Virus record (IMG/VR): IMGVR_UViG_3300026235_000001
Span: 1-39,959 of that record
Length of the DNA stretch: 39,959 bases
From: a virus
Direction: 5' to 3' (one strand)
The notes under the pieces: generated by a model
The model's database searches: none
Seen by the model: the letters and a program-made list of their open reading frames with translations, nothing else
What the model was told of the DNA's origin: nothing
Translations under genes and position numbers: made by a program
In this document: piece after piece, positions 1 through 39,959 of the stretch
How positions within the stretch are numbered: position 1 is the stretch's first letter
Layout of the letters: each line of letters starts with the position of its first letter

Positions 1-99
1 CATGATAATTCACGTCGTGATAATTCATAGTATCAATTTTCGCACACTAACAAGTACTAATATATAACAAGTACTAATCTATAACAATATGGTGCTACG
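1..99. repeat. Terminal overlap: nt 1-99 identical to nt 39861-39959 (circular or terminally redundant genome)
   Basis: Direct comparison of both ends. The iteron array 39831-39860 continues seamlessly in 1-30. Confidence 0.95.
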
Positions 100-200
100 C
101 ACACTAACCGACAACAATCTAGAGCCTACCGGCACTAACTAACAATAACTACTAACTGATAACAATACAGTAGTAGTTAGAAGAATAAGAGAGGTAAAAA
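31..200 (+). promoter_or_regulatory. AT-rich short-repeat half of the putative ori
   Basis: cgcacactaac at 41-51 and 98-108; aacaagtactaat at 49-61 and 66-78; several ataacaat / actaac copies up to about 180. There is no ORF. Confidence 0.55.
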
Positions 201-202
201 AC

Positions 203-346
203 ATGAAAAAACTATTTGGATGGATTTGGAGCAAAAAGCAAAATGAAGTAGAAGTCTTCGAGGTAAGACCATATCGCATGATTGACGAAAAGGTACGAGA
301 GTTTAACGCTGACCACGGCTTGCCATTAGATCAATTAGTGGGGTAA
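203..346 (+). CDS. Hypothetical 47-aa protein (MKKLFGWIWSKKQNEVEVFEV...)
   Basis: ORF below the track cutoff. SD gagagg lies 8 nt upstream of ATG 203; stop TAA at 344-346. Confidence 0.4.
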   Translation: MKKLFGWIWSKKQNEVEVFEVRPYRMIDEKVREFNADHGLPLDQLVG

Positions 347-349
347 CTC

Positions 350-469
350 ATGAAGCTACTAAGAAAACTATTTTCCAAGAAAAAACCTAAAGAGCCAGAA
401 TACTTTTTCGAGGTGGTGGAGACACCAGAAGAAAAGAGCGAACGGCTCAAACAGAAATACAGCAAATAA
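350..469 (+). CDS. Hypothetical 39-aa protein (MKLLRKLFSKKKPKEPEYFFEVV...), weak paralog of the preceding micro-ORF
   Basis: Starts 4 nt after the previous stop. Both share an N-terminal basic segment followed by an E-x-F-E-V motif. Confidence 0.35.
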   Translation: MKLLRKLFSKKKPKEPEYFFEVVETPEEKSERLKQKYSK

Positions 470-478
470 TATCAACCT

Positions 479-634
479 TTCAACGTGCAGCCACGGCCTC
501 ATCGTGGAGTGTAACTTATACCCATAATTTTTCCCCAAAAAACTTTACTAAATTAGTTTTTTCCTAATATTCCCATTTTACAGTCTAATAAAACATTGAA
601 ATATTCTGCGGTGGGGCTATGGGTGCACGTTGAA
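479..634 (+). promoter_or_regulatory. Long-range imperfect helix (479-512 pairs with 601-634) in the leader of the adhesin gene
   Basis: Of 34 positions, 25 are Watson-Crick, 7 are G-T (G-U only on the plus-strand RNA) and 2 are mismatches. The outer 11 bp, ttcaacgtgca/tgcacgttgaa, are perfect. Confidence 0.5.
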
Positions 635-640
635 TGTACT

Positions 641-667
641 AAAAAAAGCATGGGTTAGGGCCCATGC
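641..667 (-). terminator. GC-rich hairpin gcatggg/cccatgc preceded by A7 (reads as hairpin + T7 on the minus strand)
   Basis: Stem 648-654/661-667, A-run 641-647. There is no minus-strand gene to terminate nearby, so it may be a cassette relic or a 5'-UTR hairpin. Confidence 0.3.
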
Positions 668-695
668 AAGAAATAACATCTAAGGAGATTATACC

Positions 696-2540
696 ATGAA
701 ATCTTTTAACACTCAAACAACTTCAAAACCTAGCTACGTTAAAACTAAAGCCTACGGGCTTTGCGGCACGCTCGCACTTGCCACAGCTCTACTTATTGGA
801 GCTGGTGCAGTATCAGCGGATGAAACTACTGAAACAGTGGTAGACACTCAACCAACTGTTGCTAATGTATATACAGCAGATAATGCGGGTAATGTTACAG
901 TAACACCATCTGAAACTGCGACACCAATGGAAACTCCAGCACCGGTTGAAGCTCAACCTATTGCGGAAACTCCAGCTCCTGTCGTGGAAAATACAGTAGC
1001 AGCTACAGAAGCACCAGCTGCACCTACTACAGTCACTAAACAAGGTGACACGATCAATGTCGAAAACCCTAATGTTGATGTTACTTTCCCGAATGGTACA
1101 GGTAAATATAGCTCGTTTAATGTGGAATACAAAGATATCAACATCCCAGATGATATCGCAGTTAATGAGGGCGACAAGGTAACCTTTGACTTGCCTGAAG
1201 AAGTAAAATTCCAAACTTCTTACGAGTTTGATGTACATAACCCTGAAAATGCAGTTGTTGGTAAAGCTACAGCGGATGCTACCACTAACAAGGTGACAAC
1301 TGTATTCAATGACTATTTCAAATCACACCCTTTGAATAAGATCATGAACTTGAAACTAGATGCAAGCTGGACGGACAAAGTTGAAAGCGGTAAACCAGTA
1401 AATGTTAATTTTAACGGTACAGTCGTATCTGCAACTATCGGCAAAGAACAAGTCATCGGTAAAGATGAGTTGCTTGCAAAATGGGGATTTCAAGACAAAG
1501 AAGACCCTACTGTGATTAACTGGACTGCTCGTGTCAATTACGCTCACCGTATTTTGAACCATGTCACAATCATTGACGAAATGAGCGATAACCAAAAGCT
1601 AGTAGATGATTACTTTGAAATCAAGAACATTGAAAGTTTAGATCCTTGGATTGACAAAGGTTCCGCTATGGACTTAGTTAAGTCTATCTCAAAATCTGAG
1701 CATGGTTTTGAAATCAAAATGGACCGTTTAGACCACATGATTTATCTATACTACAAAACTAAACTCGTAAACGCTGTTAAGGACTCAACTAATCCAACTA
1801 ACAAAATTGAGCTTAAAGCTGAAAATGATGGTTCTGTTGCATATCAAAAAATTCAGCTTGTCGGTGGCCGTGGTGATGCGTCTGGTGAGAACAAGCCTGA
1901 ACCAACATTTGAAATTCCTCGTGAAGCTCCAAAAGTTGGAATCCCTGAATTTAACGGTGGCATTCCGGGTATTCCTGAAGAACGTGTAAAACCAGAATAT
2001 ACTGAGCCAATCGGAACAGTACCGAACGAAGCGCCAGTTTTGGATAAACCAGAGTGGAACGGTGGAACAGTACCGTTCGACGCTCCGAAATACGATAAGC
2101 CCGAATGGAACGGGGGCGTTATTCCTAATGATGCGCCACAGTATGATAAACCCGAATGGCATGGCGGAACAACTCCATTCGATGCACCAAGCATTGATAA
2201 ACCTGAATGGTCAGGCGGTGTCGTACCTAATGAAGCTCCAATCCTCGATAAACCTGAGTTGATTATCGAGATTCCTGAAGAACCAGTTAAACCAACTACG
2301 CCATCAGAAAACACCCCTAACAAGCCCGCAACACCTCGTGAAGATAAAGAGGTACAAACTACCACAGTTACTTACAAACTCGAATCTGAGCCAAAACAAG
2401 TGGCAAATACGCCAGTTTATAAAGCCGCACTTCCTAACACTGGTGAAAAAGAAGGAATTGCTAGCACTTTAGGACTTGTAGTCATTGCAGCAGGTATCAC
2501 AGCACTAACTCTTGGATTTAAGGAATATAACGAAAAATAA
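696..2540 (+). CDS. LPXTG cell-wall-anchored surface protein with a Cna/Ace-type collagen-binding-like A domain
   Basis: SD aaggag. Signal peptide ending ...IGAGAVSADE. A-domain motifs: NEGDKVTFDLPEEV, VVGKATADATTNKVTTVFNDYF, INWTARVNY, VTIIDEMSDNQKL. Four 17-aa DKPEWxGGxxPxxAPxx repeats (2043-2246). LPNTG (2430-2444) is followed by a hydrophobic helix and a KEYNEK tail. Confidence 0.85.
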   Translation: MKSFNTQTTSKPSYVKTKAYGLCGTLALATALLIGAGAVSADETTETVVDTQPTVANVYTADNAGNVTVTPSETATPMETPAPVEAQPIAETPAPVVENTVAATEAPAAPTTVTKQGDTINVENPNVDVTFPNGTGKYSSFNVEYKDINIPDDIAVNEGDKVTFDLPEEVKFQTSYEFDVHNPENAVVGKATADATTNKVTTVFNDYFKSHPLNKIMNLKLDASWTDKVESGKPVNVNFNGTVVSATIGKEQVIGKDELLAKWGFQDKEDPTVINWTARVNYAHRILNHVTIIDEMSDNQKLVDDYFEIKNIESLDPWIDKGSAMDLVKSISKSEHGFEIKMDRLDHMIYLYYKTKLVNAVKDSTNPTNKIELKAENDGSVAYQKIQLVGGRGDASGENKPEPTFEIPREAPKVGIPEFNGGIPGIPEERVKPEYTEPIGTVPNEAPVLDKPEWNGGTVPFDAPKYDKPEWNGGVIPNDAPQYDKPEWHGGTTPFDAPSIDKPEWSGGVVPNEAPILDKPELIIEIPEEPVKPTTPSENTPNKPATPREDKEVQTTTVTYKLESEPKQVANTPVYKAALPNTGEKEGIASTLGLVVIAAGITALTLGFKEYNEK

Positions 2541-2575
2541 TTAATTTTGCAGTGGTGGGAGGGTAGGCATTAAAC

Positions 2576-2758
2576 ATGGAACAAGAAACTTATGAAGTCG
2601 AGAACCGTTGGCGGAACAAGTACATGAATTTAGGTCGTGAGCTGGGCGAGATTATCAACAGTCAGCAAGACAGAATCTTGTCGCTAGCTCAAGAGAACAC
2701 CAAGCTCAAAAGGGAGCTTTGGTACCTAAAAAAGTCGAAGGGCAGAAAATGGCTCTAA
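2576..2758 (+). CDS. Hypothetical 60-aa protein
   Basis: ORF with SD gggaggg upstream. Charged sequence, possibly coiled coil. Confidence 0.5.
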   Translation: MEQETYEVENRWRNKYMNLGRELGEIINSQQDRILSLAQENTKLKRELWYLKKSKGRKWL

Positions 2759-2871
2759 AATCGCTTGTAACCGTCCTAAATAATCTAGTGGCACAATTAC
2801 ACTAGAGAAACGGTAAAACGGCAAATAACCCCCAAAATTTGAGAATTAGGGGTATTTAAAAAGGATATGAC

Positions 2872-3570
2872 ATGGAAGAAATGACATTTACAGAGTTGCA
2901 ACAACGGATGCAGCTTAAAAAAAAGAAAGAAGGGACTGCCAAGTACGCTTCAAGGCACGCCGAGGACATTTACAACGTTTTTAAAAGTTTGAAATCAAAT
3001 TGGAGCGTAGTAGTCAACTATGATCTAGTCGAATTTTCTGGCAAGGTTTTTATCAAGGCTATTGCAACGGCATCTAACCGAGAGGAGAAAGAGCAAGCAG
3101 TAGCGTTCGCAGAATTATCTCCCGTACCGATTTTGAAAACCCGCAACGGAGATTTAAAGCAAATGAATGAGCCGCAGTGGGTAGGAGCCGTACAATCATA
3201 CGCCGGCAAGTACGCCTTGCAAGCACTGTTTGCAATCGGCGAGGAAGATGTGGACCATTTTGAAGTGGCAGAGGAAAGTTTGAGACCAAACCAACCTCAC
3301 AACCCTCAACCACATCAAAATCAACAACCGCAACAAGCGCAACCCCAACCACAAAACAATCAACAACCTAACTTCATTAGCAACGAGCAACATGACGCAA
3401 TCATGCAGCAAGTCAATGAGCTAGCTTTAATCACTGGTCAAGCAACCGAAACAGTAGCGAATTACTACATGAAGAAGTACAAGCTCAATGACTTCCATGA
3501 GTTGCTAGTGGCAGGTTTTAACGTGGTATCTAACGACATTAAAACACAAATTAACAACCGAAAGGGATAG
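2872..3570 (+). CDS. Single-strand annealing recombinase (ERF/Rad52-like)
   Basis: The core QWVGAVQSYAGKYALQALFAIGEEDVD resembles the conserved SSAP motif. It has a Q/P-rich linker and sits upstream of the DUF1351-like and SSB genes. Confidence 0.6.
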   Translation: MEEMTFTELQQRMQLKKKKEGTAKYASRHAEDIYNVFKSLKSNWSVVVNYDLVEFSGKVFIKAIATASNREEKEQAVAFAELSPVPILKTRNGDLKQMNEPQWVGAVQSYAGKYALQALFAIGEEDVDHFEVAEESLRPNQPHNPQPHQNQQPQQAQPQPQNNQQPNFISNEQHDAIMQQVNELALITGQATETVANYYMKKYKLNDFHELLVAGFNVVSNDIKTQINNRKG

Positions 3571-3573
3571 GAC

Positions 3574-4545
3574 ATGAAGGACGTAACAAACAATTTTCTT
3601 GAAACGATTGAACCGGTCTATACACCGGGGACAATCAACTTTGATTTTGACAAATTCGATGCAGCTATTCAAGCGGCAGTTAGCGAGCTATCAGACGAAC
3701 AACTAGATCAACTTGAATATGACGATATTAAGAAGGAGTTTAGACGTTTCAATAGCTTATTGACGAAACTTGAAACTAAACGCAAAGATATCGCCAAAGT
3801 CTACAAGAATCCACTGACTGAGTTTGAAGCTAATTTCAAAAAGTCAAAAGGGCCTTTGGAAACACTTTTGAAAACGCTGAGCAACAAACGAGACGAGATC
3901 GACGAACACCAAAGACTGCTCCGAGTTGACCACGTTAGAGCTGTATTTGAAGAAAAGTGCGAGCTTGCCGGACTGGATAAGGACACATTTGAAGACAAGT
4001 ACGACGGCTATTCTTTGAAGAAGCATTTCAAAAACAAGAAGATGGAACTCAAAAAAGAAACCATCGAAGAAATCGACGCTCTTGTTTTGGCTGAGTATGA
4101 CCGACTTGAAGAATACAAGGCAAATATCGCCATGATTGAGGAGCAATCTCTTGATTATGAGTTGCCAGCGGAACCATACACTAGAGCGCTACAGAACGAT
4201 ACACCTCTAGTTGAAATCTTGCAGCAAATGAAGAAGGACCGTGATGCAGCTATTGAACGCAAGCAGCAAGCAGAAGCCAAAGCGAAAGCAGAAGCGGCAC
4301 GCCTAGCAGAAATTGAAGCCATGGCTAAACAGTCAGCTAGCGAGGAAATCAAGGCGGTTAACGCTGAAACTGGTGAGGTTATCGAAGACACTAAACCCGT
4401 CGAGGAAGTACCTGGCAAACCCGCTGGACCGTACAAGGTCAATCTTGCTCTTACTTTCCACGGCGGAGAGAATCAATGGCATCAATTCGCTAAGCTGTTG
4501 GATGACAACTTTGTTAACTACGAAATCTTAGGAGAAAATCAATGA
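3574..4545 (+). CDS. DUF1351-like phage protein
   Basis: 323 aa, coiled-coil rich. This is the typical partner gene between the ERF-type recombinase and SSB in streptococcal phages. Confidence 0.5.
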
Positions 4546-5042
4546 TCAATAATGTCGTATTGGTTGGAAGAACAACCAAAGACCCAGAGCTACGCTATAC
4601 GCCTAGCAATGTCGCAGTAGCTACGTTTAGCCTAGCCGTTAACCGCAATTTCAAGGACGCTAACGGCGAACGTGAAACTGACTTTATCAACTGCGTTATC
4701 TGGCGTCAGCAAGCTGAGAATTTGGCTAACTGGGCCAAAAAAGGTGCATTGATTGGAATTACTGGGCGCATTCAGACCCGTAGCTATGAGAATCAGCAAG
4801 GTCAACGAGTGTATGTGACTGAGGTAGTCGCTGAGAACTTCCAAATGTTGGAGAGCCGTGCGGCGCGTGAAGGTAGTAATGCAAACCAAGGCAACACGTC
4901 TGGAGCGTTTGGCAATGACGGCTATGCAGGGCCTTATGGTCAGCAAGCACCGCAACAACAAAGGCCAAACTTTGCGAGTGATATCAGCCCATACGGGAAC
5001 AGTAACCCAATGGACATCACTAGTGACGATTTACCCTTCTAA
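4542..5042 (+). CDS. ssb: Single-stranded DNA-binding protein
   Basis: OB-fold N-terminus [21 protein letters not shown]...[13 protein letters not shown], a G/Q/P-rich linker and an acidic C-terminal tail DDLPF. Confidence 0.95.
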
Positions 5043-5054
5043 TTTGGTGAAAAC

Positions 5055-5516
5055 ATGAAAATGATTTTAAACATCGAGCCTAAACCTCAAACAAGGCCAC
5101 GATTCAGCAAGTTTGGAACTTATGAAGACCCTAAAATGAAAGCATGGCGCCGTCAGTGCTCGCAACTTATCGAGCAAGAGTATGAGGGTGATTTCTATGA
5201 CGGGCCGATTTCAGTCGATGTCACCTTTTACATGAAGGCACCGCTGAACGTATCAAAAAAGCCCACGCCAAAAGCTAGAGCTAAAACGTGGGACGCATTC
5301 AAGAAATTCATGTCTGAAAGACTTTGGCATGCGAAAATCCCGGACGTTGACAATCTGGTCAAATCGCTATTTGACAGTATCTCAAAGGCTGGATACAACA
5401 AAGTTGATAAGAAAGGGATTGTTTGGACTGATGATAGTATTGTCTGCGATTTAAGAGCTCGCAAGAAGTACAGTCCTAACCCACGCATTGAATTTGAAAT
5501 TACGGAGTTGGAATGA
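5055..5516 (+). CDS. rusA: RusA-family Holliday junction resolvase
   Basis: PKPQTRPRF near the N-terminus and DVDNLVKSLFDSISKAG...VWTDDSIV, a catalytic Asp motif typical of RusA. Confidence 0.8.
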   Translation: MKMILNIEPKPQTRPRFSKFGTYEDPKMKAWRRQCSQLIEQEYEGDFYDGPISVDVTFYMKAPLNVSKKPTPKARAKTWDAFKKFMSERLWHAKIPDVDNLVKSLFDSISKAGYNKVDKKGIVWTDDSIVCDLRARKKYSPNPRIEFEITELE

Positions 5517-5755
5517 ACAGCAAATATAAAGACAAGCTAGTCGGTGTATATGCTCCGGGCAGTTACGACCACACAAGCGTATTAGGTCAAACGCAAGAGT
5601 TTTCGAAGTGGTTTTGGGCTAATCACGAGGATATGGAATATATCAGCGCCAAGCTAGGCATCAACGTAAAGAAACTCAATCGCATTCTAACGCTGGAGCA
5701 GTTACCGGACGAAGAATTACTGAAAGGAATGATGGAATTATGCGATACAAAGTAA
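5513..5755 (+). CDS. Hypothetical protein
   Basis: 80-aa ORF whose start overlaps the rusA stop. Confidence 0.5.
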   Translation: MNSKYKDKLVGVYAPGSYDHTSVLGQTQEFSKWFWANHEDMEYISAKLGINVKKLNRILTLEQLPDEELLKGMMELCDTK

Positions 5756-5898
5756 TCGTTTACTACGACAATATGGAAGATAGTGAGCATATTTTCAATA
5801 ACAAAAACGACGCTATCAACGAACTGCATCGCTTAAGAGGTGTTAAATATCGTAATTCAAGAATGTATACAGTGGAGTTGGAAGAGGTGGAAGCATGA
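5740..5898 (+). CDS. Hypothetical 52-aa protein (MRYKVIVYYDNMEDSEH...)
   Basis: ORF below the track cutoff. It fills the gap, and its TGA overlaps ATG 5895 (ATGA coupling). Confidence 0.45.
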   Translation: MRYKVIVYYDNMEDSEHIFNNKNDAINELHRLRGVKYRNSRMYTVELEEVEA

Positions 5899-6287
5899 AC
5901 AAATTAAGTAAAATGGCAATTATTGCTGTAAGTGGTTTATTATTTTTAACTGGTTGCTCAGAGGCAAATAGAGTATCTGAAAATTTATCTCAAGAGTCGG
6001 ATAACTTTAATGTTGTTCGAAAAGTAACGGTGATTGATGCTATTACAAATGACGTAATGTTCCAAATGAGCGGTAGGATGTCCATCAAGGCTGATACTCA
6101 TGATAAACAACTTGAAATTGTTGTAGAAAATGGTAAGAACAAATATCAAAAGCATATTATCGGTTTGTCAGATAATGTCTCTTATGTAGTAGAAGATGTT
6201 GAAGTACCGAATGTTTCAAAATACAAATATGAGATCAATTACAACCCTAAAATGTGGGTGCCTGCAAAACTTAAAAATGTCGATTAA
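5895..6287 (+). CDS. Phage-encoded lipoprotein
   Basis: Signal peptide with lipobox LLFLTGC|SE (MNKLSKMAIIAVSGLLFLTGCSEANR). Confidence 0.75.
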   Translation: MNKLSKMAIIAVSGLLFLTGCSEANRVSENLSQESDNFNVVRKVTVIDAITNDVMFQMSGRMSIKADTHDKQLEIVVENGKNKYQKHIIGLSDNVSYVVEDVEVPNVSKYKYEINYNPKMWVPAKLKNVD

Positions 6288-6300
6288 GGGAGAAAGTAGA

Positions 6301-6825
6301 ATGACAAAAGATGAAGCAGTACAGAAGCTATCAAAGGTAGCACGCATTTCGGTAGCTTACGCTGAAGATTTATATGATTCGTTCTTCCCTAAGCCAGTAG
6401 TGCCGCAATTCGTGGCGGATTGGTATGAGGAGAATAAGGATGAATTTTACTTAAACTTGCATAGCTTAGCTTGGGATATGTTCGAAAGTTTGGACGAAAA
6501 TGACTGTGTACCTGAAAAAGCATTAGATGACGATTTCACACGTTGGTATCGCAAAAACAAAAACGCTTTCCAAATCCTCGTCAACATGCACCAGTTTGGT
6601 TATGAGGTCGAGAAAGAGCCTAGATATACGGTTCGAGTGAAAGGGATTGGCGGATACAGTAAATACCTCAATCGAGATACAAAAACTCAAAAATGGCTTT
6701 TTGCATCGAAAACAGAACTTGAAAAATTTCGAGCACACCACACCCGCAAAGAGCTAGAAGATGCTGATTTCGGCTGGGTATTTTCTTGCCCGGGCGTGGA
6801 AGTGAAAGAGGTAACGGATGAATAA
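6301..6825 (+). CDS. DUF1642-like phage protein
   Basis: Start chosen at ATG 6301 (SD gggagaaag). The VVPQFVADWYEENK motif is typical of this family. The track ORF start at 6196 lies inside the lipoprotein gene. Confidence 0.55.
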   Translation: MTKDEAVQKLSKVARISVAYAEDLYDSFFPKPVVPQFVADWYEENKDEFYLNLHSLAWDMFESLDENDCVPEKALDDDFTRWYRKNKNAFQILVNMHQFGYEVEKEPRYTVRVKGIGGYSKYLNRDTKTQKWLFASKTELEKFRAHHTRKELEDADFGWVFSCPGVEVKEVTDE

Positions 6826-7132
6826 CCTAATTACTAGAATCAACCAATGGGCCGATGACCGCAACCTTAAGCAAGCAGACCCAAAAATACAGTGGATGCG
6901 AATCACTGAGGAAGTCGGAGAAATTCGAGATGTACTCTTGAAACCGACTAAATTTACAGAACCGAAAGCAGCACTTAAGGACGCTATCGGGGACACGTTA
7001 GTAACGATTATCGTGCTGGCACATCAACTTGACCTCGATGTAACTGAGTGTCTAAGCATTGCTTATGAGGAAATTAAGAATCGGAAAGGAAAGATGGTAA
7101 ATGGAACATTCGTCAAAGAAGAGGATTTATAA
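6818..7132 (+). CDS. MazG-like nucleotide pyrophosphohydrolase
   Basis: ITEEVGEIRD and AIGDTLVTIIVLAHQLDLD metal-binding helices; size is about 100 aa. Confidence 0.7.
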   Translation: MNNLITRINQWADDRNLKQADPKIQWMRITEEVGEIRDVLLKPTKFTEPKAALKDAIGDTLVTIIVLAHQLDLDVTECLSIAYEEIKNRKGKMVNGTFVKEEDL

Positions 7133-7409
7133 CGAGCTGGCAGTCGCAACGATTCTGTTAGTGGTGTCGCTAGCCATTAACGTGACTACCGTTCTACGAG
7201 TGGTTAATAGACCGATTGAGACGGTGGTAATTCACAAAGCGGATAATGCCGTCGAATTGCATGGCAAGGTTACTGGAAAATCTATGGTCGGGAAACTCTA
7301 CACGCTCGATTGTGGGGCGTATGGCAAGTTCCTAGTAAGCAAGGAACAATACGATAGCGTAGAGGTTGGGGATGATATCCCTAGCTATTTGAAAGGGAGA
7401 GGACAATGA
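7101..7409 (+). CDS. Small membrane protein
   Basis: One N-terminal TM helix, LAVATILLVVSLAINVTTVL. Confidence 0.5.
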   Translation: MEHSSKKRIYNELAVATILLVVSLAINVTTVLRVVNRPIETVVIHKADNAVELHGKVTGKSMVGKLYTLDCGAYGKFLVSKEQYDSVEVGDDIPSYLKGRGQ

Positions 7410-7792
7410 TACCTAGATTTAGAGCGTGGGATAAAATCCATAAAACGATGTATGAAGATGGCGATATTGTATCTATTGACATCGAAAAAAGTCAAATTTG
7501 CGTTAAAACACCTTTCTTTGAGCAATTAAAACGCTACAACTTCAGAGATATTGACCTGATGCAGTCAACTGGCTTCACCGACAAGGATGGCAAGGATATT
7601 TTTAGAGGGGACATCGTTACTTCAAGAAACGACTTGTTTAAAGGAGTTGTTATCCTTAGACAAGACTTAGGAACGTATGTCATTAATCTTATTGGATACA
7701 AAAACTTTGAACGCTTATGTAATGTTGCTGATTCGACGAAGGTTATCGGGAACATCTACACCAATCCGGAACTGGCAGAGGTGAAACAATGA
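7406..7792 (+). CDS. YopX-family protein
   Basis: MIPRFRAWDK..., MQSTGFTDKDGKDIFRGDIV and GNIYTNPEL are hallmark YopX motifs. Confidence 0.8.
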   Translation: MIPRFRAWDKIHKTMYEDGDIVSIDIEKSQICVKTPFFEQLKRYNFRDIDLMQSTGFTDKDGKDIFRGDIVTSRNDLFKGVVILRQDLGTYVINLIGYKNFERLCNVADSTKVIGNIYTNPELAEVKQ

Positions 7793-8037
7793 ACAAACGA
7801 CAACAAAAGAAATCAGTAATGAGAAATGTATCTAAACTTTATGATATGGCTTTCGAGCGAGAGCGTTTTAGAAGAGATGTAGCTATTATTTGTGGTAGAG
7901 GTCCAAGAAATACAAGAGTGCTTACGACAATGGCGGTTAAGAGAGCTGTGTACGAATACGCCCCATTCGAAGCCGTTGAAATAACATTAGAGGGATATAT
8001 CGCAGACCGCCAAGTGATACAGGAGCGTGAGTCATGA
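7789..8037 (+). CDS. Hypothetical protein
   Basis: 82-aa ORF with overlapping start and stop codons on both sides. Confidence 0.5.
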   Translation: MNKRQQKKSVMRNVSKLYDMAFERERFRRDVAIICGRGPRNTRVLTTMAVKRAVYEYAPFEAVEITLEGYIADRQVIQERES

Positions 8038-8744
8038 GCAAAAACTACAAATATTCAGGACTAACACCAGAATTACATCAACGGCTGGTCAGTGAACATG
8101 AAGCGCTGAAAAAAGCACACAAAAAAGGCTCCTATAAGCAGTTTTTTCAAGATGTGAAACAGTGCGATGAGTTACAAGCTCGCATCATTTATCAAGCATT
8201 TAATAGTGCAGTCATGGAGCGTCAGAGAATCTCACCTCGAACAGTTGATAGACTAGAAGGCATCATTTCTGATGAACTGTTCAACGACCTTCAAGATTAT
8301 CTGTCTACGCACTATACAAGGGGTAAAACCACACGCCCATTGTTGGATAAAACCAACGCAGGACTGCCAGAAGGACTGTTTAAACGGTTCAAAGAGGAAG
8401 TGGAAGAACTACGCAAGGGGCACCCTAACAATCTAAATAGCTATATTAGAGAGGTTAAAGGGTGCGACCAAAAGCAAGCTAACAATACCCAAAGCGCCCT
8501 CAATAGTTGCTATTCAGAAAAAGCTGCACTAACGCCTTTGAAGGCTATTCAAATGGAAGGGCTACTTTCAAGAGGGCTATTCAGCGAAATCATTGATTAC
8601 GTTTTCAATAACTACGAGTGGTCTGAAAGGTTGAACGATGAAGTTGAACGCATTATTCTTAAATATCGGACTAGGGGCAAAGTTGGACGTAATAAAATAA
8701 CTGTAAGAAAAGCCTTATATAAAGCCTATGCGCTAGGCGTGTAG
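8034..8744 (+). CDS. Hypothetical protein with an internal two-fold duplication
   Basis: aa 8-95 and 108-195 align (GL.PEL..R..E.E.L.K.H...VK.CD..QA...A.NS...EG..S..LF....DY). It is the last early ORF. Confidence 0.55.
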   Translation: MSKNYKYSGLTPELHQRLVSEHEALKKAHKKGSYKQFFQDVKQCDELQARIIYQAFNSAVMERQRISPRTVDRLEGIISDELFNDLQDYLSTHYTRGKTTRPLLDKTNAGLPEGLFKRFKEEVEELRKGHPNNLNSYIREVKGCDQKQANNTQSALNSCYSEKAALTPLKAIQMEGLLSRGLFSEIIDYVFNNYEWSERLNDEVERIILKYRTRGKVGRNKITVRKALYKAYALGV

Positions 8745-8916
8745 CTAGAACGGTTTACGAGGGTTCGACTCCCTTGCTAGCTATTACCAGTCAATCTATA
8801 TACGGAAAAGAGGAATCCTTTTGTATTTTTTCATTCAAATCAGCGGAAGCGTGACTGGTCGTGGATGCACCAAAATCCAGTAAATTTAAATATAGAAAAG
8901 AGGAATCTCCTTTTTT
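8744..8916 (+). ncRNA. Structured element, unit 1: tRNA-like acceptor/T-arm minihelix + 8-bp long-range helix + hairpins + T-run
   Basis: Acceptor-like stem gctag 8744-8748/ctagc 8777-8781. T-arm gaggg-TTCGACT-ccctt 8759-8775. Long-range helix accagtca 8786-8793/tgactggt 8852-8859. Hairpin aaaagagga-atc-tcctttttt 8896-8916. Confidence 0.55.
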
Positions 8917-9085
8917 ACACTTTATGACAAATCTAAAGCGTATTACTGGTGGCGTGATTATTCAAGGCTTTATGCCTGCAAACTTAATTAGATATAGGTC
9001 AGAAATCTCCATAATTCACCGACTTAATTCTTGTATTATTTCAAAAAAAGGAGGAAAACCTCCAAAATGATTTCACTATATCTAG

Positions 9086-9270
9086 GCTGGAGTGGTTACT
9101 CAAGGGGTTCGATTCCTCTTGCCAGCTATTGTCTGTCAAAACACTAAAAATAAAATGGATATAGGTTTTTAGTGGCTTGGACACTTTTTCGACACCGGGC
9201 AAGCTGACAGACCTTGTCCAACAAAACCCAGCAAATTTAAGAAAAAAGGATGTGAAAAAGCCTCTTTCTT
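9086..9270 (+). ncRNA. Structured element, unit 2 (diverged paralog of unit 1)
   Basis: Acceptor-like stem gctgg 9086-9090/ccagc 9122-9126. T-arm agggg-TTCGATT-cctct 9103-9119. Long-range helix gtctgtca 9131-9138/tgacagac 9205-9212. Inner hairpins 9142-9150/9166-9174 and 9175-9179/9200-9204. All helix differences from unit 1 are compensatory. Confidence 0.55.
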
Positions 9271-9471
9271 ATTGATATCTTGCATTACAAAAAAAGCCAA
9301 AGATCTTGCTGGTGTCTTGGCTAGAAAGGAGGTGATAAAAGGCCCAAGAACAAATACATCAATCTTTTCATAAATCTCTTAATGTTTCTAGGGCTAAAAT
9401 AAAAAAGACCGACACAATGGCCGGCACTCTTTGAACACGATACAACTATTATATCACACAAGAGGGGTGTC

Positions 9472-9921
9472 ATGGCAAGTATCAATCTATTTGCGGAAGT
9501 AGATAAAACCGCAACTAAAAAGAAAGCTATAAAGGTGCTAAGAAGGTATCGCATGCTAACACGGATAGCGGGCTTGGAATACGCCCCTAAAGTGACAGCT
9601 TCGTTCTCGTTAGAACCCAAGTCATTCGACGGCATGGTCCACAGTCAAACCGAAAGCATGGTAACACGCAAGGTGGCCGCTGAACAAGACTTACAAGCTA
9701 TCGTTAGAGCTATCAACGCATTATCAGATAGGCATTACAGCCAAATTTTGATAGAGTGTTATTGCAGAAATCGCAAGCAGTACAACATTGAAGTCTATAT
9801 GGACCTTGGATATTCTGAAAGCGAATACTACCGAATGAGAGAATTAGCCATTTTAGAGTTTGCCGAGAACTACAGAAGCGGTGAATGTCTGGTATTTTCA
9901 GGAGATTATTGCGAAGAATAA
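9472..9921 (+). CDS. ArpU-family late transcriptional regulator
   Basis: N-terminus LFAEVDKTATKKKAIKVLRRYRMLTRIAG and C-terminal YSESEYYRMRELAILEFAENY; positioned directly upstream of terS. Confidence 0.7.
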   Translation: MASINLFAEVDKTATKKKAIKVLRRYRMLTRIAGLEYAPKVTASFSLEPKSFDGMVHSQTESMVTRKVAAEQDLQAIVRAINALSDRHYSQILIECYCRNRKQYNIEVYMDLGYSESEYYRMRELAILEFAENYRSGECLVFSGDYCEE

Positions 9922-9975
9922 GCGAGAACATAGCGGTATAACAGCGATATAATATTAGTATTGATAATTATAGCT

Positions 9976-10005
9976 AGACAGCTCATTTTGTGGGTTGTCT
10001 TTTTT
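9976..10005 (+). terminator. Hairpin + T-run between the ArpU-like gene and terS
   Basis: Stem agacagc 9976-9982 / gttgtct 9994-10000 (one G-U), then tttttt. A TATAAT box lies at 9948-9953 upstream. Confidence 0.55.
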
Positions 10006-10040
10006 ATGCACAAAAATCTAGCAGTGAAGGAGGTGGACAT

Positions 10041-10529
10041 ATTGGGCTAAATCAACGACAGAAGCTATTTGCTAGCGAGTATATCAAGCTAGGTAACGCC
10101 ACGCAGGCAGCCATCAATGCTGGATATAGCGAAAAGACTGCAGGGCGTATCGCTGGACAAAACTTGAAAAAACTTGAAATTAAACGCTTTATCCAAGCCG
10201 AAGTTGAGAAAATGCACGATGAGAATATCATGGATGCAAAAGAAGCCTTGTCCATCCTATCCGACATTGCTAGAGGGAAACGAGACGAAGAAGTCTTGAT
10301 GATGAATCCATTGACTGGTGAAGTTGAAAGGCTTATGAAGAAGGCTGACAACAATACAGTTATCAAGGCAATTGTTGAAATCTTGAAACGTTATCCAACG
10401 GCTAAACAGTCCGAGAAATTGGAGCTTGAGATCAGAAAGCTAAGAGAGCAGCTTGACAGTGGTGTCGAAGGGACTATGAACGTCAACATCATCAACGCTT
10501 GGGAGGACATCCCAGATGGCGACGATTGA
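10041..10529 (+). CDS. terS: Terminase small subunit (probable ATT start; the alternative GTG 9990 lies inside the terminator hairpin)
   Basis: LNQRQKLFASEYIKLGNATQAAINAGYSEKTA is a Terminase_2-type HTH N-terminus. SD aaggagg 10027-10033 lies 7 nt before ATT 10041. No in-frame ATG, GTG or TTG occurs between the terminator and the conserved domain. Confidence 0.75.
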   Translation: MGLNQRQKLFASEYIKLGNATQAAINAGYSEKTAGRIAGQNLKKLEIKRFIQAEVEKMHDENIMDAKEALSILSDIARGKRDEEVLMMNPLTGEVERLMKKADNNTVIKAIVEILKRYPTAKQSEKLELEIRKLREQLDSGVEGTMNVNIINAWEDIPDGDD

Positions 10530-11820
10530 CATTCAGAAAAACGTTAACCCACACTTCAAAACGGTTTGGCAGTCTCAAAAGCCTTATAACGTGCTTAAGG
10601 GTGGACGGAACTCTTTCAAGTCCTCAGTTATCGTGTTGAAGCTTGTCTATATGATGATTAAGTACATCATGAAAGGCGAGAAAGCGAATATAGTTGTTAT
10701 TCGTAAGGTAGCTAATACAATCCGTGACAGCGTGTTTAATAAGGTCCAATGGGCAATCAGTCTATTTGGTCTAGACAATCAGTTTAGAGCCACTGTAAGC
10801 CCGTTTAAGATTATTCACAAGCGTACTGGTTCGACATTCTATTTTTACGGACAAGACGACTTCCAGAAACTGAAATCAAACGACATCGGGAACATTATCG
10901 CTGTTTGGTACGAGGAAGCGGCTGAGTTTAACGACGCTGAAGACTTCGACCAGTCTAATGTCACTTTCATGCGTCAGAAACATGAGAAAGCCCCGTTTGT
11001 GCAGTTCTTCTGGTCTTACAACCCACCTAGAAATCCATATAGTTGGATAAACGAATGGTTCGAGGGCATCAAGACTAACGACAACTATCTAGCACACTCA
11101 AGCACTTATCTTGATGATGAATTAGGCTTTGTGACTGAACAAATGCTGGAAGATATCGAACGCATTAAGCAGAATGACTATGATTATTACCGCTACTTGT
11201 ATTTAGGTGAGGCGGTTGGTCTTGGTAATCAGGTCTATAACATGAGTACATTCCACGCTATCGATAGTTTACCAACAGACGATAGACTTATCGGGATATC
11301 ATTTGCAATGGATACAGGACACCAACAATCAGCGACTGCATGCGGTGCTTATGGTCTGACTGCAAAGGGCAATGTGATTCTGTTAGACACGTTCTATTAC
11401 AGCCCCGCTGGTCAAGTGATTAAGAAGGCACCGAGTGAATTGACTGTCATGGTTAGTAATTTCATCGACAAGGTACTCAAACAGTACCGAGTGCCAAAAC
11501 TACGCATGACCATTGATAGTGCTGAAGGTGCTTTGAGAAACCAATACTTCAAAGACTTTGGTGAGCGATGGCATCCGGTAGCTAAGAAGAAGAATCAGAC
11601 CATGATAGACATGGTTATCAGTCTGTTAGCTGAAGGGCGTTTCTATTATCTGGATATACCAGCTAACAAGATATTCTACGAAGAGCACAAGATGTATCGA
11701 TACGATGAAAAGACGATACATTCTGATGATCCAAAAGTTATCAAAGAGGATGACCACACAGTCGATGAATTCAAATATTTCGTTTTAGATAATGCTAGAG
11801 ACCTCGGTCTTAAAGCATAG
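10516..11820 (+). CDS. terL: Terminase large subunit
   Basis: 434 aa with a Walker-A-like LKGGRNSFKSS motif and a PBSX-type terminase layout. It follows terS and precedes the portal gene. Confidence 0.85.
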   Translation: MATIDIQKNVNPHFKTVWQSQKPYNVLKGGRNSFKSSVIVLKLVYMMIKYIMKGEKANIVVIRKVANTIRDSVFNKVQWAISLFGLDNQFRATVSPFKIIHKRTGSTFYFYGQDDFQKLKSNDIGNIIAVWYEEAAEFNDAEDFDQSNVTFMRQKHEKAPFVQFFWSYNPPRNPYSWINEWFEGIKTNDNYLAHSSTYLDDELGFVTEQMLEDIERIKQNDYDYYRYLYLGEAVGLGNQVYNMSTFHAIDSLPTDDRLIGISFAMDTGHQQSATACGAYGLTAKGNVILLDTFYYSPAGQVIKKAPSELTVMVSNFIDKVLKQYRVPKLRMTIDSAEGALRNQYFKDFGERWHPVAKKKNQTMIDMVISLLAEGRFYYLDIPANKIFYEEHKMYRYDEKTIHSDDPKVIKEDDHTVDEFKYFVLDNARDLGLKA

Positions 11821-11832
11821 GAGAGAAAAAGA

Positions 11833-13341
11833 ATGGGTATTATACAGACCATTAAGGACTTTTTTAAAAGGAGTAATTATGTGATGACTAATCAAAGTCT
11901 AAACAGTATCACCGACCACCCTAAAATCGCTATATCACCAGAAGAATACAGCCGTATCATGGACAATCTGCGCTATTTTGCGGGTAGTTTTGACCGTGTG
12001 AGCTATCGAGATAGTAACGGGACATATTTGAAACGTGACTTCAATCACTTGCCTATTGGACGTACTGCATCGAAGAAGGTTGCCAGTCTCGTTTTCAATG
12101 AGCAGGCTAAGATTCAAGTCGATAACGAAACGGCTGACACTTTCATCAATGAGACACTTAAGACTGACAGATTTAGCAAGAACTTTGAACGCTACCTAGA
12201 GTCATGTCTGGCCCTCGGTGGTCTTGCAATGCGTCCATACGTTGATGAAGACCGTGTAAGGGTGTCGTTTGTACAAGCACCAGTATTCTTGCCACTGCAG
12301 TCAAATACTCAAGACGTATCAAGCGCTGCAATCGTGACTAAAACACTCAAAACAGAAGGTCAGAAAGTAAAATACTACAGTCTTATCGAATTTCATGAGT
12401 GGAGCAAAGAGACTTACACAATCAGCAATGAGCTATACGAGTCTGAATCTAAAACTCGTATCGGTCAACGTGTACCTTTATCAATGCTCTATGAGGATTT
12501 AGAGGAAACTGTAACGTTAAACGGACTTACAAGACCGTTATTTACGTACCTAAAACCTCCAGGAATGAACAACAAGGACATTAACAGTCCTTTGGGATTA
12601 TCTATTTTTGACAATGCCAAGACTACGATGGATTTCATTAATACGACTTACGACGAATTTATGTGGGAAGTCAAAATGGGTCAGCGTAGGGTTGCAGTAC
12701 CTACTCAAATGATTAAGACTGAGTACGATACAAGCGGTGAGAAGGTCACAGTCAAACGTGAGTTTGAAACTGGTCACAATGTCTATGAACAGTTTGACAG
12801 CGGGGATATGGATAAAGGCATTGGCATTACTGACCTTACCACTGATATCCGTTCGGATGACTACATCAAAGCTATCAATAAAGGATTGAGCTTATTTGAA
12901 ATGCAGTTAGGTGTGTCCGCTGGTATGTTTAGCTTCGATGGCAAGAGCATGAAGACCGCTACTGAAGTAGTATCAGAGCAATCAGACACGTATCAAATGC
13001 GGAACTCTATTGCTACTCTAGTAGAGCAATCATTGAAAGAACTTGTAATCTCAATCCTAGAGCTTGCCAAGGTCTACAATCTCTACACTGGTGAGATTCC
13101 AACGATAGATGAAATTAGCGTGGATTTGGACGATGGCGTATTCACTGATCGTAACGCTGAGTTTGATTACTGGGCTAAGATGGTAGCGTCTGGATTCGCA
13201 CCGAAAGTTATGGCTATCGAGAAAACTCTCAACGTGACTGAAGAACAAGCACAAGAGATTTACCAAGCAATCAATGATGAAACCATGGTAAGCGCTGATA
13301 GTTTTAGGACAAGTGAAGAGGTCGATATCTACGGGGAGTGA
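11833..13341 (+). CDS. Portal protein (SPP1 gp6-like)
   Basis: 502 aa, located immediately after terL. Confidence 0.8.
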   Translation: MGIIQTIKDFFKRSNYVMTNQSLNSITDHPKIAISPEEYSRIMDNLRYFAGSFDRVSYRDSNGTYLKRDFNHLPIGRTASKKVASLVFNEQAKIQVDNETADTFINETLKTDRFSKNFERYLESCLALGGLAMRPYVDEDRVRVSFVQAPVFLPLQSNTQDVSSAAIVTKTLKTEGQKVKYYSLIEFHEWSKETYTISNELYESESKTRIGQRVPLSMLYEDLEETVTLNGLTRPLFTYLKPPGMNNKDINSPLGLSIFDNAKTTMDFINTTYDEFMWEVKMGQRRVAVPTQMIKTEYDTSGEKVTVKREFETGHNVYEQFDSGDMDKGIGITDLTTDIRSDDYIKAINKGLSLFEMQLGVSAGMFSFDGKSMKTATEVVSEQSDTYQMRNSIATLVEQSLKELVISILELAKVYNLYTGEIPTIDEISVDLDDGVFTDRNAEFDYWAKMVASGFAPKVMAIEKTLNVTEEQAQEIYQAINDETMVSADSFRTSEEVDIYGE

Positions 13342-13347
13342 TAGGCT

Positions 13348-14538
13348 ATGGCTAAGAAAAAGCGTATCAAACTAAACGACCAGCAACTAATGTTGATGGC
13401 CGATAATGTTTCAGACATCTACCGACAACTATGTAACGACCTGTTCGATAATGTGGTTGAGAGACTACATGACCGTGGGACTTATTACCTTGACCAACAG
13501 CCTTATCTCTGGCAATTAGAGAAAATGGCTGATGTCGGTATGTTGAACAATCACAATATCAAACTCATTGCTGAGTATTCTGGGATTGCTGAAAAGCAAA
13601 TCAGATACATCATTGAAAACGAGGGTTATCAAGTCTATAAAGACACTCATGCTCAGTTAAATTCTAACGCTTATAATTATCAAGTCATGAAAGACCTTAT
13701 TAGCTACTCTAACCAAGCTATTCATGATGTCCATAATCTTATCAATACGACACTGCCAAAGAGCGTGCAAGCTACTTACAAGGACATTATCGAGACTACC
13801 GTAGCAAAGGTAATAACTGGTATGGCTACACCTCAGAAAGCCCTTGACGAAACGATAATGAAGTTTCAAGAGCGAGGTTTCTATGGCTATACTGACAGAG
13901 CAGGACGAAGGCAGAGAGCTGATGCTTACGCTAGGACGGTCATCAAGACTACTGCTAGACGTACATTTAATGAAATGCGAATGCGACCAGCTCAAGAGTT
14001 GGGGATTGATACATTCTATTATTCCATCAAGGCAGCAGCAAGAGAAATGTGTGCGCCGCTACAAAATCAGATAGTTACCACAGGTCAAGCTAGGACTGAA
14101 GAAGGTGTTAAAATCTTCGCTCTTGATGATTATGGCTATGGTAAGCCCGGAGGATGTCAAGGTGTAAACTGTGGGCACACCATGACACCGTTTATCCCAG
14201 GGGTCAATTACATGCCAGACATTGATGATGATTTGAAAGGCTTAACTGAAGAACAAGCTATCGAGAATGCTAATGCTCAGAGCAAACAGCGAGCAATGGA
14301 AAGGGCTATTAGAAGCTCGAAAGAACGTCTCCACGTTGCTGAAGCCATGCACAATGACGAATTGACTGCTAAATACAAAACAAGGCTTACAGAACAAAAG
14401 AGAGCCTTGAAATCGTATATTGATAAGTATCCGTTCTTGTATCGAGATAGAGAGCGTGAGAAATACCACGATGACCCACTGGCTAAGACTCGTGAAGCCA
14501 TTAGACAAAGGGATATTTTGGCAAAAAAACACGCTTAA
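13348..14538 (+). CDS. Minor head / head morphogenesis protein (SPP1 gp7-like)
   Basis: 396 aa, located after the portal gene; Cys-rich GGCQGVNCGHTMTPF motif and a basic C-terminus. Confidence 0.65.
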   Translation: MAKKKRIKLNDQQLMLMADNVSDIYRQLCNDLFDNVVERLHDRGTYYLDQQPYLWQLEKMADVGMLNNHNIKLIAEYSGIAEKQIRYIIENEGYQVYKDTHAQLNSNAYNYQVMKDLISYSNQAIHDVHNLINTTLPKSVQATYKDIIETTVAKVITGMATPQKALDETIMKFQERGFYGYTDRAGRRQRADAYARTVIKTTARRTFNEMRMRPAQELGIDTFYYSIKAAAREMCAPLQNQIVTTGQARTEEGVKIFALDDYGYGKPGGCQGVNCGHTMTPFIPGVNYMPDIDDDLKGLTEEQAIENANAQSKQRAMERAIRSSKERLHVAEAMHNDELTAKYKTRLTEQKRALKSYIDKYPFLYRDREREKYHDDPLAKTREAIRQRDILAKKHA

Positions 14539-14635
14539 AAAGGGTAAACTAGTATTATTAACAATACTGTGTATAGATAGGATTTACAGAAAGCTGGTGA
14601 TCCAAAATCTTGACTCGTAGGAACAGACTACTAAT

Positions 14636-14669
14636 AAAACCGCATCAAATTGATACGGTTTTTCTTTTT
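14636..14669 (+). terminator. Rho-independent terminator after the head-morphogenesis gene
   Basis: Stem aaaaccg 14636-14642 / cggtttt 14656-14662 with an inner 3 bp, then a T-rich run. Confidence 0.5.
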
Positions 14670-14736
14670 GACCTGTCGAACGTCGTAAAACTAGGCAAAT
14701 TCAGTCCACTGGACGTAAAACAAAGGAGTTTTAAAC

Positions 14737-15354
14737 ATGAGTTTGAAACGTGACATGTTAGTTGAAGCTGGTATCACAGACAAGGCAGTGATTGATTCCT
14801 TGATGAATGCGTACGGTTCTGGGATTGAGAATGCTAAAGCACAAGCTAAGTCTGAATTGCAAGCTGAAAACGACAGCCTTAAACAACAACTTGAGCAACA
14901 AAGCCAAGCTCTCAACGACTTGCAAGCCAAAGAGGGAGCGAGTGAGGAACTCAAACAACAATTGACAGACTTACAAGCTCAATTCGACACTTACAAGTCA
15001 GAGAACGAAGCTAACCTTGTCCGAGTTAACAAATCAAATGCTATTCGTTTGGCTTTGAAGGATGTGGATGCTCACAATTCGGATGACCTTGCTAAATTCA
15101 TCAACTTTGACGAAATCGAACTTGATGAAGCTGGTAAACCTAAATTGGATAAGGTCATCAAGGGGTTGAAAGAGACAAGCCCATATCTATTTAAGCAAGA
15201 CGAACAAGCAGCACAACCTAAAATCTTCGCTGGTGGCAATCCAACTGCTAGTCAGAACGGACTCACCAAAGAAGATTTCAAACGTATGGGTATCAATGAG
15301 CGTCAAGAACTCTTTGATAAAGACCCAGAACTATATCAACAACTGAAAGGATGA
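14737..15354 (+). CDS. Scaffolding protein
   Basis: 205 aa, acidic, coiled-coil rich (LQAENDSLKQQLEQQSQALNDLQ), directly upstream of the capsid gene. Confidence 0.7.
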   Translation: MSLKRDMLVEAGITDKAVIDSLMNAYGSGIENAKAQAKSELQAENDSLKQQLEQQSQALNDLQAKEGASEELKQQLTDLQAQFDTYKSENEANLVRVNKSNAIRLALKDVDAHNSDDLAKFINFDEIELDEAGKPKLDKVIKGLKETSPYLFKQDEQAAQPKIFAGGNPTASQNGLTKEDFKRMGINERQELFDKDPELYQQLKG

Positions 15355-15362
15355 TTTAATCT

Positions 15363-16208
15363 ATGGTTCTTGGAACAACAACGACTGCTCAAGTCATTAA
15401 TCCACAGGTTATGGCTGACATGGTATCAGCTAAATTGCCTAAACTTATCAAATTCACGCCACTTGCAGTGGTGGAAACAACTCTCGTAGGTCGTCCGGGG
15501 GATGAACTTACAGTGCCACAATGGACTTACTCTGGTGATGCCACTGAAATCACTGAAGGCCAAGCTATTCCAATCGACCAACTCGGCACTAAAGAAACAA
15601 AAATGAAGATCAAGCAAGCTGGTAAAGCTATCGAAATCACAGATAAAGCTGCTTTGGTCGGACATGGCAATGTCTATGGTGAAGCTACTAATCAGATTGC
15701 TTTGGCTATCGCTAACAAAGTCGATAACGACATCGTTGAAGTTGCTAAAACTGCGACTCAAAACATCACTGAAGCTCCCGTTTCAGTAGCTAACATTGAC
15801 AAAGCCTTGGAAATCTTCGCAGACGAAGAAGACGCTCGCTATGTTGCCCTTACCAATCCAAAAGACGCCATCAAATTGCGTGCTGACGCTGGTCAAAACT
15901 GGTTGAAAGGTTCAGAAGTTGGTGCTGACGTTGTCGTTTCTGGCACATTTGGTGAAGTTGCTGGCGTGCAAATCGTACGCACTAAGAAAGTCGAAGAAGG
16001 AAAAGGTTTCCTTGTTAAAGTGTCTTCACTTCAAACAGACACAGACGACGATGCTAAATACGGAGCATTCGTGATCAACTTGAAACGTGATGTCATGATT
16101 GAAAATGACCGTGACATTTTGAAGAAAACCACTGTTTATTCTGGTGATGAATACTACGGTGTTTATCTCTACGATGACTCTAAGGTGGTTAAGTTCGGAG
16201 GTGCCTAA
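15363..16208 (+). CDS. Major capsid protein
   Basis: 281 aa, located between the scaffold and connector genes; strong codon bias. Confidence 0.75.
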   Translation: MVLGTTTTAQVINPQVMADMVSAKLPKLIKFTPLAVVETTLVGRPGDELTVPQWTYSGDATEITEGQAIPIDQLGTKETKMKIKQAGKAIEITDKAALVGHGNVYGEATNQIALAIANKVDNDIVEVAKTATQNITEAPVSVANIDKALEIFADEEDARYVALTNPKDAIKLRADAGQNWLKGSEVGADVVVSGTFGEVAGVQIVRTKKVEEGKGFLVKVSSLQTDTDDDAKYGAFVINLKRDVMIENDRDILKKTTVYSGDEYYGVYLYDDSKVVKFGGA

Positions 16209-16393
16209 TGGGTATGTTAATGCGTCGTCATTTGAACGACACTGAACCCACTCCCACTACTGAAACAGTAGAACAAGTGGCTGAAACACTAGAAGACAAG
16301 ACTGTCGCTGATTTGCGAGTTATCGCACAACAACGTGGTCTCACTGGCATTTCAACGCTGACTAAAGCGGAACTTGTAGACCTCCTAAAATGA
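16208..16393 (+). CDS. Small protein with a Rho-N/SAP-like motif
   Basis: KTVADLRVIAQQRGLTGISTLTKAELVDLLK; SD ggaggtg. Confidence 0.5.
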   Translation: MGMLMRRHLNDTEPTPTTETVEQVAETLEDKTVADLRVIAQQRGLTGISTLTKAELVDLLK

Positions 16394-16409
16394 TGAAGGA
16401 GGTGGTTAA

Positions 16410-16799
16410 ATGACATATTTAACCGAAACGGAATTTTTAAAACTTGGTTTTGAAGACGTAGAAGACTTTGAAACGCTAGCAGCTAGAGCTAGGCTCATTG
16501 TTGATTTGTATATCAAAAACTTCTACGATTTCACCGATTTTGAAACGGACTTCGAGCCACGTAGACAAGCGGTTAAGAAGGCAGTAGCTTATCAAATCGC
16601 TTATTTAGACTCAAGCGGTGTGATGACTGCTGAAGACAAGACTTCACTAGCGAGCATGACTGTCGGACGTACTCATGTAAGCTATCAGAACGCCTCTAAA
16701 TCGTCTAACGGTGGTCAGAGATACAATCTATCCCTTGACGCTCTAAACTGGCTGACATTGGCTGGATTTGGCTGTAAGGCGGTGGGCTATGATAGATAA
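16410..16799 (+). CDS. Head-tail connector protein (gp6-like)
   Basis: Position and size (129 aa). Confidence 0.55.
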   Translation: MTYLTETEFLKLGFEDVEDFETLAARARLIVDLYIKNFYDFTDFETDFEPRRQAVKKAVAYQIAYLDSSGVMTAEDKTSLASMTVGRTHVSYQNASKSSNGGQRYNLSLDALNWLTLAGFGCKAVGYDR

Positions 16800-17124
16800 A
16801 CGCATGTTAGTTGATACTGTCACGATTCAAAAACCAACGGGAGAAAAGGACGGTTGGGGAAAAGTAACATATGATGAGCCCAAAACCCTTAAACCCGTTA
16901 GATTTGATAGGGCTGTATCTCACACTGGCAGTGGTCAAAATCGAACTGAGAATAATTTCTCGGTTCTCATGATCTATCCGAAATATACACCCATTGAGTT
17001 GGATGATAGTTGGTTGAATGGTCGAGTAAATGACACTCACCGAGACTACATCATCCGTAAAATTATTCCTCAATATCATCCGTTTAAGCACACTATCTTG
17101 TGTTATGAAGTCGAGGTGATTTGA
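16789..17124 (+). CDS. Head closure / head-tail adaptor protein
   Basis: Start taken at ATG 16789, overlapping the previous stop; call rests on position. Confidence 0.5.
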   Translation: MIDKRMLVDTVTIQKPTGEKDGWGKVTYDEPKTLKPVRFDRAVSHTGSGQNRTENNFSVLMIYPKYTPIELDDSWLNGRVNDTHRDYIIRKIIPQYHPFKHTILCYEVEVI

Positions 17125-17519
17125 TGGGTGCTGATGTAACTATTAAGGTAGATTTGCAGGGGCTTGAAAAGAAATGCAGTCCTGAAGCGGTCAGACGTGG
17201 ACAGATTGCCATGAGTAATCAAATGCTCTTGGACATGAACAAGTACACACCAGTTCAATCTGGACACTTACGAGGCAGTGGACACTCTAACGTTGATACG
17301 TTGGTATGGTCTACACCTTATGCAAGAATTAGGTTCTACAATCGTAGGCTGAAGCTTTTCTTCTCAGAGAAACAGCGTAAGTTCTTCTTTGCAAACAAAG
17401 ATAGACTGCTAGCTCACAAACCTAAACCGGGAACTGGTGGACGGTGGGACAAGAAAGCTGCCGCTAAACACAGTAAACAGTGGGGGCAAGTAGCCCTTAG
17501 AGCGATGGGAGTTAAATAG
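17121..17519 (+). CDS. Minor capsid / tail-completion-type protein
   Basis: Position; LLDMNKYTPVQSGHLRGSG motif. Confidence 0.45.
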   Translation: MMGADVTIKVDLQGLEKKCSPEAVRRGQIAMSNQMLLDMNKYTPVQSGHLRGSGHSNVDTLVWSTPYARIRFYNRRLKLFFSEKQRKFFFANKDRLLAHKPKPGTGGRWDKKAAAKHSKQWGQVALRAMGVK

Positions 17520-17923
17520 TGAATAATAACGATTTTTCAGAGGTGTTGCAGGACTTCCTAGCAGGTCTAGGCTTGCCACTAACACCTCGACTAGATTACC
17601 TAAACGAAGGTGAAGACTTGGTAATATACGCATTGCCTGGTGGCAAGGTTGAAGACGAAGACATGGCTGGCACACAGATTTTGTCATTGCCTTTTGAAAT
17701 CGCCATCAAATCTAAAGATCAGCAAAAAGTAAATGCGACACTTTGGAAAATCAACACTGAGCTTTCCAAAATCGGTCTTGAATTACCAAGTTTGAACAAT
17801 TCTTACACATTCTTGTCATTGAAAGTTGAGACACCAAGCCTTAACGATGTCAATGACCAAGACTATTACATTTACTTACTTGATTTGCAAGCAACAATTG
17901 AAGTAGAAAGGAGCCTTAATTAA
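17519..17923 (+). CDS. Minor capsid / tail terminator-type protein
   Basis: GTG start overlapping the previous stop; call rests on position. Confidence 0.45.
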   Translation: MNNNDFSEVLQDFLAGLGLPLTPRLDYLNEGEDLVIYALPGGKVEDEDMAGTQILSLPFEIAIKSKDQQKVNATLWKINTELSKIGLELPSLNNSYTFLSLKVETPSLNDVNDQDYYIYLLDLQATIEVERSLN

Positions 17924-18489
17924 TGGCTAAATTTAAAAATGCGATTCGCAAACACTATATCGCACCGTTCGATTCAGAACATCCAGACACTCCACCAACC
18001 GAAGATAAATATATGTGGATCGCTAAAGGTATCAAAGAATCTGCGCCAGAAAACGATGCAGAAGACGATGACGTTGCTTATTTCGATGGCGACGGAACTA
18101 AAGAAAAGGTTATCACTTCAAAATCTCGTGGTCGTTCGTTCGAAGGGCACCGTGACTATGCTGATAAAGCTCAAAACTTTGTCGTAGATAAAGAGGATGC
18201 TGTAGCTGATGACCTTATCGTTTGGTACAAAGAAGTTACTGCTGATGGTAAGACTTACAAAGAAGGTCTTGCTCGACTTTCCGAAATTGAAGTCGGTGAC
18301 GGTGAAGCGTCTGAGCTTGAAACAATCAAGTTCCAAGTCAACTGGTCACGCACACCAGAAAAACACGAAGTTACTGCATCACCAGTCGCAGCTGGCACTG
18401 GTTCAGAAACTTCTGGACGTACAGCGTCACCAGACCCTAGTCGTTCTGGTGCTTCATCAGAAACTGGCACACCAGTCGTAGGCGGATAA
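17923..18489 (+). CDS. Major tail protein
   Basis: 188 aa, upstream of the chaperone and TMP genes and followed by a strong terminator. Confidence 0.6.
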   Translation: MAKFKNAIRKHYIAPFDSEHPDTPPTEDKYMWIAKGIKESAPENDAEDDDVAYFDGDGTKEKVITSKSRGRSFEGHRDYADKAQNFVVDKEDAVADDLIVWYKEVTADGKTYKEGLARLSEIEVGDGEASELETIKFQVNWSRTPEKHEVTASPVAAGTGSETSGRTASPDPSRSGASSETGTPVVGG

Positions 18490-18520
18490 TCTAATTAAAT
18501 AAAACAAAGATAAGACAACT

Positions 18521-18555
18521 AAGAGGGTGGGGTTAGCCCTTACCCTCTTTTTTTC
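18521..18555 (+). terminator. Rho-independent terminator after the major tail gene
   Basis: Stem aagagggt 18521-18528 / accctctt 18542-18549, then a T-run. Confidence 0.75.
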
Positions 18556-18577
18556 GTATTAAAGGAGAAAAAATAAC

Positions 18578-18940
18578 ATGGTAGTAATTAAAAAACGTAG
18601 CAATGTCATTCCGGTCGATTTCGGTGAGTTCCAACTTAATTTCCCAGTGTCAGACGGCAATATTCAACGCATGAAGGCCGTTGGTGAGGATTTGCAAGCC
18701 AAAGGGCAAGCGTTCCAAGAAACAAGCGATGAAGAAGCTCTTGGAGCGTTGAAAGCATTGGTAGAAGATGGTTTCAATCAAGTGTTTGACGATGAAGAAG
18801 CGTTCAAACAAGTCTATGCATTTGCTGGTCAGTCAACAATTAACGCTATGTTCTATCTGATTGAAGCCATCAAGGGTATTTCAGAGGAATTTGAAAGCCA
18901 GAATTCAAAAGCAGCCCTCGATAAATATCTAAATGCTTGA
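18578..18940 (+). CDS. Tail assembly chaperone
   Basis: 120 aa, acidic, two genes upstream of the TMP. Confidence 0.55.
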   Translation: MVVIKKRSNVIPVDFGEFQLNFPVSDGNIQRMKAVGEDLQAKGQAFQETSDEEALGALKALVEDGFNQVFDDEEAFKQVYAFAGQSTINAMFYLIEAIKGISEEFESQNSKAALDKYLNA

Positions 18941-19544
18941 TTTATCACGAAAACTAACAGACAAGTTAGTAATCGATGATGAAGAATTTCCTCTTAATCT
19001 GTCTTTTGATAATGTTCTCCGGCTCTTTGAGATGTGGAGGGACGAAGATGTTCCAGAGTTTGTTAAGCCACACTTTGGCATTCGAATCTTGACCGGTGAG
19101 ACTTTAGAAGACTTCACCGTTGAGGAAATGTCTGAGGTGTTTAACGAGGTTTTCGAAGAGCATATCAGCCTTTCAACAGTCGAGGACAATCATGTTGAGT
19201 ATGACTTGGCAGGCAACCCCATGAAGACCACGGCAAGCAATGGCAAACAAGAGCAGGCACCTTACGATATTCGCTACGACGGTGACTATATCTATGCGTC
19301 GTTCTTGCAGGCCTATGGCATTGATCTATTCGATGTCCAGGGCGAGCTTCACTGGAAGAAGTTTAACGCTCTACTGTCTGGATTGCCGGAGGGAACGAAA
19401 TTCATGGAAGTTGTCAAGATTCGTAAATGGAAACCACAAAAGGGCGACTCGGCAGAGTACAAAGAGGAAATGCGTAAGCTTCAGAAAGATTATGCTCTCC
19501 CTTACGAGATTGTCGAGGAAGAAGAATACGAAGAAGAATTTTAG
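18933..19544 (+). CDS. Gp15-like tail assembly protein
   Basis: 203 aa with an acidic C-terminus EEEEYEEEF, directly upstream of the TMP. It has no SD and is in the +1 frame relative to the previous ORF. Confidence 0.5.
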   Translation: MLDLSRKLTDKLVIDDEEFPLNLSFDNVLRLFEMWRDEDVPEFVKPHFGIRILTGETLEDFTVEEMSEVFNEVFEEHISLSTVEDNHVEYDLAGNPMKTTASNGKQEQAPYDIRYDGDYIYASFLQAYGIDLFDVQGELHWKKFNALLSGLPEGTKFMEVVKIRKWKPQKGDSAEYKEEMRKLQKDYALPYEIVEEEEYEEEF

Positions 19545-19560
19545 AAAGGAGGGATAATCT

Positions 19561-22500
19561 ATGGCAGATGGTACAGTCACCATCAAGGCGTTATTTGACG
19601 GCAAAGACGCTGAGAGTGGGGCTAAACGTATCAAAGGGGCGTTAGAAGGCTTGAAAGGTTCAGCTGGTAAAGTCGGTTCGGTCTTCAAATCTGTTCTCGG
19701 TGCTAACTTAATCGGTGGTGCTATCATGGGCGGTATTAGTGCCCTTGGTAATGGCATGAAATCCATGGTTGGTGAGCTTAATAGCTCGACTAAAGCATGG
19801 AAGACTTTTGAAGGCAACATGCAACAGATTAACATGCCTACTGACCAAATCAAGCAAGTCAAAGGCGAGTTACAGGACTTTGCGACCAAGACAATCTATT
19901 CAGCGTCCGACATGGCTTCTACCTACTCTCAGTTAGCGGCTGTAGGAACAAAGAATACAACCGAGCTTGTTAAAGGTTTCGGTGGCCTTGCGGCAGCGGC
20001 GGAGAATCCACAACAAGCCATGAAGACCTTGAGTCAACAAGCTACCCAAATGGCTGCTAAGCCTAAAGTCCAGTGGCAAGACTTCAAACTTATGCTAGAG
20101 CAAACGCCTGCAGGTATTGCCGCCATTGCAAAAGAAATGGGCATGAGTACCGCTGAAATGGTCCAAGCAGTCCAAGACGGCAAGATTAAGACCGAGGACT
20201 TCTTTGACGCCATTGCTAAAGTGGGGAACAACGACACATTCAGCAAAATGGCCACAGAGTTCAAAACCGTTGACCAAGCTATTGATGGGATGAAAGAGTC
20301 TCTTGCTAATAAGCTAATGCCACAGTTTGAGAAACTCAATCAAATCGGTATCAAGGCAGTTGTCGGGCTCACTGATGCACTCGAAAGGGTTGATATCAAT
20401 GGAATCGCTGACAAGATTGGCAGTGGGTTACAGTCGCTTTGGAAGGGTTTCTCTAATACAGGAGCTTTGAAAAATCTAGGTGCTACCTTCACTTACATTT
20501 CAAGCTCAATCAAGCAGCTATTTAGCAAGATTGATGGTAGCAAGCTCATGCAGGGTATTGGTTCAGTGTTTGGTGACATTGCTAACGGTATCTCACAAGC
20601 CTTGAATGTTGCTACGACATCGGTTAGAAGTTTCATCAGCTCGTTTGCTGACACTGGAGCGTTTCAATCGTTCAAGGCAGCAGTGCAAGATACTTGGAAC
20701 GCCCTCAAGGCTATCGGTTCGTCGCTTGGTGAGGTGCTTGGTAGCTCACAAACGCAGTCAATCATTGCAGGGCTTGGCTCAGCTCTTGGAACACTAGTTA
20801 GCTGGATTTCTCAAGCAGTTTCAGCAATTTCTAGGTTTATCAGTGCAATTCCGCCGGGAATCTTAAACGGTATCACTAGCGGTATTTTGGCAATGGTAGC
20901 AGGTTTTATGACTGCCAAAGCTGGGATTTCAGCGGTAGGCGTTGCATTGAAAGGGTTAGACTTCCTTAAAAGTCTCAATCCATTCAAGAAGTTTGGAAGC
21001 GATGCAGCAGAAGGAACAGAACAAGCTGCTAATAGTGCGAGACGTTCTAAATCAACGATTACTCAACTATTTAGTGGAATATCCAACGTTATCAAGTCTT
21101 CTGGTAATGCAATCAAAGGAATCTTGACAGCCATATTCAAAGGTATTGCTGAAACTTACAAAGGTTTCGGACAAGGAATGAAATACGTTTTACAAGGTCT
21201 TAAAGGATTGAATCCAGCGACCTTGCTTTCATTCGGTGCTGCCGTAGCCGTTGCCGCAGTCGGAATCGGTGCAGGGATTGCATTGATCGTGGCTTCATTC
21301 TCACTATTAGCAAGCCATGCCAGTGGTGTTTCCCAAATTATTGGCTCTATCGGTTCAGCGTTCGGAACTGTTGTCGAATCTATCGGAAAGGCAGCTGGGT
21401 CTATCGTTGAAGCCTTTGGCACGGCATTCGGTATCGTCATTAAGGCAGTCGGTGAAGCTGCACCGGGACTCGCCAAACTTTCACCGCTGGTTGAAGCTAT
21501 CGGAACTGCTCTAGGCAATGCAGCCCCAGCCATTACAGCGTTTGGGAATGCTTGGGCGTCTATTTTAGGGACGTTGCCAGCTATCATTGGTGCATTCAGC
21601 GGACTAGTTTCTGCTATAGGCTCAGCAATTAGCCAGATAGCTACAGCAGTAACTCCGATTGTTCAAATCATCGGGAACACAATCACGGCAGTAGCTCAAA
21701 TCATCGCTAACGCTATCGTGGCAATCGCTCCGGTAATTTCAAATTGTATCGTTCAAGTTGCTCAAGTGATTGGTCAATTTGGGCCACAGATTGCAATGGT
21801 TTTACAAGTAATCGTGCAAGGTATCCAAGCAACGGCACCGGTCATTATAACCTTAATTCAAGGAATTGTTACAGTCGTTCAAACAATGGCACCGGTCATT
21901 AGTCAAGTGATTTCTGCCATCGTTACGGTTGTACAAACTCTCGCACCTATCATCAGCCAAATCATTTCAGCGATTGTGACAGCTATCACTCAAATCGTAC
22001 CTATAATCACGGCAATCGGTGGTGTGATTAGTGCTGCATTTAGTGGCATTGCATCGGTTGTGTCAGCAGCAGGAATGGCAATTGCTACCGCTGCAATGGG
22101 TATCGGTACGGCTATTAGTACGGCTCTTAGTGGTGTGGCAAGCATTATTAGTGCTACTGGTTCAGCTATCGGAGCAGCCTTGCAAGGCATTGCTAGCGTA
22201 GTGCAATCAGTTGGTACTTCAATCAGCACAGCGGCTCAGGGTATCGGAAACGGCATTAAGTCAGCGTTTGAAGGTATTTCAAGTGTGATCACATCCGCTG
22301 GTAGTGCAATCAGTAGCGTATTGAATAGTCTTGCTAATGTGTTCAACTCAATCGGAACCGCAGCTCAAAAAGCGGGGTCTGGATTCAATCAGCTTGCCAA
22401 TGGTGTGGTCAAGATTACCAATACCAACCTAGGGGACATGGCTGCATCTCTTGCAGCAGTAGCCAAAGGTGTTGGGTCTATCGGTAATAACTCAGCCGGT

Positions 22501-24168
22501 CTAGCTCAAGCTGGTACTGGTATGACCCAACTCGGAAACGGTATGAGCAAGGTATCTAGCTCAGCATCTAGTGCTGTATCTGGATTGACATCATTCTCTA
22601 GCACGATTACAAGTATTCAGTCATCATTCACTAACTTACAATCATTGTTGACTACGGCAGGAACTGCATTCAGTACGTTCTCTAGTCAGGCTAGTCAATC
22701 ACTTGCTGGTTTAACGGCTATTGTAGCCCCTATCACAGCGTTTAGAACGCAAATCATGACACTAGCACCAGCCTTGATGGTGGCAGCGACTGGTTTAACT
22801 CAGTTCAGTACAGTTTCAATGACGCTCACTGCTAGCATGACTTCTATCAGCTCAAGCATGACTATGCTAACTACTAGTTTAACTATGTTAGCTACTCAGT
22901 TAACTATGATCACTACTAGTATGACCATGATGGCTACTAGCTCAACTATGCTAGGTACTAGCTTAACGCTAGTAGGTACGCAATTCATGATGATTGGTAC
23001 TTCACTAACCATGCTAAACACTCAATTCATGATGTTCGCTACCAGCTTAATGCAAATGACAAGCCAGCTCATGATGGCAGGTTCAGCAGTGACCATGTTT
23101 GGTGCTCAGCTCATGACTGCTCAGACTGGTTTCAGCATGGTTTCCATGATGGCTACCATGGTATCTAGTCAGCTTGCTATGCTTGCTAGCTCAGCCCAAA
23201 TGGCAGGAGCAGGGCTTGCAATGGTAAGTGCTCAAGTCATGATGCTTGCTAGCGTATTTGCTACAGTCGGAGCAGCAGCTATGACTTTACAAGCTACAAT
23301 GATGTCGCTTGGTATGGCAGTGAGTGCAGGCATGATGTCAGCAGTTCAAGCGGTAACTTCGGGTGCTATGCAAATGACAGCGGCTCTACGTTCTAGTGGC
23401 ACACAAATGGTTGCTAGCACGCAAGCCTTCATGAATCAGATTGTCTCAGCGGTCCGAAACGGCATGAACCAAGTCGTTGCTGCCATTCGTGCCGGTGGTG
23501 CTCAAATGGTATCAGCTATGCAAGCAAGCGGACAACAATTAGTTGCAGTTACGCAAGCAGCAGTTAACCAAGCGGCAGCCGCAGCTAGAGCTGGTTATGG
23601 TGCTTTCTTCTCAGCCGGTGCTTACATGGGTCAAGGTCTTGCCGCCGGTCTTAACTCAGCTCTTGGAGCAGTTACAGCGGCAGCAAACGCCTTAGTAGCA
23701 CAAGCAGAACGAGCAGCAAGAGCGAAAGCCAAAATCAACTCACCTTCACACTTGTTCCGTGATGAAGTCGGTTGGTGGATTGGTCTTGGTATCGCTCGAG
23801 GTATCGACGAATCAGCCCCAGAGGTAGCTAATAGCCTTGATTACATCCGTGACCAAGTTAACGGCTTCAATGTTCGAGCTAATGCCATGCTCACTGGTGC
23901 TACTTCAAACATGGCCAGTCAGCTCAAGATGGAAGTGCTCAGAGATAAAACCCCAGACGCTACGATTTCAGCACGTCAAGAAGCGTATGCTGCACATTCA
24001 GCTGGCTTGCTTAGTGATGTTATCGATGCATTGGGAGAGCTTAAAGACCAAGTGGCACAAGGTCAAAACATGGTGTTAGACACTGGTGCTCTAGTCGGTG
24101 GCACAGTTAATAACTTCAATAGTGCCATTGATACGATTAAAACACTGAAAGGACGACACAGACTATGA
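19561..24168 (+). CDS. Tape measure protein
   Basis: 1535 aa, A/S/G/I/M-rich helical repeats, the largest gene in the tail module. Confidence 0.9.
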   Translation: MADGTVTIKALFDGKDAESGAKRIKGALEGLKGSAGKVGSVFKSVLGANLIGGAIMGGISALGNGMKSMVGELNSSTKAWKTFEGNMQQINMPTDQIKQVKGELQDFATKTIYSASDMASTYSQLAAVGTKNTTELVKGFGGLAAAAENPQQAMKTLSQQATQMAAKPKVQWQDFKLMLEQTPAGIAAIAKEMGMSTAEMVQAVQDGKIKTEDFFDAIAKVGNNDTFSKMATEFKTVDQAIDGMKESLANKLMPQFEKLNQIGIKAVVGLTDALERVDINGIADKIGSGLQSLWKGFSNTGALKNLGATFTYISSSIKQLFSKIDGSKLMQGIGSVFGDIANGISQALNVATTSVRSFISSFADTGAFQSFKAAVQDTWNALKAIGSSLGEVLGSSQTQSIIAGLGSALGTLVSWISQAVSAISRFISAIPPGILNGITSGILAMVAGFMTAKAGISAVGVALKGLDFLKSLNPFKKFGSDAAEGTEQAANSARRSKSTITQLFSGISNVIKSSGNAIKGILTAIFKGIAETYKGFGQGMKYVLQGLKGLNPATLLSFGAAVAVAAVGIGAGIALIVASFSLLASHASGVSQIIGSIGSAFGTVVESIGKAAGSIVEAFGTAFGIVIKAVGEAAPGLAKLSPLVEAIGTALGNAAPAITAFGNAWASILGTLPAIIGAFSGLVSAIGSAISQIATAVTPIVQIIGNTITAVAQIIANAIVAIAPVISNCIVQVAQVIGQFGPQIAMVLQVIVQGIQATAPVIITLIQGIVTVVQTMAPVISQVISAIVTVVQTLAPIISQIISAIVTAITQIVPIITAIGGVISAAFSGIASVVSAAGMAIATAAMGIGTAISTALSGVASIISATGSAIGAALQGIASVVQSVGTSISTAAQGIGNGIKSAFEGISSVITSAGSAISSVLNSLANVFNSIGTAAQKAGSGFNQLANGVVKITNTNLGDMAASLAAVAKGVGSIGNNSAGLAQAGTGMTQLGNGMSKVSSSASSAVSGLTSFSSTITSIQSSFTNLQSLLTTAGTAFSTFSSQASQSLAGLTAIVAPITAFRTQIMTLAPALMVAATGLTQFSTVSMTLTASMTSISSSMTMLTTSLTMLATQLTMITTSMTMMATSSTMLGTSLTLVGTQFMMIGTSLTMLNTQFMMFATSLMQMTSQLMMAGSAVTMFGAQLMTAQTGFSMVSMMATMVSSQLAMLASSAQMAGAGLAMVSAQVMMLASVFATVGAAAMTLQATMMSLGMAVSAGMMSAVQAVTSGAMQMTAALRSSGTQMVASTQAFMNQIVSAVRNGMNQVVAAIRAGGAQMVSAMQASGQQLVAVTQAAVNQAAAAARAGYGAFFSAGAYMGQGLAAGLNSALGAVTAAANALVAQAERAARAKAKINSPSHLFRDEVGWWIGLGIARGIDESAPEVANSLDYIRDQVNGFNVRANAMLTGATSNMASQLKMEVLRDKTPDATISARQEAYAAHSAGLLSDVIDALGELKDQVAQGQNMVLDTGALVGGTVNNFNSAIDTIKTLKGRHRL

Positions 24169-24893
24169 TTACTAAAATCAAAGAATATATAGCGTTTGGC
24201 GATTTTAACAGTCGGGATGCTGGGTGGTACTTGCAGAAACGTGAAGCACCAACGCCAGAAGAGAAGGAAATCGTTGAGTCTATCCCCTTCATGCAAGGGG
24301 AACTCGACTTTTCTAGTATTTTGGGGGAGCGTGTGTTTAAGCCTAGAGAAATTACATACGAGTTTAAACTGCCATTCACCGAATACGAGTCCAGAAAGAC
24401 CGCAGAACGTGAGATTAAGTCCCGTATGGCGACTAAAACGGAAAGAAAACTATTCGATACTCACGATAGGCGTTATTACTGGATGGGAAAAATCAAGAGT
24501 ATCAAGGTAGCCGATGATCCAATTAAGAAGAATCTGGTTGCTACTATCGTATTCAAATGCTATCCGTTCGCCTTCCACGAGCACGACTACTTTGATGATG
24601 TATGGGACACCTTCGATTTTGAAAATGACGACTCAACATGGACTAAATGGCAGTTGGGTTATAAGAAAGCCGAGAAAACAATCTATTTCGTTAATTCTGG
24701 CGATACAGCTATCAATCCAGTGGTTTACTGCGATGAAGATGTAACGTTAACTGACCAAGATGGCACAATTTACAATCTGAAACGTGGCGAAAACAGAGAG
24801 TTTGCATTAACTCTCTACCAAGGTATTAACTATTTCAAGGCTAAAGGCAATGGCACTATTGCCATGCACTACAATAATGAGGTGATGGCATAA
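24165..24893 (+). CDS. Distal tail protein (Dit)
   Basis: 242 aa immediately after the TMP; N-terminus FGDFNSRDAGWYLQKREAPTPEEKEIVESIPFMQGELDFS is typical of siphovirus tail-family proteins. Confidence 0.7.
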   Translation: MITKIKEYIAFGDFNSRDAGWYLQKREAPTPEEKEIVESIPFMQGELDFSSILGERVFKPREITYEFKLPFTEYESRKTAEREIKSRMATKTERKLFDTHDRRYYWMGKIKSIKVADDPIKKNLVATIVFKCYPFAFHEHDYFDDVWDTFDFENDDSTWTKWQLGYKKAEKTIYFVNSGDTAINPVVYCDEDVTLTDQDGTIYNLKRGENREFALTLYQGINYFKAKGNGTIAMHYNNEVMA

Positions 24894-26749
24894 TGAAGGT
24901 TGAAGTATTTAACGTTAGCCATACCGGCTACAGTGTCAAAGTGTCTGGTGTCGTCAATGACGCAAGACTTGCAAAGGTGCTGTTTCCGACTTGGAGTAAG
25001 AAGGAGAATTGGTCGGATGAATTTGGTAGAGTAGTAGACCAAGACGATGTTTATTGGTACCCAGGGGTGAGGTGGGGTGACGATTGGTACTGCACCATCG
25101 ATATTTCAAATCACAACCACGATAGCGGTGAGTATCGCACCGATATCTATCTACTTCATTACGATAACAGTCTAGAGGGAGTTGATACCAAAACAATCAC
25201 AATCCCAGACCCACCAGAGACTATCCGAAAAAAAGGTGGATACGCTGTTTACTGGTGGCCTGATTTCAACGCTAGGCGTGGGGATAAGCTTTGTCGCACT
25301 ACTGATGGACGGAAGACAATTCACAATCCATATAGTGCCAAAGGCGGGAAAATCATAGCTGGTGAAGTCACTCAAGCGCTCAACACTATTCATGAATTTA
25401 CGTTTGCTATCCCATTCAGTCACCCACTCTACAATAAGATGGTACCATTTAAATCAATCGTTGAAGTAGTCAACCTCCACGATGGAGCAATTGAATTTGT
25501 TGGTCGTGTCTTAACCACGACTAATGAAATGACAACAGACGGCTTCGCTCAAAAAGTAACGTGTGAAGATTTCCTATCATATCTCCACGATTCGTCCCAA
25601 TGGTTCCAAAAATTGCCAAACCGTGGGGCAGGGCAATATCTGTTCGAAATGTTAAAAGTGGCCAACAGTCAAGTCGAAGACTACAAGCGTTATCATTTGT
25701 ATAGCGTTACTGTCAACAGCAAAACAGATAAGCCGTTTCGTTATATTGGGTATGAATCTAGTTGGGATTGTGTCCGAGAGCGTATTATCAACAATATCGG
25801 TGGATATTTAAGGGTTTATGAGCGAAACACCGTACTGTGTTTAGACTGGACGAAAGACATTGGAGAGGTCAAGAAGTCGCCTATCCAAATTGGTAAAAAT
25901 ATCAAGTCTGCTAGTCGAACACTTGATTTTGACGGGCTTGCCACTCAAATCATGCCCGTTGGTGCGGATGTGCAAAAAGACCAACCAGACCAAGACCAAA
26001 GCCCCGATGTTACAAGGGAGCAGATTACAATTTGGAATGTCAATAATCACAGCCTATTCCTAGAAGACAAGGAACTCATTAAGGAATTTGGCATTATCCG
26101 TAAGCCAGTAATCTGGACGGAAATCGACAATCCTAGCGTTCTTCTAGCCCGTGGGAAACAATATCTGCGAAATCAAAAGATTGCCCTAGCGAAATGGACA
26201 ATCTCAGCAGTTGAGCGCTATTTGATTGATGATCGTTATGATAAATTTGAAATCGGGAATAAGCACCCAATTATCAACGCTCCTTTATCTGGTATCGAAA
26301 GTTTGCAAATCTTAGAGAAAAAAATTGATATACTGAATCCACAGTCAGTTGAGTTAACGATTGGCTCACAATCTCAATCACTCGCAGCCTATCAATTGCA
26401 GTTGCAAGAGGCGGAAAACTCTATTGAACGAGTTAAACAGAACACCTCTATTACTGACAAGACTAAACGTTTGAAAGCTCTACAGAGTCAACTTACGACA
26501 CTTAAGAATAGACCTAACACGGAGCCAATAGCACCAACGTACCCTAACCCACCTAAACCAGATGCTTCACAAAATGAATTGATTGCGTATGATAAAGCGT
26601 TTGCTGACTATCTTGTTGCGAAAGCTAACTACGATAATCAACTCGCTTCATTCCAGATGGACGAGCAAGAGCGTACTAGGACGATTAGGGACATTGAAGC
26701 TGAGATTGCACGATTGCAGAATGAATTAAAAACAGAAGGAGGTAATTAA
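24893..26749 (+). CDS. Tail-associated protein (Tal, prophage-tail type) with an extra N-terminal beta-rich domain and a C-terminal coiled coil
   Basis: AIPFSHPLYNKMVPFKSIVEVVNLHDGAIEFVGRVL is a prophage-tail motif that begins at about aa 170. aa 1-105 resemble a Bsp-like repeat (WYPGVRWGDDWYCTIDISNH). Confidence 0.65.
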   Translation: MKVEVFNVSHTGYSVKVSGVVNDARLAKVLFPTWSKKENWSDEFGRVVDQDDVYWYPGVRWGDDWYCTIDISNHNHDSGEYRTDIYLLHYDNSLEGVDTKTITIPDPPETIRKKGGYAVYWWPDFNARRGDKLCRTTDGRKTIHNPYSAKGGKIIAGEVTQALNTIHEFTFAIPFSHPLYNKMVPFKSIVEVVNLHDGAIEFVGRVLTTTNEMTTDGFAQKVTCEDFLSYLHDSSQWFQKLPNRGAGQYLFEMLKVANSQVEDYKRYHLYSVTVNSKTDKPFRYIGYESSWDCVRERIINNIGGYLRVYERNTVLCLDWTKDIGEVKKSPIQIGKNIKSASRTLDFDGLATQIMPVGADVQKDQPDQDQSPDVTREQITIWNVNNHSLFLEDKELIKEFGIIRKPVIWTEIDNPSVLLARGKQYLRNQKIALAKWTISAVERYLIDDRYDKFEIGNKHPIINAPLSGIESLQILEKKIDILNPQSVELTIGSQSQSLAAYQLQLQEAENSIERVKQNTSITDKTKRLKALQSQLTTLKNRPNTEPIAPTYPNPPKPDASQNELIAYDKAFADYLVAKANYDNQLASFQMDEQERTRTIRDIEAEIARLQNELKTEGGN

Positions 26750-28920
26750 TGCCACAAAATGAAGCAGAGGGGCGCTTGAACCTTTATGATGATGTGACGC
26801 CTTTGGGAGACGTCAAAAGCGTTGACGCTTTAATCAGAGCCATTCGCAAGAAAACGAGAGGGGCAGACGTTCGAGAGTCTATCGCTAAAGCTATTGAAAC
26901 GACATACGCTGACGGGACTGCCAATGGCAATGCCAATTTGGAAGTCGCAAAAGCTCGGGGGGAATATGAAACCCTAAATCAACGCCTTCAAGATATCCAA
27001 ACAACCGCCAAGTCAAGTCAAGAACTAGGGGAGCGGAATGACGACAACAAGGTAGACAAGAACGGTAGTGGTCAAATCAAGTGGGCAAACCTTGCGCAAG
27101 ATGCGAGAGAGCAAATCTCAGGCGGCAAGGTGGCAGTGGTTGGAAACAATGCTGTTTCAACATCTAACATCGTTGATGGAGCAGTTACGGACACCAAACT
27201 TGATGAACGCATGGGGTTTGGGTTGATGATTGCAGGTCGACTATTGATTGATGTCGCCAATTCTCAAGTGGAATTAAGCAGCGGTAGTTGGTTCCAAGTC
27301 GGAAAACGTAAAGCCAACGCCAGAGATACCTTAACAGCTCCGCTGCCAAAAACGGGTTTGTCGCAGTACGTTATTTACAACGACGAGACGAACTCGTTAT
27401 ATGTCAAAACATTAAACGACATTCAAAACATTGGTAATCGTGAAACCATCTTAGCAATCCTATTTAATGGAGCATTGGTTCACCCACAATCCTCTCCATT
27501 TGTTAAGACGGTGGGGCTCAAAGTCGGTGAACGCTTAGATTACGTGAATGCCGACTGGGGGACAGTTATCCAAGGGGAAATCACATTTGACGCCAAAACA
27601 AATACTGTCAGAGGTCAAAGAAAAGGCGACATCATTGTCTCTTTTCAAAATTATTACATTGACGGCATTGAAGATTTTGAAATTACCTTACCGAACTACT
27701 TTGGGAAATTGTTACTCTTTGATAGAGAAAGCAAAAAGTTTCAAGTAGCGGACATGGATAGTTACGACAGTCACAAGAAGAAAGATATTTCTAAAGCAGC
27801 TTCACTAATCAAAGTGGCTGAAATATACCAAAATGAAATTAGGCATATTTCTAGCAATAGCAATGTTTTTCTTATCAACCAAGAAACCCAACGCAAACAA
27901 GACATCACACTTGAACGGTTGAAAGTTGACTTACAAACCAAGCGGACAGTTATCGTGACGCTAGGTGACTCAACGACGGATGGGTACAGAACATCTGGTT
28001 ATTCAGGAAATGTTCTTGAAAGTTTGACACCAAAACCAAAGACTTATACCGAGATTTTAAACGGCATCGTCAATGACCAAAAGGGGTATGGCTTCAACCA
28101 CAAATTCTATAATCGGGGCTTCTCTGGAAAAACAATTGCTTGGTTAAAAGATAACTTGGATGCTGTCTTAGCTCCAATCACCGAAAAAATCGACTATGCT
28201 ATTATCTCAATGGGAATTAATGACAGTGTTTACCAGAAGGACAACATTCAACCTTTCGAAGAGAACCACATCGACATTGTTAAACGTTTGATATCTAAAG
28301 GAATTAAACCTATCTTGATGTCAACACAAGCCCAATTTGAAAACTATAATCGTTTTGGCTCAAAGATTAACAGTATCGCTGACAATATCAAGAAAGATTT
28401 AGCGAAAGAACTAGGTATCCCATTCATTGACTACAATGCCGGGACTAGAAATATTCTGAATGACTCAGAGTATAGTGTTAAGGCTCTTATTCCTGATATG
28501 TGTCATTTTGGCGATTTAGGTCATCGAAAATCGGCAGAATTTCTAGCTAGTCAATTGATTCATCGTGTTGAAAATGTCAGCACTGGTGATAAGATCGGCT
28601 ACCAGAATAATCGTGTTGTCTCAGACTTGAACTATTCGGATTATTTATCTGATGTTGAAAAAGAGGTTAAATTCTTACCTTCAAAGGTAGATGGGTTTGA
28701 CTTAGAGGGTCACTTTAATGGGGCTCAAAAGACCATGTTTGAAGCTTTGGTTTATGTCAATAAACCAGTTGTAGTTAAATACTTCGGAGAGAACGTGTCT
28801 GTAAGTAGCAACGGTGCTAACTTGGATGATGGCGCACGGTTGGATGTTGGTCTCTACAAGATTTCAGTTAAAAACACGCCAAATCAACCATCATCCTTCC
28901 GTGGTTTGAAATTTGAGTAG
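26749..28920 (+). CDS. Tail fibre / receptor-binding protein carrying an SGNH (GDSL) esterase domain
   Basis: SGNH blocks VTLGDSTTDG (near 27955), GINDS and DMCHFGDLGH. The N-terminal fibre-anchor-like region contains ANLEVAKARGEYETLNQRL. Confidence 0.7.
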   Translation: MPQNEAEGRLNLYDDVTPLGDVKSVDALIRAIRKKTRGADVRESIAKAIETTYADGTANGNANLEVAKARGEYETLNQRLQDIQTTAKSSQELGERNDDNKVDKNGSGQIKWANLAQDAREQISGGKVAVVGNNAVSTSNIVDGAVTDTKLDERMGFGLMIAGRLLIDVANSQVELSSGSWFQVGKRKANARDTLTAPLPKTGLSQYVIYNDETNSLYVKTLNDIQNIGNRETILAILFNGALVHPQSSPFVKTVGLKVGERLDYVNADWGTVIQGEITFDAKTNTVRGQRKGDIIVSFQNYYIDGIEDFEITLPNYFGKLLLFDRESKKFQVADMDSYDSHKKKDISKAASLIKVAEIYQNEIRHISSNSNVFLINQETQRKQDITLERLKVDLQTKRTVIVTLGDSTTDGYRTSGYSGNVLESLTPKPKTYTEILNGIVNDQKGYGFNHKFYNRGFSGKTIAWLKDNLDAVLAPITEKIDYAIISMGINDSVYQKDNIQPFEENHIDIVKRLISKGIKPILMSTQAQFENYNRFGSKINSIADNIKKDLAKELGIPFIDYNAGTRNILNDSEYSVKALIPDMCHFGDLGHRKSAEFLASQLIHRVENVSTGDKIGYQNNRVVSDLNYSDYLSDVEKEVKFLPSKVDGFDLEGHFNGAQKTMFEALVYVNKPVVVKYFGENVSVSSNGANLDDGARLDVGLYKISVKNTPNQPSSFRGLKFE

Positions 28921-28931
28921 AAGGGGGAATA

Positions 28932-29366
28932 TTGAACAAGCCAGATGGAATCTTTGGAATCTTCGATGTTGTACGTGATTTCTACGAGCATGGCATAGAC
29001 GAGCATCTTTGGGTATTCCTCTTAATGGTAGTTATCGCTTGCGATATTATCATAGGTGTATCTAGGGCATGGGCTTATCATGAGTTTTCAAGCTCTAAGT
29101 TTAGAAAAGGGCTTGTCAGCCATACAGCTATGATTACCTTTGTGGCGATATTCTATCCATTTGCTGCCTTCATGAACCTTGGAGGGGTGTTAGATGCCTT
29201 CATTATGGCAATGATAGCAGCTTACGGCTCTAGCATCCTAGCCAGTCTATCAGCTCTAGGCGTGGAAATTCCCTACATTGATAGATATGTGAAGAAAAAC
29301 ATTGATAAAGAAAAATTTAATTTAACCTCAATCGAGGAAGAAAAAGGAGAACATGAAAATGATTAA
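28932..29366 (+). CDS. Holin (multi-TM)
   Basis: TTG start with SD aaggggg. Three to four hydrophobic helices and a charged C-terminus EEEKGEHEND. Confidence 0.7.
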   Translation: MNKPDGIFGIFDVVRDFYEHGIDEHLWVFLLMVVIACDIIIGVSRAWAYHEFSSSKFRKGLVSHTAMITFVAIFYPFAAFMNLGGVLDAFIMAMIAAYGSSILASLSALGVEIPYIDRYVKKNIDKEKFNLTSIEEEKGEHEND

Positions 29367-29589
29367 TTTTAAACTACGTTTGCAAAACAAAACAACTCTA
29401 GTAGCTCTTATCTCAGCAGTATTTCTCATGTTGCAACAGTTTGGACTTACAATCCCTAGCAACATCCAAGAGGGAGTCAATACTCTCGTTGTTATCTTGG
29501 TTATCCTCGGAATTGTTACAGACCCAACAACTAAGGGCGTAGCAGATAGTGAGCGTGCATTAAACTACCATCAACCTCGTGAGGACTAG
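29353..29589 (+). CDS. Holin (phi-LC3-like, small)
   Basis: 78 aa with two TM helices (LVALISAVFLMLQQF, LVVILVILGIV) and a polar tail. Confidence 0.65.
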   Translation: MKMINFKLRLQNKTTLVALISAVFLMLQQFGLTIPSNIQEGVNTLVVILVILGIVTDPTTKGVADSERALNYHQPRED

Positions 29590-29592
29590 CCT

Positions 29593-30045
29593 ATGGCCAA
29601 GCTCATGACTTCCGTCAACCAAATCGAGGGTGGTGATGTCCTTAAATCTGGGGACACCACTTCCGTCTTTGGTTTTGAAATTTTGGGTTACGATGGAAAA
29701 CGCATGGAGCTATCTGGCACTGGTAAGCTCACATTGTCAAACGATGAAACAGTGGCACTATATCAAGATGTTACCGTTGAAAATGGGGTGTTCTCATTCT
29801 CAATGGGCAGTGTAGTAGCTACTGGCACTTACTACCTTGAAATTAAACTAGACGGACATATCTTCCCGTCTAACAATTTTAAAGTCAAAGTGAAAAATTC
29901 GTTAAATGCTGACAGCGCTATTCCATCAGACAAGAGCCCTAAACTAAAACTACTAGCGGATGAATTGCGAGAGTCTGGCTTAATCACTGGTGGCAGTGAG
30001 ACCACGGAAGACCTCGTTAATGTCTACAATCTAGCTAAAATTTGA
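29593..30045 (+). CDS. Hypothetical protein; its C-terminal EDLVNVYNLAK module is shared with the next ORF
   Basis: 150-aa ORF located between the holins and the lysin. Confidence 0.5.
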   Translation: MAKLMTSVNQIEGGDVLKSGDTTSVFGFEILGYDGKRMELSGTGKLTLSNDETVALYQDVTVENGVFSFSMGSVVATGTYYLEIKLDGHIFPSNNFKVKVKNSLNADSAIPSDKSPKLKLLADELRESGLITGGSETTEDLVNVYNLAKI

Positions 30046-30058
30046 AAGGAATAACTAA

Positions 30059-30367
30059 ATGAGTAAATTACACGATTTTGCCCAAGCAGTCGGAGCAGAC
30101 ATTAAGGAAATCAAGGCATCGATTGCTAGCAAGGTAACTGGTGTCAGTGAAGAACGCTTGACGCAAGCAATTACACAAGCAAAAGCTGATATCATTGGCA
30201 ATGCACCGGAAGAACTTGATACACTCAAGGAAATTGCTGATAAAATCAGTGCAGCGGGTGGCAATATTGACAGTGGTATCATCAGTAAAATGACCGAGCT
30301 TGGCACTCGTATTGATACCATCGAGCAAGAAGACCTTGTGAACGTATACAACGCAGCGAAAGCGTGA
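30059..30367 (+). CDS. Small fibre-like protein (GNAPEELDTLKEIADKI motif)
   Basis: The N-terminus MSKLHDFAQAVGADIKEIK is shared with the next ORF. The C-terminus EDLVNVYNAAK is shared with the previous ORF. Confidence 0.5.
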   Translation: MSKLHDFAQAVGADIKEIKASIASKVTGVSEERLTQAITQAKADIIGNAPEELDTLKEIADKISAAGGNIDSGIISKMTELGTRIDTIEQEDLVNVYNAAKA

Positions 30368-30371
30368 GCCT

Positions 30372-30644
30372 ATGAGTAAATTACACGATTTCGCCCAAGC
30401 CGTTGGTGCAGATATCAAAGAAATTAAAGATAAACAATCGTCATCATTGTCTATCAGCCAAGCGTATGGGTTGTTCCCAACTTACAATAACTTTTTTCTA
30501 CAGGTTTTAGAACAAAATAAATTTGCGGAAGACCCGCTTGTAACAAAGTCTCAATTACCCACAAGCGAAATTGACGCTTTAAAACAGAAGGTCGAAGAGT
30601 TGGAAAAAACTATCTCGGAAATTAAACAGGCTATTCAAAAATAA
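30372..30644 (+). CDS. Hypothetical protein, N-terminal paralog of the preceding ORF
   Basis: The first 19 aa are identical to those of ORF 30059. Confidence 0.5.
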   Translation: MSKLHDFAQAVGADIKEIKDKQSSSLSISQAYGLFPTYNNFFLQVLEQNKFAEDPLVTKSQLPTSEIDALKQKVEELEKTISEIKQAIQK

Positions 30645-30662
30645 TTTAAGGAGGCCTACTAT

Positions 30663-30749
30663 ATGGCAACAGATAATGACATTATCTTATTTGCAGAAAA
30701 TCTAGCTGACGCTGGTGTCGGTACTGATGCAGATGGAAGTTGGGGAACT
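30663..30749 (+). CDS. Endolysin exon 1 (MATDNDIILFAENLADAGVGTDADGSWGT)
   Basis: SD aaggagg. The exon ends at a U that pairs as G-U with an internal guide sequence; an in-frame TAA follows immediately in the intron. Confidence 0.75.
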
Positions 30750-31792
30750 TAACAAACTGGGTTCCTAATCCCGAGAATTGCTGGGACACCCTGAAGCTAT
30801 GAAGGCTACAACGCAACCGGTAACGGTAAACGTGACACGCTTAAAAACATTCATAGTTGGGCAATCAGCAGCCGAGCCTCCTTGGTAAAAGAGGAGGAAG
30901 GTTCAACGACTAAGTGCTTGCAATCGCAAGACAGCACGGGACGTTTGTGGTATAATGGAGTTAGACGACAAAGGAGGGCTAACCCATGCAGACGATTGAA
31001 AATAAAGAGATTGGCGTTACTTTCAATTATTTAAAATTGCTAAAAATATCTGGCAAAGATAAAAACGGGAAGAAACTTGGGATATTCAAATGTACTTTGT
31101 GCGGAAATGAAAAAGAAATGAGGATAACCGAAGTAAGGAACGGATATTCAAAATCTTGTGGGTGTCTTTCAAAACTCAAAAACAAAGAAAGACTGAAAAA
31201 GCACGGGCTGACTGGAACGAAAACCCATAGCGCTTGGAAAGCGATGCGACAAAGATGCACAAATCCAAACTATTCAAGTTTTCACCGATACGGCGGCCGT
31301 GGTATAACTTATGCTGATGAATGGGAAGACTTCTCCCAGTTCTATAAAGACATGGGAGAACCGCCTTCTAGCAAGCATCAACTGGACAGAATAGACAATA
31401 ATGGGAACTACTGCAAAGAAAATTGCAGATGGGCTCTACCTCAAGAAAACTGCAATAATAGAGGTGTTTACAAAAATAAAACTGGTTACACCGGCGTTAG
31501 TGAAAATACTAGCAAGGCTGGTCGGTATTCGTCTTATTTTTGTGTAAATAGAAAACATATCCAAGTTGGAACTTTCTCAACTCCAGAAGAAGCATACAAA
31601 GCCAGAATTGAAGCGATAAAAAAATACAATAAAGAAAATAATGCCAACTTAAAATATATAGAATTCGAAGAATGTCACAAAACGAAGATATAGTCTCATC
31701 TTACGTGAAAGCGTAAGCTCATAAAAGAGGGAGCACGTTATACAGTCAATCCAAGAAATTGTTTTGAGGAGAGACGTGCTTTTAAGATAATG
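30750..31792 (+). mobile_element. Group I intron interrupting the lysin gene
   Basis: P1: exon GGAACU (30744-30749) pairs with GGUUCC (30760-30765), ending in U-G. The terminal G is at 31792. Joining the exons restores the CHAP motif GSWGT|QCVDLPN. The intron contains an HNH ORF and several GC stems. Confidence 0.75.
30986..31693 (+). CDS. Intron-encoded HNH homing endonuclease with a C-terminal AP2-like DNA-binding domain
   Basis: HQLDRIDNNGNYCKENCRWALPQENCNNR (HNH). GYTGVS...GRYSSYF...IQVGTFSTPEEAYKARIEAI (AP2-like). It has its own TGGTATAAT box at 30948-30956. Confidence 0.8.
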   Translation: MQTIENKEIGVTFNYLKLLKISGKDKNGKKLGIFKCTLCGNEKEMRITEVRNGYSKSCGCLSKLKNKERLKKHGLTGTKTHSAWKAMRQRCTNPNYSSFHRYGGRGITYADEWEDFSQFYKDMGEPPSSKHQLDRIDNNGNYCKENCRWALPQENCNNRGVYKNKTGYTGVSENTSKAGRYSSYFCVNRKHIQVGTFSTPEEAYKARIEAIKKYNKENNANLKYIEFEECHKTKI

Positions 31793-32452
31793 CAATGTGT
31801 TGACCTGCCCAACTCTATCTCAATTAACTTCTTTGGCCGTGCCCTTTGGGGGAACGCCATTGACTTGCTAAACTCAGCGGCGGAAGCAGGCTATGAAGTC
31901 GAGTATAATCAAGAAGGGAACCTTGATAGCCGTCCACGTCGTGGGGCTGTATTCGTCATGGATACTACTTACATCGCAGGGCATCCATACGGGCACACTG
32001 GCTTGGTTATCGAAGATTCAGACGGCTACACCATGCGAACTATCGAGCAGAATATTGACGGCAATGCTGATAGCTTATACGTTGGCGGACCTGCTCGTTA
32101 CAATACACGCAATTTTGACGGTATTGTAGGTTGGTTCTACTTCCCAACGGATAATCAATCACAAGCCCCTGCACCAACACCGACACCGTTTGATGGTATA
32201 ATTACTATTAACGAGGAAACCGGGACGTTTACGGTTGAAGTATCAGCTCTTAACGTTCGAGCTGGTGCTGGTCTAGGTGCTGAAATCGTAGCAGTTTATG
32301 GAGCCGGTGAAACTATCAACTATGACGGCTGGTGTGACGTTGACGGCTATATCTGGATCAGTTACATTGGCGGGTCTGGAAATCGTCGCTATGTCGCAGT
32401 TGGACAATCAGAGAATGGGCGGCGTGTAACGTCATTCGGTTCATTCGCTTAA
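31793..32452 (+). CDS. Endolysin exon 2: rest of the CHAP domain plus a C-terminal SH3b-like cell-wall-binding domain
   Basis: QCVDLPN (catalytic Cys), GHPYGHTGLV (His), a PAPTPTP linker and VRAGAGLGAEIVAVYGAGETINYDGWCDVDGYIWISY (SH3-like). Confidence 0.85.
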   Translation, partial: QCVDLPNSISINFFGRALWGNAIDLLNSAAEAGYEVEYNQEGNLDSRPRRGAVFVMDTTYIAGHPYGHTGLVIEDSDGYTMRTIEQNIDGNADSLYVGGPARYNTRNFDGIVGWFYFPTDNQSQAPAPTPTPFDGIITINEETGTFTVEVSALNVRAGAGLGAEIVAVYGAGETINYDGWCDVDGYIWISYIGGSGNRRYVAVGQSENGRRVTSFGSFA

Positions 32453-32539
32453 TCAAGACCACGAAAACTATAAAATAAAAAAAGGAGTATATCACCTCCC
32501 CTCACACTGCAGTAGGGATACCATGGCAGTAGTGGTCGA

Positions 32540-32567
32540 AGCCTCAGCATTGTGCTGGGGCTTTTTT
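32540..32567 (+). terminator. Terminator downstream of the lysin gene
   Basis: Stem agcctcagca/tgctggggct (one G-U), then tttttt. Confidence 0.75.
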
Positions 32568-32570
32568 ATT

Positions 32571-32627
32571 TGGTATAATATATCTAGGAAAGTGCCAGTA
32601 ACTCTACGGGGTCTGGTGCGTTTTTTT
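32571..32627 (+). ncRNA. Mini transcription unit 1: extended -10 promoter + hairpin + T-run
   Basis: Promoter tggtataatata 32571-32582. Stem gtgccag 32592-32598 / ctggtgc 32613-32619. T7 at 32621-32627. No ORF. Confidence 0.5.
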
Positions 32628-32635
32628 ATTTTTTG

Positions 32636-32710
32636 TGCTATAATATACATGAAATGACAATCCCCCTGCATCCACTATGGACAGATACGATCTGACGCAG
32701 GGCTTTTTTT
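32636..32710 (+). ncRNA. Mini transcription unit 2
   Basis: Promoter tgctataatata 32636-32647. Stem ccctgc 32664-32669 / gcaggg 32697-32702 with an inner cagat-acg-atctg hairpin. T7 at 32704-32710. Confidence 0.5.
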
Positions 32711-32711
32711 G

Positions 32712-32771
32712 TGTTATAATATAAGTCCATCATAGGCAAAGAGCTACGAGGTTATCTCATAGCTCTTTTTT
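32712..32771 (+). ncRNA. Mini transcription unit 3
   Basis: Promoter tgttataatata 32712-32723. Stem agagcta 32740-32746 / tagctct 32760-32766, then a T-run. Confidence 0.5.
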
Positions 32772-32849
32772 ATATTTGTGATTTCAATGGAGAAGTGATA
32801 ACATAGATTTCGGAATACTTGGCGTTATTTCGATAATTTCTCGAACTGC

Positions 32850-32873
32850 CCCGGCTTTATGTCGGGTTTTTTT
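32850..32873 (+). terminator. Fourth consecutive terminator (end of a promoter-poor unit 4)
   Basis: Stem cccggc 32850-32855 / gtcggg 32861-32866, then T7. Confidence 0.65.
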
Positions 32874-32910
32874 ATTTTGCAAAAAAACTTAAATTTCTTT
32901 ATAAAAAGTG

Positions 32911-32939
32911 TTGACAAACTATCATGTATGATATATAAT
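32911..32939 (+). promoter_or_regulatory. Strong sigma-70-type promoter of the acr-like operon
   Basis: TTGACA 32911-32916, a 17-bp spacer, TATAAT 32934-32939. Confidence 0.75.
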
Positions 32940-32972
32940 ATACTTGTAAGATAAAGGAAGGAAGTAAAGGAA

Positions 32973-33317
32973 ATGAAATCACAAGTAATGAGCCTAGCAT
33001 GGAAAATCTTCAAAAACGAAAAAAATGACGTAACTTTTTCTGAAGCATTGAAATTCGCTTGGAAAGCCGTTAAACGTCAAAAAATGGCGGATGATTTCTA
33101 CTTCTTCCGTTCTTCAAACGTTAAATTCCAAGGTGTTAAGAAATGGTTTGCTGAAAAAGAATTTCGTGGACGCAACAAGAAAGACTTGGCGTTCATGTCA
33201 GTAAGTGCGATCAGTGTTAAAGGGTTGGTCGAAGAAACTGATAAAGCTGTTAAACTTGAAATCGTGACACCTTATGGAGTTTCTGCTAAATGGTACCCAA
33301 AAAGTGTAATTGCTTAA
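32973..33317 (+). CDS. Hypothetical 114-aa protein, first gene of the acr-like operon (candidate anti-defence protein)
   Basis: SD aaggaagg; no family recognised by eye; co-transcribed with the AcrIIA6-like gene. Confidence 0.6.
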   Translation: MKSQVMSLAWKIFKNEKNDVTFSEALKFAWKAVKRQKMADDFYFFRSSNVKFQGVKKWFAEKEFRGRNKKDLAFMSVSAISVKGLVEETDKAVKLEIVTPYGVSAKWYPKSVIA

Positions 33318-33334
33318 TAAAAAGGAGAAATAAA

Positions 33335-33886
33335 ATGGAAATCAACAATGACATCAAAGAGTTAATCTTGGAATACGTGGGACGCTATTTCAAGTTTGAA
33401 AATGATTTTTACAAATTGCCGGGCATCAAATTTACCGATGCAAATTGGCAAAAATTCAAAAACGGTGATACATCCATCGAGAAAATGGGGGCGGCACGAG
33501 TAAACGCAATGCTCGACTGCCTATTCGATGATTTCGAGCTTGCTATGATTGGCAAGGCTCAAACTGATTATTACATTGATAACTCACTTAAATTGAACAT
33601 GCCATTTTATGCTTATTATGACATGTTCAAAAAACAACAGCTTCTAAAATGGATTGAGAATAGTCGTGAAGACATCATCGGAGGGGCTGGCAGAATGTAC
33701 ACAGCGGGCGGTAATTGGATTTCTAGCGCTTATTTAGAGATCGCATTAGAATCTAGTTCCATCGGTGGCGGTGGCTATATGCTTCAAATGCGGTTCAAAA
33801 ACTACTCAAGAGACCCTAGACCGATTCCAGCAGGCCACCAAAATCGTCTCGAATGGATTGAAAACAACTTGGAGAATATCCGATAA
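33335..33886 (+). CDS. acrIIA6: AcrIIA6-like anti-CRISPR protein (183 aa)
   Basis: Start at ATG 33335 (SD aaaggag 7 nt upstream) gives 183 aa. The sequence MEINNDIKELILEYVGRYFKFENDFYKLPGIKFTDANWQKF...NRLEWIENNLENIR matches my recollection of AcrIIA6 from S. thermophilus phages in both sequence and length. This needs BLASTP confirmation. Confidence 0.55.
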   Translation: MEINNDIKELILEYVGRYFKFENDFYKLPGIKFTDANWQKFKNGDTSIEKMGAARVNAMLDCLFDDFELAMIGKAQTDYYIDNSLKLNMPFYAYYDMFKKQQLLKWIENSREDIIGGAGRMYTAGGNWISSAYLEIALESSSIGGGGYMLQMRFKNYSRDPRPIPAGHQNRLEWIENNLENIR

Positions 33887-33888
33887 AA

Positions 33889-33913
33889 GACTAGGGTTAT
33901 CCTAGCCTTTTTT
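33889..33913 (+). terminator. Terminator of the acr-like operon
   Basis: Stem ctagg 33891-33895 / cctag 33901-33905, then tttttt. Confidence 0.6.
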
Positions 33914-34011
33914 GTGTATTCATGACAAATCAATAGACATTTAACCTAAATAAAGGTACACTATACATGTACTTTAGGCGATTACGCGCTGAATGTTTTT
34001 GTTTTTCATGT

Positions 34012-34044
34012 CGCTTGGTAGCTCATGCTGCCAAGTCTTTTTTT
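34012..34044 (+). terminator. Orphan plus-strand terminator (end of an ORF-free ~110-nt unit)
   Basis: Stem cttggtagc 34014-34022 / gctgccaag 34027-34035 (one G-U), then T7. Confidence 0.6.
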
Positions 34045-34053
34045 ATGCCCAAA

Positions 34054-34082
34054 CAAAAAAAGCTAGAGTAACAACTCCAGCT
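34054..34082 (-). terminator. Terminator of the minus-strand 66-aa ORF
   Basis: Stem agctagag 34061-34068 / ctccagct 34075-34082 (7 of 8 bp). The plus-strand A-run 34055-34061 reads as a T-run on the minus strand. Confidence 0.6.
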
Positions 34083-34083
34083 T

Positions 34084-34284
34084 CTATTCTTCCGTGTATT
34101 CATATTTCCTTGTAGCATAAACAATTTCTTTCCCGCAAAACATGCAATATTTCAGAGTCGGACCCACCCAAGAGTAATGCTCACCGCAATTTGTTTCTAT
34201 TTGATTCACTTTGGCAAAAAGCAATGTTTCTATATCTTTGGTTTTGTCATCATAAATCTCTATTGTGTGTTTACAAACATCCAT
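34084..34284 (-). CDS. Small Cys/His-rich (zinc-ribbon-like) protein
   Basis: 66 aa with CxH...CGEH...CMFC. Strong SD aaggag. Its own TGGTATAAT promoter on the minus strand occupies 34307-34315. Confidence 0.6.
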   Translation of the reverse strand: MDVCKHTIEIYDDKTKDIETLLFAKVNQIETNCGEHYSWVGPTLKYCMFCGKEIVYATRKYEYTEE

Positions 34285-34306
34285 CTCGATTTCTCCTTTT
34301 TGTTTT

Positions 34307-34315
34307 ATTATACCA
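34307..34315 (-). promoter_or_regulatory. Extended -10 promoter TGGTATAAT for the 66-aa ORF
   Basis: The minus strand reads ttttttgaaatggtataataaaacaaaaaggagaaatcgagATG. Confidence 0.5.
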
Positions 34316-34344
34316 TTTCAAAAAAGGCTAAGCATTAATGAGTC

Positions 34345-34400
34345 TTTTTCTATGCTCGAATCAAGAATTTTAGTATCCTTGATTGAAATGAATGTAACTA
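34345..34400 (-). other. Candidate attP of the serine integrase
   Basis: The minus strand reads TACATTCATTTCAATCAAGGATACTAAAATTCTTGATT. 27 of 38 positions match the TP901-1 attP as I recall it, including the core TCAAT(C/T)AAGG. An imperfect inverted repeat aatcaag/cttgatt lies at 34359-34365/34378-34384. The site is immediately 3' of int. Confidence 0.5.
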
Positions 34401-34407
34401 AAACGCT

Positions 34408-35847
34408 CTATAATTTCCATAAAATAACGATGATTTCACTAGTAACTCTGACCTTGCTTATCAAGGCGCGTGCTATGGCTTTCTGTTGCTCGTAGTCAAG
34501 TGTGAAGATATCCTTGGTGTCAAGTACCCGTTTAATGTCTTCCTTTCGTTCTACGACTTTAACAGAGCTGTCAGCGTCTAGCTCTTTTTCAAGAGTTGTT
34601 CTTTCTGCCATGAAGTCGCTTGACCGTTTTTGTAATTCCTCTAGTGAAATCCTATCGTCGATGTATAGATCATTAAGCCTGCTAATTTTAGCGGTCAGAT
34701 TATCAATCTGTTTCTGGTAGCTATCGCGGTCTATGGTCTCTTGATTTGTGTTTGAAAATAGCTTGTCGATATAATCTGAATCAGTTTGTAGTTTGCTGAT
34801 TTCAGTTAGGATGAAGTGCTCTATATCGTCTTTGAAATAGAACCCAGAATCACACTTTGCATTGTTGTTATAAACAGTCACGCCCTTTGTCTTTCGTGGA
34901 TGCCGCTGCTTACACTCGTATTTAACTAAGCGTGTGCCGTCTTTCCGTATCATACCCAGTTTTATAGCAAGAGGGGCTGAACAATAGCCGCATTGAGCTA
35001 TACCAGAAAGCATGTATTTAGCTTGAAACGGTCTAGGGTTGAAACGCTGGGCGGCTGTTCTTTGTCTTGTCTTAATTTCCTCTTGCGTCTTGTTAAAATC
35101 TTCTTCGGAAATGATAGGCTCATGAGTGCCGGGGAATATCTGACCCTTAAATTGATTATATCCGCAATAGACTGGGTTGGACAGGATAACCCTAACTGTC
35201 CTATAGTTCCACTCTTTATCTTGTCCATATTGCTCATTGAGTGCGTCTCTAAGCTTGGTTATCGACATCCCCGATAAATACCATTCGAACATTTTTCGGA
35301 CGATTAGGGCTTGATATGGATTGACCGAGAGCGTGCCAGTTTCTTTGATGTAATCATAACCAAACGATGTCTTGGCCCACTGCATCGACTTGCCGGACTT
35401 TGCCCGCCCTAGCTTGCCTAATTGCATCCGTTCCTTGATTTGTTCCCTTTCGAACTCAGCTATTGCAGATAAAAGAGTTAGGAATAAAGTACCCATGGCA
35501 GAAGACGTGTCTATATTTTCTTGGATAGATACAAAATCAATTTTATTTATATTAAACACATCTTTAATCAAATAAAGCGTATCTCTTACGTTTCGTGATA
35601 ACCTATCGAGTTTGTAAACTAAAACTGTGTCAAACAAACCGTGTTTCACATCGTTAATCAAGTTTGTCATTTCAGGACGATTCAAACTACCGCCAGAGAA
35701 ACCGGCGTCAATATACTTGTTATAAACATCCCACCCCATAGCTTCACAATACTTCTCTAAGCTGTCAATTTGCCCGTCTATGGAATATCCTTCCTCAGCT
35801 TGATTCGTGGTGCTCACTCGTGCATATATGGCGACTTTCCTAATCAT
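34408..35847 (-). CDS. int: Large serine recombinase (TP901-1-type integrase)
   Basis: MIRKVAIYARVSTTNQAEEGYSIDGQ (catalytic Ser), VYKLDRLSRNVRDTLYL, GKLGRAKSGKS, PRPFQAKYMLSG and a Cys-rich zinc ribbon. Start at ATG 35847 (SD gggggtga) overlaps the HNH stop. Confidence 0.9.
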   Translation of the reverse strand: MIRKVAIYARVSTTNQAEEGYSIDGQIDSLEKYCEAMGWDVYNKYIDAGFSGGSLNRPEMTNLINDVKHGLFDTVLVYKLDRLSRNVRDTLYLIKDVFNINKIDFVSIQENIDTSSAMGTLFLTLLSAIAEFEREQIKERMQLGKLGRAKSGKSMQWAKTSFGYDYIKETGTLSVNPYQALIVRKMFEWYLSGMSITKLRDALNEQYGQDKEWNYRTVRVILSNPVYCGYNQFKGQIFPGTHEPIISEEDFNKTQEEIKTRQRTAAQRFNPRPFQAKYMLSGIAQCGYCSAPLAIKLGMIRKDGTRLVKYECKQRHPRKTKGVTVYNNNAKCDSGFYFKDDIEHFILTEISKLQTDSDYIDKLFSNTNQETIDRDSYQKQIDNLTAKISRLNDLYIDDRISLEELQKRSSDFMAERTTLEKELDADSSVKVVERKEDIKRVLDTKDIFTLDYEQQKAIARALISKVRVTSEIIVILWKL

Positions 35848-36439
35848 TCGAGTCACCCCCGCATTCAGAATACTTCCAAGCAAAACCGCCAGCCTTTTTT
35901 CTTGTACCTTTGCAGCACATTGAAATACAAGAAAGGTTAATTTTCAGAGTTTTACTAGCATCCGTCATGCTGTTCCACTCTTTTACCACATTCCCGTCTA
36001 GGTCCATTTGCAGAACCTTTTTATTACTATTTTTTCCAAGCGCCCTAATAGTGTCGATTTGAGACTGCTGCACGGATTTTAACCCAGTTTTAAATGCGTG
36101 TTTAGCATTTTCGCTAGCAGAAACCCACTCTAAATTATCAACAGCATTATTGGTTTTATTACCATCAATATGGTTTACTTGCGTCTTCGTTTTTGTGTCT
36201 GGATTGTCAATAAAACAAGTAGCAACAAGTCTATGAACGAAGTAATGTTTCGGTTTTCCGTTTTTAGTGAGCGCCACGGTGTGATACCCAAATTGCGTAA
36301 GTTTCTTTTTCAAAACTCTGCCTTTCAACAATCGGAAACCGTCCCATTTTGGCACAACTTTGTCTAAGCTTCTAACATTTCCTAAATCGCTAACTTCGTA
36401 TAGACCTTCGTAACCTACAACTTTTTTCCATTTTTCCAT
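35840..36439 (-). CDS. Free-standing HNH homing endonuclease (NUMOD4 + HNH_3 + NUMOD1-like)
   Basis: WKKVVGYEGLYEVSDLGNVRS (NUMOD4). HRLVATCFIDNP...VNHIDGNKTNNAVDNLEWVSASEN (HNH). C-terminal MTDASKTLKINLSCISMCCKG. Start taken at ATG 36439 (SD ggagtg). Confidence 0.8.
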   Translation of the reverse strand: MEKWKKVVGYEGLYEVSDLGNVRSLDKVVPKWDGFRLLKGRVLKKKLTQFGYHTVALTKNGKPKHYFVHRLVATCFIDNPDTKTKTQVNHIDGNKTNNAVDNLEWVSASENAKHAFKTGLKSVQQSQIDTIRALGKNSNKKVLQMDLDGNVVKEWNSMTDASKTLKINLSCISMCCKGTRKKAGGFAWKYSECGGDSND

Positions 36440-36571
36440 TTTTTTACACTCCATTCTGTGATAAAATAGAGCATAGTAAAGCACTTTTACATATCGTTGT
36501 TTTACTATACTAATCGATTGCCTGTGCTTGAAGTCGCCAAACTTTATAGAGTACAGGCTTTTTTTGTTGTC

Positions 36572-37177
36572 TTATTTAACCTTAACTTCCATTGATCCGT
36601 TAAGTTTTTGGCTAGCTAGTGCATTGCCATCATCAGTCTTAATATGAAACATTGGATAACGCTCATAGTTGACATTGTTGATTGCAGCCCAGACGTTGAA
36701 GGCTTCATGCTCTTTTGCAAGCATTCCATCCGCAAAATTCTGTAAGTCAGCTTTGCTATATGTTTTATACTCATTGGGCACAGTCATATATAAAATAGTG
36801 CTACGGTTGTAAAAGCTATATGTGCTAATATCCAGACCTTTATCAGTCAAATCTTGCTTGAAGTAGTCGATAAAGCTACCCATTTGCCCCTCGGTAATGT
36901 CTTTTAGCTTATCTTCCGACGAGCTTGGTTCTGAGCTTGATTCTTTTGAAGCTTTTTCCTCGCTCTTTGAACTTGACGCTTTGGCGCTGCTTGACGATTT
37001 ACTAGCTTTAGGTTTTGCCTTTGAAGAAGACGAAGCTGTTTGGACTGTCTTGACTGGCTCTGTCTCCGTTTTTGGTGCAAGTCCAGTGATTTCAAACACC
37101 TTACCAAGAACAGCCAAACAGACAAGCACAATCGCCCACTTTTGCCACCGTTTCAAATTTTTCCATTTACTCAACAT
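36572..37177 (-). CDS. Membrane-anchored protein, superinfection-exclusion-like by position
   Basis: N-terminal TM helix WAIVLVCLAVLG, an S/K-rich linker and a globular C-terminal domain. It occupies the same slot between int and the ImmA/CI genes as the sie genes of S. thermophilus temperate phages. Confidence 0.5.
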   Translation of the reverse strand: MLSKWKNLKRWQKWAIVLVCLAVLGKVFEITGLAPKTETEPVKTVQTASSSSKAKPKASKSSSSAKASSSKSEEKASKESSSEPSSSEDKLKDITEGQMGSFIDYFKQDLTDKGLDISTYSFYNRSTILYMTVPNEYKTYSKADLQNFADGMLAKEHEAFNVWAAINNVNYERYPMFHIKTDDGNALASQKLNGSMEVKVK

Positions 37178-37545
37178 TTTTCAATCTCCTTTAATTTTAG
37201 ATATTCATTTTTTACAAACGTCTCATCACAAATCGTGGTGAGATTATATTTTTCCATGAAGTGTAAGTAATTGAAATCGTCCAGATTTTCATTTTTCAAC
37301 AATTCATGAATCATATTTCTATTGGCTTGAGCCTCGTACTTTTCTCGCAGACGCTCGTAGTGTTTAGAGTTGTGTTCTAAGTGCCCTAATTCATGCAGAA
37401 TGACCTTCAAACGTATTTCTGGGGGTAAATCCCCGTTGATGTAAACCACACGGTTAACAGGGTCTAGAAATCCATCTCGTGGCCACTCGTTAGAGCTAAA
37501 CTCGCAGATAGAGACATTGAACTGCTCAAGCAATTCTTTCTCCAT
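37171..37545 (-). CDS. ImmA/IrrE-family metalloprotease
   Basis: HELGHLEH zinc motif, 124 aa, directly downstream of the CI-like repressor. Confidence 0.8.
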   Translation of the reverse strand: MEKELLEQFNVSICEFSSNEWPRDGFLDPVNRVVYINGDLPPEIRLKVILHELGHLEHNSKHYERLREKYEAQANRNMIHELLKNENLDDFNYLHFMEKYNLTTICDETFVKNEYLKLKEIEKC

Positions 37546-37549
37546 ACGT

Positions 37550-37915
37550 TTATTTCTCCTTGCTACTCATATAGCCGGCAATGATGCCACGAATGGCACG
37601 CTTGTCATCCTCGGTAAGTGGTTTACCGTCGAACATCATTGCATTAGCTATGATTTCATCGATATCGTGGGAGCTAGGTTGTTGTTCCTCGGTTGTTTCT
37701 GGACCATCTCCAAAAAGAATGTAATCTGTTGAAGTCCCTAAAGCTTGAGCTAATTTTACAATCTTTGTTCCCGTTGGAATGCTAGCGCCGCTTTCCCACT
37801 TTGAAATAGTCGAATCAGATTTATAACCTAACATTTTCGCTAATTCAAGCTGACTAATACCCTTGCTAGCTCTCAAACTTTCGATTCTGCTTCCTCTTTG
37901 CTTATTCAAATCCAT
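37550..37915 (-). CDS. CI-like repressor (XRE HTH)
   Basis: GISQLELAKMLGYKSDSTISKWESG helix-turn-helix; divergent from cro. Confidence 0.85.
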   Translation of the reverse strand: MDLNKQRGSRIESLRASKGISQLELAKMLGYKSDSTISKWESGASIPTGTKIVKLAQALGTSTDYILFGDGPETTEEQQPSSHDIDEIIANAMMFDGKPLTEDDKRAIRGIIAGYMSSKEK

Positions 37916-37942
37916 ATCTTTCTCCTTGCTGTTTATATTAAT

Positions 37943-37971
37943 ATTATATAGGAGACTTTCCTTATTTTCAA
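37943..37971 (-). promoter_or_regulatory. Lysogenic promoter (minus strand TTGAAA-17-TATAAT)
   Basis: On the plus strand, attata is at 37943-37948 and tttcaa at 37966-37971, with a 17-bp spacer. Confidence 0.6.
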
Positions 37972-38021
37972 GTTGATTTATAAAAAACTTAAAAAAACTT
38001 GAAAAAAAATCAACAAAACTG

Positions 38022-38050
38022 TTGACATTGAATTTAATTCAAGTTATAAT
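38022..38050 (+). promoter_or_regulatory. Lytic promoter (TTGACA-17-TATAAT) overlapping operator O1
   Basis: ttgaca 38022-38027, tataat 38045-38050. The palindrome attgaatttaattcaag (38027-38043) fills the spacer. Confidence 0.75.
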
Positions 38051-38083
38051 ACGTTTGTAAGTTAGTTAGAGAGGAGGAACAAA

Positions 38084-38287
38084 ATGACAAAAACAACCCC
38101 AAAGATTACAATCAAAGAACTTCGAGCCCGTCATAATCTGACACAAGCCCAATTCGCTAAAAGCATTGGTACTACAGCTCAAACGGTTAGCGCTTGGGAG
38201 AAAAATGCGCTTTCTATTTCTCCTAAGAAAATGGTAACTATCTGTAATAAATACCACATTCGAGCATCCGATTTGTACGGTATTTGA
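38084..38287 (+). CDS. Cro-like repressor (XRE HTH)
   Basis: LTQAQFAKSIGTTAQTVSAWEKN; 67 aa; first gene of the lytic transcript. Confidence 0.8.
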   Translation: MTKTTPKITIKELRARHNLTQAQFAKSIGTTAQTVSAWEKNALSISPKKMVTICNKYHIRASDLYGI

Positions 38288-38305
38288 TATTTTTTTACAG
38301 TAAAA

Positions 38306-38322
38306 CTTGAATTTAATTCAAG
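38306..38322. promoter_or_regulatory. Second copy of the operator palindrome, downstream of cro
   Basis: cttgaatttaattcaag is a perfect 17-bp palindrome, 16 of 17 identical to the copy at 38027-38043. Confidence 0.7.
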
Positions 38323-38347
38323 TCAAGAATTAAGAAAGGAGCAATCA

Positions 38348-39091
38348 GTGAACGAATTAATTAATGTAACGTTAAACGAAAACAATGAGCCTATCATTAG
38401 TGCGAGACAACTTCACAAAACATTAGAAGTAAAAACTCGATTCAGTCAGTGGGTTGAGCAAAACTTCAAAATGTTCAAAGAAAACGAAGATTTTAGCTCC
38501 GTAGTTACAACTACACAGCAAAATCAATACGGCGGAACAAAAAAACTACAAGACTACGCCGTTACAATCCGCATGGCTGAACATCTAGCTATGATGTCAA
38601 AAACAAATAAAGGGCACGAAGTCAGAGAATACTTCATCCAAGTTGAGAAAGATTTCAATAGCCCAGAAAAAATCATGGCAAGAGCGTTGCTCATGGCTGA
38701 TAAGAAAATCAAGCTCTTGGAAAACGAAAACGAAAACCTCTTGATTGAGTTGGAAGAAGCGACTAAAAACGCTGATTACCTAGATTTGATTTTACAAACT
38801 AAAGATAGCTTGACAATCACCCAAATTGCTCAAGACTATGGGATGTCAGCACGCAAGATGAACCAACTCTTGAAACAAGAGCGAATTCAACGCATCGTCA
38901 ATGGTCAGTGGGTTCTATATGCGAAATATATTGGTAAAGGCTACATCTCAAGTCGAACATTCGATTACGTTGGTAAGGACGGGAAACCCCACAGTAACAT
39001 GACAACGGTCTGGACACAACTTGGAAGACGTTTTATATACGACAAATTGAAAGCTATCGACGTCCTACCGATTATCGAACAAGAAGATTGA
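38348..39091 (+). CDS. Antirepressor (ORF6N / KilA-C-type)
   Basis: GTG start with SD aaggag. N-terminus IISARQLHKTLEVKTRFSQWVEQN; C-terminus TITQIAQDYGMSARKMNQLL. Confidence 0.7.
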   Translation: MNELINVTLNENNEPIISARQLHKTLEVKTRFSQWVEQNFKMFKENEDFSSVVTTTQQNQYGGTKKLQDYAVTIRMAEHLAMMSKTNKGHEVREYFIQVEKDFNSPEKIMARALLMADKKIKLLENENENLLIELEEATKNADYLDLILQTKDSLTITQIAQDYGMSARKMNQLLKQERIQRIVNGQWVLYAKYIGKGYISSRTFDYVGKDGKPHSNMTTVWTQLGRRFIYDKLKAIDVLPIIEQED

Positions 39092-39093
39092 GG

Positions 39094-39229
39094 ACGACAC
39101 CTTGACGGCACTAGTGAGCTAGCGGGGCAACAATTCAGTTGAAACGTAAGCAATACCATTAGATGATTTGATTTTATAAGAACTCCTAAATATAAATATC
39201 AAAAGTCCTCGCTAGTTCTCCAGTGTCGT
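39094..39229 (+). other. Long imperfect stem structure in the ant-downstream intergenic region
   Basis: Outer helix acgacac 39094-39100 / gtgtcgt 39223-39229. Inner 12-bp helix gagctagcgggg 39116-39127 / cctcgctagttc 39207-39218 (two G-U pairs). Confidence 0.35.
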
Positions 39230-39300
39230 TAAGGCAACAAAAAAAGCTGACCCCTGCCAAAGTCAGCCGCTATGGTAAATAATTCAAAGGTAATTATAAC

Positions 39301-39441
39301 ATGAAACGAAAAAAATGGGAACCAGTCATAATCAACATTATGGCGGACGGTTCCAGAGTTGATGATCTAACTAAATATGTCATCCCTAGCGGTCACGCTT
39401 ATTATGACATCATTCAAGGCATTTACCAGAAAGGAGCATAA
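39301..39441 (+). CDS. Hypothetical 46-aa protein (MKRKKWEPVIINIMADGSRVDDL...)
   Basis: ORF below the track cutoff, with a weak SD. Confidence 0.35.
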   Translation: MKRKKWEPVIINIMADGSRVDDLTKYVIPSGHAYYDIIQGIYQKGA

Positions 39442-39488
39442 CTTGATGAAATACATCTTTCACTAACACAGACGAGAACTATACGAGC

Positions 39489-39830
39489 ATGAATAATAGA
39501 TTTCTCCAAGATACTAGCTTGAGCTTGCAAGCAAAAGGGCTACTTGCTGAAATCTTATCAAATAAGAGTGACTGGCGGATATATCTGACGGAGCTTGAAA
39601 AGCGTTCGACAAACGGAGCGAGCTCACACCGAGCAGCGTTCAGTGAGTTGAAGCACAAGAAGTATGCAGCACTTTTTAGAAAAAGCAAAGGCTACAAAAA
39701 AGGTTTTGAAATCTTTATCTGTGTGTCAGACATACCAATGACAGACGAGTTTATAGCCTACCTTGATAAAAAGTTATCCACAGAGTTATCCACAGGCAAC
39801 GCTGAAAATTCACAAGTCGAAAATTCATAG
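39489..39830 (+). CDS. Short replisome-organiser / initiator-like winged-helix protein (possibly truncated)
   Basis: FLQDTSLSLQAKGLLAEILSNKSDWRIYLTELEKRS resembles the N-terminal HTH of phage replication initiators. The ORF terminates inside the iteron array. No obvious SD. Confidence 0.4.
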   Translation: MNNRFLQDTSLSLQAKGLLAEILSNKSDWRIYLTELEKRSTNGASSHRAAFSELKHKKYAALFRKSKGYKKGFEIFICVSDIPMTDEFIAYLDKKLSTELSTGNAENSQVENS

Positions 39831-39890
39831 CATGATAATTCACGTCGTGATAATTCACGTCATGATAATTCACGTCGTGATAATTCATAG
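39772..39890 (+). repeat. Iteron array of the putative replication origin
   Basis: agttatccacag x2 (39772-39795), then degenerate gaaaattca copies. Four 15-bp units follow: catgataattcacgt (39831), cgtgataattcacgt (39846), catgataattcacgt (39861), cgtgataattcatag (39876). The array starts inside the 3' end of the replisome-organiser-like ORF. Confidence 0.7.
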
Positions 39891-39959
39891 TATCAATTTT
39901 CGCACACTAACAAGTACTAATATATAACAAGTACTAATCTATAACAATATGGTGCTACG
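39861..39959. repeat. Second copy of the 99-bp terminal overlap
   Basis: Identical to nt 1-99. Confidence 0.95.

Follow-up and report, generated by a model that had tools for sequence, protein, structure and literature searches.

The window analysed here is the whole 39,959-nucleotide stretch of IMG/VR virus record IMGVR_UViG_3300026235_000001, a Streptococcus phage, and its largest stretch without an open reading frame (ORF) of at least 75 amino acids is the gap at 8745-9471, which had already been singled out in an earlier note on this DNA. On the plus strand, the gap is flanked by a DUF1340 gene (8034-8744; PF07067, 258 bits; phrog_1814), the last of the early genes, and by a gene encoding an ArpU-family late transcriptional activator (9472-9921; TIGR01637, 121.7 bits against a cut-off of 43.1 bits; phrog_248), which is the presumed target of regulation. 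The DUF1340 protein itself yields no functional clue, and its model shows no recognisable RNA-binding fold. The gap is occupied by two tandem units of a modular RNA family that is found in Streptococcus thermophilus and S. salivarius phages (Aliceevansviridae). Alignment of unit 1 with unit 2 revealed 113 identical positions and a score of 127, compared to 38.6 +/- 9.4 for shuffled sequences.

Both units open with a tRNA-like minihelix on the plus strand. Minihelix A of unit 1 (8742-8783), defined by sequence, MFE fold and pairing in homologues, comprises an acceptor-like stem of 7 bp (8742-8748/8777-8783), a D-loop-like linker of 9 nt (AACGGTTTA, 8749-8757) and a T stem of 6 bp (8758-8763/8771-8776) that closes the T loop TTCGACT (8764-8770). 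Its first stem opens with the DUF1340 stop codon, TAG, in agreement with the earlier proposal that unit 1 starts at the stop codon of the last early ORF. Minihelix B of unit 2 (9085-9127), defined by sequence, fold and class-B homologues, consists of an acceptor-like stem of 6 bp (9085-9090/9122-9127), a linker of 10 nt (AGTGGTTACT, 9091-9100) and a T stem of 7 bp (9101-9107/9115-9121) with the T loop TTCGATT (9108-9114), such that the acceptor and T stems stack to 13 bp in minihelix A and B alike. The positions previously given for both minihelices, for both long-range helices and for the conserved block described below are correct by sequence check; the acceptor-like stems exist as well, but they had been described as 5 bp long and are in fact longer, and each unit extends about 60-80 nt beyond the ends assigned to it.

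The linker carries a D-loop-like A-R-Y-G-G-U-U signature and the loop fits the T-loop consensus, which makes the earlier description as a tRNA lacking its D and anticodon arms an apt one. The signature of the tRNA elbow is present in the sequence, i.e. a T loop of the type UUCRANY together with a linker GG that is able to pair with positions 55/56, and this GG is invariant or almost so across homologues. An encoded CCA after the discriminator position was not found in the sequence. The T-arm motif GGTTCGANTCC occurs twice, while 0.05 occurrences are expected, and two matches were obtained in none of 100 shuffles. ARAGORN predicts neither tRNA nor tmRNA genes in the window, confirming the expectation that no true tRNA would be called, and the Rfam tRNA model RF00005 finds no match at E <= 10 on 8600-9600. 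As a control, the true tRNA-Ile of Lactobacillus phage Ldl1 was detected by ARAGORN and by RF00005 at 50.5 bits. With tmRNA models, only the T arm of 17-18 nt aligns, at 7.4 and 10.4 bits versus gathering scores of 47 and 84.

Folding energies of the single sequences show a modest advantage over shuffles (z = -1.9 and -1.8); the evidence for structure is comparative. Class-A minihelix homologues (n = 33) are paired in 96.7% with four pairs changed on both sides, and class-B homologues (n = 20) in 99.2% with five such pairs; compensatory changes occur in both stems of the minihelix. The covariation score of class B is 0.306, compared to 0.175 for shuffles, none of 500 of which reached it. A covariance model built from class-B sequences only recognises minihelix A with 28.8 bits (E = 9e-5). 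Of 98 unique minihelices, 67 form all pairs of the 13-bp stack and 91 form at least 12, whereas the same fit at random positions gives 7 pairs as the median, with at least 12 pairs in 11 of 3000 trials. Selection on RNA structure, initially deduced from the two paralogous copies, is confirmed by many additional homologues.

Downstream of the minihelix, each unit contains a box with the sequence GUCUGUCA or ACCAGUCA, which complements the invariant loop of HP1, a covarying hairpin. Box 1 of unit 1 (ACCAGTCA, 8786-8793, plus strand; sequence and fold) is the exact complement of TGACTGGT (8852-8859), which forms the loop of a short plus-strand hairpin with the stem GCG/CGT (8849-8862). Relatives of this hairpin possess covarying flanking stems, such as CAAAG/CTTTG, CCAAAGC/GCTTTGG and CAAGGC/GCTTTG. 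Box 1 of unit 2 (GTCTGTCA, 9131-9138, plus strand) is invariant across the family and exactly complementary to TGACAGAC (9205-9212), which is part of the invariant 9-nt loop (CTGACAGAC) of HP1 (9197-9219, plus strand; stem 9197-9203/9213-9219; anchored pair counts). The 8-nt box 1-loop helices of the two units differ at three positions, and all three differences are exactly compensated, as originally reported. In relatives, the complementarity appears as CCAGUC:GACUGG or, with a U.G pair, as CCAGUC:GGCUGG.

The stem of HP1 varies with compensation while its loop stays fixed: five of its six pairs are changed on both sides in an alignment of 58 units, and RNAalifold recovers the T arm and HP1 without guidance. 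In this alignment, 94.3% of the cells are paired, in comparison to 27-46% when partners are slid, and the covariation score of 0.238 (0.113 for shuffles) was reached by none of 500 shuffles. By contrast, the inner helix 9175-9179/9200-9204 proposed in the earlier note receives no compensatory support and competes with the covarying HP1 hairpin, the loop of which is the 3' strand of the long-range helix. As only one nucleotide of the HP1 loop is left unpaired beside the eight that would pair, the box 1-loop helix and the HP1 stem are perhaps alternatives rather than parts of a pseudoknot. Within each form, both strands of this first box-loop helix are invariant, and the conservation of box 1 and its loop could also reflect binding of a protein or a trans-acting partner instead of pairing in cis.

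A second box-loop pairing involves the conserved block at 8871-8889 in unit 1 and 9222-9240 in unit 2 (both on the plus strand; sequence and comparison). The block had been noticed before, but the description was incomplete, since the block is itself one strand of a pairing with HP2 loops that had been missed. Box 2 within the block, CCAGTAA (8877-8883) in unit 1 and CCAGCAA (9228-9234) in unit 2, is complementary over 7 nt to the loop of the covarying hairpin HP2 (CCAGYAA with UURCUGG). HP2 of unit 1 (8938-8955, plus strand) has the stem GCGT/GCGT and the loop ATTACTGGTG, in which TTACTGG (8943-8949) complements box 2, and HP2 of unit 2 (9295-9322, plus strand) has the stem AGCCAAAGA/TCTTGGCT and the loop TCTTGCTGGTG, in which TTGCTGG (9306-9312) does so; here the two units of the window differ by a compensated change. 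The variable pair in 80 unique combinations is C-G in 38, U-A in 34, U.G in 8 and C.A in none. One relative (L118) has neither box 2 nor the matching loop sequence. Between box 2 and HP2 lie an SD-like sequence and a U-rich tract. At the level of sequence comparison, compensatory changes support the second box-loop pairing as well as the minihelix, HP1 and HP2.

Several further hairpins and Shine-Dalgarno (SD)-like sequences were located by folding and by a scan for SD complementarity. Unit 1 contains a weak A/U-rich hairpin with the SD-like sequence AAGAGGAAUC followed by a U run (8803-8832, plus strand), and an additional A/U-rich hairpin, in which AAGAGGAAUC occurs again together with a U run (8896-8916, plus strand). 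Unit 2 comprises an optional hairpin of variable loop length, CACTAAAAAT/GTTTTTAGTG (9142-9174, plus strand), that is missing from many relatives, and an A/U-rich hairpin with the SD-like sequence AAAAAGGAUGUGA (9240-9270, plus strand). An A run and a GGAGG-AAAA-CCTCC hairpin form a further element at 9040-9063: the terminator scan calls it as a minus-strand terminator, and on the plus strand it represents an SD-like sequence sequestered in a hairpin. Unit 2 is followed by an orphan SD-like sequence, AGAAAGGAGGTGAT (9323-9336, plus strand), a 14-nt perfect complement of the 16S rRNA 3' end, for which a consensus Firmicutes-type sequence was used. With a duplex energy of -22.9 kcal/mol, it is the strongest anti-SD complement in the whole window; it has no start codon behind it, and the longest downstream ORF comprises 13 codons. 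Relatives retain GGAGGTGATAA or GGGGGTGGTAAAT at this position. The density of SD-like sequences is 11 per kb in the gap versus 3.4 per kb elsewhere.

The distal part of the ArpU leader (9327-9456, plus strand) shows about 80% identity to S. thermophilus phages of the 5093, 987 and pac groups, and reading by eye indicates a long hairpin at approximately 9341-9395. At 9400-9425, the scan identifies an intrinsic terminator on the minus strand (GCCGGCCATTGTGTCGGT and a T run), the G.U pairs of which turn into A.C mismatches if read on the plus strand; relatives carry other hairpin sequences in the equivalent place and orientation. The scan detects no terminator on the plus strand of the gap; its four calls in 8400-9800 are all on the minus strand, and the A/U-rich hairpins with U runs, including 8803-8832, fail it. 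A stand-alone RNA of about 175 nt with a terminator of its own is not supported; the element continues into the leader of the late-activator gene.

About 160 related phage loci share this architecture between a DUF1340 gene and a late-activator gene (ArpU or LtrB); among them are loci of S. salivarius phages and of each of the four S. thermophilus phage genera in the sample. The element precedes ArpU-type and LtrB-type activators alike, the latter in cos-type relatives. It keeps a constant distance from the DUF1340 stop codon in almost every one of the first 80 phage contigs examined, and it begins at or in this stop codon at nearly every junction. The T loop reads TTCGA[CTA]T (TTCGANT) in 39 of 46 unique junctions, and four of the other seven differ from it by a single base (TTCAACT or CTCGATT); of the variants UUCGAYU, UUCGAAU, UUCAACU and CUCGAUU, all except CUCGAUU fit the consensus UUCRANY. 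In some S. thermophilus phages, a bare T-arm hairpin resides at the stop codon and an acceptor stem is not obvious. Even phages with only 47% identity between their flanking DUF1340 proteins share unchanged RNA motifs. The fixed offset and the pairs preserved by compensatory changes make an imprecise-excision scar, which had been raised before, unlikely. Moreover, G.U cells outnumber A.C cells nearly four-fold (57 versus 15 in the T stem, S2, HP1 and S3 helices), which favours an RNA read from the plus strand.

In the related phage 2972, RNA-seq with TEX treatment revealed only one early and one middle primary promoter, and the ArpU gene is a member of the early cluster (PMC11551762). Early transcripts of this phage appear at 0-5 min and middle and late transcripts only at about 15 min (PMC11551762, PMC13575424). 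By analogy, the gap is presumably transcribed as part of the early operon. Minimal forms of the element among relatives leave no space for a promoter.

These observations lead us to the proposal, to which we assign an even chance, that the gap is a cis-acting intercistronic leader within the early transcript, which serves the post-transcriptional control and timing of the late activator. The leader RNA probably tunes the expression of this late-switch gene, and it would do so by controlling the processing, stability or read-through of the activator message. The box-loop pairings might switch the leader between a state closed into pseudoknots and an open state, by analogy to the C4 RNA of phages P1/P7 and the CI RNA of P4, and the tRNA-like handle and the hairpins could provide entry points for endonucleases (RNase P, RNase Z or RNase III). 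Cleavage would separate the activator message from the early mRNA, and the orphan SD-like sequence may recruit 30S subunits, so that the new 5' end would be shielded from 5'-3' decay according to the STAB-SD/SP82 "5' stabilizer" principle. In combination, these steps would set the rate at which the activator accumulates and, with it, the time at which late genes are switched on. A universal RNase P or RNase Z handle fits poorly, because some S. thermophilus phages keep only the T-arm hairpin; for the same reason, the idea of a handle for RNase P, RNase Z or the CCA-adding enzyme that releases an RNA of about 130 nt appears weakened as a general explanation.

The individual modules have counterparts in known systems. 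C4 RNA of phages P1/P7 and CI RNA of satellite P4 are self-targeting leader RNAs that are processed by RNase P. The phage element resembles them as a short structured RNA within the leader of an operon, in hairpin loops that complement boxes of the same transcript, in a tRNA-like stem, which is the processing handle in C4/CI, and, by analogy, in the key regulator located downstream. It differs from them by the absence of any sequence or Rfam relationship, its Gram-positive host, boxes upstream of the loops, a full T arm and its occurrence in virulent as well as temperate phages. STAB-SD of Bacillus thuringiensis cryIIIA and the polypurine 5' stabilizer of B. subtilis phage SP82 are SD-like sequences with extended 16S complementarity, the latter just 3' of an endonuclease site in an early phage transcript. 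By sequence criteria, the orphan sequence is comparable, being located in a long leader, extensively complementary to 16S rRNA and devoid of a start codon, but it is embedded in a much larger conserved structure. Like HK022 put and EAR, the element appears as a cis-acting folded leader RNA with hairpins and pseudoknots upstream of U-rich tracts or weak hairpins; unlike them, it resembles no Rfam family and has no evident strong terminators downstream, and the T-loop minihelix is foreign to put and EAR.

RNase P, RNase Z and the CCA-adding enzyme are known to act on acceptor/T-arm minihelices. With the tRNA acceptor/T-arm minihelix, the tRNA-like domain of tmRNA, mascRNA and viral tRNA-like structures, the phage element shares the coaxial acceptor-like and T stems and the T loop UUCGAYU, and with the tmRNA domain also an unpaired GG linker that resembles a D loop while the D stem is absent. 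On the other hand, its stack of 13 bp compares to 12 bp in the tRNA minihelix, an anticodon arm, an encoded CCA and any helix between the linker and the T arm are lacking, it resides inside the mRNA leader of a dsDNA phage where it overlaps a stop codon, and except for the bare T-arm fragment it escapes ARAGORN and the Rfam tRNA and tmRNA models.

Similar minihelices occur in Lactobacillus phage Ldl1, where three copies reside beside the true tRNA-Ile in a 1.2-kb ORF-free gap. The class-B covariance model matches Ldl1 copy 4 over its full length (24.9 bits, E = 8e-4), while of the true tRNA it matches only the T arm. By eye, consensus-like promoter sequences precede the Ldl1 minihelices. This arrangement looks like stand-alone small RNAs rather than a leader, and it hints at a wider class. 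It also bears on a rather unlikely alternative for the Streptococcus element, namely that RNase P and RNase Z excise the minihelix, with or without the downstream hairpins, as a stand-alone small RNA that acts in trans by mimicking the acceptor and elbow of tRNA. Such an RNA could divert tRNA-directed defence toxins as a decoy or sponge, e.g. enzymes that modify or cleave the acceptor end, or it could titrate RNase P, RNase Z, the CCA-adding enzyme, EF-Tu or T-loop modification enzymes. Apart from the Ldl1 copies, with tRNA-Ile as neighbour, promoter-like sequences ahead and the full-length model match, the tRNA tertiary signatures (the GG in the D-loop-like linker and the T loop UUCRANY) are in line with mimicry. 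However, without an anticodon arm the RNA cannot act as a decoy for anticodon nucleases, CCA is not encoded at the right place after the stem, and in some S. thermophilus phages the T-arm hairpin alone is left. A decoy would also leave the equally conserved box-loop modules and the orphan SD-like sequence unexplained, and the constant neighbours in Streptococcus phages point to a role in cis.

A cis role could also be that of a riboswitch-like or factor-sensing attenuator, which we judge unlikely, in which the T-loop module and the pseudoknots would sense a small molecule, a tRNA-binding factor or a phage protein, e.g. DUF1340. Mutually exclusive helices around HP1 (the box 1-loop helix versus the HP1 stem; GCUUG/CAAGC versus HP1) would then set read-through at the U-rich tracts, and weak hairpins followed by U runs in every unit, the tandem arrangement known from some riboswitches and the tight linkage to the DUF1340 gene are compatible with this. 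Nonetheless, the alternative helix GCUUG/CAAGC shows no compensatory change, the box 1-HP1 interval is highly variable in length and content, unlike a ligand pocket, Rfam yields no riboswitch match, and the DUF1340 model lacks a recognisable RNA-binding fold. As none of the A/U-rich hairpins passes the terminator scan on the plus strand, any attenuation would be hypothetical.

Quite improbable is a function at the DNA level, as replication origin, single-strand initiation signal, protein-binding array or recombination hot spot at a module boundary. The locus is indeed a hot spot of recombination, with single-unit, two-unit and chimaeric arrangements whose junctions fall inside repeated motifs, it contains direct repeats (ACACTTTTTnrAC) in one to three copies, and the box 1/loop repeat is invariant on both strands. 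Yet stems covary while loops are fixed, the box 2 pairing tolerates U.G but never C.A, G.U cells are nearly four times as frequent as A.C cells, and T-loop variants that, except for CUCGAUU, follow the tRNA consensus are in our view unexpected for a DNA site. In the examined stretch of the phage 7201 record, the annotation lists only a cos site, some 1.3 kb downstream from the element, without an origin. Decaying tRNA pseudogenes without present function, to which the likeness to a tRNA minus D stem, anticodon arm and variable region, the typical D-loop appearance of the linker AGUGGUUA and the frequency of phage tRNA genes at such positions might point, are disfavoured to the point of being hardly credible, because 13 pairs are maintained by compensatory changes in about 100 distinct copies and conservation of the motifs exceeds that of the flanking protein genes.

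Among the biological threats to yoghurt and cheese fermentations, S. thermophilus phages rank first, and CRISPR immunity was reportedly discovered in this phage model. A conserved, strongly structured RNA immediately ahead of the activator gene is an obvious candidate for the delay between early and late transcripts seen in phage 2972, with a leader role that is testable by existing phage genetics. The element, conserved beyond its flanking protein genes and present in every sampled phage genus of the group, would extend the known tRNA mimics by a natural acceptor/T-arm minihelix; being non-coding and highly conserved, it also lends itself as a target to phage detection or CRISPR typing. As a tentative extension, phages of lactic acid bacteria may contain an unrecognised class of natural tRNA minihelix RNAs that are processed by the host tRNA machinery, fused in Streptococcus phages to an RNA timer for the late activator and free-standing in Ldl1 and others; if true, this class would constitute a tRNA-mimic-based developmental switch in dsDNA phages. 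The Ldl1 array resembles the arrangement of the T4 species 1 and 2 RNAs, which are small stable tRNA-like non-decoding RNAs beside phage tRNA genes, whereas in Streptococcus phages the minihelix is joined to a putative regulatory leader.

We found no paper that describes this RNA, and the folded RNA of the gap is apparently undescribed so far; it provides a defined new family for Rfam-style curation. Membership in the ROOL or GOLLD classes, considered in the earlier note, finds no support, since the Rfam search, including these, tmRNA and Y-RNA-like models, returned nothing relevant at E <= 10 in the gap. The sole Rfam match at gathering level in the window is a group I intron at 30682-31037.

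The window represents a temperate Streptococcus phage of the S. salivarius/S. thermophilus group; a DNA search identified S. salivarius phage SA-TP2 as the nearest deposited genome (84.6% identity across the region), and the remaining DNA matches were to Streptococcus phages throughout. As the earlier note had pointed out, the gap at 8745-9471 is its longest ORF-free stretch; here, ORFs of 75 amino acids or more were counted. This gap is located between the gene for a DUF1340 protein (8034-8744, plus strand; PF07067, 258 bits; phrog_1814) and the gene for an ArpU-family late transcriptional activator (9472-9921; TIGR01637, 121.7 bits), which is followed on its 3' side by the small terminase, large terminase and portal genes. 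The gap contains small ORFs (8861-9070, 9031-9147, 9321-9635 on the minus strand), and those at 8861-9070 and 9321-9635 have no PHROG match; for 8861-9070, the start codon also varies among relatives. The small ORFs were rejected as candidates. The DUF1340 protein proved a dead end as a clue to the function of the gap. Sequence searches of the PDB and of NCBIfam gave no hit, and a Foldseek search with its AlphaFold model (pLDDT 67.6; two similar all-helical repeats of about 85 amino acids each, residues 12-93 and 113-193, and a disordered C-terminal tail) returned nothing at E <= 0.001 and no structural relative in the PDB. PF07067 was present in 120 of the 120 homologues listed, out of 4048 found, and DUF1340 was mentioned by no paper in the literature searched.

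The DUF1340 protein also served as the anchor for a comparative analysis of 80 IMG/VR contigs from S. salivarius-type phages. A second set of 80 further contigs, based on an alignment led by the DUF1340 protein of phage 7201, covered S. thermophilus-type and intermediate phages, and the annotated records of SA-TP2, CHPC869 (Brussowvirus), 5093 (Vansinderenvirus), 7201 and Abc2 (Moineauvirus) and YMC-2011 were added. Among GTDB species representatives only a single locus was found, in a Streptococcus sp. MAG, and the RNA family encoded by the gap is narrow in taxonomic range. In nearly all loci, the distance of a T-arm motif from the DUF1340 stop codon is fixed, and the same motifs follow in the same order as far as the late-activator gene, whose product is ArpU in phages of the pac type and LtrB/DUF1492 in those of the cos type (our loci and PMC5601072). 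The comparison thus shows that a plus-strand RNA fold is conserved and that its position, a regulatory one, is fixed. Each locus carries one or two units, consisting of a tRNA-like minihelix and two modules in which a short box is complementary to the loop of a hairpin (box 1 with HP1, box 2 with HP2). The junctions between units fall inside repeated motifs: one minihelix is joined to another, or one CCAGU to another, and second units are preceded by a duplicate of the 'CTTGTAG' that ends DUF1340. Conservation applies to the T arm, boxes, hairpin loops and Shine-Dalgarno (SD)-like sequences; box 1 and HP1 are separated by an interior of about 35-110 nt, which optionally contains a variable-loop hairpin and one to three ACACUUUUU repeats. 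Insertions of about 1 kb are present within the leader of some relatives, between DUF1340 and the first minihelix in L061 (3209-4209) and after the first unit in L102 (2330-2900).

Every coordinate of the earlier note was correct when checked against the sequence. Minihelix 1 is present where it had been placed, but is slightly larger than the version with a 5-bp stem: its stem comprises 7 bp (8742-8748/8777-8783), with the TAG stop codon of DUF1340 as its first three bases, and is followed by a 9-nt linker and a 6-bp T stem with the loop TTCGACT. Minihelix 2 has a 6-bp stem (9085-9090/9122-9127), a 10-nt linker, and a 7-bp T stem with the loop TTCGATT; thus, stem and T stem add up to a 13-bp coaxial stack in both. 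The motif GGTTCGANTCC occurs twice in the window, once in each minihelix, versus 0.05 occurrences expected, and the alignment of units 1 and 2 contains 113 identities and scores about nine standard deviations over shuffles. Among 98 unique minihelix copies, 67 retain the full 13-bp stack and 91 at least 12 pairs, while the identical flexible fit at random positions yields a median of 7 pairs and reaches at least 12 in 11 of 3000 trials. Pairing is maintained in acceptor variants (GCTAG/CTAGC, GCCAG/CTGGC, GGCTGG/CCAGTC, GACGGG/CCCGTC, GGCGAG/CTCGTC) and in T-stem variants (CGAGGG/CCCTTG, TGAGGG/CCCTCA, GACGG/CCGTC, TCATGGG/CCCGTGG). Two minihelix classes were analysed after pre-filtering for at least 12 of 13 pairs, which dropped about 7% of the copies: class B (n=20) is 99.2% paired and has double-sided changes in 5 pairs; its covariation score is 0.306, compared with 0.175 in shuffles, and was reached by 0 of 500. 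Class A (n=33) is 96.7% paired and has such changes in 4 pairs. The linker (AACGGUUUA, AGUGGUUACU, AAUGGUUGUA) contains an invariant GG in an A-R-Y-G-G-U-U context and looks like a D loop without its stem, and the T loop at the junction varies between UUCGACU, UUCGAUU, UUCGAAU, UUCAACU and CUCGAUU. Together, the paired variants, the covariation, the GG linker and the T-loop variants indicate that the minihelix is under selection and that its description as a tRNA without D stem and anticodon arm is accurate.

The first copy in S. thermophilus phages takes the form of a T-arm hairpin of 6-7 bp with the stop codon inside (TAG-YGG or TGA-GGG); of the minihelix, the T-arm hairpin alone is universal. 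A candidate acceptor 5' strand and a GGG linker could be contained within the last nine DUF1340 codons (…AISMGL*; L084 1262-1304, L083 1199-1241, L002 1335-1377), where they are inseparable from coding constraint. If the acceptor strand is truly located there, RNA and protein constraints would overlap in these codons.

Folding of single sequences gave only a marginal gain over shuffles, and the case for structure must therefore be comparative. On the 3' side of the minihelix, a short U-rich linker leads into the two box and hairpin-loop modules. The box of module 1, GUCUGUC(A), is invariant, and HP1 (9197-9203/9213-9219) follows about 35-110 nt further 3'. The HP1 stem covaries freely (GGACAAG/CUUGUCC, GAGCAAG/CUUGCUC, GUCGAG/CUCGAC, GCAUCG/CGAUGC) around an invariant 9-nt loop, C-UGACAGAC, which is the exact complement of the module 1 box. 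The two long-range helices proposed earlier (8786-8793/8852-8859 and 9131-9138/9205-9212) are perfect, and all 3 positions at which they differ are compensated. We also considered the unit-1 helix as a box 2/HP2-type pairing, because it shares the CCAGU:ACUGG core; this was rejected, since pairwise alignment places the helix at the box 1 position, and it is treated as a second form of box 1. The conserved block reported in the earlier note is indeed conserved and supplies box 2, CCAGYAA, whose partner, the HP2 loop, had escaped that note. HP2 (8938-8955 and 9295-9322) is located about 60-85 nt 3' of CCAGYAA and has variable stems and a loop with UURCUGG. At the Y:R position between box 2 and this loop, 80 unique combinations comprise 38 C-G, 34 U-A, 8 U.G and no C.A, and units 1 and 2 of the window differ by exactly this compensated change. 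In L118 (2205-2400), the CCAGYAAAU box and the UURCUGG loop sequence are both missing while a hairpin is kept at the HP2 position, which is consistent with box 2 and the HP2 loop being partners. A search of the rest of the window for further targets of the loops or boxes gave chance-level 8-mers only.

An alignment of 58 sequences from the T arm through HP2, with five helices, is 94.3% paired, versus 27-46% with slid partners, and its covariation score of 0.238 (0.113 in shuffles) was reached by 0 of 500 shuffles. Both sides have changed in 5 of 6 pairs of HP1, 3 of 5 of the T stem and 5 of 9 of HP2, and RNAalifold recovers the T arm and HP1 without a supplied structure. Selection on RNA structure, suggested earlier from the two copies, is thus borne out by covariation in the minihelix, HP1 and HP2 across homologues. 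A further helix of the earlier note (9175-9179/9200-9204) overlaps the 5' strand of HP1 and shows zero compensation; HP1 replaces it as the main fold, and it is at best an alternative conformer.

Across the T stem, S2, HP1 and S3 helices, 57 G.U cells were counted versus 15 A.C cells, and two HP1-loop variants, A to G, form U.G pairs with box 1. This asymmetry, shared by the box 2 pairing with its U.G but no C.A, and the covarying stems around invariant loops speak for an RNA of the plus strand and against a site in duplex DNA. In the minimal forms of S. thermophilus phages, the T-arm hairpin and the DUF1340 stop codon overlap, so that a promoter would not fit between them, and a terminator scan of the gap gave no hit on the plus strand. 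In the related phage 2972, TEX RNA-seq detected primary promoters for one early and one middle transcript only and assigned the ArpU gene to the early cluster; early RNA was seen within 0-5 min, and middle/late RNA followed at about 15 min (PMC11551762, PMC13575424). Taken together, the element is most simply read as an intercistronic leader within the early transcript, immediately 5' of the late-transcription activator gene.

The SD-like sequences of the gap contribute a further feature of this leader. Those without an ORF amount to 11 per kb in the gap versus 3.4 per kb elsewhere. The orphan sequence AGAAAGGAGGUGAU (9323-9336, plus strand) is found immediately 3' of HP2 of the last unit, with no start codon after it; as AGAAAGGAGGTGAT, it is a 14-nt complement of the 16S rRNA 3' end (consensus Firmicutes-type used; -22.9 kcal/mol) and the strongest anti-16S site of the window, and four weaker orphan sites are also present in the gap. 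Relatives carry GGAGGUGAUAA or GGGGGUGGUAAAU at the matching place and between units. On the minus strand, an intrinsic terminator is located just 5' of the activator gene (9400-9425). It is well formed on this strand only, since on the plus strand A.C mismatches would replace its G.U pairs. A second one is present at 9040-9063 (minus strand), and both lie inside a region with all genes on the plus strand. At the position of 9400-9425, the hairpins of relatives are unrelated in sequence with the orientation kept, and these terminators suggest that an antisense RNA may cross the start of the late-activator gene. The distal leader also contains a candidate long hairpin, read by eye (9341-9395, plus strand; GGCCCAAGAAC … GUUUCUAGGGCU), and 9327-9456 shares about 80% identity with several genera of S. 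thermophilus phages.

A true tRNA was ruled out, in line with the earlier expectation, and so was a tmRNA: ARAGORN called 0 tRNA and 0 tmRNA over the window, and Rfam at the gathering threshold found nothing in the whole window but a group I intron outside the gap. At E <= 10, tmRNA models align to the bare T arm only, and other families matched at the relaxed threshold (ncr982, SdsR, CRISPR direct repeat) were rejected as chance-level. The region is not described in a genome survey of S. thermophilus phages (PMC5601072), in the transcriptome papers on phage 2972 (PMC11551762, PMC13575424), or in the literature searched on tRNA-like or minihelix RNAs in phages. The gap RNA is an apparently new family made of known kinds of parts, i.e., a tRNA-like minihelix, loop-to-strand pairings and an orphan SD-like sequence.

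Through a weak BLAST match, the analysis arrived at the Lactobacillus delbrueckii phage Ldl1, which has an ORF-free gap of 1.2 kb (L169 3890-5096, minus strand, corresponding to NC_026609 66389-67595). It contains a true tRNA-Ile(UAU) and then three minihelices of like design, with a 6-bp acceptor-like stem, a GG linker of 12-16 nt, a T stem of 5-6 bp and the loop UUCGAUU; a hairpin follows each of them, and they are preceded by consensus-like promoter sequences, read by eye. A covariance model built from class-B Streptococcus copies only scored copy 4 with 24.9 bits (E = 8e-4) and copies 2 and 3 with 14 bits (E about 0.4). Copies 2-4 match across the full model length, the true tRNA through the T arm only. 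Relatives of the array were searched in the phage collection, and Ldl1 alone was found. Ldl1 represents a second lineage with RNA of this kind, unrelated to the Streptococcus phages.

Our preferred reading is that the leader acts in cis to control and time the late activator. C4 RNA of P1/P7 and CI RNA of P4 are leader-encoded RNAs that are trimmed by RNase P at a tRNA-like stem; they control a downstream regulator through loops that pair with boxes in their own transcript. The gap RNA resembles them in that its loops complement boxes in its own transcript, and it may likewise be a self-pairing leader acting on the downstream regulator. The orphan SD-like sequence directly 3' of a stable hairpin is reminiscent of STAB-SD and the SP82 polypurine 5' stabilizer, where a bound 30S subunit protects the processed 5' end in Firmicutes, and it could protect a processed 5' end in the same way. 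As the minihelix and the DUF1340 stop codon overlap, any ribosome that terminates there has to unfold the minihelix, and translation of the early message could in this way be linked to folding or processing; the effect of tandem units would be additive. Among the alternatives, the units could act in trans as tRNA-mimic small RNAs. The leader could also be a sensing attenuator, against which stands the lack of a plus-strand terminator in the scan. A DNA-level element is opposed by the G.U/A.C asymmetry. Decaying tRNA pseudogenes would explain the tRNA likeness and sit poorly with the selection on the minihelix.

Three further features of the window lie outside the gap. The integrase candidate is a large serine recombinase (34408-35883, minus strand; Resolvase, Recombinase and zinc ribbon domains), and the minihelices are thus not in a tyrosine-integrase tRNA attachment site. 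A 614-aa ORF (696-2540, plus strand) with bacterial Ig (Big_8) and collagen-binding domains adjoins the phage early genes and is either a moron or flanking host DNA. The group I catalytic intron (30682-31037, plus strand; RF00028, 51.8 bits versus a gathering score of 50) is located between the ORFs 30372-30644 and 30986-31693 and probably splits the lysin gene, an arrangement known in S. thermophilus phages.

What the first reader, a model, noticed from the sequence alone, without database searches (positions are those of the whole stretch)
32540..32880. Ladder of three to four miniature promoter-hairpin-terminator units between the lysin and the acr-like operon (candidate small RNAs)
Seen in the sequence: three back-to-back units of identical architecture follow the lysin terminator (32540-32567). 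In each, the T-run of the preceding terminator is followed by an extended -10 promoter TGnTATAATATA: tggtataatata 32571-32582, tgctataatata 32636-32647, tgttataatata 32712-32723. A short leader, a hairpin and a T-run come next. The stems are 32592-32598/32613-32619; 32664-32669/32697-32702 with an inner cagat-acg-atctg; and 32740-32746/32760-32766. The predicted RNAs are about 40-60 nt with no ORF. A fourth unit with a degenerate promoter ends at terminator 32850-32873. The acr-operon promoter then follows and carries the same TATAATATA -10 context. The same TGGTATAAT box also precedes the minus-strand 66-aa ORF (34307-34315) and the intron HNH ORF (30948-30956). Established knowledge: phages cluster anti-defence genes, and RNA anti-CRISPRs built from solitary repeat-like units have been described. 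Speculative, from repeat and tracrRNA sequences as I remember them: unit 1 contains agtaactctac, 10 of 11 identical to AGTAACTGTAC in the S. thermophilus CRISPR1 repeat. The unit 3 stem AGAGCUA/UAGCUCU equals the start of the streptococcal type II-A repeat GUUUUAGAGCUA plus its complement. Unit 2 (gaaatgacaatccccctgcat..tatgg..gcagggcttttt) loosely resembles the GAAATCAACACCCTGTCATTTTATGGCAGGGTGTTTT 3' part of the St1Cas9 tracrRNA. Each resemblance alone is within chance (roughly 0.1 expected hits), so the CRISPR link is only a hypothesis. The tandem architecture is not in doubt.
Basis: partly seen in the sequence, partly recalled or inferred. Interest (0 to 1): 0.8.

Follow-up and report, generated by a model that had tools for sequence, protein, structure and literature searches.

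The report
Orphan AbiD/F antitoxin-like RNA gene ladder
Between its lysin gene and its anti-CRISPR operon, this Streptococcus thermophilus-type phage carries four tiny stand-alone RNA genes; at least two are toxin-less copies of the small RNAs that normally keep AbiD/AbiF abortive-infection toxins switched off, so they probably disarm that host defence.

Summary
Three exact TGNTATAATATA extended -10 boxes lie at 32571, 32636 and 32712, where 0.02 are expected by chance. Each is followed by a hairpin and a T-run, and a fourth unit has a weaker TGNTAnnAT box. The CRISPR/tracrRNA resemblance does not survive a shuffle test.

The units belong to conserved, combinatorially shuffled promoter-RNA-terminator cassette families. 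These sit after the lysin terminator in hundreds of S. thermophilus phages, both virulent and temperate, and none matches an Rfam family.

- **Unit 2** is a three-helix RNA with covariation. The same RNA lies 17-34 nt upstream of 10 of 10 Abi_2 (AbiD/AbiF) genes chosen by protein similarity alone.
- **Unit 1** is a hairpin with an invariant CUCUACG loop. It is the core of the RNA upstream of a second Abi_2 clade (4 of 4).
- **Units 3 and 4** have no identified partner.

Published work shows that such upstream RNAs are type III-like antitoxins that neutralise AbiF in cis and in trans. No Abi_2 gene occurs in the window or in 89 related phage loci, while AbiD is the commonest accessory defence of S. 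thermophilus.

Best reading: these are orphan antitoxin RNAs used as anti-Abi decoys. That function is inferred, not shown.

The parts
32453..32570 (+). Conserved lysin 3' UTR ending in the lysin intrinsic terminator (stem-loop 32538-32564, then a T-run). It is the upstream anchor of the cassette ladder in all related phages.
   Evidence: Terminator scan. Fold -31.4 kcal/mol, z -4.5. Nearly invariant in Sfi19 and TP-J34. A 25-mer from it hits 47 IMG/VR contigs.
32571..32582 (+). Unit 1 extended -10 promoter, TGGTATAATATA.
   Evidence: The same box heads this cassette in all relatives.
32586..32627 (+). Unit 1 RNA (type A, about 40 nt). Outer stem 32592-32598/32613-32619, inner stem 32601-32604/32609-32612, UACG loop, invariant CUCUACGGGG at 32602-32611, T7 at 32621-32627. 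It is an orphan copy of the hairpin that forms the core of the RNA upstream of clade-A Abi_2 genes.
   Evidence: Fold. Covariation on A4: 94.7% paired, 24 cells with changes on both sides, 0 of 500 shuffles reach the score. Upstream of Abi_2 genes in L311, L308, L344, L345 and L398 and in 4 of 4 genes picked by protein similarity.
32636..32647 (+). Unit 2 extended -10 promoter, TGCTATAATATA.
32651..32710 (+). Unit 2 RNA (type B, about 60 nt). Leader AUGAAAUGACAAUCC; P1 32664-32669/32697-32702; P2 32671-32674/32678-32681; P3 CAGAUACGAUCUG 32682-32694, near-invariant; T7 at 32704-32710. It is an orphan copy of the RNA found directly upstream of clade-B Abi_2 genes.
   Evidence: Covariance model R1 hits 32656-32708 at 75.1 bits, E 7e-18. 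Covariation in P1 and P2: 5 pairs and 24 cells with changes on both sides, 0 of 500 shuffles. R1 hits lie 17-34 nt upstream of 10 of 10 Abi_2 genes picked by protein similarity.
32712..32723 (+). Unit 3 extended -10 promoter, TGTTATAATATA.
32727..32771 (+). Unit 3 RNA (type C, about 45 nt). Leader with CCAUCAUAGGCAAAG, hairpin 32738-32746/32760-32768, T-run 32766-32771. Conserved family with no identified partner.
   Evidence: Fold z -4.1. 87 distinct copies, almost all in S. thermophilus-type phages and nearly always followed by type D or by the prophage end.
32796..32804 (+). Unit 4 weaker extended -10 box, TGATAACAT (family consensus AAGTGNTAnnAT).
32811..32873 (+). Unit 4 RNA (type D, about 60 nt). 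Sequence-conserved 5' domain GGAAUACUUGGCRUC..UUUCGAU.AAU.UCUCGAACUG, then terminator 32850-32866 and a T-run to 32873. No identified partner.
   Evidence: Terminator scan. Family alignment with a covarying terminator stem.
32911..32939 (+). Consensus sigma-A early promoter of the acr operon (TTGACA-17-TATAAT), with the palindrome ATCATGTATGAT (32921-32932) in the spacer. It marks the downstream boundary of the ladder.
   Evidence: Conserved in Sfi19 and TP-J34. This promoter class is described in PMC13575424.
32973..33886 (+). Anti-CRISPR operon: 114-aa ORF of unknown function (32973-33317) and AcrIIA6 (33335-33886).
   Evidence: ORF list. AcrIIA6 matches PDB 6EYY/6EYX at E 3e-105.

Best explanation
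The ladder is a row of autonomous small-RNA genes, each with an extended -10 promoter, a 40-65 nt structured RNA and an intrinsic terminator. The units come from a pool of cassette families that S. thermophilus phages shuffle in the slot between the lysin terminator and the early/anti-CRISPR operon or the prophage end.

Units 1 and 2 are toxin-less ('orphan') homologues of the short RNAs encoded immediately upstream of two different clades of Abi_2 (AbiD/AbiD1/AbiF) HEPN toxin genes. In those systems the promoter-proximal, terminated RNA is a type III-like antitoxin. It binds the toxin and blocks its RNase site, and it works in trans.

The proposed mechanism is as follows. The phage transcribes these RNAs from strong constitutive promoters as soon as its DNA enters the cell, or from the prophage. 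The RNAs top up or replace the host's own antitoxin RNA. AbiD/F toxins therefore stay neutralised during infection and abortive infection is prevented. This would be an RNA decoy placed next to the protein anti-CRISPRs.

**Shown:** the architecture, conservation, covariation, homology to the Abi_2-linked RNAs, absence of the toxin gene, and presence of AbiD in the host species.

**Inferred:** transcription of the units, antitoxin activity of these two RNA classes, and neutralisation of host AbiD.

Units 3 and 4 are assumed to be further members of the same kind, with partners not yet identified.
For: **Real, non-random architecture.**

**Conservation and modular shuffling.** 345 phage records match the region. 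There are 127 distinct cassettes in families. Temperate contigs carry 5 cassettes in a row and no protein gene before the prophage end.

**Not coding and not in Rfam.**

**Unit 2.**
- The three-helix fold is the MFE in about 18 of 23 variants.
- Covariation: 95.6% paired, 24 compensatory cells, 0 of 500 shuffles, and slid controls at or below 58% paired.
- Model R1 finds the same RNA on the same strand 17-34 nt before the start codon of 10 of 10 Abi_2 genes chosen only by protein similarity. These are L290, S. agalactiae, E. faecium, Listeria, S. infantarius, Lactobacillus phage JNU_P5, Macrococcus, Javan151, Javan14, TP712 and Javan491, with E from 1e-8 to 5e-16.
- The two sequence subtypes seen in S. 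thermophilus phages match the RNAs of two Abi_2 subclades.

**Unit 1.**
- The hairpin with the invariant CUCUACG loop lies upstream of a second Abi_2 clade, about 25% identical to the first.
- It is present in 4 of 4 genes picked by protein similarity.
- Covariation is shown.

**Abi_2 identity.** These proteins match PF07751 and are homologous to PbAbiF, PDB 8VZ6, at E 4e-17.

**Orphan status.** There is no Abi_2 gene in the window or in 0 of 89 loci with the S. thermophilus-type lysin terminator. None of the 30 phage records encoding this Abi_2 is an S. thermophilus phage.

**Literature.**
- RCd22, upstream of a prophage abiF, neutralises the toxin in cis and in trans by direct binding (PMC12373285).
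- AbiFr blocks the HEPN site (PMC12737573).
- AbiD/F genes need their upstream 'strong promoter and terminator' (PMC11381338).
- The abiD1 promoter yields an abundant 50-nt terminated RNA (PMC2661086).
- AbiD is the most prevalent accessory defence of S. thermophilus: 74 of 263 strains, 15 homologues, narrow activity (PMC12322248; PMC11514479).
Against: - No transcript data exist for these units.
- No experiment shows that type A or type B RNAs are antitoxins. This is extrapolated from RCd22, AbiFr and AbiD1, whose Rfam motif (abiF, RF03085) matches neither type A nor type B even at E <= 10.
- I could not determine which RNA type precedes the AbiD genes of S. thermophilus itself, so the match between decoy and host toxin is untested.
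- Unit 1 keeps only the inner hairpin of the longer clade-A RNA, which has an additional outer stem, and may be too short to bind.
- Units 3 and 4 have no toxin association in any data set searched.
- The same position after the lysin is where prophages of other genera carry complete RNA-Abi_2 modules, so the orphans could descend from modules that lost their toxin.
- Many loci were fetched with RNA patterns. Only the 10/10 and 4/4 sets are unbiased.
Confidence: 0.55

Rival explanations
1. The units are relics. Ancestral phages carried complete RNA-Abi_2 (and other) moron modules after the lysin gene, the toxin genes were deleted, and what remains now serves only as a stack of terminators and promoters. 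That stack insulates late lysis transcription from the early/acr operon or from host DNA. The RNAs themselves have no target.
For: - Complete promoter-RNA-terminator-Abi_2 modules occupy exactly this post-lysin position in prophages of Lactococcus, Streptococcus, Listeria, Macrococcus and Turicibacter.
- TP-J34 has a small ORF behind promoter 1 in place of unit 1.
- P1 of unit 2 and the outer stem of unit 1 double as terminator stems, and termination alone would select for their pairing.
Against: - The orphan copies keep perfect extended -10 boxes.
- P2 is maintained by compensatory changes and P3 is near-invariant, and neither is needed for termination. The alignment showing this consists almost entirely of orphan copies.
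- The cassettes are present in virulent phages as well as temperate ones, and in at least 82 cultured phage genomes.
- Two RNA subtypes matching two Abi_2 subclades are retained.
- 0 of 89 loci show a decaying Abi_2 pseudogene.
Confidence: 0.2
2. The orphan RNAs act for the benefit of the lysogen or of the phage against competitors. They pre-neutralise Abi_2 toxins brought in by other prophages or plasmids (anti-addiction or cross-immunity), or they stabilise the cell when a resident Abi_2 module is lost. They do not serve lytic infection.
For: - Temperate contigs carry the richest ladders, right at the prophage end in the classical lysogenic-conversion slot.
- Constitutive extended -10 promoters fit expression from a prophage.
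- Solo chromosomal copies of type B exist in two streptococcal genomes next to pyrK.
Against: [quoted passage not shown]
- Strictly virulent phages such as Sfi19 keep units 1-4.
Confidence: 0.12
3. The units are ordinary trans-acting base-pairing sRNAs, or protein sponges unrelated to Abi, that reprogramme host or phage gene expression. The homology of units 1 and 2 to Abi_2 leaders reflects reuse of a convenient promoter-terminator scaffold.
For: - Units 3, 4 and family E have sequence-conserved single-stranded stretches (CAUCAUAGG, GGAAUACUUGGC) that look like seed regions.
- Chimeras exist that join the family E leader to the type B 3' domain (L028 and L146).
Against: - No complementarity longer than 12 nt to any part of the phage's own genome, with all E-values at or above 0.1.
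- The conserved parts of units 1 and 2 are structured loops, not linear seeds.
- Host targets could not be searched.
Confidence: 0.1
4. One reading: the units are RNA anti-CRISPRs that mimic S. thermophilus CRISPR repeats or tracrRNA parts and sequester Cas9 or tracrRNA.
For: - The units lie directly upstream of an AcrIIA6 operon.
- The TP-J34 variant of unit 2 resembles the St1Cas9 tracrRNA tail, with Smith-Waterman score 24 against 13 in shuffles and p = 0.002 uncorrected.
Against: - For the window's own units no similarity or complementarity to any of four repeats and two tracrRNAs survives correction. The best is p = 0.026 over 84 tests.
- The stem sequences that resemble the tracrRNA (CCCUG/CAGGG) and the repeat covary freely across the family.
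- The family has a demonstrated different affiliation, with Abi_2 genes.
- The CRISPR2 and CRISPR4 repeats and the St3 tracrRNA were taken from memory. The CRISPR1 and CRISPR3 repeats and the St1 tracrRNA were confirmed in papers.
Confidence: 0.03

Closest known systems
AbiF/AbiFr and RCd22-AbiFCd: type III-like toxin-antitoxin systems of the Abi_2 (AbiD/F) family (Zilberzwige-Tal 2025 via PMC12737573; Saunier 2025, PMC12373285)
   Same: - A sigma-A promoter, a short structured RNA and an intrinsic terminator.
- Often placed right after the phage lysis genes.
- The RNA is conserved more strongly than the protein.
- Homologues of units 1 and 2 sit in exactly that relation to Abi_2 genes.
   Different: - The window copies have no toxin gene.
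- They are single hairpin or three-helix RNAs rather than two abiF-motif repeats.
- The Rfam abiF model RF03085 does not detect them.
- Antitoxin activity of types A and B is untested.
Lactococcal abiD1 leader: strong promoter plus terminator giving an abundant 50-nt RNA upstream of abiD1 (PMC2661086; PMC11381338)
   Same: The same miniature promoter-hairpin-terminator unit and the same RNA size class. It is required for the function and tolerability of the AbiD/F gene.
   Different: It is linked in cis to its toxin gene and lies on a plasmid. I could not compare its sequence with types A and B, because the figures are not held.
Pseudo-ToxI of phage phiTE against ToxIN (Blower et al. 2012, cited in PMC13064643), and protein antitoxin mimics such as T4 Dmd (the latter from my own knowledge)
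   Same: A phage-encoded copy of a host antitoxin that keeps an abortive-infection toxin neutralised. In the pseudo-ToxI case the copy is an RNA. This is the mechanism proposed here.
   Different: - ToxI is a tandem 36-nt repeat processed by ToxN.
- phiTE escape arises by repeat expansion or recombination under selection.
- Here the RNAs are stable, widespread, promoter-equipped genes of several unrelated families arranged in a row.
RNA anti-CRISPRs (Racrs, solitary repeat units; Camara-Wilpert et al. 2023, from my own knowledge)
   Same: Small non-coding decoys derived from the RNA component of a defence system, encoded near acr genes. AbiF is considered the ancestor of Cas13 and AbiFr a proto-crRNA.
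   Different: There is no similarity to any S. thermophilus CRISPR repeat or tracrRNA beyond chance. The cognate protein is an Abi toxin, not a Cas effector.
Prophage morons and the lysogenic conversion module between lysin and attR (TP-J34 paper, PMC3952083)
   Same: Autonomous promoter-cargo-terminator units in the post-lysin slot, exchanged horizontally.
   Different: The cargo is RNA only. Up to five units occur in a row. They are also kept by strictly virulent phages.

Membership tests
AbiD/F-associated antitoxin ncRNA (AbiFr / RCd22 / abiD1-leader class) | Encoded immediately upstream of an Abi_2 (PF07751) gene, on the same strand. | tested here: not met
   The window copies are orphans. 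There is no Abi_2 gene in the window or in 0 of 89 related loci. Their homologues elsewhere do meet the feature: type B in 10 of 10 and type A in 4 of 4 genes picked by protein similarity.
AbiD/F-associated antitoxin ncRNA (AbiFr / RCd22 / abiD1-leader class) | Own sigma-A promoter and intrinsic terminator delimiting a short RNA (about 50-130 nt). | tested here: met
   At sequence level only. Extended -10 boxes and hairpin-T6-7 terminators delimit 40-65 nt. Transcripts were not observed.
AbiD/F-associated antitoxin ncRNA (AbiFr / RCd22 / abiD1-leader class) | Conserved secondary structure supported by covariation. | tested here: met
   Type B on A3: 95.6% paired, 5 pairs and 24 cells with changes on both sides, 0 of 500 shuffles. 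Type A on A4: 94.7% paired, 4 pairs and 24 cells, 0 of 500 shuffles.
AbiD/F-associated antitoxin ncRNA (AbiFr / RCd22 / abiD1-leader class) | Matches the curated abiF RNA motif (Rfam RF03085). | tested here: not met
   No RF03085 hit at E <= 10 on the window ladder, on L128 (type B with Abi_2) or on L311 (type A with Abi_2). These are different RNA motifs serving other Abi_2 clades.
AbiD/F-associated antitoxin ncRNA (AbiFr / RCd22 / abiD1-leader class) | Binds the Abi_2 toxin and neutralises it, in cis and in trans. | not testable with these tools
   Known for RCd22 and AbiFr. It needs co-expression, pull-down or a structure for types A and B.
Canonical type III toxin-antitoxin locus (ToxIN/AbiQ/CptIN/TenpIN) | Tandem direct repeats of the antitoxin RNA followed by a terminator and the toxin gene. 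| tested here: not met
   The four units are unrelated to one another in sequence and share only the promoter box. There is no toxin gene downstream.
RNA anti-CRISPR / CRISPR repeat or tracrRNA mimic | Sequence or structural similarity, or complementarity, to the host's CRISPR repeat or tracrRNA beyond chance. | tested here: not met
   500 dinucleotide shuffles, 42 pairs and 2 measures. Nothing is significant after correction for the window units. Three of the six reference RNAs were taken from memory.
Any curated RNA family (Rfam 15) | A hit reaching the family's gathering score. | tested here: not met
   Only sub-threshold chance-level hits appear, such as SpF01 at 24 bits against a gathering score of 55 and rseX at 25 against 50. 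There are 0 hits at E <= 0.1 in 8 cassette-rich loci.
Moron (autonomous promoter-cargo-terminator unit in a phage genome) | Own promoter and terminator, inserted between conserved modules, variably present among relatives. | tested here: met
   Cassettes are present, absent or permuted among phages that share the flanking lysin terminator and acr promoter. The cargo is RNA rather than a protein gene.

The most novel reading that the evidence does not exclude
The post-lysin ladder of S. thermophilus phages is a multivalent, combinatorially shuffled arsenal of orphan antitoxin and decoy RNAs. Types A and B disarm two clades of AbiD/F. The remaining cassette families are decoys for further RNA-controlled defence systems, some not yet discovered. 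Those families include units 3 and 4, family E, and at least eight longer RNAs seen in temperate contigs. If so, the ladder can be read as a catalogue pointing to new RNA-regulated immune systems, and RNA-based counter-defence would be as prominent as protein Acrs in these industrially important phages.
Probability: 0.3. Interest if true: 0.9.

Novelty: new variant of a known kind. Interest (0 to 1): 0.78.

Why it matters
AbiD (Abi_2) is the most common accessory phage-defence system of S. thermophilus. It gives only narrow, weak protection, and no counter-defence is known. Recent surveys explicitly found no candidate anti-defence genes beyond Acrs in these phages (PMC12322248).

A conserved, unannotated set of orphan AbiD/F antitoxin-like RNA genes next to the acr operon offers a concrete and easily testable explanation. 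It would be a natural, widespread case of RNA antitoxin mimicry. Until now that strategy is known mainly from laboratory escape mutants of one Pectobacterium phage.

The analysis also defines two AbiD/F-associated RNA motifs that are absent from Rfam. It shows that the 'lysogenic conversion' slot of some streptococcal prophages is filled entirely with RNA genes. It matters in practice for designing phage-robust dairy starters that stack Abi systems with CRISPR.

Tried and rejected
- **CRISPR/tracrRNA mimicry.** Rejected by Smith-Waterman and duplex-energy tests against shuffles.
- **Known RNA families.** Rfam scans of the window, of 8 cassette-rich loci and of Abi-linked loci found nothing, including the abiF motif.
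- **Small peptides.** AUG-initiated frames in unit 2 are not conserved. The window reads AUG AAA UGA and Sfi19 has a different frame, and there is no Shine-Dalgarno sequence.
- **Antisense regulation of the phage's own genes.** No match longer than 12 nt.
- **Genome-collection scan with the 16-base P3 core.** Only 3 informative loci were recovered (L177, L186, L260).
- **Looking for a toxin partner of unit 3 with a hairpin pattern.** It returned almost only S. thermophilus-type phages.
- **My own interim idea that Abi-linked copies have weaker U-tracts than orphans.** This was wrong. Both have T6-7.
- **Finding S. thermophilus-named Abi_2 proteins among the homologues.** None was identifiable.
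- **Plasmid collection.** No S. thermophilus Abi_2.
- **Older Sfi19/Sfi21 transcription-map papers.** They are not held.
Full report
**What is in the sequence**

The window is a Streptococcus thermophilus-type siphophage. The lysin gene carries a group I intron with an HNH ORF and ends at 32452. A 114-aa ORF and AcrIIA6 follow from 32973; AcrIIA6 matches PDB 6EYY at E 3e-105. A serine integrase lies on the minus strand.

The motif TGNTATAATATA occurs three times in 40 kb, only here, where 0.02 occurrences are expected. Each box is followed by a short leader, a stable hairpin and 6-7 T. A fourth unit has a TGATAACAT box and the terminator 32850-32866.

**The units are members of mobile cassette families**

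The region matches 345 phage records, almost all S. thermophilus phages, both virulent (Sfi19, Sfi11, the CHPC, SW and P76xx series) and temperate (Sfi21, O1205, TP-J34). Aligning Sfi19 and TP-J34 shows that the units behave as independent modules. Sfi19 has units 1-4 with an insertion. TP-J34 has a small ORF behind promoter 1 and then units 2 and 4.

I fetched 47 IMG/VR contigs with the lysin-terminator anchor, and more with unit-specific patterns. These yielded 127 distinct TGNTATAAT-to-T-run cassettes that fall into families:
- type A is unit 1;
- type B is unit 2;
- type C is unit 3;
- type D is unit 4;
- there is also a family E and several longer RNAs.

The families are combined in different orders in different phages. 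Some temperate contigs carry five cassettes in a row directly between the lysin terminator and the prophage end, with no protein gene at all.

None of the cassettes matches an Rfam family. They have no conserved ORF. GenBank records leave them unannotated or mislabel them as hypothetical proteins. A 2023 review of S. thermophilus phage-host interactions and a 2026 paper on this very 'variable region' do not mention non-coding RNAs.

**The CRISPR idea fails**

I confirmed the CRISPR1 and CRISPR3 repeats and the St1Cas9 tracrRNA from papers. The CRISPR2 and CRISPR4 repeats and the St3 tracrRNA came from memory. I compared every unit with every reference RNA for similarity (local alignment) and complementarity (duplex energy), against 500 dinucleotide shuffles.

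For the window's units the best result is unit 1 against the CRISPR1 repeat at p = 0.026, uncorrected for 84 tests. Unit 2 against the tracrRNA gives p = 0.32 and unit 3 against CRISPR3 gives p = 0.36. Only the TP-J34 variant of unit 2 reaches p = 0.002 against the tracrRNA tail, which also fails correction. The stems responsible for the resemblances covary freely, as shown next.

**Unit 2 is a structured RNA**

Twenty-three variants fold into the same three-helix shape: outer stem P1, hairpin P2 and hairpin P3. This holds although P1 occurs in at least nine different sequences, such as CCCUGC/GCAGGG, CCUCUC/GGGAGG, CCCAUGC/GCAUGGG and CCCGCAGU/ACUGCGG. P3 (CAGAUACGNUCUG) is nearly invariant.

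A covariance model (R1) recovers 45 copies. On that alignment:
- 95.6% of cells are paired;
- five pairs show changes on both sides, in 24 cells;
- none of 500 shuffles reaches the covariation score;
- sliding the partner by one to three columns drops pairing to 24-58%.

**The decisive lead: the same RNA sits in front of Abi_2 genes**

Outside S. thermophilus phages the unit 2 RNA turned up directly upstream of genes of the Abi_2 family (PF07751, AbiD/AbiD1/AbiF). Examples are Lactococcus prophage proPhi1 (L128), a Turicibacter prophage and three other phage contigs.

To test this without circularity I selected Abi_2 homologues by protein similarity alone and then scanned their flanks with R1. 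All of them carry an R1 hit on the same strand, ending 17-34 nt before the start codon, with E from 1e-8 to 5e-16. They are:
- L290;
- S. agalactiae;
- E. faecium;
- Listeria;
- S. infantarius;
- Lactobacillus phage JNU_P5;
- Macrococcus;
- prophages Javan151, Javan14 and Javan491;
- Lactococcus phage TP712.

In the most divergent member even P3 covaries (CAGU...ACUG). The two sequence subtypes of unit 2 found in S. thermophilus phages are GACAAUCC... and AUCAAUGG.... They correspond to the RNAs of two Abi_2 subclades, about 50% and 44% identical to the query. Solo chromosomal copies also exist next to pyrK in two streptococcal genomes.

**Unit 1 tells the same story for a second Abi_2 clade**

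The unit 1 hairpin has covarying stems around an invariant CUCUACGGGG loop capped by a UACG tetraloop. It recurs as the core of a longer RNA with a full sigma-70 promoter and an additional outer stem. That RNA ends at the ribosome-binding site of genes beginning MKPFKxLEEQ...NNYYNIINGYSKFFQ. These genes are Abi_2 proteins about 25% identical to the first clade.

Four further members of this clade were chosen by protein similarity: Lactobacillus delbrueckii, Limosilactobacillus reuteri, Lactobacillus johnsonii and a metagenomic contig. All four have the hairpin upstream, with CUCUACG invariant. On 17 sequences the hairpin is 94.7% paired, with 24 cells showing changes on both sides, and 0 of 500 shuffles reach the score. 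Temperate S. thermophilus-type phages also carry a longer orphan version that retains the outer stem (clusters 13 and 14).

**What these RNAs are known to do**

The Abi_2 protein of proPhi1 is homologous to PbAbiF, PDB 8VZ6 (E 4e-17). Published work establishes the following:
- AbiF is a HEPN RNase toxin. A cis-encoded ncRNA, AbiFr, binds it and blocks the active site.
- In a C. difficile prophage the ncRNA RCd22 lies between the lysis genes and abiF, with its own promoter and terminator. It neutralises the toxin in cis and in trans by direct binding.
- Lactococcal AbiD, AbiD1 and AbiF need their conserved upstream 'strong promoter and terminator', and are now counted as protein-plus-RNA systems.
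- The abiD1 promoter produces an abundant 50-nt terminated RNA.

The Rfam abiF motif RF03085 detects neither type A nor type B. These are therefore additional RNA classes serving other Abi_2 clades.

**Orphan status and the host side**

Neither the window nor any of 89 loci carrying the S. thermophilus-type lysin terminator encodes an Abi_2 protein. None of the 30 phage records that encode this Abi_2 is an S. thermophilus phage. Yet the orphan copies keep perfect promoters, compensatory changes in P1 and P2, and an invariant P3. This argues for selection on the RNA itself.

On the host side, AbiD/Abi2 is the most prevalent accessory defence of S. thermophilus. It occurs in 74 of 263 strains with 15 homologues and 'narrow activity', and in 8 of 27 strains in three groups about 25% identical to one another. 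No phage counter-measure is known.

**Interpretation**

The best-supported explanation is that units 1 and 2 are phage-borne orphan antitoxin RNAs. They would keep AbiD/F toxins neutralised during infection. This is functionally analogous to pseudo-ToxI of phiTE and, more loosely, to RNA anti-CRISPRs. They sit next to the protein Acr genes in the phage's anti-defence region.

Three things remain inferred: transcription of the units, antitoxin activity of these two RNA classes, and a match to the particular AbiD genes of S. thermophilus. I could not examine that last point.

The main rival is that the units are relics of decayed RNA-Abi_2 morons that now act only as terminators or insulators. 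The conserved promoters and the non-terminator helices speak against it, but it is not excluded.

Units 3 and 4 share the architecture and are conserved families. Type C is nearly always followed by type D or by the prophage end. No toxin partner, no intragenomic antisense target and no Rfam relative was found for either, so their role is open.

**Caveats**

- Many loci were retrieved with RNA patterns, so raw co-occurrence counts are biased (for example 26 type A and 18 type B among 49 Abi_2 loci). Only the 10/10 and 4/4 protein-first tests are unbiased.
- The covariance-model alignment leans towards the model structure, although the slid controls and independent MFE folds agree with it.
- An interim note that Abi-linked copies have weaker U-tracts was wrong and has been withdrawn.

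Noticed in passing
window 30682-31715: The lysin gene is interrupted by a group I intron (Rfam RF00028, 51.8 bits, above the gathering score). The intron carries a 235-aa HNH-type ORF (30986-31693) preceded by its own TGGTATAAT box at 30948. A second intron fragment matches at 31684-31715.
   Followed up: partly
window 32921-32932: The palindrome ATCATGTATGAT lies in the spacer of the 12/12 consensus acr-operon promoter and is conserved in Sfi19 and TP-J34. It is a likely operator for a repressor (Aca- or Cro-like) of the early/acr operon.
   Followed up: no
window 32453-32537: The lysin 3' UTR upstream of the terminator is almost invariant among distant phages and strongly structured (z -4.5 together with the terminator). 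A minus-strand terminator-like hairpin lies at 32503-32480. Its function is unknown.
   Followed up: no
window 34084-34315 (minus strand): A 66-aa Cys-rich ORF (34084-34284) sits behind a TGGTATAAT box (34307-34315). It is conserved as a cassette in several related contigs (cluster 6), so the same promoter type also drives a small protein moron.
   Followed up: no
L055, L023, L093; clusters 3, 4, 8, 9, 13 and 14: Temperate S. thermophilus- or S. salivarius-type contigs carry further, longer cassette RNAs (about 70-150 nt) with no Rfam match. Several share a YUACGGG motif. In these prophages the whole lysin-to-attachment-site 'lysogenic conversion' slot is RNA-only.
   Followed up: partly
L028 and L146; L027: Natural chimeras join the 5' leader of family E or F (GGUUUUGAGAAUAGCCUUCAUAGGUAGA) to the 3' three-helix domain of type B or to the type C hairpin. 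This shows recombination inside cassettes, not only between them.
   Followed up: no
L177 2201-3720 and L260 5865-5917: Solo chromosomal copies of the type B RNA lie just upstream of the PyrR leader and pyrK in two streptococcal genomes. In Streptococcus 'caviae' the copy follows a three-gene island ending in a SecB-like chaperone (PF02556), which may be a toxin-antitoxin-chaperone system.
   Followed up: partly
L290 1737-1810: A tRNA-like sequence (anticodon region CAT) lies immediately upstream of the type B RNA-Abi_2 module in this phage contig. I read it by eye and did not check it with ARAGORN.
   Followed up: no
L262: A distant Abi_2 homologue (about 30% identity) is preceded by a different GC-rich RNA with a similar branched terminator architecture (CCUCCC...GGGAGG). 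This hints at still more AbiD/F-associated RNA classes.
   Followed up: no
window 32706-32777: Unit 3 gives a sub-threshold match to the S. pyogenes sRNA family SpF01 (RF02425: 24.3 bits against a gathering score of 55, E 0.31 on a 341-nt search). This is probably chance, but the overall shape is similar (leader plus nested terminator hairpin).
   Followed up: no
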